Source: Candidatus Dojkabacteria bacterium
GTDB taxonomy: Bacteria; Patescibacteriota; Dojkabacteria; SC72; JAHDCA01
DNA length: 25,903 nucleotides
Assembly (NCBI GenBank): GCA_020630115.1
Contig: JAHDCA010000002.1
Span: 1-25,903, forward strand
Direction: 5' to 3'
Shown here: positions 1 through 25,903 of the stretch, in pieces
Numbering within the stretch: the stretch's first letter is position 1
Layout: each line of letters begins with the position of its first letter
Made by a program: the position numbers and the translations under genes
Notes under the pieces: generated by a model
Database searches by the model: none
Told to the model about the DNA's origin: nothing
Seen by the model: the letters and a program-made list of their open reading frames with translations, nothing else

Positions 1-1
1 A

Positions 2-460
2 ATATTTACGCTAAGAAGCGAAATCACAACTAAACAAAATATCCTAGAGAAGCTCGAAAATAAAATCGACAACACAGTAAACCTTAGAGAACAGAAAGAC
101 CAGAATCTTCTAACATTTCAAAAAATGGAAAAATTATTCCCAAGAGATAAAAACTTCAGTTTAATGATGAGCAATATCGAAGCCTTAGCTAACAAGTATG
201 ATTACGAAGTTAAAAGCATGGGATTCACAGAGAACACAGAAAATCTAGATCTGGACCTCAATCATCTTGCACCAACTAACCTCAACTTCTCAATCTCTGG
301 AAGCCAACAAAATCTTGTACCGTTCATGCAAGAGCTAGAGTCATTCCCTAATTCACCAACAATTAGACAAGTCAGTTTCACAAATGAAACAGATGAAAAT
401 GGAAGGAAATTCTACTCACTGGGAGTACTAATTTATCATAACGAAGCATCTAATGAATAG
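2..460 (+). CDS. pilO: Type IV pilus assembly protein PilO-like (5'-partial; the frame is open to the window edge)
   Basis: The frame of track ORF 125..460 stays open from position 2 (IFTLRSEITTKQNILEKLENKIDNTVNLREQKDQNLLTFQK, coiled-coil-like). It continues with LFPRDKNFSLMMSNIEALA and LNFSISGSQQNLVPFMQELESFP, resembling the PilO/GspM ferredoxin-like domain. Confidence 0.65.
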   Translation: MFTLRSEITTKQNILEKLENKIDNTVNLREQKDQNLLTFQKMEKLFPRDKNFSLMMSNIEALANKYDYEVKSMGFTENTENLDLDLNHLAPTNLNFSISGSQQNLVPFMQELESFPNSPTIRQVSFTNETDENGRKFYSLGVLIYHNEASNE

Positions 461-686
461 TCTTTTGGGAAAAGCAAAATTTATCGTAATCCTTTTGGGT
501 ATACTTGTTGTGGCGTGGGCTTTTATAACAATTTACGATAACCAAGCTAATGTTGAGCTTAATCCTTCTGCTCAGAGTTTAAGCACCCCTATCACAGGCT
601 CATTTGACCTTGAAACAATCAATAATCTTGAATCCTCAATGGATGAAAATCTTTACGTACCAGTGGAAAGGTTTATTGAGAATTAA
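453..686 (+). CDS. Small single-pass membrane protein, probably the last gene of the pilus assembly operon
   Basis: 77 aa with an N-terminal hydrophobic helix (FIVILLGILVVAWAFITIY). Overlaps the upstream stop by 8 nt, suggesting translational coupling. Confidence 0.7.
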   Translation: MNSLLGKAKFIVILLGILVVAWAFITIYDNQANVELNPSAQSLSTPITGSFDLETINNLESSMDENLYVPVERFIEN

Positions 687-690
687 TAAA

Positions 691-720
691 AATAAAAGAG
701 GGCTAATTATATTAGCCCTC
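691..720 (-). terminator. Intrinsic terminator for rpoD, possibly bidirectional
   Basis: Perfect 10-bp inverted repeat GAGGGCTAAT-tat-ATTAGCCCTC (698-720). The A-rich run at 684-697 reads as a U tract on the minus strand. It lies between convergent genes. Confidence 0.8.
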
Positions 721-746
721 CCTTGATAGTAAAAGTTCTTCTCAAA

Positions 747-1838
747 CTACATCATCTTAATATAGTCTTCCAAGCTTTTACTCAAAGATTTCTCCTTAAG
801 CTTCTTTAAAGCCTTTGCTTCAATCTGCCTAATTCTTTCTCGAGTAACTCCAAATTCTTTACCGACTTCTTCAAGTGTTCTTGTAACACCATCATCAAGC
901 CCAAACCTTAAAGCAAGAACCCTTTTTTCCCTATCCTGCAAAGTATCAATGATCTCGTGCATTTGATTCTTAAGATAAGCTGTTACAGCTATCTGTTCTG
1001 GAGTCTCTGAGCCCTCATCAGGCAAGATATCCTGCAGAGTGTTATCTTTCTCCTCACCAATAGGTGTTGCTAGGGATGAAGGGTTTTGGGAGATCTTCAT
1101 AATCTCAGCAACCTTACTTACTTCAATATCCATTTCTTGAGCGATCTGTTCGTGAGTTGGCTTCTTACCAAGTCTCGCAGTCAAGACTGCCTGAGTCTTA
1201 TTGAACTTATTAATTGTTTCTATCATATGAACAGGAATACGAATCGTCCTTGCCTGATCAGCAATAGCCCTTGTGATAGCCTGCCTGATCCACCAAGTAG
1301 CATAAGTTGAGAACTTAAACCCCTTTGTGTAATCAAACTTCTCAACTGCTTTCATTAGACCGATGTTTCCTTCTTGGATCAAATCTAACATATCAAGCCC
1401 TCTTTTAGCATACTTCTTAGCTATACTTACTACCAACCTCAAGTTAGCAGTTATTAAAAGCTGAACAGCTTCTTGATCACCTTTTTCAATTCTCTTAGCA
1501 AGTATTACCTCTTCCTCTGCAATCAAAAGTGGGATTTTACCTATCTCGTGTAGATAGGATCTAATTGCATCTGTTGAAATTGTTGATTGGATTGTTTTAA
1601 GTATCCGAATCTTCCTCTCAAGTGTCAATTGCTCTTCAGTTACACCATCTTCAGCTTTCTCAGGCTCAAGTACTTCAACCTCTTCTTCTTGTAGCCTTGC
1701 AAACAATTGATATAAAGTTGGTAAGTCATCCTCAATATTAGGAATAACAAGCATTATCTCATCTTGCGTTAAAAATCCTTGTGCAACACCTAACTTTACT
1801 AGATCTTCTATTAATTGCTCTTTCTTTTTACTAGCCAT
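747..1838 (-). CDS. rpoD: Primary RNA polymerase sigma-70 factor RpoD/SigA (no non-conserved region)
   Basis: Region 1.1-like N-terminus, region 1.2 ([16 protein letters not shown]), region 2 ([62 protein letters not shown]) and region 4 ([24 protein letters not shown]). Confidence 0.97.
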
Positions 1839-1849
1839 TTGTACGCTTA

Positions 1850-1858
1850 TGCTATAAT
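1850..1858 (+). promoter_or_regulatory. Extended -10 promoter (TGcTATAAT), probably giving a leaderless transcript
   Basis: Perfect TGnTATAAT ending 7 nt before the ATG at 1866, within a 27-bp divergent gap. Confidence 0.6.
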
Positions 1859-1865
1859 TTTATAT

Positions 1866-2246
1866 ATGTTTAGACGTTCGCATCAAGATAACAATAGGAA
1901 TAAAACTTCTAAGAAAGGTCCTCAAAAGCCCGAGGATAAGGCTAAGTTTTATTTAGATTCTATTGCTAACTTTTGTGATAAATGCGGCACTGCCTATACT
2001 ACTAATGATGTTAAAGTTATCCAAGATAACGGTTTCAACGCGATTATACACTTTTCATGCTCAAAATGTAAGGCGACGAATGTCGCAAGCTTCCTAAAGC
2101 CAGTTGGGATGAGTAGCAGAATGCCAATAAACAGTGACTTGGACACATCGGAACTAAAGAAATTTGCTGAACTTGAGGCGATTGATTCTGATGATGTTAT
2201 AGAGGCAGATACTGTACTCTTTGAAGAAGATTCACCAACACTTTAA
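1866..2246 (+). CDS. Uncharacterised zinc-ribbon protein (CxxC-x24-CxxC)
   Basis: Motif CDKC...CSKC with an acidic C-terminal segment (IDSDDVIEAD). Start reassigned from 1815 (overlaps rpoD) to ATG 1866; 126 aa. Confidence 0.75.
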   Translation: MFRRSHQDNNRNKTSKKGPQKPEDKAKFYLDSIANFCDKCGTAYTTNDVKVIQDNGFNAIIHFSCSKCKATNVASFLKPVGMSSRMPINSDLDTSELKKFAELEAIDSDDVIEADTVLFEEDSPTL

Positions 2247-2296
2247 AACAACCCCCTGTAGAGATCGAATATAGAATGTAAGTATAAAACCAGATG

Positions 2297-5200
2297 TTAG
2301 AACTCCCACTTAATAACTTTCGTAAGATCTGTCTTAAGATCTAATGTTCCCTCAAGCTTATTACCATTAACTGTTAATTCCTGATTATCAGTTATACTCC
2401 AAAATTCTGGATGTGTAATTGTTAGATTCAATTTATCCTCATTAGTACCAGGTTGTTTAAACATTCTTAAATCTAACTCGCCGAAATTATCATTTGAACT
2501 AAACGGTAAGTAACTAGATTGATTATCTAATTTGTATTGAATGTCTAATTGATTTCCTTGACCAGCAGGAACATTGAACCAACCTGCAATCTCTAATCGA
2601 TCAGTCAATTTATTAGTTGAATACCTCCCTTCTTCAAAACCTGTTACAGTTTGGATCTGAGCATTCAAAGGTAGATACAGCCTTAAATAATTAACGTAAT
2701 CACCCTCTGGGTAAGTATTTGAAACCGAATTATTTTTGAGATCTAACCTGTAAGAGTAATTTATCTCTTGAGGCCCTACGATATCTAAGTTCAATGTATG
2801 GACACGATCTAAGAAGAAGTTGGCTTTGTTTGCCCCCCAGTTCCATTCGACGATTGCTGGAGTAGCTAAGGATTTCTTCGAGATGTTACCGTCCCAACCT
2901 TTACTAATTATGAACTCTTGGGCTTGAGAATTTTTCAGATTTAGGAGTATATGCTTCTGATCTAAACTTTGCGACATCACTTCGCTTAAGTCTTGAAGGT
3001 CATTAATATTCAATGAGAAAAACCTATTCATAACTACTTGAACTAACTCTTTAGTAAAATCTGATTTCAATGATGACCCTGGAGTAAACTCGTTATGGAT
3101 CTCAAATATCTTAGTATAGATATTATCTTGATCTATCAACTCTCCATTTACCTCTACCCCACCCCATTTGTTAAGCAACAATTGTAAGAATGTCACGTCA
3201 ACAGCTATCACACCATCTACAGAACCTACCTTACCTGACTCAACAAGTAACTTTTCGGCGTCTAAGGCTACGTCACTAAACTCAGGATCCCAATTAGCCA
3301 AAGAGAATGTCCAATTGTTGATCGCTAAGGCATCACCCATATCTGCTGGTGGAACTTGCGTCTCTCCATTATTATTGGAAGGTAAGAGCAAGCCATCAAT
3401 ATTGTATACATCTCCAACTTCGATTCCACCTCTGACTCTTCCTCTTTCTATTGAGATTATTCCGTAACTTGATAACCATCCTCCTGAACTTCTTAATTCT
3501 GTTGGATTCTGAAAAAGCACTAAATATCTCTGCCTTTCTTCTAAGCCTAATAACTGTGGCAAGTAAATTAGCATCTTTGATATAGGATCGACTTGTTCAA
3601 TTGTATTGGAGTTGAAATTCTTCATATCAACAATATATTTTTGAACAAAACCAGGGAAGGCTTCAGTGTCAGTACTTTCAATTATTGCTGAACCTTCATT
3701 TATATCTCGAAGAGCTAGAAGTATCTCCCCACTTGTACTATCAAGTTCTTGTAGTTCTTGAGTATATTCTCTAGTTTGCGTTGTTTGAACTCCTAAACCT
3801 GCTACATCGAAGGCCTTAACATACTCCTGCAATGGACTCACCCAGTCTAACATCTGATTACCACCTCCAGCGATCTGCTCTGCTGCGTATACAAGATTAT
3901 TAAGTTCAAAATGTAAATCTTCTTGTCCAGTAATATTAGCAAGCCAGCCAAGTTGTGAGACACTCCAATTTATATTTGAAAGATGATTCTCAGATCTGCT
4001 TATCTGAGTTGTTGCATCGTCAAATTCAAGATTTGCAATAGAAGTTTGTGCGTTCTTTAGATTGAAGTAAACTACTGTACCTGAAACTAATCCAACAAGC
4101 ATCGGTGCTATTAAAAAGTAAAAGATCACACCAAGTAGAATTGCAATTGCACTTACCCTGAGAATACTCAAGGATCTTACAAAACCTGTTAGTCTGGAAC
4201 TAGTGTTACTAAACCAACCAAAGATCTTTCCAAAAGGACTTGATATCGCATAAACTATTTCACCAAACTTCGTTCTAACTATAATCGGTTTAGCCTGAGA
4301 AAGCGGAACCTGCTTATCACTAAGGTCTTTCTGTCTTTTTCGATATTTCTCTAACTCTTGATCAAAATCATAATGCTCTGACTGGTTAAATTTCCAAGCC
4401 TTATTATTCTCTTTATACAAAAAAGACATAAGATTTCCGAGCATTAACTCTAACGGAACCTTCTGAGACCACCCATACTCAGTAGCATTAGGAGCAGGGA
4501 CATATTGAGAATAAAGTACTTCATGTTTATCACCTTCCTCAAATTTTATGTTCCTAGCATCAATATCAAGTTCAAGTAACTTATATGCTATAGAAAGAGA
4601 TGTGTAATCATGATTATTCGCTAAAGTAATAACCTCACCTGCAACCTTACGATCAAATGTTAATTTCACAAGTCCATAGACTGCGTCTTCAACATCAATA
4701 ACATAATGAGTTTTAAGACCTTCCCCACGAATATTTATTGAATTACCTTTAACTGAGGACTTCAAGATATCCAGAAGCTCATCATCTTGCAATGGTAAGA
4801 ATCCTTCACCTAAAACTTCTCCTATCCTTACAATCCTAGCATTCAAGTTGTTTTTATCATGATATTCAGCAGTAACCGTTTCAACATACTTTTGAAGTTC
4901 ATGCTTACTATAACCTTCCGGCTTTATATAAGATGTACTCGATAGTAATTGAGAGTATTTCTGATGTAGATATACTGTTGAGACCAATGAGAATTTTGCA
5001 TCGTACTTAACAGCCGCATTTAAGACTTCGCTCAACCTATTTGACTCAGTCAAAAATTCTTTGCTATCCAGACTATCCCTGGAGGATATATAGTTGTTAA
5101 ATAAGTAAAAGACATAATCAATCCTCTTTATGTTATCAAAGAGCCCTTGACTACCTTCTTGATCAACAAAGTCTACATCCTTCAGCGACTTTAATTTCTT

Positions 5201-5383
5201 TACATATGGCTTTGTAAATTTATCGAAAGTATCAAGAACAATAACCTTATTACCTTGATCAGAGAGAGTCTTAGCTAATTCGTAACCAATCTGGTTTGCA
5301 CCATGATAAAGTAATGATATAAGGGTCTGAGTTTTAATCTTTTCAAATGTTTTTTGCGTTGTTGTTTTTTTAGCCATGCTCAA
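2297..5383 (-). CDS. Fusion of a degenerate NAD-dependent epimerase/dehydratase-like domain, a TM segment and an extracytoplasmic DUF4012 domain
   Basis: The N-terminal ~320 aa follow the extended-SDR layout (KVIVLDTF, FSLVSTVY, NARIVRIGEVLGEG, YVIDVEDAVYGLVK). A TM segment lies near aa 410-440. The C-terminus has DUF4012-type motifs YLVLFQNPTELRSSGG, NWDPEF, DGVIAVD, WNWGANKANF and YVNYLRLYLP. Confidence 0.85.
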   Translation of the reverse strand: MSMAKKTTTQKTFEKIKTQTLISLLYHGANQIGYELAKTLSDQGNKVIVLDTFDKFTKPYVKKLKSLKDVDFVDQEGSQGLFDNIKRIDYVFYLFNNYISSRDSLDSKEFLTESNRLSEVLNAAVKYDAKFSLVSTVYLHQKYSQLLSSTSYIKPEGYSKHELQKYVETVTAEYHDKNNLNARIVRIGEVLGEGFLPLQDDELLDILKSSVKGNSINIRGEGLKTHYVIDVEDAVYGLVKLTFDRKVAGEVITLANNHDYTSLSIAYKLLELDIDARNIKFEEGDKHEVLYSQYVPAPNATEYGWSQKVPLELMLGNLMSFLYKENNKAWKFNQSEHYDFDQELEKYRKRQKDLSDKQVPLSQAKPIIVRTKFGEIVYAISSPFGKIFGWFSNTSSRLTGFVRSLSILRVSAIAILLGVIFYFLIAPMLVGLVSGTVVYFNLKNAQTSIANLEFDDATTQISRSENHLSNINWSVSQLGWLANITGQEDLHFELNNLVYAAEQIAGGGNQMLDWVSPLQEYVKAFDVAGLGVQTTQTREYTQELQELDSTSGEILLALRDINEGSAIIESTDTEAFPGFVQKYIVDMKNFNSNTIEQVDPISKMLIYLPQLLGLEERQRYLVLFQNPTELRSSGGWLSSYGIISIERGRVRGGIEVGDVYNIDGLLLPSNNNGETQVPPADMGDALAINNWTFSLANWDPEFSDVALDAEKLLVESGKVGSVDGVIAVDVTFLQLLLNKWGGVEVNGELIDQDNIYTKIFEIHNEFTPGSSLKSDFTKELVQVVMNRFFSLNINDLQDLSEVMSQSLDQKHILLNLKNSQAQEFIISKGWDGNISKKSLATPAIVEWNWGANKANFFLDRVHTLNLDIVGPQEINYSYRLDLKNNSVSNTYPEGDYVNYLRLYLPLNAQIQTVTGFEEGRYSTNKLTDRLEIAGWFNVPAGQGNQLDIQYKLDNQSSYLPFSSNDNFGELDLRMFKQPGTNEDKLNLTITHPEFWSITDNQELTVNGNKLEGTLDLKTDLTKVIKWEF

Positions 5384-6022
5384 TTATAAGTTTATAGGAA
5401 TTGGTAATAGATTGCTTTCAATTTCAGTATTGTAACCCTCATTAATGGTTAGCTCAATTTCCAAGTCATCATACCCTGAGGCTTCAAATCGGATTTTATA
5501 AAGAGCAGGTAATAATTCATATCGTACCATTGGAGTCGACCCTACCTCTCTACCATCGATGAACACTTTTGTAGTCTCAGGCTTAGTATTAATTGTTAGA
5601 TAACCTACTCCATCTCTAGCGACTTTATTCTTTGATGTTGTAGCGGCGTACCCGATAAAACTATCATTAGGTACGATCTCGGCAACCACAGTCCCAGTAG
5701 TACCTTCTTCAATATCTAAAGTAAAGAACTGAGGTTGATAAGCCCCAACGATTTCACTCTCTCTAGCAATTTCTACTTTGTATATCCCAGGAGATAAATC
5801 TTGAATCTGAACAGGGGTTGAACCGTGATCTTGATTATTAACCTTAACTGAAAGCTCAGGTGTATTAGGCATTGAAAGCACCTCGATTTGTGAGTTATTA
5901 GTAAACTCTTTGAAGTACGGTAGTTGATCTCTAAATGAATTGAAAGGTACAAAGATTAGAAATATCGAAATGCCAAAAAGGATTAAAAATACAATGAGTG
6001 AGATCCTTATGTACTTATTCAT
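5384..6022 (-). CDS. Membrane-anchored PEGA-domain protein (two PEGA-like repeats)
   Basis: N-terminal TM followed by SVKVNNQDHGSTPVQIQDLSPGIYKVEI and YLTINTKPETTKVFIDGREVGSTPM...ALYKIRFEASGY. Its stop abuts the next ATG. Confidence 0.85.
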   Translation of the reverse strand: MNKYIRISLIVFLILFGISIFLIFVPFNSFRDQLPYFKEFTNNSQIEVLSMPNTPELSVKVNNQDHGSTPVQIQDLSPGIYKVEIARESEIVGAYQPQFFTLDIEEGTTGTVVAEIVPNDSFIGYAATTSKNKVARDGVGYLTINTKPETTKVFIDGREVGSTPMVRYELLPALYKIRFEASGYDDLEIELTINEGYNTEIESNLLPIPINL

Positions 6023-6027
6023 ATTAT

Positions 6028-6035
6028 ATTATACT
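6028..6035. promoter_or_regulatory. Overlapping divergent -10 elements (ATTATACT)
   Basis: Minus-strand TATAAT (6033-6028) lies 5 nt before ATG 6022. Plus-strand TATACT (6030-6035) lies upstream of ung. Confidence 0.5.
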
Positions 6036-6059
6036 CAAAAGTATTATTTTAAAAAGCTT

Positions 6060-6716
6060 ATGCAAACGTTTATGACTTGGGACAAATTATTAAAGCATTT
6101 CAAAGCAAAACCTGAGTATAAGATGCTAATTAAAAATGTCGAAAAAGAATATAATAGTTCGAACTGTTTCCCTGAATTCACAAATATTTTTAAAGCACTA
6201 GAGCTTACTACTCCTGACAACCTCAAAGTAATTATAATCGGTCAAGACCCTTACCACAAAGCTGGTCAAGCTATGGGTTTGAGCTTCTCAATCCCTAACG
6301 GTAATAAAATGCAACCATCCCTTAGAAATATATTCAAAGAATTAAAAGATGACATTGATATTGTTAGACATCAAACTGATCTTTCAGATTGGGCAAAGCA
6401 AGGAGTCCTATTACTAAATACTTCACTTACTGTAAGAGAGAATGAACCAAACACGCACAAAGATATAGGATGGGAAATTTATACTTCAGAGGTCATTAAA
6501 CGAATCTCATCATACAAGAGGAATATCGTTTTCATACTTTGGGGAAATCACGCACAAGAATACGAAAAATATATCCAAGATGCCAACAATCATTTCGTAA
6601 TAAAATCAAGCCACCCCTCTCCTTTCTCAGCTCATAAATCATTTCTAGGAAGCAAACCCTTTAGTAAAACCAATTCTTTCTTAATTTCGAAAAATATTAA
6701 AACTATCAACTGGTAA
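6060..6716 (+). CDS. ung: Uracil-DNA glycosylase, family 1
   Basis: Motifs GQDPYH, GLSFS, PSLRNIFKEL, QGVLLLNTSLTV, VFILWGNHAQ and HPSPFS. Start is ATG 6060 or 6072; the track start at 5940 overlaps the divergent gene. Confidence 0.95.
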   Translation: MQTFMTWDKLLKHFKAKPEYKMLIKNVEKEYNSSNCFPEFTNIFKALELTTPDNLKVIIIGQDPYHKAGQAMGLSFSIPNGNKMQPSLRNIFKELKDDIDIVRHQTDLSDWAKQGVLLLNTSLTVRENEPNTHKDIGWEIYTSEVIKRISSYKRNIVFILWGNHAQEYEKYIQDANNHFVIKSSHPSPFSAHKSFLGSKPFSKTNSFLISKNIKTINW

Positions 6717-6723
6717 CCTGAGA

Positions 6724-6966
6724 TTAACCACCGAAGAAAACGCTACCTCCAGAACAACCACAACATAGTGTAAACACCAAAGTAACGCCGATGGCCATTA
6801 TCAAGAAACTCCTATCTCTCTGAGATAAATCAAAGTTAAAGAAGTTGTTAGTATTAAAAGATGATGCTTGAGCACTCCTAGTTTGAGAATTTGGTTTAGC
6901 CTTGGAAGATGACTTCTTAGTAGCTTTAAAGCTGTCAACTTTTTTAGCTTTCTTTACTGTTGCCAT
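6724..6966 (-). CDS. Small Lys/Ser-rich protein with a C-terminal TM ending in CCGC
   Basis: 80 aa with a basic low-complexity N-terminus and hydrophobic FLIMAIGVTLVFTL followed by CCGCSGG. Overlaps the 3' end of the methyltransferase gene by 23 nt. Confidence 0.6.
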   Translation of the reverse strand: MATVKKAKKVDSFKATKKSSSKAKPNSQTRSAQASSFNTNNFFNFDLSQRDRSFLIMAIGVTLVFTLCCGCSGGSVFFGG

Positions 6967-7654
6967 TTGTTTTTTGCAAGATTAAATAGTAATTAAGTTT
7001 ACCAGATTTCCCATCTGATCTAAAACTTTCAATTTTATATCCTTTAGCTCTAAGTATCTCTTCGACCTCCAGTATCTCTTCATCACTGAAGAAGTGACAG
7101 AACCTTTCGGATTCAACACCTCTTTTCCAAGTATTAATATAATCATCACCTGAAAACTTTCCACTGGTTTCCAGGGTTTTCCCCAACTTTGATCGACCTG
7201 TCCACATCGTAACCACAACATACCCACCTTCTACACATAGTTTTCCACACTCATCAATAAAATCTACCCTCTGCTGAAAGTCCGGAATATGATGGATAAC
7301 CCCAAAGGCAACAACGGTGTCAAATTTCTCGATTGGCCACTTGTCATTAAACATATCCCAACTTTCAAAAACATACCTTTCATCGAAAAACTCCTTAGCT
7401 TGATTGATCCACTTAGTAGCGAAATCCAAACCAAGAAACCTACTTGGTTTAGTGCCATTCTTAAGCAGGTAATTAAGAAACCTCCCATTACCACAACCAA
7501 TATCAACTACTGTCTTCCCAACTACTTCCATCCTCATAAGCGCAGCCCAACCATCCCAGGAAGCATCTATAGAAAGATGCGAACTATTATTGACTTCAAA
7601 GATTTTATTATAGAAATTTTTATTAATTTCATTAAATTCGTCGTTTTCTAGCAT
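6944..7654 (-). CDS. Class I SAM-dependent methyltransferase, Trm9/ALKBH8-like
   Basis: Motif I (VVDIGCGNGRFL), motif II (LGLDFA), FDTVVAFGVIHHIP, GGYVVVTMW and C-terminal RFCHFF...NYYLILQK. Methyltransferase function is confident; the Trm9 subfamily assignment is an inference. Confidence 0.9.
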   Translation of the reverse strand: MLENDEFNEINKNFYNKIFEVNNSSHLSIDASWDGWAALMRMEVVGKTVVDIGCGNGRFLNYLLKNGTKPSRFLGLDFATKWINQAKEFFDERYVFESWDMFNDKWPIEKFDTVVAFGVIHHIPDFQQRVDFIDECGKLCVEGGYVVVTMWTGRSKLGKTLETSGKFSGDDYINTWKRGVESERFCHFFSDEEILEVEEILRAKGYKIESFRSDGKSGKLNYYLILQKTNGNSKES

Positions 7655-7659
7655 AGTGT

Positions 7660-7667
7660 ATTATAAT
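7660..7667. promoter_or_regulatory. Palindromic bidirectional -10 element ATTATAAT
   Basis: Gives TATAAT on both strands, each exactly 5 nt before a start codon (ATG 7654 minus, GTG 7673 plus). Confidence 0.7.
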
Positions 7668-7672
7668 CCAAT

Positions 7673-9445
7673 GTGAGAAAAGAATGGAATAAAAACAAAT
7701 TTGATCCAACAGGCTATCTTTACGAGATCGGAAACATCCTAAAACTCATCGAAAAGTCTGAAAAATGGAACGCTGATATCTTAAGAAAAGCCCTGAAACA
7801 ATTCCCCAAAGATGGGAAGGAACTATTCTCTAAAGATCAGTTACTTGCAGGATACAAAGAGCTTATCGCGCAAGGCAAGACAGTTGAGAAAGCTATCCTC
7901 AACACTAGACTTAAAATGAAGCCAATGAGAACACACTCAGGTGTTGCTACAGTTACAGTCCTTACCAAACCTTACCCATGCCCCGGCAAATGCATTTTCT
8001 GCCCTAATGACGTAAAGATGCCAAAGAGTTACCTTTCTGATGAACCAGGTGCTCAAAGAGCAGAGCGTAATAACTTTGATCCGTATCTCCAAACTTACAA
8101 TAGGCTTTTGGCTTTGGAAACAATCGGACACAAGGTAAGCAAAGTCGAATTAATTATTCTTGGTGGAACCTGGTCTTTCTACCCTACGCAATATCAAATC
8201 TGGTTTGTTAAAGAATGCTTCAGAGCAATGAATGATTTCGGTAATAAAGACGGGCGGGATACTGTCGAAACTCAGAATATATTTGAAGAAGCAGACAAGA
8301 TCCCTGCTCATTCTAAGGAAGGAAAACTAAAGACTTACAACGATCTGGTCACACATGTTGTTAATGAACAAGGGAGTGAATTTTTTAGCCCAAATGAACT
8401 TTCGGATTGGGAAGAATTATACCAGCAGCATAAAATTAATGAGGTAGCTAAAACAAGATGTGTCGGTCTAGTAATCGAAACAAGACCAGATTATATTGAT
8501 CCTGATGAAGTTATAAAGATTCGAAAGCTTGGAGCAACTAAGGTACAAATCGGTATTCAAAGTTTAAACGATAAGGTTCAAGCTATGAATATGAGGGGAC
8601 ATGGTAGAAGAGAAGCTGGTCAAGCATGTAGCTTACTTAGACAGGCTGGCTTTAAAGTTCATGCACACTGGATGCCAAATCTGTACGGATCGAATCCAGA
8701 GTTAGATATAGCTGATTATGATCAGCTATGGGAAGAAGATGTTAGACCAGACGAGCTCAAGATTTACCCATGTTCGATTATTAAAAATACTAGACTATTT
8801 GAGCTCTACAATGAAGGTAAGTACAAACCTTATACTTATGATGAGTTGCTTAAAGTACTCACAGAGGTTATGCCTCACACTCCACGTTACTGCAGACTAA
8901 CTAGAGTTGTAAGAGATATTCCTTCTACAGATATCGTCGCAGGCAACAAACTTACTAACTTTAGACAAATCGCTGAGAGCGAATTAGATAAAAATGGTGT
9001 ACGTTGTGAATGCATAAGATGTAGAGAGATAAAACTTCAAACAATCACTCATCAAGATATAGAAGTTGAGGAAATTGAATATTCGACTAAAACTTCACAA
9101 GAAGTTTTCATTTCTTTCAAAACTAAAACTGACGATAAGATTTGTGGTTTTTTAAGGCTCTCACTTCCAAACGAAAAATCATTCATTGAAGAGCTCTCAG
9201 ACAACGCTATTATCCGTGAAGTACATGTTTATGGAAAGCTAGTGGGGATCGATAAGGAAAACACGTCAAACTCAAGCCAACATCTTGGGCTCGGTAAACA
9301 AATGATTGCAAGATCCCAGCAGATCGCATCATCCAAAGGCTACTCGAAGATATCAGTAATCTCTGCTATTGGTACTAGAGAATATTACGAGAAACTAGGA
9401 TTCGAGATGAATAGTGACCAACTTTACATGCATAAAGATGCCTAA
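7673..9445 (+). CDS. elp3: Elp3 tRNA uridine(34) acetyltransferase (radical SAM plus GNAT/KAT domain)
   Basis: Motifs KPMRTHSGVATVTVLTKPYPCPGKCIFCP (CxxxCxxC), PKSYLSDEPG, LIILGGTW, GLVIETRPDY, DELKIYPCSII, RLTRVVRDIP, CECIRCRE, IIREVHVYG, QHLGLGKQM and VISAIGTREYYEKLGF. Confidence 0.94.
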   Translation: MRKEWNKNKFDPTGYLYEIGNILKLIEKSEKWNADILRKALKQFPKDGKELFSKDQLLAGYKELIAQGKTVEKAILNTRLKMKPMRTHSGVATVTVLTKPYPCPGKCIFCPNDVKMPKSYLSDEPGAQRAERNNFDPYLQTYNRLLALETIGHKVSKVELIILGGTWSFYPTQYQIWFVKECFRAMNDFGNKDGRDTVETQNIFEEADKIPAHSKEGKLKTYNDLVTHVVNEQGSEFFSPNELSDWEELYQQHKINEVAKTRCVGLVIETRPDYIDPDEVIKIRKLGATKVQIGIQSLNDKVQAMNMRGHGRREAGQACSLLRQAGFKVHAHWMPNLYGSNPELDIADYDQLWEEDVRPDELKIYPCSIIKNTRLFELYNEGKYKPYTYDELLKVLTEVMPHTPRYCRLTRVVRDIPSTDIVAGNKLTNFRQIAESELDKNGVRCECIRCREIKLQTITHQDIEVEEIEYSTKTSQEVFISFKTKTDDKICGFLRLSLPNEKSFIEELSDNAIIREVHVYGKLVGIDKENTSNSSQHLGLGKQMIARSQQIASSKGYSKISVISAIGTREYYEKLGFEMNSDQLYMHKDA

Positions 9446-9490
9446 TGAGAAGCTTCAAACTACAGTGAACACCTTCCAAATCAGAAGTAT

Positions 9491-10882
9491 TTAATCCTCT
9501 TCTTCTATCTCGACAAGTGTTTTAGCATTTAGCTTTTGAATATCAGGTAGTGAACCGCTGTAAACAATTATACCTGCTAACATGAAAATCAAACCTACAA
9601 CTGGCAATAAAAGATTAGAACTACCCAAGATTGAAGCCTTTGGAAGTATTGAATTTGTATAGCCATCGCCGGCAGCGCTAGATCCTGCCCCTCCAGTACC
9701 TGTACCTGCATCTGAGCCAGAGCTACTGGCTGTATCCCCAGAATCAGTAGATCCTGATGATGATGAGCTACTCCCACTATCAGAGCCGTCAACAGTTGCA
9801 ATATCTCCAGACTCTCTAGAGATGTAACTTGCGTAACAGCTATCACCCGTGATCTTTGCACAATCTGTGTAATTAATAGCACCACCCGAGAATATAACAC
9901 CATCTAAAGAGTAACTTGGGTGTGACCAACAGTAATCAGTATTTGTCGAATCATAATACCTTGTTGTTGCAATGAATCCATTATCAGTTACAAGACTACC
10001 ATTTGTTGTATTGTCTAGAAGAAGAGTAGATATACTTGAATACTGCATTGAGTAAAGGTACATCCAGGTCAACCCACTAGAGCCTAAACTCGTTGAAGAA
10101 CCGCAGTACCAATTTGAATTATCAAGGTAAAAAACGCTTGGTTGATTAGCAGGAGCAAAACAAACCTCAGCATTTCCAGGTTGCCCACTTAGTACCCCAC
10201 CATCCATAAGACTTGTATTAATTGTTACATAATCATCGTCATTATCTAATTTGACATTAGTACCACCATCGTAACCATTTGCTGTAAAACCTTCGCAAGA
10301 TAATTGGTTTGCTAATTTAACAGTAATGTTAGAACAACCCTCATTACAAGTTGAGTTTGTTAATGCAGTTGTTTGCAATGCACCTGCACCACCATTATAC
10401 CCAGGGCTTGTTGTACACCATTGAGTAGTTGCATTTGCATAGTAATGTACCCTAGTATAAAAGATCAAGCCATTAGTATATGGATCACCAGACAGCCCAG
10501 TTGTATATGTTGTTGGCAGTCCTGCAACATAGTCCTCGAAAGTTTGTGTTGCAGTATAACCAAATTTTGCTGTTGATGTATATGCACAAGATTCTATAAC
10601 CGACCTCTGCTGGTAATAAGAAGCTGATTGCCCTGCGACAGCCCAACATATCTCTAATTGTTCAGGATCATATGCAGCAGCAGTTGATGTGTTATCGTCA
10701 CCTTGCAATGAGAATGAGAGTGTTTCATCACTAGATACAGAGAGACTTAGACCTGACTGCCCCTTACTTGTCGTTACACCAAAGGCTTGGCAAACAGGAG
10801 CGGCATTAACATCTGAACTCGATATTGAAATCAAGATTAATAAAAATGCAAAAGTAAACAAACTAAAGAGTATTTTTTTCAT
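9491..10882 (-). CDS. Secreted/surface protein with two copies of a 6-Cys domain, a Ser/Gly linker, an LPKAS motif and a C-terminal TM
   Basis: Signal peptide ending VNA-A, internal duplication at aa 31-195 and 196-~355, linker SDSGSSSSSSGSTDSG, then LPKAS and a hydrophobic helix. Confidence 0.85.
   Translation of the reverse strand: MKKILFSLFTFAFLLILISISSSDVNAAPVCQAFGVTTSKGQSGLSLSVSSDETLSFSLQGDDNTSTAAAYDPEQLEICWAVAGQSASYYQQRSVIESCAYTSTAKFGYTATQTFEDYVAGLPTTYTTGLSGDPYTNGLIFYTRVHYYANATTQWCTTSPGYNGGAGALQTTALTNSTCNEGCSNITVKLANQLSCEGFTANGYDGGTNVKLDNDDDYVTINTSLMDGGVLSGQPGNAEVCFAPANQPSVFYLDNSNWYCGSSTSLGSSGLTWMYLYSMQYSSISTLLLDNTTNGSLVTDNGFIATTRYYDSTNTDYCWSHPSYSLDGVIFSGGAINYTDCAKITGDSCYASYISRESGDIATVDGSDSGSSSSSSGSTDSGDTASSSGSDAGTGTGGAGSSAAGDGYTNSILPKASILGSSNLLLPVVGLIFMLAGIIVYSGSLPDIQKLNAKTLVEIEEED
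9818..10792 (-). repeat. Protein-level tandem duplication of a ~165-aa six-cysteine domain
   Basis: Cys at 31/79/99/156/179/183 versus 196/241/260/318/341/349. Matching segments: EICWAVAGQ vs EVCFAPANQ, NGLIFYTR vs NGFIATTR, WCTTSPGY vs YCWSHPSY. Confidence 0.7.
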
Positions 10883-10919
10883 ATTTCTATTTTGTCATCA
10901 TTAATATTAAACTGCAAGC

Positions 10920-12740
10920 TTAATCCCTAAATACTGTAATTGATTTCCAGACCCCAAACATTCCTCGACCACCACTTCCAGCCGTAAATAGTAAGGAAAG
11001 TGCGATTATCGTTAGGAACATACTTATAGTACCTAGAGTTTTTGAGACTTCATCTAGAACCCCGGATTGAGGCAAGACTTCAAATTCTGCATCTACTTTG
11101 TCGCAAGTTAGTCTATTACAGTACGAATTACATTGATCACCTTCACACTCGAAATCAATACCTAAACACTCTCGGCTTTTACAGTATCCTGCATCACAAA
11201 ATCCATCACTGCACTGACTATCTTCACTGCATTGTTCTCCACATAATAATAGCTCTTGCGTATCTTCAAGTATTGTCTTTATAAAGCAGGTATCAACTTC
11301 ACAGTACTGACAACTCTCACTACCTGAGGATATATCACACGTGTGCTTTGGTACAGCCATACATGTGTTTGTATTGCATGTATTTGTTTCAAGATCACAA
11401 CTATATCCAGAACTACAATCACTGTCGACTGAGCAACTAGAGCTACAAGTTCCAGCAGCTACACCCTGCTTAGTTACCTCTTTGCAAGTACCGATCTGAC
11501 AATAGTCACATGTCTCTCCAGGACCGGCATCACATGAGTGAGAATTCGAATTACCTAAATCACATGTTTCACCAGACTCTAAAACACCATTTCCACAAAC
11601 AGGTTCTGAACTTGGATCAGGTGCAGGATTAGTAACAACTCTCGTAGTCGTTTCAGATTCCTCAGTGACTACCACCTCACTGCTACCAGAACACTTACAT
11701 ACACCACCTTGACCGACAACATCTACTTGATGACATCTAAAGCCACCTTTTCCAGGGCTTGTTGAATGAGTACTACTCGAACTAGAGTATGAGCTAATAA
11801 CTGTATCTGAAGTTGGGCAACTATCCCCACCATACTCTACTATGTTATAAGTCCCATCTGCATTAGTCTGTTGACCGCCATCTGGACAAGAGACAATTTC
11901 AAAGCTATCAGAACCGTAGGTAATATTGCAACGAGATTTTGAAGTGCTATCTCCCTGACTACCATCAGTTATTCGATCTGTCCATTCACTTGTATCTAAT
12001 GAAGTATTTTCATAACTTGCAGCTTGCTCCGGACTTAGAGCCCAAGGTTGATCAGAATAAGGGTTGTGGGATGGATTGGTACAACTTCCTGAAGCGAACC
12101 ATCCATATACTGTTTCAATCGTACCATCTGAGTTAGTAATAGTCCCTACTGCATTGCAAGAATACTCGCAGCCATCGGCATTATTCGTATGTTTTTGACC
12201 AGCATAATTCCCATTATGGCATTGATCTCCACCTGCAGGCGATGTAGGTGCAACATATTCTGTTTCGCCTTTATTTAAACTATCCCCTTCTTGAAAATCT
12301 TCACTTATATAGTCACCAGGATTTTGAGTTATTGTATCTGTAAAACCATCACCATCGGCATCATCATTTTCTAGATCAATATCCTCTAGAACTTTTTGAG
12401 TATCGAAACCTTCTGGTAGTCCCCCACCAAGCTGATTTCCATCTTCGTCCGTACCTCCAGATATTGCTCCTGCTTCAATTGCTTTCCCTCTCTCCTCCTC
12501 ATCTTCAGGAACGCTTACTGAATTAGCATTACTTGCCCCACAATCAACAGGGGTTTCAACCCATCGATCCTCTTCTGCAAACCACCAGGTTGTAACACAT
12601 GCTTGAGCATCTGAAGTTGATACTTGTTCATCTGGTTGAATTACTCTATATACAACAAAACCTATTAATAAAATTGCAAAAATTGAAACTGTGCCAAATA
12701 CGATTTTCCCACGTGTTGTTAAGCGGACAATTCTTTCCAT
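10920..12740 (-). CDS. Cys-rich surface protein with an N-terminal anchor, Myxococcus-type Cys-rich repeat (DUF4215-like), LPQSG motif and C-terminal TM
   Basis: TM IVFGTVSIFAILLIGFVVY, acidic DDADGDGFTD, CGNGVLESGETCDLG, CSSSCSVDSDCSSGYSC and CGEQCSEDSQCSDGFC, then LPQSG and a hydrophobic helix. Confidence 0.85.
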   Translation of the reverse strand: MERIVRLTTRGKIVFGTVSIFAILLIGFVVYRVIQPDEQVSTSDAQACVTTWWFAEEDRWVETPVDCGASNANSVSVPEDEEERGKAIEAGAISGGTDEDGNQLGGGLPEGFDTQKVLEDIDLENDDADGDGFTDTITQNPGDYISEDFQEGDSLNKGETEYVAPTSPAGGDQCHNGNYAGQKHTNNADGCEYSCNAVGTITNSDGTIETVYGWFASGSCTNPSHNPYSDQPWALSPEQAASYENTSLDTSEWTDRITDGSQGDSTSKSRCNITYGSDSFEIVSCPDGGQQTNADGTYNIVEYGGDSCPTSDTVISSYSSSSSTHSTSPGKGGFRCHQVDVVGQGGVCKCSGSSEVVVTEESETTTRVVTNPAPDPSSEPVCGNGVLESGETCDLGNSNSHSCDAGPGETCDYCQIGTCKEVTKQGVAAGTCSSSCSVDSDCSSGYSCDLETNTCNTNTCMAVPKHTCDISSGSESCQYCEVDTCFIKTILEDTQELLLCGEQCSEDSQCSDGFCDAGYCKSRECLGIDFECEGDQCNSYCNRLTCDKVDAEFEVLPQSGVLDEVSKTLGTISMFLTIIALSLLFTAGSGGRGMFGVWKSITVFRD

Positions 12741-12748
12741 ACATACAG

Positions 12749-13369
12749 TTAACCTGAAAAGGTTTCGAAATGCAAATTAGTACACCTATCACTCAAATCA
12801 CCAATTGTATTGGATACAAATTCTGATGAGCCACAGATATAAACACCTTCGTTTTCAGCAAACGAAAGATCCGAAAAATCAAACCTACTTTGAGTACTTG
12901 TATTAGTGATACTAACATTAGCACCTTTACCTTCAAAACTCTTCAATTTGTCTGCGAAGAACTCCTGTCCTCTATAGCTTGCAAGTACACGGACCATTAC
13001 TAGTTTACCCTTTATCGCCAGGTCATCCAAAAAAGACAGATGAGGGACTACACCTATGCCCCCAGAGAGAAGAGTCAACTTCTCATAATTTTCATCTATT
13101 TGATAACGCCCCTGCGCTTGTGTAATAAGAATGTCTTCTCCACCGGATATACTCATAAGAGCTTGGGAGAAAAGACTATCTTTCACAATTTCGATTCCAA
13201 ACTTAAGCTCTCCATCAGAAGGGATACTTAAAAAAGAGAACGACCTACTGACCTCGCCAATCCTTATATCACAATACTGACCAGCATCGTAACTATAACC
13301 ATGGGGCCTTTCTAATGTTAGAACACAAAGTCTACCTTGGATTTTCATCTCTATTACTTTAGACAACAT
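12749..13369 (-). CDS. FAD/NAD(P)H-dependent oxidoreductase of the ferredoxin-NADP reductase (FNR) superfamily, no Fe-S domain
   Basis: AGQYCDI, RSFSFLS (RxYS-like), LLSGGIGVVP (GGIGITP-like), YICGS and C-terminal FETF. Confidence 0.9.
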   Translation of the reverse strand: MLSKVIEMKIQGRLCVLTLERPHGYSYDAGQYCDIRIGEVSRSFSFLSIPSDGELKFGIEIVKDSLFSQALMSISGGEDILITQAQGRYQIDENYEKLTLLSGGIGVVPHLSFLDDLAIKGKLVMVRVLASYRGQEFFADKLKSFEGKGANVSITNTSTQSRFDFSDLSFAENEGVYICGSSEFVSNTIGDLSDRCTNLHFETFSG

Positions 13370-13631
13370 AATAAAGGATATAGATTGACCAAATAATTAC
13401 AGAGAGCGTTAGAAAGATGCCAATTATTTTGTAAGTAAGGGATCGTCGAAAGAATTTCACAATAGCAACAAAGATTGAAATAACCTGAACACCAAAAGCA
13501 ACTAGTAACCCGATTGAGGCTGAAATCAGTGGTGCGGCCTCTGGTACTATTACAGGAATAGCGTTAATAGTTGAACTAAATGTGCTAAAAACCAAAACTA
13601 AATACAACAAACTCTTAATAAATTTTTTCAT
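13359..13631 (-). CDS. Small membrane protein (signal-like segment plus 2 TM helices), 90 aa
   Basis: Start reassigned to ATG 13631, which overlaps the upstream stop as TAATG. Sequence MKKFIKSLLYLVLVF...INA-IPVIVP... with two further hydrophobic helices. Confidence 0.7.
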   Translation of the reverse strand: MKKFIKSLLYLVLVFSTFSSTINAIPVIVPEAAPLISASIGLLVAFGVQVISIFVAIVKFFRRSLTYKIIGIFLTLSVIIWSIYILYYVV

Positions 13632-14791
13632 TACAGTACTATATGGTTCAAATAAGATTCTGAATTCTGAAAACACGACTCACGTATCTCACCTGAGAAC
13701 ATATCACAGTATATGTTGGTAAATTCAAGGCTTTGGGAATTATCAATTAAAGCATTAGTTACTCCACTATTACAAATCGAGGTGTATTCAGGTACTTGTC
13801 TACATGCGTTAAACGCCCTTTTAGGATTGCCTAGACGCACAGAGTTACTTAAATCTCTCCCAATGCTAGTAAAACACGATTCTACCAATCGCGTTTTATT
13901 TTCATACTCAGTCATACTAAATATCTTCGAGCATTCTTGAGCAAGCGTTTCATCATCAGGCGCAAATTCAAGCATGATACTAGTCTGCATCATATAGCAA
14001 TCAACTTGATGCGCAGAATCAACTTTCGTACAAGGATAATGATAATCACCAACAATTATATCTCTTTGGCTCTTATCAAATGCAGTAACATTTTCCATAA
14101 ACAAACCACCGTAACAAGAAGACCTCTCAAATTGACTTGATAATGTATCACAAACTTTTAATCCATCCCGAATATCGTAGTCGATTGAGTAAAGTATTGC
14201 GTGACCAACACCGTGAAGACAGTTAAAGATTTCAAAATCAGTAGGGTTATTAAAGTTTTCTCTATCACATGCACTAGGGACCTTCTCATACAAGTCATCC
14301 AAAGTTATATGCTGTTTGCCATTAGCTATATCTTCCTTAGTAAGAAAAAGTCTTTCCATCACTCCATGGTAGCAACCTGAATGACACGTAAAATCACATG
14401 CATCGAATGCATCACCGACTTGACCATACTTATCAAGAGAGTAGCGACCAATCGCATGAGTCATAGGGTGACAGAAATTTTCAATTTCTTCATCTCGGCG
14501 GTTGTTTTCAAGTATAGATAGCAACTCTTTGATACTTTTGTCTCCAGCATACTCTTCTATAAAATCCGAATAGCAGTTATCGATATCCTCTTGTGGTAAC
14601 TCAAGGCATTCTTTTATATCTAGGAAATTAGAGTCAGATACATTTTCAGGTATAATTTTAATTATTATATACCCAGCTAATATAACAATAAGAATAACTT
14701 GAATCTTAATAAACCAATCTATCCAATTACGAGATATATTAGCAAGACTAATTCTTATTTGTTTATTTTCGTTTTTATATTTTTTACTCAT
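13631..14791 (-). CDS. Membrane-anchored protein with His/Cys helical repeats (uncharacterised, possibly metal-binding)
   Basis: N-terminal TM followed by recurring CHPMTHAIGR, CHSGCYHGVME, CLHGVGHAIL, CYGGLFMEN, CYMMQTS, CFTSIGRDL and CNSGVTNAL. Confidence 0.85.
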   Translation of the reverse strand: MSKKYKNENKQIRISLANISRNWIDWFIKIQVILIVILAGYIIIKIIPENVSDSNFLDIKECLELPQEDIDNCYSDFIEEYAGDKSIKELLSILENNRRDEEIENFCHPMTHAIGRYSLDKYGQVGDAFDACDFTCHSGCYHGVMERLFLTKEDIANGKQHITLDDLYEKVPSACDRENFNNPTDFEIFNCLHGVGHAILYSIDYDIRDGLKVCDTLSSQFERSSCYGGLFMENVTAFDKSQRDIIVGDYHYPCTKVDSAHQVDCYMMQTSIMLEFAPDDETLAQECSKIFSMTEYENKTRLVESCFTSIGRDLSNSVRLGNPKRAFNACRQVPEYTSICNSGVTNALIDNSQSLEFTNIYCDMFSGEIRESCFQNSESYLNHIVL

Positions 14792-15430
14792 TCATTCTTT
14801 TTAACAAACTTTACTCTTGCACATTCAAATAATAATTGGCTTCGGGTAAATGATAGTACATTCGTGACTGAGAATCCAATTGATACACTACCCCTCCTTG
14901 CCAATTCGGCACACTTCCTCGAAGGCAATTTTAGGATCAATGAAAGTATGAAGTTCGAAGTTTTTGTAAATGAATTGGGGTACGAAGCTAAACCAAATAT
15001 CCAGTGGACAATTGATGATAAGAGTTCAGTTGGAGAAACCTTCGAGTTCACACCTACCAGAAACGGGATGCATACTATTAATTTAAAGATAGGAATTACT
15101 TCGGAGGAAATCGACTTCAACGTTGGGCTTATACATATCGAGCCTAATATAAAAATTTCTAGAAAAGAGGTTAAAGTCCTAAATAGTGATGACTATGAAA
15201 GCATTAAGTTTTACACTTTGGATAACATCTACGAGTCCGATAAGATCGAGAAAAATAATCACGAGCTAATTATTTTGGAAGTTGTTGATAAAGATGGCAA
15301 TACACATCTAGAGGAGATTGAGACTACAAGAAGCTTAGATCTAGACGTGCAAGCTCTCTTCGCAATGGGTTTACTTCTAGTAAGCTTAATGATCAGTAAA
15401 TTTTACTTGGCAAAAATCAAAGATGATTAG
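14759..15430 (+). CDS. Exported PKD/Ig-like domain protein with C-terminal TM (start uncertain: TTG 14699, TTG 14759, GTG 14864 or ATG 14948)
   Basis: Signal-like FIFVFIFFTHSFFLTNFTLA-H, PKD-like IQWTIDDKSSVGETFEFTPTRNGMHTINLKI and C-terminal TM ALFAMGLLLVSLMI. Confidence 0.65.
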   Translation: MFIFVFIFFTHSFFLTNFTLAHSNNNWLRVNDSTFVTENPIDTLPLLANSAHFLEGNFRINESMKFEVFVNELGYEAKPNIQWTIDDKSSVGETFEFTPTRNGMHTINLKIGITSEEIDFNVGLIHIEPNIKISRKEVKVLNSDDYESIKFYTLDNIYESDKIEKNNHELIILEVVDKDGNTHLEEIETTRSLDLDVQALFAMGLLLVSLMISKFYLAKIKDD

Positions 15431-16433
15431 AAGTAACAAAGTAATTCAAGCTTACTTCCCAAAGCCAAGTTCTAAAGAGGCACTGAATTTGTGTAAGAGA
15501 TTATTCTCTTACTCTGTATATGGTAAAGCATTTCTGGAATTAGGTTTTGCAATCAAGCCCTACAAAACAGAGGAGCTGGTAGAGATTTCAAATAATGAGA
15601 TTTACATAAACCTCGATAACGAAAATAAGATAAAAAATTCTTATGCAGGGTTTAGATACGTAGATGAATATTACACAGTTGTAGTTACAAACAGGTTAAA
15701 GTTTTACAGAAACTACTTTAGAAATCTCTTCAAACTTATACTCCTTACTAAAGACCTTGATAGAGTGACAAGAGATATATGTAATATTAGTCAACTAGAA
15801 GAGAATTTTAAGATTGATATTAAACTTTCATACCTTGCTAGCACGTACAAAGAGGTTCTTAAGAAGATTCCCACATCAACACTAGAATCAGACCCATACC
15901 TAAGCTCTAATACGCAAATATTAGAAAATTATGATTATCCTAACTCACCATTAATAAAACTTTCACTAAGCCAAAAGCAATTAAAAATTTCTAACTACTA
16001 CGAACTTATAAACCTGAAGAGGCAAATCATTAGATTTGAGAACTTATCATTTTTAACGACCAGAAGGTTGGCAGAAAACAATCTAGAGAAAATCAAAACA
16101 GAGCAAAAGGTCAATTTGAGTAAATTTTTATCAGAGAATAAATTTCAGGTGATTTCTAATCCTAAAAAAGAAGTTTTTTTCAGCTATAAAGATTATCGGA
16201 TTGGAGTTATCCCCAACACATCACCTGCTTACTGCCACATGTATAGTGATTACGACTTCGTGATATTTGTTAAAGGTGGAGTTCTTTCACATGGAGCTAT
16301 TGTCATAAGAGAATTTGGTATACCAGCAATATCTTTAGCTGCTGATTTCAAAGAAAAAGAAAGTGTGATTTCAAAATTAATCTCAGCAGTCAATATATCT
16401 AAAGACAAAGCCTCTATATCTATTCGAACTTAA
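15423..16433 (+). CDS. Protein with a C-terminal PEP-utilising-enzyme mobile (swivelling phospho-His) domain and no ATP-grasp domain
   Basis: VIPNTSPAY...FVKGGVLSHGAIVIREFGIPAI matches the GGxxSHxAIxAREFGIPA signature (His290). Overlaps the upstream gene by 8 nt. Confidence 0.8.
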   Translation: MIRSNKVIQAYFPKPSSKEALNLCKRLFSYSVYGKAFLELGFAIKPYKTEELVEISNNEIYINLDNENKIKNSYAGFRYVDEYYTVVVTNRLKFYRNYFRNLFKLILLTKDLDRVTRDICNISQLEENFKIDIKLSYLASTYKEVLKKIPTSTLESDPYLSSNTQILENYDYPNSPLIKLSLSQKQLKISNYYELINLKRQIIRFENLSFLTTRRLAENNLEKIKTEQKVNLSKFLSENKFQVISNPKKEVFFSYKDYRIGVIPNTSPAYCHMYSDYDFVIFVKGGVLSHGAIVIREFGIPAISLAADFKEKESVISKLISAVNISKDKASISIRT

Positions 16434-17169
16434 TAGACTCATTTTTTATCAACTTCTCACCATCAACAAGTACAACCTCATATTCGCCAGCTTCTACATT
16501 CTCAGGCAATGTGATTTCTCTTTCTCCAACTTGATTCAAAGGTATATCAACTCTCTGAATAGGCTTATCAACATCGTAACGGTCGCCTTTCTTTATTAGC
16601 TTATAAGTGAATAACTTCCCGTCTTCGTATTCATTAAGCTTAATAAAGGCCCTAACCCTAGTCCCAATCTCGAATTCATCATTGTAATTTTTATCAAGAT
16701 CGTTGGTATCGTAAAATTTGATTTCAGCATTTTCGACAACTGTATCACTGATTTTACCCTCCAACTGTGATTTAAAATTGTAAAGGTTACCGTCATTAGT
16801 AAATAAACCGATCAAGAAGTACCCTACCAAGATAATCACCATTACAAGCAGTAATAACAAAAGTATCCTGAAAACTTTTGCTAAACCTTTAGAACCTTCA
16901 TCACTTTTGAAACTCGACTTTATACTTTTTAGTAGACCATTTCGCCTATCGTTGTTCGGGTTTATGCCAGAATTGGCAACTTTCTGCCTCGACCGTGGTT
17001 CGCTACTACTGGCTTGTCGATCAGTAATATCAGGAGATTTAGTTTGTACACTTGGCTCTCTAGATGTTTCAATATTAGTACCCCAACCTTTAAGGATATT
17101 ATTCTTTCGTTTTACAGAATCGGGTTTTTGTTGAGTCTTTTCTCCAACTCTTTGAGGTGTAGGGTACAT
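16420..17169 (-). CDS. Single-pass membrane protein with a disordered cytoplasmic N-terminus and an Ig-like extracellular domain
   Basis: Polar low-complexity N-terminus, TM ILLLLLLVMVIILVGYFLIGLF and beta-rich C-terminus ending AGEYEVVLVDGEKLIK. Confidence 0.75.
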   Translation of the reverse strand: MYPTPQRVGEKTQQKPDSVKRKNNILKGWGTNIETSREPSVQTKSPDITDRQASSSEPRSRQKVANSGINPNNDRRNGLLKSIKSSFKSDEGSKGLAKVFRILLLLLLVMVIILVGYFLIGLFTNDGNLYNFKSQLEGKISDTVVENAEIKFYDTNDLDKNYNDEFEIGTRVRAFIKLNEYEDGKLFTYKLIKKGDRYDVDKPIQRVDIPLNQVGEREITLPENVEAGEYEVVLVDGEKLIKNESIKFE

Positions 17170-17184
17170 AAAATTTCAGCTAAA

Positions 17185-18117
17185 CTAATCTAAACTCTGA
17201 AGATATTTTTCCACATCTAAAGCCGCCATGCAACCCATGCCTGCAGCAGTGATGGCTTGCTGGTAGTGATGGTCGTGAACGTCCCCTGCTACAAATACAC
17301 CTGGTATATTTGTATTAGTATGCCCGGAAACCACATCTACAAAACCCCTATCATCACGCGATACTTGATCATCTAAGAAGTCTGAGTTTGGTATGTGACC
17401 AATTGCTAAAAACATTCCGTTAACTTCAAGATTCTTTGACTCCCCTTTGACTGTATCTGTTATCTCTAAAGAATTAACCAATTTATCATCACCCTTGACC
17501 TCATCTACCTTTGTATTCCAAAGCACTTCGATCTTCTCATTTGCGAAAACTTTTTCTTGCATTGCTTTACTCGCACGGAACTCATCTCTTCTATGAATCA
17601 GATAGACTTTAGATGCGAACTTAGTGAGAAAGTTTGCCTCCTCCATTGCACTATCACCACCACCAATCACAGCAACAATCTTATCTCTATAAAATGCGCC
17701 ATCACATGTTGCACATGAGCTAACACCTTTTCCCCAATACTCTTTCTCGCCTGGGATATCTAATAACCTAGGGGAAGAACCAACAGCTAATATTACTGAC
17801 CTTGCTTGAACCTCTTGTCCATCAACGGTTAACTTTTTTACATCTCCACTAAAGTCAACTTTCGTTACGTACTTGTACAAAATCTCAGCTCCATGATTCT
17901 TAGCTTGATTCAGCATGTTCATCATCAACTGAGGCCCCATGATTCCTTCAGGAAACCCAGGGAAATTTTCAACATCAGTCGTGCCCATTAATTGCCCACC
18001 ATACTCAACACCTGCCACTACCAATGGGTTTAATCTAGCTCTCGCATTATATATAGCAGCAGTTAGGCCAGCTGGTCCTGAACCAATAATTACAACTTCT
18101 CTTATATCCTGTGACAT
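17185..18117 (-). CDS. trxB: Thioredoxin-disulfide reductase
   Basis: GSGPAGLTAAIY, ENFPGF, GVSSCATCDG (CATC), GGGDSAMEEA, HRRDEFRAS and GVFVAGDV...QAITAAGMG. Confidence 0.97.
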   Translation of the reverse strand: MSQDIREVVIIGSGPAGLTAAIYNARARLNPLVVAGVEYGGQLMGTTDVENFPGFPEGIMGPQLMMNMLNQAKNHGAEILYKYVTKVDFSGDVKKLTVDGQEVQARSVILAVGSSPRLLDIPGEKEYWGKGVSSCATCDGAFYRDKIVAVIGGGDSAMEEANFLTKFASKVYLIHRRDEFRASKAMQEKVFANEKIEVLWNTKVDEVKGDDKLVNSLEITDTVKGESKNLEVNGMFLAIGHIPNSDFLDDQVSRDDRGFVDVVSGHTNTNIPGVFVAGDVHDHHYQQAITAAGMGCMAALDVEKYLQSLD

Positions 18118-18119
18118 TA

Positions 18120-18383
18120 CTAATTTTTAATTAAATTTAATTCTTCCAACTTATCTTCCAACTCAATAACTGATGGCTCAGTCAATGACGTTCCATCTTC
18201 AAAAACTATTGTTGGTACAGATTTATTCCCTCCGTTTACTTCCATAACATAATCTGCAGCTTCAGGATTTTGATCGATATCAATCTCCTCATAGCCATCA
18301 CCATTTGTCATACCGAACTCCAATAAGAAATTTTTAATCCTCACACAATCACCGCACCAAGCAGTTGAATAAATTTTAAACAT
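18120..18383 (-). CDS. Glutaredoxin-like protein (mycoredoxin/NrdH-like), CGDC active site
   Basis: IYSTAWCGDC...YEEIDIDQNPEAADYVMEVNGGNKSVPTIVFEDG. Ends 2 nt before trxB. Confidence 0.88.
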   Translation of the reverse strand: MFKIYSTAWCGDCVRIKNFLLEFGMTNGDGYEEIDIDQNPEAADYVMEVNGGNKSVPTIVFEDGTSLTEPSVIELEDKLEELNLIKN

Positions 18384-18452
18384 AATCTGATCATTAATTT
18401 ATAAACAAAGTATAGCCTAATTATGTTCTTTGATTGTTTACTCGTTTATGAG

Positions 18453-19631
18453 CTATTTGGAGAAATGGGTAAGCATAGAGCCAATTTTAAAGTTCTTAAT
18501 GAAAAGCATTGGAATTATACTTGTTATAAACATTACAAACATAACAGTATTCACATCAATATTAAAGACAAACCTATTAATAACAAACAGTAATGCCATT
18601 GGGGTTAAAGATCCTAGTGATGAAATTAGTTCCGACCATCCACGGTAACTTGTTCTATAAAGCGAGTAATTGCCATCAGTTCTTTGGATTATATTTAGAA
18701 ACCCACTAAAAGCATTCATATTTACTTGTGCACAAAAATTGAATAACACTGACATAATCACGACATTTTCGACTGTGGGATTAAGAAGAAAGTTTATCGG
18801 CGCAATTGCAAAGATCATGAAGTTAACTCCTAGTATTGCCCTATCCCTTCTTAAGAATTTAAAATCAAAGTTCTTGAAGACCTGACTCACTATAATCCCA
18901 ACCAAACTATTTACAAAAGTAACAACTGCCCAAAACTGGAGATCTCCAACGGCGTCAAATATCAAGATACTTAAAAGACCAAAGAACATCCAACCCATAA
19001 GCCCATAAATGAATCTAAGCTTAAAGTACTCTCTAGCCCAATGATCATGTAGTAAATCTTTAAATAGTTTATGCACGATAAAATCACTTTTTCTTCTTTC
19101 TCCAGTCTTAAATAGCATCAGAAAGATCGAAAGCCCACCAAACCCTACAAAACTTATCTTCAATATCTCATCATAGCTAAAATTCTCAACTAGAGAGTTA
19201 AACAGAAACGGAAGCGCGAGTGAGATTAAAACAGCTACACTCAAATTAACACTGTCAAAGTAATTTGCATCCTCTTCACCCATTATCTTTTCGGTGAGTT
19301 CACCTCTTGATAACCAAAACGAGATATTTGCCAACCCTGTACATATACCACATATAGCTATTAGAACTGAATCTGTGTTAACTGTATACACACCTAAGAT
19401 TATCAAAGAGGCTAAGCAGATCATGAAAAGAGCCTTCACGTAACCTTTAACTAGAATATAGGACAGTACTGGACTCATCAATGTCTGCGTCAAGAATATA
19501 TAAAAATTGTATTCAACAATAGTCCCAATTGATTTACCCTGCTCCCATAGGTAGAAATTGATCACTAAGTACGCAACTCCTCTTACTAAACGCAAAAGCC
19601 CGAATAAACTAACTAAACCAAAAGATTTCAT
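18453..19631 (-). CDS. MFS-like transporter
   Basis: 392 aa with roughly 12 hydrophobic helices in two bundles and a central loop; includes GICTGLANISFW. Substrate unknown. Confidence 0.75.
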   Translation of the reverse strand: MKSFGLVSLFGLLRLVRGVAYLVINFYLWEQGKSIGTIVEYNFYIFLTQTLMSPVLSYILVKGYVKALFMICLASLIILGVYTVNTDSVLIAICGICTGLANISFWLSRGELTEKIMGEEDANYFDSVNLSVAVLISLALPFLFNSLVENFSYDEILKISFVGFGGLSIFLMLFKTGERRKSDFIVHKLFKDLLHDHWAREYFKLRFIYGLMGWMFFGLLSILIFDAVGDLQFWAVVTFVNSLVGIIVSQVFKNFDFKFLRRDRAILGVNFMIFAIAPINFLLNPTVENVVIMSVLFNFCAQVNMNAFSGFLNIIQRTDGNYSLYRTSYRGWSELISSLGSLTPMALLFVINRFVFNIDVNTVMFVMFITSIIPMLFIKNFKIGSMLTHFSK

Positions 19632-19681
19632 ATCAATAACTGATTCGATTTATATTTTTTTACACTAAATTATCTTCTACA

Positions 19682-20176
19682 CTAAAAGAGCTTTTCAAAG
19701 CGCGAGTCCTCTCTGATAATCTTTACCAGTACTGAAACATTGGTAAGCTTAAAACTCCAATTATCACTTTCCCAATTCAAGTATGACTCTCCATGACTTC
19801 TAGTAACTAGTAGATTCTTCGTATCCATAAGTTCAGAATAATCATTTAAAGAAATACACTCAATGTGTTGAAAGCCAGTTGTATAATTTGAGCTCCCTCC
19901 AGGTTCAGCAATTTCAATTAATTTGGTAAAATACTTCCCATCTATGCTAAGTGGATCTTTCAGGATACAAATATGGAATAAACGATCATTATGCTCATTC
20001 GTTACAATTTTCAGAGAAAGGCTCTTAAGCTCTTTCATCAATTTTTCATAGTCATCAAAGCTCTCTGCTCTAATACAAGCATGGTCAATAACATAATTAG
20101 ACAACTCAAAATCTAATTTAAGAAGTCTATCGGAAATTTCCGAAACGAACTTTTTGTATTCTTTATGAATGTTCAT
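19682..20176 (-). CDS. VOC-superfamily protein, YecM-like
   Basis: IDHACIRAESFDDYEK, NDRLFHICILKDPL, IEIAEP and GFQHIE match the YecM metal-binding pattern. Confidence 0.75.
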   Translation of the reverse strand: MNIHKEYKKFVSEISDRLLKLDFELSNYVIDHACIRAESFDDYEKLMKELKSLSLKIVTNEHNDRLFHICILKDPLSIDGKYFTKLIEIAEPGGSSNYTTGFQHIECISLNDYSELMDTKNLLVTRSHGESYLNWESDNWSFKLTNVSVLVKIIREDSRFEKLF

Positions 20177-20215
20177 ATATTACTTCAAAATTTACAAATG
20201 AATAATAAAGTCTTT

Positions 20216-20503
20216 TTACTCGCTTAGCAAATTTACTTCCGAATTAATCAATTCATATTTCCGCTTCCTACTTAACTTCTTTATCTGCATCTCTCTTCTG
20301 GTTGCGGTTGATCTACAAGGTAAAGATTCAAAGTACAACAACTCCACAGGTATCCTTGCTCTAGTGTATTTTGCTCCTTTACCAGCATTATGCTTATCAA
20401 TTCTTTTTTGAAGATGGTTAGTTATACCGCAGTAATAAGTTTCATCATTGCATTTTAGCAAATACACAAAATATTCATTATCTTTATTTAAAGAATTTTT
20501 CAT
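20216..20503 (-). CDS. Stand-alone GIY-YIG nuclease, UPF0213 (YhbQ/YazA-like)
   Basis: YFVYLLKCNDETYYCGITNHLQKRIDKHNAGKGAKYTRARIPVELLYFE...REMQIKKLSR. Start reassigned to ATG 20503. Confidence 0.9.
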   Translation of the reverse strand: MKNSLNKDNEYFVYLLKCNDETYYCGITNHLQKRIDKHNAGKGAKYTRARIPVELLYFESLPCRSTATRREMQIKKLSRKRKYELINSEVNLLSE

Positions 20504-20508
20504 TAAGC

Positions 20509-20514
20509 TATAAT
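20509..20514 (+). promoter_or_regulatory. -10 box (TATAAT), probably giving a leaderless transcript
   Basis: Perfect TATAAT 7 nt before ATG 20522. Confidence 0.5.
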
Positions 20515-20521
20515 CATTCAT

Positions 20522-20971
20522 ATGAAGATTAATTACAAGTCAAATCGACTAACACCAAACAGAAAGATCCGTAACCAAAATAACTCACAGTTAATAATCC
20601 TAGGAGTAATTGCACTACTAATAATCAGCGCTTACCTATACTTTATCGTATTTAAACCTGAGTTTGAGATCAAATCGAACCACTTTGCATCAGATACACA
20701 AACCCAAGAAATAATAGATGAAGGCTTCACTGTGGGTGACAGGATAACTATAAGTGCAATACTAGAGTCAGATAAAGACACAGATGAGCAGATCAATGTT
20801 TTAGTAAAAGTAGTAGATACTGATGGGAAATTAGTCTATGAAACAGATTTCAAGTCAGGAACAAATATTCAAAGAAATCTTACTATCAATAAAGTCTTAG
20901 CCCCTGGTGAATACTCCTATACTATCGAATCAGGCTCACAAAAAGCTAGTGGAGAATTTGAAATAGAATAA
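20522..20971 (+). CDS. Single-pass membrane protein with an Ig-like domain
   Basis: Basic N-terminus, TM LIILGVIALLIISAYLYFIVF and beta-rich FTVGDRITIS...LAPGEYSYTIE. Confidence 0.8.
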   Translation: MKINYKSNRLTPNRKIRNQNNSQLIILGVIALLIISAYLYFIVFKPEFEIKSNHFASDTQTQEIIDEGFTVGDRITISAILESDKDTDEQINVLVKVVDTDGKLVYETDFKSGTNIQRNLTINKVLAPGEYSYTIESGSQKASGEFEIE

Positions 20972-21146
20972 TACACATCTCTTTCAAGTACTTTGATCAA
21001 TATGACCTAAGTCTATCATTAATCATAAGTCACCATTGAAACTCTTTTAATTACTTTAAGCGACTAAGCTTCACTTAAATTGGTAATTAACCCAACTCTT
21101 TTTCGAAACACCTCCATGTATTTCCGAGCTAGTGCTCAGACTCACA

Positions 21147-21564
21147 TGGAGACGACGGGAGTCGAACCCGTGTCCAGTTAGTTTCGTCTAATACCCTTGT
21201 ACAAGTTTTGCAGGTTTAATTTCCCGCGGTTACCAAAAACCTACAAACAATAACCTCGGTCGAACTATTTTAAATTCTTCTGAACCAGCTAGCTCTTGTT
21301 ACTAGTCAGATATATCATCGCTGATGGAACAGCTACAGAACCTCACGATGAGAAAGTGTCCGTAACTGCATCCCCCTCGGGGGATGTTCATTAAAGGTTA
21401 AGCATTAAATGCAAATTGTGCACCTGTTAGAAAAGCGTTAAGCTTCTCAACTTGACCTTGAATGAAAGTTGAAAGTCTGTTTCCAACTAAACGTGATAGT
21501 TAAAGGATATCAATCCTACCTGAGGTATTAGCCTCTGCTAATGTCGAAAACCAAATACGTCCCC
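21147..21564 (-). ncRNA. ssrA: tmRNA (one-piece, 418 nt, CCA not encoded)
   Basis: 5' end GGGGACGTATTTGGTTTTCGAC and 3' end GGACACGGGTTCGACTCCCGTCGTCTCCA. Acceptor stem GGGGACG/CGTCTCC has the G3:U alanine determinant, plus a T arm and an internal tag ORF. Confidence 0.93.
21398..21484 (-). other. tmRNA proteolysis-tag reading frame: (A)GNRLSTFIQGQVEKLNAFLTGAQFAFNA*
   Basis: Resume context TTTAGTT-GGA resembles E. coli AATAGTC-GCA. 28 codons run to TAA at 21400-21398. Confidence 0.75.
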
Positions 21565-21585
21565 AAATTTCTTAAAGAGCTTTAT

Positions 21586-21594
21586 ATTATAACA
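21586..21594 (-). promoter_or_regulatory. Extended -10 promoter of ssrA (TGtTATAAT)
   Basis: Perfect TGnTATAAT ending 21 nt before the mature tmRNA 5' end, implying a ~15-nt leader. Confidence 0.7.
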
Positions 21595-21621
21595 AAAAGC
21601 CCCTCGTTTGAGGGACTTTTT
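21594..21621 (-). terminator. Intrinsic terminator of the 24652-21642 operon
   Basis: Minus strand AAAAAGTCCCTC-AAAC-GAGGGGCTTTTT (one G-U pair), 20 nt after the stop at 21642. Confidence 0.8.
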
Positions 21622-21641
21622 AGTATTCGAACAAATATAAC

Positions 21642-23993
21642 TTATCTCCTAATCGTGATTCTATATATTAGCTGTCTAACTCTATTGTTTAACACTTCAA
21701 TATTAGTACCGCCCATTACATACACCGAGTAACCTAAAATCATCATACTTAGACTCAATAGTATCAATGATACGTTCCTAATTGACATACCTATAACAGA
21801 TGTATCAGGTAAAGGCTGAGCAGGGTTAACTGGATCGATAACTTCATCAATTGGGTCAGTAATAACAACTGGATTTTCAACCTCATCAACAGGATCAGGA
21901 GTCTCAGTAACCGTACTTGGAGGTGGAGGAGTAACTGGGTTTACTGCATTAACTGTATGAGTGGTATTAGTACATTGTGAGCTACAGTAATCACAACTTC
22001 CAGAAGCACCACTAATATTACACCTCACACCATTTAATGTACCGTTATCACATTGCTCAGAGCCATTTACAATTCCATCACCACAGCTGATTAGTACACA
22101 TGAGTCATTACAATTAGCACCACCATCACACTGTTCACCAGCATCGACAACGCCATCACCACAACTTGGCAGTGAGCAAGTAGAACTACAGCCATCACCA
22201 TCTGTAAGGTTACCATCATCACATGATTCACCCTCTGCAACAATTCCATCGCCACATATGTTTCTAACAAAGTCCTCATCAGAAGCCTCACAGTTTTCAT
22301 CACCAGCCTGACAGCTCTCATGTTCAATTACCGCAACATTGTTTAATGTTGTTGTACCTGTGGTTAATGGATTCTGAACCTTCACTGTTACCCTCAAATC
22401 AACATCATCACCAGCTGGAATATCTAAATTATCCCAAGTAATCTCGAGTCCAGTATTTTGACCACCATTATCAGAGCTTTGATACTCTAATTGAGGAGGC
22501 AAGGTGTCTTTTACAGTAACACCTGCAGCATCAAGATTTCCTTCGTTTGCAACGTTAATTACGTAAGTGATTGTCTCACCTGCTTCAACCTCAGTCTTAC
22601 CATCATCTTTAGTCAATTTAAGTTCGATACTGCCTGTACAAGTTGAAGAGTCAGGATAATCTGCGTGCCTACAAGTATTAGTATCTGGATTACAGATATG
22701 ACCATCCTCACCACAATTCGCGTCAGATGTACAAGCTTCGTTACAAACAGAGTGAACACATGTAACACTCTCAGGATTGTCAACCATCCTACAAACTCCA
22801 TCATCGTTACAGAACAAACCTTCACCTGAGCAACTCGCATCTGTTGTACACGCTTGATTACATGTTGATAATTCACATGTCTCACTTGTTGGATTAGCAT
22901 CCATTCGACATACGCCTTGATCTGTACATGAAAGACCTTCTGGACAAAGCAGGTTTGTATCATTACATTCCTGATTACATGAAACAGTCTTCTTCTCGAC
23001 TGGAGCGCTACATGTCTCACTAGTTGGGTTAAGTGGGTTTCGGCAGGTATTTGACGCAGCATCACATGAAAGTCCATTTGCACAGTCTACGTTTGACCTA
23101 CAGGCTTGATTACACTCGGCTGGGCTACATGTAATAGAATTCACAAATTCATTACCTGGATAGTCTGGATTGTAACATTTTAGATAATTAGTCGTACCAG
23201 GTTGGTCTCCACATTTCATATCACCTGTACAGTGAGCGTCTTCAGAACAACCTTCACCACAGTGATTTAGACGACAATCTTTTCTGGCATTTATAAAGAT
23301 ATGAAGTGTTCCGTATCCATTTACATCGTAGTACTCAGGATGGACACATTTTCCACCTTGATTACAGATATTATCACCTTTACACTCAAAGTCGTGAGCA
23401 CATGATTCATTACAACTTGCATAAGTACATGTTTTAGATGTTGGATTTTCAGGATTTCGACATGTTCCGGTTGCAGCGTAACAAGTAAGTCCTCCACTAC
23501 AGTCAGCATCATTAGTGCAAGCACCATCACACATTACGTCACCAGATCCGCAAACAGCTGATGTCAGATTATTCGGATTTCGACAAGTTCCAGAACCTTC
23601 TGAGTCACATACTAGGCCGTCAGCACATTCTTCGTCCCAAGTACAATCGATATTACAAAAGAATTTACCACAAAATGCGCCCCAAACAGGATCACCCCCA
23701 CCACTTCCAGGTTCCGTTGGGTGACCAGGTCTTTCAGACACATTTACCCCACATTGGTTATTACCAAAACAAGGAACTGTATATTGACGTCCTCGCTTAT
23801 CTCGCCCTAAGCAAGTGAATACAGGCACTGGCCCTAAAGAAGCATTAGACTCACCTGGTACAGTTGAGCTTGTGATAGTTGGACTAATTGTTACAAAATA
23901 TACACTTAGTATAAATACATTTAAAATTGCAATAAGCAAAAAAGGTAAAATCCTTTTATTAATCTTTAGTTTTTTTGAATTTTTTTTATACAT
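21642..23993 (-). CDS. Large disulfide-rich surface protein: N-terminal TM, eight 6-Cys repeats, DUF11 domain, three DUF4215-type repeats, Pro-rich stalk, LPDTS motif and TM
   Basis: Repeats such as CNQACRSNVDCANGLSCDAASNTCRNPLNPTSETC. DUF11: LTKDDGKTEVEAGETITYVINVANEG...VKDTLP. DUF4215: CGDGIVAEGESCDDGNLTDGDGCSSTC. Confidence 0.9.
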   Translation of the reverse strand: MYKKNSKKLKINKRILPFLLIAILNVFILSVYFVTISPTITSSTVPGESNASLGPVPVFTCLGRDKRGRQYTVPCFGNNQCGVNVSERPGHPTEPGSGGGDPVWGAFCGKFFCNIDCTWDEECADGLVCDSEGSGTCRNPNNLTSAVCGSGDVMCDGACTNDADCSGGLTCYAATGTCRNPENPTSKTCTYASCNESCAHDFECKGDNICNQGGKCVHPEYYDVNGYGTLHIFINARKDCRLNHCGEGCSEDAHCTGDMKCGDQPGTTNYLKCYNPDYPGNEFVNSITCSPAECNQACRSNVDCANGLSCDAASNTCRNPLNPTSETCSAPVEKKTVSCNQECNDTNLLCPEGLSCTDQGVCRMDANPTSETCELSTCNQACTTDASCSGEGLFCNDDGVCRMVDNPESVTCVHSVCNEACTSDANCGEDGHICNPDTNTCRHADYPDSSTCTGSIELKLTKDDGKTEVEAGETITYVINVANEGNLDAAGVTVKDTLPPQLEYQSSDNGGQNTGLEITWDNLDIPAGDDVDLRVTVKVQNPLTTGTTTLNNVAVIEHESCQAGDENCEASDEDFVRNICGDGIVAEGESCDDGNLTDGDGCSSTCSLPSCGDGVVDAGEQCDGGANCNDSCVLISCGDGIVNGSEQCDNGTLNGVRCNISGASGSCDYCSSQCTNTTHTVNAVNPVTPPPPSTVTETPDPVDEVENPVVITDPIDEVIDPVNPAQPLPDTSVIGMSIRNVSLILLSLSMMILGYSVYVMGGTNIEVLNNRVRQLIYRITIRR
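22638..23657 (-). repeat. Eight tandem 6-Cys protein repeats (aa 113-452)
   Basis: Repeats start at C113, C155, C194, C245, C294, C339, C378 and C417. Consensus C-x3-C-x5/6-C-x5/6-C-x5/7-C-R-x3-N-P-x-S-x-T-C, with longer loops in repeats 3 and 4. Confidence 0.85.
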
Positions 23994-23995
23994 AG

Positions 23996-24652
23996 CTATT
24001 TCTCATAATCAAACTTACTTATATCGAAGGTCATATGATAATCTCCAATCTCTTCAAGCTTCTCTCGCTCAGTATTTGCTTCATCGTAAGTCCTTCCATT
24101 TGTATCTTTTACATACAATTGTGGTGCAGCTGAATATCCAAAAATACTTGCAAGACTCATGACATATTTTTCATTTTCAAGTCCCAATTGACCAAGGTTT
24201 AAATAGTTTTGGTCATAATTATTTTTTATCCATAAGTCATACTGCTTATCGGTAGCAAGCTCTTCTGAGTTAATAAAAATATGAAACTCATCAGCACCAA
24301 AACCGTTAAGTAGCGTCCAAATATTTCCGACATTTTTGTTCTCATATGAAAGAATATTATCGGTAAAACCACCAAGCTCGTCTTCATCTCCATTAAATGA
24401 CCTAGCCGTAGCCTCAAAGTACTCCTCACCATTATTTTTTTCCAACACTGATGTCCTTGCTGCTTCTCTTGTCACAATAGTATTTTCATCTATAACAAAC
24501 TCTACATCATCTACCTCGATAGGTTTATCATTTGTAGTTTTTGCTTCAGACTTCCCAGAATAATCTCTATAAATGAGATATCCTGAAGCAATGAAAGTTA
24601 CCAAGATAAAAGCTATTAAAATGATATTATAATAAGATTTTTTTAATTTCAT
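23996..24652 (-). CDS. Membrane-anchored hypothetical protein
   Basis: N-terminal TM. The C-terminal YDLWIK...LNLGQL pattern loosely resembles the RskA-type extracytoplasmic domain (weak). Ends 2 nt before the next gene. Confidence 0.75.
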   Translation of the reverse strand: MKLKKSYYNIILIAFILVTFIASGYLIYRDYSGKSEAKTTNDKPIEVDDVEFVIDENTIVTREAARTSVLEKNNGEEYFEATARSFNGDEDELGGFTDNILSYENKNVGNIWTLLNGFGADEFHIFINSEELATDKQYDLWIKNNYDQNYLNLGQLGLENEKYVMSLASIFGYSAAPQLYVKDTNGRTYDEANTEREKLEEIGDYHMTFDISKFDYEK

Positions 24653-24655
24653 ATG

Positions 24656-24661
24656 TATAAT
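24656..24661 (+). promoter_or_regulatory. -10 box (TATAAT), probably giving a leaderless transcript
   Basis: Perfect TATAAT 7 nt before ATG 24669, within a 16-bp divergent gap. Confidence 0.5.
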
Positions 24662-24668
24662 TAATCAT

Positions 24669-25565
24669 ATGCCAAAATCTAAGTCAAGAAAAACACTTAT
24701 AGTAACCTCATTTTTTTTCATTATCTTTTTAATGATACTCACATCACTACTTTCAGAAATCAAAGCCTCGAAGAAGATTGTATCTCAAAATCTCATTATC
24801 GATTTATATGAATTAGATACCCAAGTCAATATTCAATACCTAGAGGTGCCTGGTTTATTATGGAAAACAGAGCATCTTACATTGGGGTTTACAAACGAAG
24901 ACCTTAGCGACAATGGAAAAATTCTTAGTCGAAGGAGTTTTGGTAACTCAACTAGTCCCTCTATAAATTTTGAAGAAGATAAATTCAAGTTTAAAGTCTC
25001 TCCTAATAACCATGACTTCAGTCAATATAATATCCAGGTCGAACATGAGAACCTAAAAGTCTCCGGAGAAACACTAGCCAGTGAAACCCTAAGAAATCAC
25101 AAGATTAACACCGATGTAATTTTTATAACTGATCTCCAAGTTGAGTTTCAAAATCAGAAATATGAAGGACGCAAATCTATATATAGACAACAAACAGTTT
25201 CACAAAAACAGCAAGAATTATCAACTCCAGATATAAAATCCAACATCAGCTGGGGATATTCGGATGGAAGAGTTATTTACTTAGACCAATCAAATAGCGA
25301 AACAAACCCTACACTTGACCATGCTTACTTTGTAGACTTTAAAATCGCAAATGATGGCAACCCTTACTCATCTCTCCATACTAATTATAAGTACAAAGAA
25401 ACTTATCGATCAATGATTTGGGATTCACTTGAGTCTGACTCACTTGATATTATTGTACAACCAGATGCAAGAGTAGATGGTCAATTCACTCATACTTATG
25501 GACAAGCGTATTCCGAAAATTTTAACTTAAAAAACTTCCCTGTATTTGTCTTCTTAGAAAACTAA
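24669..25565 (+). CDS. Exported or membrane-anchored hypothetical protein (beta-rich)
   Basis: 298 aa with a basic N-terminus and hydrophobic LIVTSFFFIIFLMILTSLL. No family recognised. Confidence 0.75.
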   Translation: MPKSKSRKTLIVTSFFFIIFLMILTSLLSEIKASKKIVSQNLIIDLYELDTQVNIQYLEVPGLLWKTEHLTLGFTNEDLSDNGKILSRRSFGNSTSPSINFEEDKFKFKVSPNNHDFSQYNIQVEHENLKVSGETLASETLRNHKINTDVIFITDLQVEFQNQKYEGRKSIYRQQTVSQKQQELSTPDIKSNISWGYSDGRVIYLDQSNSETNPTLDHAYFVDFKIANDGNPYSSLHTNYKYKETYRSMIWDSLESDSLDIIVQPDARVDGQFTHTYGQAYSENFNLKNFPVFVFLEN

Positions 25566-25570
25566 ACAGC

Positions 25571-25616
25571 AAAAAGACCCCCGTACGTATCATCTTTCGA
25601 ATCAACTGGAGGTCTT
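25571..25616 (-). terminator. Terminator-like hairpin with a structured 25-nt interior
   Basis: Minus strand AAGACCTCC...GGGGGTCTT followed by TTT. It lies between convergent genes. Confidence 0.6.
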
Positions 25617-25762
25617 ATTGGTTGAAGAGTCCCTAAGTACTAGTAATATACAACACCTCTAATTTTTGAGAAGTTCTCTTGCGAAAACCCTTAATTATTA
25701 ATTACTTTTTAAGATTATCCAATCCCCAGTTTAATTTTCCACATTCCCACCAGGCTTTAAAA

Positions 25763-25903
25763 TCACACTGCCAACTCAAAAACCCAATCACCGAAATCAC
25801 TACTATCGCCTCTTACAACTTTGAAAAACTCATTTTGAATATTCCTACTGACCTCCCCAATTTCTGACGAGATAGCCCTACCATCAATTTCATTAATCCA
25901 AGC
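25763..25903 (-). CDS. C-terminus of a class IV aminotransferase (IlvE/D-amino-acid aminotransferase family), 5'-partial
   Basis: Not in the ORF track. The minus frame from the window edge reads AWINEIDGRAISSEIGEVSRNIQNEFFKVVRGDSSDFGDWVFELAV*, resembling the IlvE C-terminal pattern (I-x-E-x-D-G-R-x-I...G-x3-x-x-x-x-Q-x2-F-F-x2-V-x-G...W). Confidence 0.7.
   Translation of the reverse strand, partial: AWINEIDGRAISSEIGEVSRNIQNEFFKVVRGDSSDFGDWVFELAV

What the first reader, a model, noticed from the sequence alone, without database searches (positions are those of the whole stretch)
6944..9445. Candidate bacterial mcm5U34 pathway: Elp3 paired head-to-head with a Trm9/ALKBH8-like methyltransferase
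Seen: a complete Elp3 and a class I methyltransferase with starts 18 bp apart. Established: Elp3 makes cm5U34; eukaryotic Trm9/ALKBH8 and archaeal homologs, with Trm112, methylate it to mcm5U; most bacteria instead use MnmEG, and bacterial Elp3 is sporadic (for example Dehalococcoides). Compared with yeast Trm9 as I recall it, the motifs match colinearly along the whole protein: FYNKI~VYNEI, ASW~KPW, DIGCGNGRFL~DVGCGNGKYL and FDTVVAFGVIHHIPDFQQRV~FDFAISIAVVHHWSTRERRV. Further on: GGYVVVTMW~GGQALIYCW, DYINTW~DVFVPW, RFCHFFSDEEI~RYYHLYREGEL and NYYLILQK~NWWVVAQK. The HH pair and RxxH are Trm9 active-site features beyond generic MTase motifs. Inference: a two-gene, co-regulated eukaryote/archaea-type wobble-uridine module in a bacterium, possibly Trm112-independent. 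I am not aware of mcm5U being described in bacteria. Caveat: the N-terminal FSxTR motif of Trm9 is not conserved.
Basis: partly seen in the sequence, partly recalled or inferred. Interest (0 to 1): 0.9.

Follow-up and report, generated by a model that had tools for sequence, protein, structure and literature searches.

The report
Bacterial Elp3 paired with Trm9-like methyltransferase
A tiny uncultured (candidate-phyla-radiation, Dojkabacteria-like) bacterium carries, back to back, the two enzymes that archaea and eukaryotes use to build the mcm5U wobble base of tRNA; the pair recurs in about a quarter of related genomes sampled, so this "non-bacterial" tRNA modification is probably made in bacteria, though nobody has measured it.

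Summary
A 236-aa class I methyltransferase (6944-7654, minus) and a 590-aa Elp3 (7673-9445, plus) diverge from an 18-bp spacer.

- **Elp3:** it scores 507.7 bits against TIGR01211 (cut-off 350).
- **Methyltransferase:** Pfam sees only generic domains. Family profiles rank Yarrowia Trm9 (5CM2) first among all solved structures. Trm9's experimentally important residues (HH, two Trp, Arg, Asn, Tyr18 equivalent) are nearly invariant in 104 relatives.
- **Distribution:** of 401 genomes sampled from the phylum, 110 have both genes, 12 have the methyltransferase only, 39 have Elp3 only and 240 have neither. In 95 of the 110 the genes lie within 4 kb, always divergent. The pair also occurs in Chloroflexota, Thermoanaerobaculia and a Deltaproteobacteria MAG.
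- **Other pathway genes:** MnmG is rare in the phylum and never found with Elp3. Trm112 was not found. MnmA is present in this genome.

Most likely function: Elp3 makes cm5U34 and the methyltransferase esterifies it to mcm5U (mcm5s2U with MnmA), without Trm112.

Caveats: this copy has His where the family has the conserved Arg (yeast R29), plus a 3-residue insert. No phylogeny against archaeal or eukaryotic Trm9 could be made, and there is no biochemistry. This scan has flagged the same pair in 218 other genomes. I found no paper describing it.

The parts
6944..7654 (-). Trm9-like class I SAM-dependent methyltransferase, 236 aa
   Evidence: ORF. Pfam gives only generic Methyltransf_23/12/25/11. 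Family profiles rank Trm9 (5cm2_Z) first in the PDB. AF2 model has pLDDT 86.8, and its Foldseek match to 5cm2_Z has TM 0.76/0.61.
7484..7504 (-). SAM-binding motif I, D51-I-G-C-G-N-G57
   Evidence: D51 is present in 102 of 104 relatives; C54 and N56 in all 104. It aligns with DIGCGNG of Yarrowia Trm9. Yeast D72A abolishes SAM binding (PMC4678810).
7289..7294 (-). H121-H122, equivalent to yeast Trm9 H115/H116
   Evidence: Present in 104 of 104 relatives. Yeast H116A is inactive.
7577..7579 (-). H26 at the position of the family's conserved Arg (yeast R29), followed by a 3-residue insert
   Evidence: Arg in 95 of 104 relatives; His only in this protein. Alignments.
7655..7672 (.). 18-bp divergent spacer AGTGTATTATAATCCAAT, with TATAAT readable on both strands 5 nt from each start codon
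   Evidence: Sequence. In related loci with spacers of 10-150 bp, TATAAT lies 5-11 nt before the Elp3 start in 11 of 26, against 0.5% at random positions.
7673..9445 (+). Elp3: radical-SAM/GNAT tRNA U34 carboxymethyl (cm5U) synthase, 590 aa
   Evidence: TIGR01211 507.7 bits against a cut-off of 350. Pfam Radical_SAM, Radical_SAM_C and GNAT. Best PDB matches are archaeal MinElp3 6iaz (E 4e-104) and bacterial DmcElp3 5l7j (E 8e-92).
7979..8002 (+). Radical-SAM cysteine motif CPGKCIFC (residues 103-110)
9005..9022 (+). Cys cluster CECIRC (residues 445-450), which I infer to be the zinc site
   Evidence: Motif. [quoted passage not shown] Equating this cluster with that motif is my inference.
9278..9295 (+). 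GNAT acetyl-CoA motif QHLGLG (residues 536-541)
   Evidence: Motif. GNAT hits cover residues 472-582.

Best explanation
This is a two-gene tRNA wobble-uridine module of the archaeal/eukaryotic type in a bacterium.

Proposed steps (all inferred):
1. Elp3 acts alone, as shown for the Dehalococcoides and archaeal enzymes. It uses SAM-derived radical chemistry and acetyl-CoA to put a carboxymethyl group on C5 of U34 (cm5U).
2. The divergently transcribed Trm9-like enzyme transfers a methyl group from SAM to that carboxylate, giving mcm5U34.
3. The genome's bacterial-type MnmA adds the 2-thio group on Lys/Glu/Gln tRNAs, giving mcm5s2U.

The methyltransferase appears to work without Trm112, the obligate partner of Trm9 in eukaryotes and in Haloferax. 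The module takes the place of MnmE/MnmG, which this lineage lacks.

Shown here: the identity of Elp3; family-level similarity of the methyltransferase to Trm9, including its substrate-binding residues; and conserved linkage and co-occurrence of the two genes. Inferred: the substrate, the product and independence from Trm112.
For: - **Elp3 identity:** TIGR01211 507.7 bits against a cut-off of 350; PDB matches to MinElp3 and DmcElp3; rSAM and GNAT motifs intact.
- **Similarity to Trm9:** Trm9 is the best PDB match of two family profiles and the third-best match of the single sequence, where it is the only one of the three printed alignments that extends past the Rossmann core.
- **Trm9 residues:** equivalents of yeast Y18, D72, H115, H116, W145, W168, R241 and N271 are present in this protein and in 99-104 of 104 relatives. 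Their role in yeast comes from PMC4678810.
- **Co-occurrence:** of 401 phylum genomes, 110 have both genes, 12 the methyltransferase only, 39 Elp3 only and 240 neither.
- **Linkage:** the genes lie within 4 kb, always divergent, in 95 of the 110. All five strong hits among the 41 nearest relatives are beside Elp3. About half of 80 named GTDB loci, including Anaerolineae, Thermoanaerobaculia and a Deltaproteobacteria MAG, have the pair. Five Phototrophicaceae genomes without linkage still carry Elp3.
- **Other genes in this genome:** no MnmE, MnmG or Trm112; MnmA is present. tRNAs Glu-UUC, Lys-UUU, Arg-UCU, Gly-UCC and Leu-UAA are present.
- **Precedent:** Elp3 and Trm9 genes cluster in Sulfolobus, and HvoTrm9 makes mcm5U (PMC6144793).
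Against: - There is no biochemical or mass-spectrometric evidence from any bacterium.
- This copy has His26 plus a 3-residue insert where 95 of 104 relatives have Arg. Yeast R29A keeps about 5% of activity. The protein sits on a long branch of the family tree.
- The family has Cys where Trm9 has Y243, which matters in yeast.
- Foldseek does not separate Trm9 from other class I methyltransferases (Trm9 is rank 2).
- The margin of Trm9 over the next PDB hit shrinks to 10 bits with the broader profile.
- Pfam and NCBIfam give only generic hits.
- I could not place the family in a tree with archaeal or eukaryotic Trm9.
- 39 Elp3-positive genomes lack the methyltransferase, and a subclade in one family is unlinked to Elp3.
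Confidence: 0.65

Rival explanations
1. The methyltransferase does act on Elp3-modified tRNA, but it makes something other than plain mcm5U. It might modify a different xm5U intermediate, or have altered specificity because of Cys at the Y243 position and, in this copy, His at the R29 position.
For: Gene linkage ties it to Elp3 but does not define the product. The active site differs from Trm9 at two positions that matter in yeast. In Haloferax the Elp3-dependent intermediates are not simply cm5U (PMC6144793).
Against: The residues proposed to hold the uridine ring and the carboxylate (H115/H116, W145, R241 and N271 equivalents) are all kept.
Confidence: 0.15
2. This particular copy is a weakened or neo-functionalised member of the family, because it lost the conserved Arg and gained a 3-residue insert. 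The module in this genome would then stop at cm5U or ncm5U, as in the many Elp3-only relatives.
For: His26 is unique among 104 relatives. The protein is on a long branch. Yeast R29A has about 5% activity. The sister family f4 keeps Elp3 without any such methyltransferase.
Against: The ORF is intact, all other key residues are kept, the AF2 model is confident, and the tight head-to-head arrangement is retained. His could still hydrogen-bond a carboxylate.
Confidence: 0.1
3. The methyltransferase has a substrate unrelated to tRNA U34 (a small molecule, a protein or another RNA), and sits beside Elp3 only through shared regulation or inherited gene order.
For: Pfam and NCBIfam give only generic class I hits, with weak similarity to UbiG, UbiE, CmoB and BioC. 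Foldseek's top hit is an uncharacterised methyltransferase. 12 genomes have the methyltransferase with no Elp3 detected, and 15 have both genes unlinked.
Against: Linkage and co-occurrence span several phyla. Trm9-specific residues outside the SAM fold are invariant. 9 of the 12 methyltransferase-only genomes belong to one family and are 68-85% complete. No CmoM-type family appeared among the NCBIfam hits at E up to 0.01.
Confidence: 0.1

Closest known systems
Trm9-Trm112 (S. cerevisiae; Yarrowia lipolytica structure 5CM2) and the methyltransferase domain of animal ALKBH8
   Same: Class I SAM methyltransferase with the D-I/V-G-C-G-N-G motif. It is the best PDB match of the family profiles. Equivalents of Y18, D72, H115/H116, W145, W168, R241 and N271 are kept. 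It is genetically tied to Elp3.
   Different: No Trm112 detected. Cys replaces Y243 in the family. This copy has His in place of R29, plus an insert. It is about 240 aa with no yeast-type insertion and no AlkB or RRM domains. It is bacterial and encoded head to head with Elp3.
Haloferax volcanii Trm9 (HVO_1032)-Trm112, and the Elp3-Trm9 gene cluster of Sulfolobus (PMC6144793)
   Same: A prokaryotic, stand-alone Elp3 together with a Trm9-type enzyme that makes mcm5U. The Sulfolobus case shows the same gene clustering.
   Different: The archaeal enzyme needs Trm112 in vivo. I could not compare the sequences directly, because no archaeal Trm9 could be fetched with these tools.
Dehalococcoides mccartyi Elp3 (5L7J) and Methanocaldococcus infernus Elp3 (6IAZ)
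   Same: Single-subunit Elp3 with rSAM and KAT domains. These are the window Elp3's best PDB matches, with E-values of 4e-104 (6IAZ) and 8e-92 (5L7J).
   Different: The literature treats bacterial Elp3 as rare or sporadic and names no downstream methyltransferase. Here Elp3 is present in 149 of 401 genomes of one phylum, usually with a partner gene.
MnmE/MnmG (with MnmC) and the CmoA/CmoB/CmoM pathways of bacteria
   Same: They modify the same tRNA position (U34) and presumably the same set of tRNAs. CmoM also methyl-esterifies a carboxyl group on a U34 side chain. MnmA thiolation is shared.
   Different: These are unrelated enzymes with different chemistry. MnmE and MnmG are not found in this genome. 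MnmG was never found together with Elp3 in the 401 genomes. No CmoM family appeared among the NCBIfam hits.

Membership tests
Elp3 (TIGR01211) | Scores above the curated family cut-off over the full length | tested here: met
   507.7 bits against a cut-off of 350, model positions 37-520 of 522.
Elp3 (TIGR01211) | Radical-SAM domain with a three-Cys motif, Radical_SAM_C and a C-terminal GNAT/KAT domain with an acetyl-CoA motif | tested here: met
   Pfam domains. CPGKCIFC at residues 103-110 and QHLGLG at 536-541.
Elp3 (TIGR01211) | Forms cm5U34 on tRNA | not testable with these tools
   Inferred from homology to DmcElp3 and MinElp3 (PMC6367351).
Trm9 / ALKBH8-type tRNA (cm5U34) O-methyltransferase | Class I SAM-dependent fold with the D-x-G-C-G-N-G motif I | tested here: met
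Trm9 / ALKBH8-type tRNA (cm5U34) O-methyltransferase | Closer to Trm9 than to any other characterised methyltransferase | tested here: inconclusive
   Trm9 (5cm2_Z) is the best PDB sequence match of both family profiles, by margins of 22 and 10 bits. Foldseek ranks it second, with the best TM normalised to the target (0.76) but no clear gap. No tree with archaeal or eukaryotic Trm9 could be built.
Trm9 / ALKBH8-type tRNA (cm5U34) O-methyltransferase | Residues required for activity in yeast: R29, D72, H116, W145, W168, R241, Y243, N271 (PMC4678810) | tested here: inconclusive
   Six of the eight are kept in this protein (D51, H122, W151, W176, R184, N221). R29 is His26 here, although it is Arg in 95 of 104 relatives. 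Y243 is Cys here and in 79 of 104 relatives.
Trm9 / ALKBH8-type tRNA (cm5U34) O-methyltransferase | Obligate partner Trm112 | tested here: not met
   PF03966 was not found in this genome, which is 73% complete. Nothing scored over the cut-off in five genomes that carry the pair and are 95-100% complete. The model is short, so a divergent Trm112 could have been missed.
Trm9 / ALKBH8-type tRNA (cm5U34) O-methyltransferase | Occurs together with Elp3, the source of its substrate | tested here: met
   110 of 122 methyltransferase-positive genomes have Elp3, and 95 of them have it within 4 kb. Five of five unlinked Phototrophicaceae genomes have Elp3.
Trm9 / ALKBH8-type tRNA (cm5U34) O-methyltransferase | Converts cm5U34 to mcm5U34 | not testable with these tools
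   Needs an enzyme assay or nucleoside mass spectrometry.

The most novel reading that the evidence does not exclude
A large part of the Patescibacteria (about a quarter of the genomes sampled), and lineages of Chloroflexota and other phyla, make mcm5U/mcm5s2U at the tRNA wobble position. They would do so with a hybrid pathway: an archaeal/eukaryotic-type Elp3, a Trm112-independent Trm9 relative encoded head to head with it, and bacterial MnmA. That would make mcm5U a modification of all three domains, and this bacterial family the first Trm9-type enzyme that works without Trm112.
Probability: 0.55. Interest if true: 0.7.

Novelty: new variant of a known kind. Interest (0 to 1): 0.6.

Why it matters
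- **Bacterial wobble modification:** textbook bacterial wobble-uridine modification runs through MnmE/MnmG or CmoA/CmoB. mcm5U is documented only in eukaryotes and, since 2018, in one archaeon. The papers I could read treat bacterial Elp3 as rare or sporadic and name no downstream enzyme.
- **A conserved bacterial pair:** a widely conserved Elp3/Trm9-like gene pair implies that a whole bacterial radiation decodes split codon boxes with an archaeal/eukaryote-type modification.
- **A simpler experimental system:** it offers a single-subunit, Trm112-free system for studying Trm9 chemistry.
- **Evolution:** it bears on how the Elongator pathway evolved or was transferred between domains.
- **Annotation:** about 2,300 protein clusters (50% identity) match the family profile at E up to 1e-30, though I did not check that all of them belong to the family. 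Those members for which NCBI gives a name are called "class I SAM-dependent methyltransferase" or "methyltransferase domain-containing protein".

Tried and rejected
- **Curated families:** Pfam and NCBIfam returned only generic or far-below-cut-off hits for the methyltransferase, so no curated family settles its identity.
- **Structure search:** Foldseek against the PDB gave more than 1,000 class I methyltransferases with similar E-values. It is consistent with Trm9 but not decisive.
- **Tree with archaeal and eukaryotic Trm9/ALKBH8:** not possible. The profile searches list only the best 120-150 hits, which appear to be bacterial (the named ones are, and the rest carry no names). PDB sequences cannot be exported, and the single scan of named genomes returned only bacteria.
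- **CmoM/CmoB-type enzyme:** considered and rejected. CmoB hits are weak (about 29 bits against cut-offs above 200), and no CmoM family appeared.
- **Alternative partner in Elp3-only relatives:** I checked whether relatives in family f4 carry another partner beside Elp3. The divergent neighbour there is Ndk, then UDG, with no methyltransferase.
- **Grouping with the Arg-less subclade:** the window protein does not group with the Arg-less, Elp3-unlinked subclade of family f16.
- **Script error, corrected:** my first ORF-extraction script overran some stop codons. The tallies and the tree used sequences with a few spurious C-terminal residues, which does not affect the columns reported.
- **Literature:** searches for Elp3 with Patescibacteria or Candidate Phyla Radiation, Trm9 with Chloroflexi or Dehalococcoides, and "bacterial Elp3" found no description of the pair.
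Full report
**1. Observation**

The window is contig C65 of a 906-kb, 104-contig genome that is 73% complete. Its closest named relatives are Candidatus Dojkabacteria, in the Patescibacteria/CPR.

- ORF 6944-7654 (minus strand, 236 aa) and ORF 7673-9445 (plus strand, 590 aa) diverge from an 18-bp spacer.
- An in-frame TAA in the spacer rules out an earlier Elp3 start.
- Homologues align from residues 5-10 of both proteins.
- The neighbours are housekeeping genes: RpoD-type sigma factor, uracil-DNA glycosylase and a thioredoxin-reductase-like protein. Nothing suggests a mobile island.

**2. Elp3**

- The plus-strand protein scores 507.7 bits on TIGR01211, whose cut-off is 350.
- It has Radical_SAM, Radical_SAM_C and GNAT domains.
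- Its best PDB matches are archaeal MinElp3 (E 4e-104), bacterial DmcElp3 (E 8e-92) and eukaryotic Elp3 (E 5e-86 to 1e-80).
- It keeps the CPGKCIFC radical-SAM motif, a CECIRC cysteine cluster and the QHLGLG acetyl-CoA motif.

**3. The methyltransferase**

Curated libraries see only generic class I domains. Three lines of evidence tie it to Trm9.

- *Sequence similarity.* With the single sequence, Yarrowia Trm9 (5cm2_Z) is the third PDB hit. Of the three alignments printed, it is the only one that runs past the Rossmann core, to residue 196. With an 18-sequence family profile it is first, at 82.9 bits (E 2e-22), against 60.9 for the next hit. With a 42-sequence profile spanning several phyla it is still first, at 66.2 against 56.5 bits.
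- *Functional residues.* Létoquart et al. (PMC4678810) showed that yeast R29, D72, H116, W145, W168, R241, Y243 and N271 are needed for activity. They placed Y18 and H115 at the cm5U site. The table gives the equivalents in 104 family members from Patescibacteria, Chloroflexota and other phyla.

| Yeast residue | Window residue | Conserved in (of 104) |
|---|---|---|
| Y18 | Y15 | 104 |
| D72 | D51 | 102 |
| H115 / H116 | H121 / H122 | 104 each |
| W145 | W151 | 104 |
| W168 | W176 | 99 (5 Phe) |
| R241 | R184 | 103 |
| N271 | N221 | 103 |

There are two departures. The Y243 position is Cys in 79 of 104 relatives. The R29 position is Arg in 95 of 104, but in the window protein it is His26, followed by a 3-residue insert. 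This change is unique in the set, and the protein sits on a long branch.

- *Structure.* An AlphaFold2 model (pLDDT 86.8) matches 5cm2_Z at rank 2 in Foldseek. That match has the best TM-score normalised to the target (0.76), an rmsd of 4.4 Å and 22% identity. More than a thousand class I methyltransferases match about as well, so this is consistent but not discriminating.

**4. Linkage and distribution**

Among the 41 nearest genomes, five have a strong hit to the methyltransferase (above 200 bits). In all five it lies divergently beside Elp3, or within 2 kb of it. Elp3 itself is present in 33 of the 41.

I tallied the output tables for an even sample of 401 genomes of the phylum by hand:

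| Gene content | Genomes |
|---|---|
| Methyltransferase and Elp3 | 110 |
| Methyltransferase only | 12 |
| Elp3 only | 39 |
| Neither | 240 |

- The methyltransferase was found in 122 genomes (E ≤ 1e-25) and Elp3 in 149 (E ≤ 1e-60).
- Nine of the 12 methyltransferase-only genomes belong to one family and are 68-85% complete.
- Eighteen of the 39 Elp3-only genomes belong to family f4, in the window's own order.
- In 95 of the 110 genomes with both, the genes lie on one contig within 4 kb, and in every case they are divergent. Thirteen have them on different contigs and two have them far apart.
- Kin are not independent, but the pairs come from dozens of families.

In 80 named GTDB loci the family occurs in the following groups:
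- Anaerolineae, Phototrophicaceae and Aggregatilineales (Chloroflexota);
- Dojkabacteria, WWE3, Paceibacterota, Saccharibacteria and Beckwithbacteria;
- Thermoanaerobaculia;
- a Deltaproteobacteria MAG.

Elp3 lies within 4 kb, always divergent, in about half of these loci. Five Phototrophicaceae genomes in which the genes are unlinked all carry Elp3 elsewhere. The profile finds 2,309 clusters at 50% identity with E ≤ 1e-30. NCBI calls the members it names "class I SAM-dependent methyltransferase" or "methyltransferase domain-containing protein"; JGI's automatic annotation calls some of them TRM9.

**5. Rest of the pathway**

- This genome shows no MnmE above a 23-bit partial hit, and no MnmG or Trm112.
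- It does have MnmA, at 393 bits on contig C17.
- It has tRNAs Glu-UUC, Lys-UUU, Arg-UCU, Gly-UCC and Leu-UAA.
- MnmG occurs in only 11 of the 401 phylum genomes, and none of those has Elp3.
- Trm112 (PF03966) was not found over its cut-off in five genomes that carry the pair and are 95-100% complete.

**6. Interpretation**

The best-supported reading is a sequential pathway: Elp3 makes cm5U34, the Trm9-like enzyme converts it to mcm5U34, and MnmA adds s2. The methyltransferase appears to work without Trm112. Precedents are the Elp3-Trm9 gene cluster of Sulfolobus and the mcm5U made by HvoTrm9-Trm112 (PMC6144793).

Shown here: the identities and similarities of the two proteins, their linkage and their co-occurrence. 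Inferred: the substrate, the product and independence from Trm112. For this particular copy, the Arg-to-His change leaves open that activity is reduced or altered.

**7. Novelty**

The papers I could search describe bacterial Elp3 as rare or sporadic (PMC6367351) or as present in "numerous bacteria" (PMC13315578). None names a bacterial Trm9 partner or reports mcm5U in bacteria.

This scan's own notes record the same pair in 218 other genomes, including CPR, Chloroflexota and Coriobacteriia. I re-derived the CPR and Chloroflexota results independently here. I did not test the notes' claims about Coriobacteriia, gene fusions or Dehalococcoides.

I class this as a new (bacterial, Trm112-less) variant of a known pathway. 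It is moderately surprising to a specialist and directly testable.

Noticed in passing
window 7655-7672; loci L016-L124: The 18-bp spacer holds TATTATAAT, which reads as TATAAT on both strands 5 nt from each start codon, and there is no Shine-Dalgarno sequence. In related loci with spacers of 10-150 bp, a perfect TATAAT lies 5-11 nt before the Elp3 start in 11 of 26 and before the methyltransferase start in 7 of 26, against 0.5% at random positions. This suggests leaderless transcripts from a shared bidirectional promoter.
   Followed up: partly
L027, L034, L036, L038, L041, L044, L085, L104 (mostly genomes of family f16): A subclade of the methyltransferase family lacks the conserved Arg. It occurs in genomes where Elp3 is on another contig or was not detected. 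Several f16 genomes carry two copies of the methyltransferase. It may be a paralogue with a different role.
   Followed up: partly
L126-L131 (genomes of family f4, same order as the window): Elp3 is present in all 21 f4 genomes searched among the nearest relatives, but without the methyltransferase. Its divergent neighbour there is nucleoside diphosphate kinase, followed by a uracil-DNA glycosylase. The window has the glycosylase (5940-6716) next to the methyltransferase, so the methyltransferase and Ndk occupy the same slot.
   Followed up: partly
phylum sample of 401 genomes: 240 genomes have neither Elp3 nor the methyltransferase, and only 11 of the 401 have MnmG. More than half of the sampled CPR genomes therefore show neither of the two xm5U34 enzymes I searched for, Elp3 and MnmG.
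   Followed up: no
G000, whole genome: No PF01171 (TilS/TtuA-type PP-loop ATPase) match in this genome. The genome is only 73% complete, so this may be an assembly gap.
   Followed up: no
L002:1794-3971 and the Elp3 genes of family f16: These Elp3 variants are 640-725 aa long, and their match to the family model breaks off around position 420-457. A weak GNAT hit appears only at the extreme C-terminus, which suggests a large insertion in or before the KAT domain.
   Followed up: partly
window 9491-10882 and 10920-12740 (minus strand): Two large ORFs (463 and 606 aa) each have a hydrophobic stretch near both the N- and the C-terminus, long Ser/Thr/Gly- or Cys-rich regions and no Pfam match. They look like cell-surface proteins.
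   Followed up: no
window 2297-5383 (minus strand): A 1028-aa protein combines an N-terminal NAD-dependent epimerase/dehydratase domain with DUF4012. It is followed by a PEGA-domain protein at 5384-6022.
   Followed up: no
window 6724-6966 (minus strand): An 80-aa ORF overlaps the 3' end of the methyltransferase gene by 23 nt. It has a Lys/Ser-rich N-terminus and a hydrophobic, Cys-containing C-terminus, and no Pfam match.
   Followed up: no

What the first reader, a model, noticed from the sequence alone, without database searches (positions are those of the whole stretch)
7652..7675. One palindromic -10 box driving two putative leaderless mRNAs in opposite directions
Seen: CAT-agtgt-ATTATAAT-ccaat-GTG, a symmetric layout with TATAAT on each strand exactly 5 nt from its start codon and no room for an RBS or operator. 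Each -35 region lies inside the other gene. Established: bidirectional promoters arising from -10 symmetry are known in bacteria. Unusual here: both transcripts would begin at protein start codons of two enzymes plausibly acting in consecutive steps. Inference: a minimal device that enforces coupled expression.
Basis: partly seen in the sequence, partly recalled or inferred. Interest (0 to 1): 0.7.

Follow-up and report, generated by a model that had tools for sequence, protein, structure and literature searches.

The report
Shared palindromic -10 box, two leaderless genes
In a tiny-genome Dojkabacteria-like bacterium, one 8-bp palindrome (ATTATAAT) in an 18-bp gap most likely serves as the promoter for two back-to-back genes whose mRNAs start at their start codons, but this looks like a by-product of a compact, leaderless genome rather than a device coupling the two enzymes.

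Summary
Window 7652-7675 reads CAT-agtgt-ATTATAAT-ccaat-GTG, with TATAAT on each strand 5 nt from a start codon. Both starts are forced, because an in-frame TAA lies inside the palindrome on each strand.

The genes are Elp3 (+) and a Trm9-family SAM methyltransferase (-).

The leaderless reading is well supported, but only statistically:
- In this 0.9-Mb genome, TATAAT starts at -11 from start codons 37 times, against about 1.5 per background position.
- Shine-Dalgarno motifs are nearly absent.
- The -35 region carries almost no information.
- The signal sits at first genes of transcription units, not at genes inside operons.

No RNA data exist, so no transcription start site was seen.

The "coupling device" reading is not supported:
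- The same layout joins unrelated genes elsewhere in the genome (contig 23, 18 bp; contig 35, 20 bp).
- The Elp3-methyltransferase pair is divergent and adjacent in 34 of 100 loci examined, across several phyla, but its spacing ranges from overlapping to more than 100 bp. The closest relative is not adjacent at all.
- Published work shows that shared -10 boxes make RNA polymerases compete.

Verdict: a clean, extreme instance of the known symmetric bidirectional promoter, here doubly leaderless. Interest is moderate.

The parts
6944..7654 (-). Trm9-family class I SAM methyltransferase gene (236 aa, P0001), ATG at 7654-7652
   Evidence: ORF list and translation. Pfam Methyltransf_11/12/23/25. 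The profile of 25 Elp3-linked orthologues has Trm9 (5cm2_Z) as best PDB match, 5.6e-15 over profile positions 26-232. Orthologue N-termini align to within a few residues of M1.
7655..7659 (-). 5-nt discriminator of the leftward promoter (ACACT on the - strand); T at -1 and A at +1
   Evidence: Sequence. A 5-nt hexamer-to-start gap is the commonest class genome-wide: 60 ORFs, against 55 with 6 nt.
7660..7667 (.). Perfect 8-bp palindrome ATTATAAT. Two consensus -10 hexamers overlap by 4 bp (TATA), and it holds an in-frame TAA stop upstream of each gene.
   Evidence: Sequence. TATAAT at -11 is enriched about 24-fold genome-wide. The same octamer sits centrally in two other short divergent gaps of this genome.
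7662..7667 (+). -10 hexamer TATAAT for Elp3; predicted start site G7673
   Evidence: No TTGACA-like -35 and no TGn, which is typical here because the -35 region carries almost no information.
7660..7665 (-). -10 hexamer TATAAT for the methyltransferase; predicted start site at 7654 (A of ATG on the - strand)
7668..7672 (+). 5-nt discriminator of the rightward promoter (CCAAT); T at -1 and G at +1
   Evidence: Sequence.
7673..9445 (+). Elp3 gene (590 aa, P0002; radical SAM plus GNAT), GTG start
   Evidence: TIGR01211 at 507.7 bits against a cutoff of 350. Pfam Radical_SAM, Radical_SAM_C and GNAT. PDB Elp3 structures match at up to 4e-104. The N-terminal FDP motif aligns with orthologues whose ATG follows TATAAT by 5-6 nt.

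Best explanation
The 18-bp gap is a complete bidirectional promoter built from a single symmetric -10 element.

Proposed mechanism:
- The housekeeping sigma-70-type RNA polymerase reads TATAAT on either strand as the non-template -10.
- It starts 6 nt downstream, at G7673 (Elp3) or at A7654 on the other strand (methyltransferase).
- Both mRNAs therefore begin at their start codons and are translated as leaderless messages, with no Shine-Dalgarno site.
- The two polymerase footprints overlap completely, so each initiation event goes one way or the other.
- The ratio is set by flanking sequence and by the start codon (ATG versus GTG).

This is how first genes of transcription units are normally expressed in this Dojkabacteria-like Patescibacteria genome: -10-dominated promoters, almost no -35 information, and leaderless mRNAs. 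Where two such genes diverge and the spacer has shrunk, the two boxes merge into one.

Shown: the sequence layout, the forced starts, the genome-wide positional signal, its recurrence elsewhere, and its lack of conservation in orthologous pairs. Inferred: the start sites, use of both directions, and translation from a 5' GUG.
For: Layout and forced starts.

Genome-wide signal in the 0.9-Mb genome:
- TATAAT starts at -11 in 37 ORFs and at -12 in 23, against 1.55 per background position.
- 148 of 750 ORFs have a 5/6-or-better -10 starting at -13..-10, against 43 at control offsets.
- The same peak appears in a complete genome of the same family, G001.

It behaves as a promoter, not a translation signal:
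- It is found at 28% of divergent genes and 31% of co-directional genes with 16-60-bp gaps.
- It is found at 9% of tightly packed internal genes (2% in G001).
- SD-like motifs are rare and show the opposite trend.

Promoter make-up: the -35 region has under 0.1 bit per position and TGn is weak.

Recurrence:
- Three exact CAT-N5/6-ATTATAAT-N5/6-ATG/GTG sites occur in this genome, at contig 65:7652, contig 23:824 and contig 35:1910.
- Further shared boxes of 7 and 10 bp occur at 17- and 21-bp gaps.
- Divergent gaps cluster at 14-21 bp: 8 of the 22 pairs with gaps of 0-60 bp, binomial p = 0.005.

Relatives: Elp3 in most Patescibacteria loci has (TGn)TATAAT 5-9 nt before its start.

Literature: divergent transcription from shared symmetric -10 elements is established (bioRxiv 10.1101/2020.01.31.928960).
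Against: - No transcription start site or RNA data exist for this organism, so everything rests on sequence statistics.
- Neither direction has a recognisable -35 or an extended -10, and the sigma-70 consensus scan did not flag the site.
- GTG is a minority start among leaderless-like ORFs: 12 of 148.
- The hexamer register (4-bp overlap; predicted start sites 19 bp apart) is not the commonest published class, in which A-11 pairs with T-7.
- The 16S rRNA keeps its CCUCC anti-SD, so leadered translation is not excluded in principle.
Confidence: 0.7

Rival explanations
1. One reading: the palindrome is a selected minimal device that enforces coupled, stoichiometric expression of two consecutive tRNA-modification enzymes (Elp3, then a Trm9-like methyltransferase).
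For: - Divergent adjacent pairing of the two genes is kept in 34 of 100 Elp3 loci, across Patescibacteria, Chloroflexi, Acidobacteria, delta-proteobacterial, Verrucomicrobia and Spirochaete bins. This argues for selection on co-location or co-regulation.
- Compact gaps of 17-22 bp with one -10 region recur for this pair in L057, L079 and L069.
Against: - Spacing in orthologous pairs runs from overlapping to more than 100 bp. In four further loci the methyltransferase lies 0.6-1.5 kb upstream.
- The same-family relative G004 has two separate TATAAT boxes 56 bp apart.
- In the closest relative, G002 (66% Elp3 identity), the methyltransferase lies 1.9 kb away.
- The identical 5+8+5 layout joins an RlmKL-like methyltransferase to MsrAB. 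A 6+8+6 layout joins a GT2 glycosyltransferase to an unknown protein.
- At shared -10 boxes the two polymerase orientations compete. Activating one direction represses the other (PMC12825309).
- The start codons differ (ATG versus GTG), so output is not expected to be equal.
Confidence: 0.1
2. Only one direction uses this -10 box. The other gene is transcribed from a promoter inside its neighbour's coding sequence and translated from a short leader without a Shine-Dalgarno site.
For: - Other -10-like AT-rich hexamers exist upstream inside both genes.
- The flanks are not symmetric. The region 40-60 bp upstream is about 95% A+T for the Elp3 direction and about 60% for the other (read).
- Elp3 starts with GTG, which is uncommon among leaderless-like ORFs.
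Against: - Both hexamers are perfect consensus at the commonest 5-nt distance.
- Both start sites would follow the pyrimidine(-1)/purine(+1) rule.
- The -35 and upstream region carries little information in this genome.
- The consensus scan found no correctly oriented promoter-like site just upstream of either start.
Confidence: 0.15
3. Coincidence: an AT-rich spacer that happens to contain ATTATAAT and has no promoter function.
For: The octamer is not rare in this 37% GC window: 3 found against 1.46 expected. Order-wide, the exact pattern (9 sites in 120 genomes) is no more frequent than its backwards control (about 18 sites).
Against: - Position-specific enrichment of TATAAT at -11/-12 is about 15- to 24-fold.
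- Both flanking genes need a promoter, and nothing else fits in 18 bp.
- Three exact copies of the layout occur in this one genome, with 0 backwards controls.
Confidence: 0.05

Closest known systems
Bidirectional promoters arising from -10 element symmetry (Warman et al., bioRxiv 10.1101/2020.01.31.928960 / Nat Microbiol 2021; Warman et al. 2026, PMC12825309)
   Same: One short pseudo-symmetric -10 region is read on both strands. Divergent start sites lie about 18-19 bp apart, there are no separate core elements, and such promoters are preferentially found between divergent genes.
   Different: - Here both predicted start sites coincide with start codons, so the promoter is the entire intergenic region.
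- The hexamers overlap by 4 bp (ATTATAAT, both perfect consensus). In the commonest E. coli class they form a 7-bp TANNNTA in which A-11 pairs with T-7.
- Start sites are predicted, not mapped.
Leaderless mRNA promoters of Actinobacteria and Deinococcus-Thermus (TANNNT a few nt upstream of ATG/GTG; for example Cortes et al. 2013, seen in the reference list of PMC12641261; otherwise my own knowledge)
   Same: A -10 hexamer 5-7 nt before the start codon, no Shine-Dalgarno site, weak -35, and both ATG and GTG starts.
   Different: The lineage is a low-GC, 0.9-Mb Patescibacteria genome. I found no paper describing leaderless expression in this group in the searched library.
Phage lambda PRM/PR (my own knowledge)
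   Same: Divergent promoters, one of which (PRM) yields a leaderless cI mRNA.
   Different: The lambda promoters are separate back-to-back elements with operators between them. Here there is one shared box and no room for an operator.
Eukaryotic and archaeal Elp3 then Trm9(-Trm112) pathway to mcm5U34 (PMC6367351)
   Same: Elp3 and a Trm9-family methyltransferase are encoded together.
   Different: - This is a bacterial pair.
- No Trm112 was found in this 73%-complete genome.
- This genome's methyltransferase lacks the near-invariant F and R of the family's N-terminal FxxTR motif.
- No tRNA modification data exist.

Membership tests
Symmetric bidirectional promoter (Warman type) | -10-like hexamers on opposite strands that coincide or overlap | tested here: met
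   TATAAT at 7662-7667 (+) and 7665-7660 (-), with a 4-bp overlap.
Symmetric bidirectional promoter (Warman type) | Mapped divergent start sites 7-25 bp apart | not testable with these tools
   No RNA run holds this DNA. The predicted start sites, 7654 and 7673, are 19 bp apart.
Symmetric bidirectional promoter (Warman type) | Commonest register: position 2 (A-11) of one hexamer pairs with position 6 (T-7) of the other (7-bp TANNNTA) | tested here: not met
   Here positions 1-4 (TATA) pair with positions 4-1 of the other hexamer. The 7-bp register does occur elsewhere: contig 75:1669 and G001:858550. Register definition.
Symmetric bidirectional promoter (Warman type) | Mutation of the shared element lowers transcription in both directions | not tested
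   Needs a bench experiment.
Bacterial leaderless mRNA | -10 hexamer 5-7 nt upstream of the start codon, with no Shine-Dalgarno site | tested here: met
   Both gaps are 5 nt and the 18 bp hold no SD-like word. Genome-wide peak at -11/-12.
Bacterial leaderless mRNA | The signal belongs to first genes of transcription units, not to internal genes | tested here: met
   28-31% at divergent genes and co-directional genes with 16-60-bp gaps, against 9% (G000) and 2% (G001) at genes with gaps of 15 bp or less.
Bacterial leaderless mRNA | The primary 5' end is at the first base of the start codon | not testable with these tools
   No RNA data.
Elp3 (TIGR01211) | Radical SAM domain plus C-terminal GNAT domain, scoring above the curated cutoff | tested here: met
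   507.7 bits against a cutoff of 350. Pfam domains. PDB Elp3 matches at up to 4e-104.
Trm9 / ALKBH8-type tRNA methyltransferase | Full-length similarity to Trm9 beyond the Rossmann core | tested here: met
   For the family profile, 5cm2_Z is the top match at 5.6e-15, covering profile positions 26-232. All other structures match the core only. P0001 alone gives only 4.4e-5.
Trm9 / ALKBH8-type tRNA methyltransferase | N-terminal FxxTR...W motif | tested here: inconclusive
   The motif is near-invariant in 24 orthologues, but P0001 has N22 and H26 plus a 3-residue insertion. W33 and the GW are kept.
Trm9 / ALKBH8-type tRNA methyltransferase | Trm112 partner | tested here: not met
   PF03966 was not found in this 73%-complete genome, while it was found in 7 of 14 control genomes.

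The most novel reading that the evidence does not exclude
In this Patescibacteria lineage a bare symmetric -10 octamer plus two 5-nt discriminators would be a complete two-gene expression unit: 18 bp carrying every cis signal for transcription and translation of both genes. That may be the smallest functional intergenic region possible for divergent bacterial genes.

Doubly leaderless divergent pairs would then fall into two states, either a shared box (17-21 bp) or separate boxes (49 bp or more), with a forbidden zone between them. The shared box would fix the Elp3:Trm9 ratio through mutually exclusive initiation.
Probability: 0.5. Interest if true: 0.55.

Novelty: new member of a known kind. 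Interest (0 to 1): 0.4.

Why it matters
If start site mapping confirms it, this locus would be a natural example of how small a working bacterial intergenic region can be: one 8-bp palindrome serving two genes with no ribosome-binding site, -35 element or operator.

It also points to a broader and apparently little-documented trait. Gene expression in Dojkabacteria-like ultra-small bacteria seems to rely on -10-only promoters and leaderless mRNAs. This affects gene-start annotation in such metagenome-assembled genomes.

It gives a compact bidirectional part to test in leaderless-competent hosts.

It is not evidence for a special coupling mechanism.

Tried and rejected
- **RNA evidence:** two searches of public runs found only three DNA runs from one 'algae metagenome' study and no RNA run.
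- **Closer relatives, to test conservation of the palindrome:**
  - single-protein scans of genome contigs and metagenome contigs found nothing;
  - the methyltransferase has no homologue above 33% identity among 5.8 billion proteins.
- **Order-wide exact-pattern search:** 9 sites in 120 genomes against about 18 for the backwards control. The exact octamer layout is not an order-wide design. I dropped that idea and kept only the within-genome recurrence.
- **Sigma-70 consensus scan:** it did not flag the site because there is no -35 match. I do not count this against the site, because the -35 region is uninformative genome-wide.
- **Literature:** I found no paper on leaderless expression in Patescibacteria/CPR and none on doubly leaderless bidirectional promoters. 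PMID 35975994 (start sites of Nanosynbacter lyticus) is not held.
- **The 80-aa ORF 6724-6966 as a possible Trm112:** rejected. It is a small membrane-type protein with no family match.
- **Archaeal TATA-box reading:** rejected. The genome is bacterial, with a bacterial 16S 3' end, Ung and tmRNA.
Full report
**1. The observation**

The sequence is exactly as described: CAT (7652-7654), AGTGT, ATTATAAT (7660-7667), CCAAT, GTG (7673-7675).
- TATAAT lies on the + strand at 7662-7667 and on the - strand at 7665-7660. Each is 5 nt from a start codon.
- The palindrome is limited to the octamer. The 5-nt flanks are not complementary.
- The 18 bp contain no Shine-Dalgarno-like word.
- Each reading frame is closed by a TAA inside the octamer, so neither gene can start further upstream.
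- The next in-frame Met is M82 in the + gene and M40 in the - gene. Both would cut into conserved sequence.
- Orthologue N-termini agree with these starts to within a few residues.

**2. The genes**

The + gene is Elp3:
- TIGR01211 scores 507.7 bits against a cutoff of 350.
- It has Radical_SAM, Radical_SAM_C and GNAT domains.
- Solved Elp3 structures match at up to 4e-104.

The - gene is a class I SAM methyltransferase.
- On its own it matches Trm9 only weakly (5cm2_Z, 4.4e-5).
- A profile of 25 methyltransferases encoded next to Elp3 has Trm9 as its best solved-structure match, at 5.6e-15 over almost its whole length. All other structures match the Rossmann core only.

Three caveats apply:
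- This copy has N and H where the family has a near-invariant F and R (FxxTR motif).
- It has no homologue above 33% identity among 5.8 billion proteins.
- No Trm112 was found in this 73%-complete genome.

**3. The organism and its mode of expression**

The genome is 906 kb in 104 contigs, 36.7% GC. Its GTDB order includes the record named HGW-Dojkabacteria-1: locus L021 has the same contig size and coordinates as G027. I therefore call the organism a Dojkabacteria (WS6)-like member of the Patescibacteria.

Using the first start of every long ORF, which is blind to the motif:
- TATAAT starts at -11 in 37 ORFs and at -12 in 23, against a mean of 1.55 per position further upstream.
- 148 of 750 ORFs carry a 5/6-or-better hexamer starting at -13..-10, against 43 at control offsets.
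- The commonest hexamer-to-start gap is 5 nt (60 ORFs), followed by 6 nt (55 ORFs).
- A complete genome of the same family (G001, 1.04 Mb, 44.8% GC) shows the same peak.

Other properties of these promoters:
- Aligned on the hexamer, the -35 region carries under 0.1 bit per position and TGn is weak.
- SD-like words show almost no enrichment, although the 16S 3' end keeps CCTCC.

The hexamer behaves as a promoter, not as a translation signal:
- It precedes 28% of divergently oriented genes and 31% of co-directional genes with 16-60-bp gaps.
- It precedes only 9% of tightly packed internal genes (2% in G001).
- SD-like words show the reverse trend.

Leaderless-like ORFs start with ATG 131 times, GTG 12 times and TTG 5 times.

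**4. Recurrence in the same genome**

The exact layout CAT-N5/6-ATTATAAT-N5/6-ATG/GTG occurs three times in this genome, with no hits for the backwards control:

| Site | Gap | Gene pair |
|---|---|---|
| contig 65:7652 | 18 bp | Elp3 / Trm9-like methyltransferase (this locus) |
| contig 23:824 | 18 bp | RlmKL-like methyltransferase / MsrA-MsrB fusion |
| contig 35:1910 | 20 bp | GT2 glycosyltransferase / unknown protein |

Other composite boxes also occur:
- a 7-bp TACAATA in a 17-bp gap (contig 75);
- a 10-bp ATTTTATAAT in a 21-bp gap (contig 22, thioredoxin / MerR).

Divergent gaps cluster at 14-21 bp: 8 of the 22 pairs with gaps of 0-60 bp, binomial p = 0.005.

Among divergent pairs where both genes have a leaderless-distance hexamer, gaps are either 17-21 bp or at least 49 bp, in both genomes. 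These are small numbers.

The partners are functionally unrelated, so the layout is generic.

**5. Conservation of this pair**

Elp3 is present in 34 of 41 related genomes.

The methyltransferase lies immediately upstream of Elp3 and divergent from it in 34 of 100 Elp3 loci. In four more loci it lies 0.6-1.5 kb upstream. The loci with the pair come from bins labelled:
- Patescibacteria (Dojkabacteria, WWE3, Woesebacteria, Pacebacteria)
- Chloroflexi
- Acidobacteria
- delta-proteobacteria
- Verrucomicrobia
- Spirochaetes

That is good evidence for a functional link. The spacing, however, is not conserved:
- It runs from overlapping to more than 100 bp.
- G004, in the same family, has two separate TATAAT boxes, each 5-6 nt from its ATG, in a 56-bp gap.
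- In the closest relative, G002 (66% Elp3 identity), the methyltransferase lies 1.9 kb away.
- Compact gaps of 17-22 bp with one -10 region recur in unrelated lineages (L057, L079, L069), with different registers.

In most Patescibacteria loci Elp3 itself has (TGn)TATAAT or TAAAAT 5-9 nt before its start.

Order-wide, the exact octamer layout is rare: 9 sites in 120 genomes. That is no more common than its backwards control.

**6. Comparison with what is known**

Warman and colleagues showed that prokaryotic promoters are often bidirectional because the -10 element is symmetric:
- Divergent start sites most often lie 18 bp apart.
- They lie 18-19 bp apart in Proteobacteria and Actinobacteria.

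Their later work shows that the two polymerase orientations exclude each other. Activating one direction represses the other, while at low basal activity the two directions are independent.

The locus here belongs to this class, with two particulars:
- The register differs. The two hexamers overlap by 4 bp around TATA, which is the only way to fit two perfect TATAAT hexamers into 8 bp. In the commonest class A-11 pairs with T-7.
- Both predicted start sites are start codons, so nothing else lies between the genes.

I found no paper in the searched library describing leaderless expression in Patescibacteria, or doubly leaderless shared-box promoters. This is a limited library and does not prove novelty.

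**7. Mechanism and the coupling claim**

Most likely (about 0.7), polymerase binds the octamer in either orientation and starts at G7673 or at A7654 on the other strand. Both positions have T at -1 and a purine at +1. Ribosomes then load directly on the 5' start codon.

Sharing the box makes the two genes depend on the same 8 bp and leaves no room for a regulator, so both are probably constitutive. It does not enforce a fixed ratio, for three reasons:
- Initiation events are mutually exclusive.
- The upstream flanks differ: about 95% A+T for the Elp3 direction against about 60% at -40..-60 (my reading).
- Elp3 uses GTG, which leaderless translation tolerates less well than ATG in tested systems (my own knowledge).

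Taken with sections 4 and 5, the shared box is best seen as the end point of spacer shrinkage in a streamlined, leaderless genome.

**8. Limits**

- No start site data exist or could be found.
- No close relatives exist for a fine-scale conservation test.
- Gene starts elsewhere in the genome were called with a simple longest-ORF rule, which dilutes the signals rather than creating them.

Noticed in passing
window 6944-9445; loci L003, L007, L018, L023-L099: The Elp3 / Trm9-family methyltransferase pair is divergent and adjacent in 34 of 100 Elp3 loci (0.6-1.5 kb apart in four more), spanning Patescibacteria, Chloroflexi, Acidobacteria, delta-proteobacterial, Verrucomicrobia and Spirochaete bins. 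This suggests a widespread bacterial cm5U-to-mcm5U pathway.
   Followed up: partly
window 6944-7654 (P0001): This genome's methyltransferase is an outlier in its family. It has N22 and H26 in place of the near-invariant F and R of the FxxTR motif, plus a 3-residue insertion. It has no homologue above 33% identity among 5.8 billion proteins, and no Trm112 (PF03966) was found in the genome.
   Followed up: partly
G000 contigs 23:824-847, 35:1910-1935, 22:6431-6451, 75:1669-1685; window 24650-24671: Other divergent gene pairs have 16-21-bp gaps and a single composite -10 region. They join unrelated genes: RlmKL-like/MsrAB, GT2/unknown, thioredoxin/MerR, and a glycosyltransferase family 3 phosphorylase with an SLT-domain protein.
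   Followed up: yes
G000 and G001, genome-wide: Divergent pairs in which both genes have a leaderless-distance -10 have gaps of either 17-21 bp (shared box) or at least 49 bp (separate boxes), with none between. This may be a forbidden zone for back-to-back promoters, but it rests on only 17 pairs.
   Followed up: partly
G000 contig 95 (16S 3' end); G001 near 661550: The 16S rRNA keeps the CCUCC anti-Shine-Dalgarno sequence, although SD-like motifs are almost unused. They are slightly enriched only at tightly packed internal genes.
   Followed up: partly
window 21144-21564 (-): Rfam finds a full-length tmRNA (73.6 bits), but ARAGORN reported no tRNA or tmRNA in the window.
   Followed up: no
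window 20519-20524; locus L081: Divergent starts abut with no gap (CATATG). In the window, the + gene's TATAAT (20508-20513) lies inside the first codons of the - gene.
   Followed up: no
loci L032, L023, L057 and others: Several public bins titled 'uncultured Candidatus Saccharibacteria' or 'uncultured Pseudomonadales' carry Dojkabacteria-like Elp3 loci. L032 has the same intergenic sequence and blast coordinates as L007 (G006, same GTDB order as the window). Those organism labels look unreliable.
   Followed up: no
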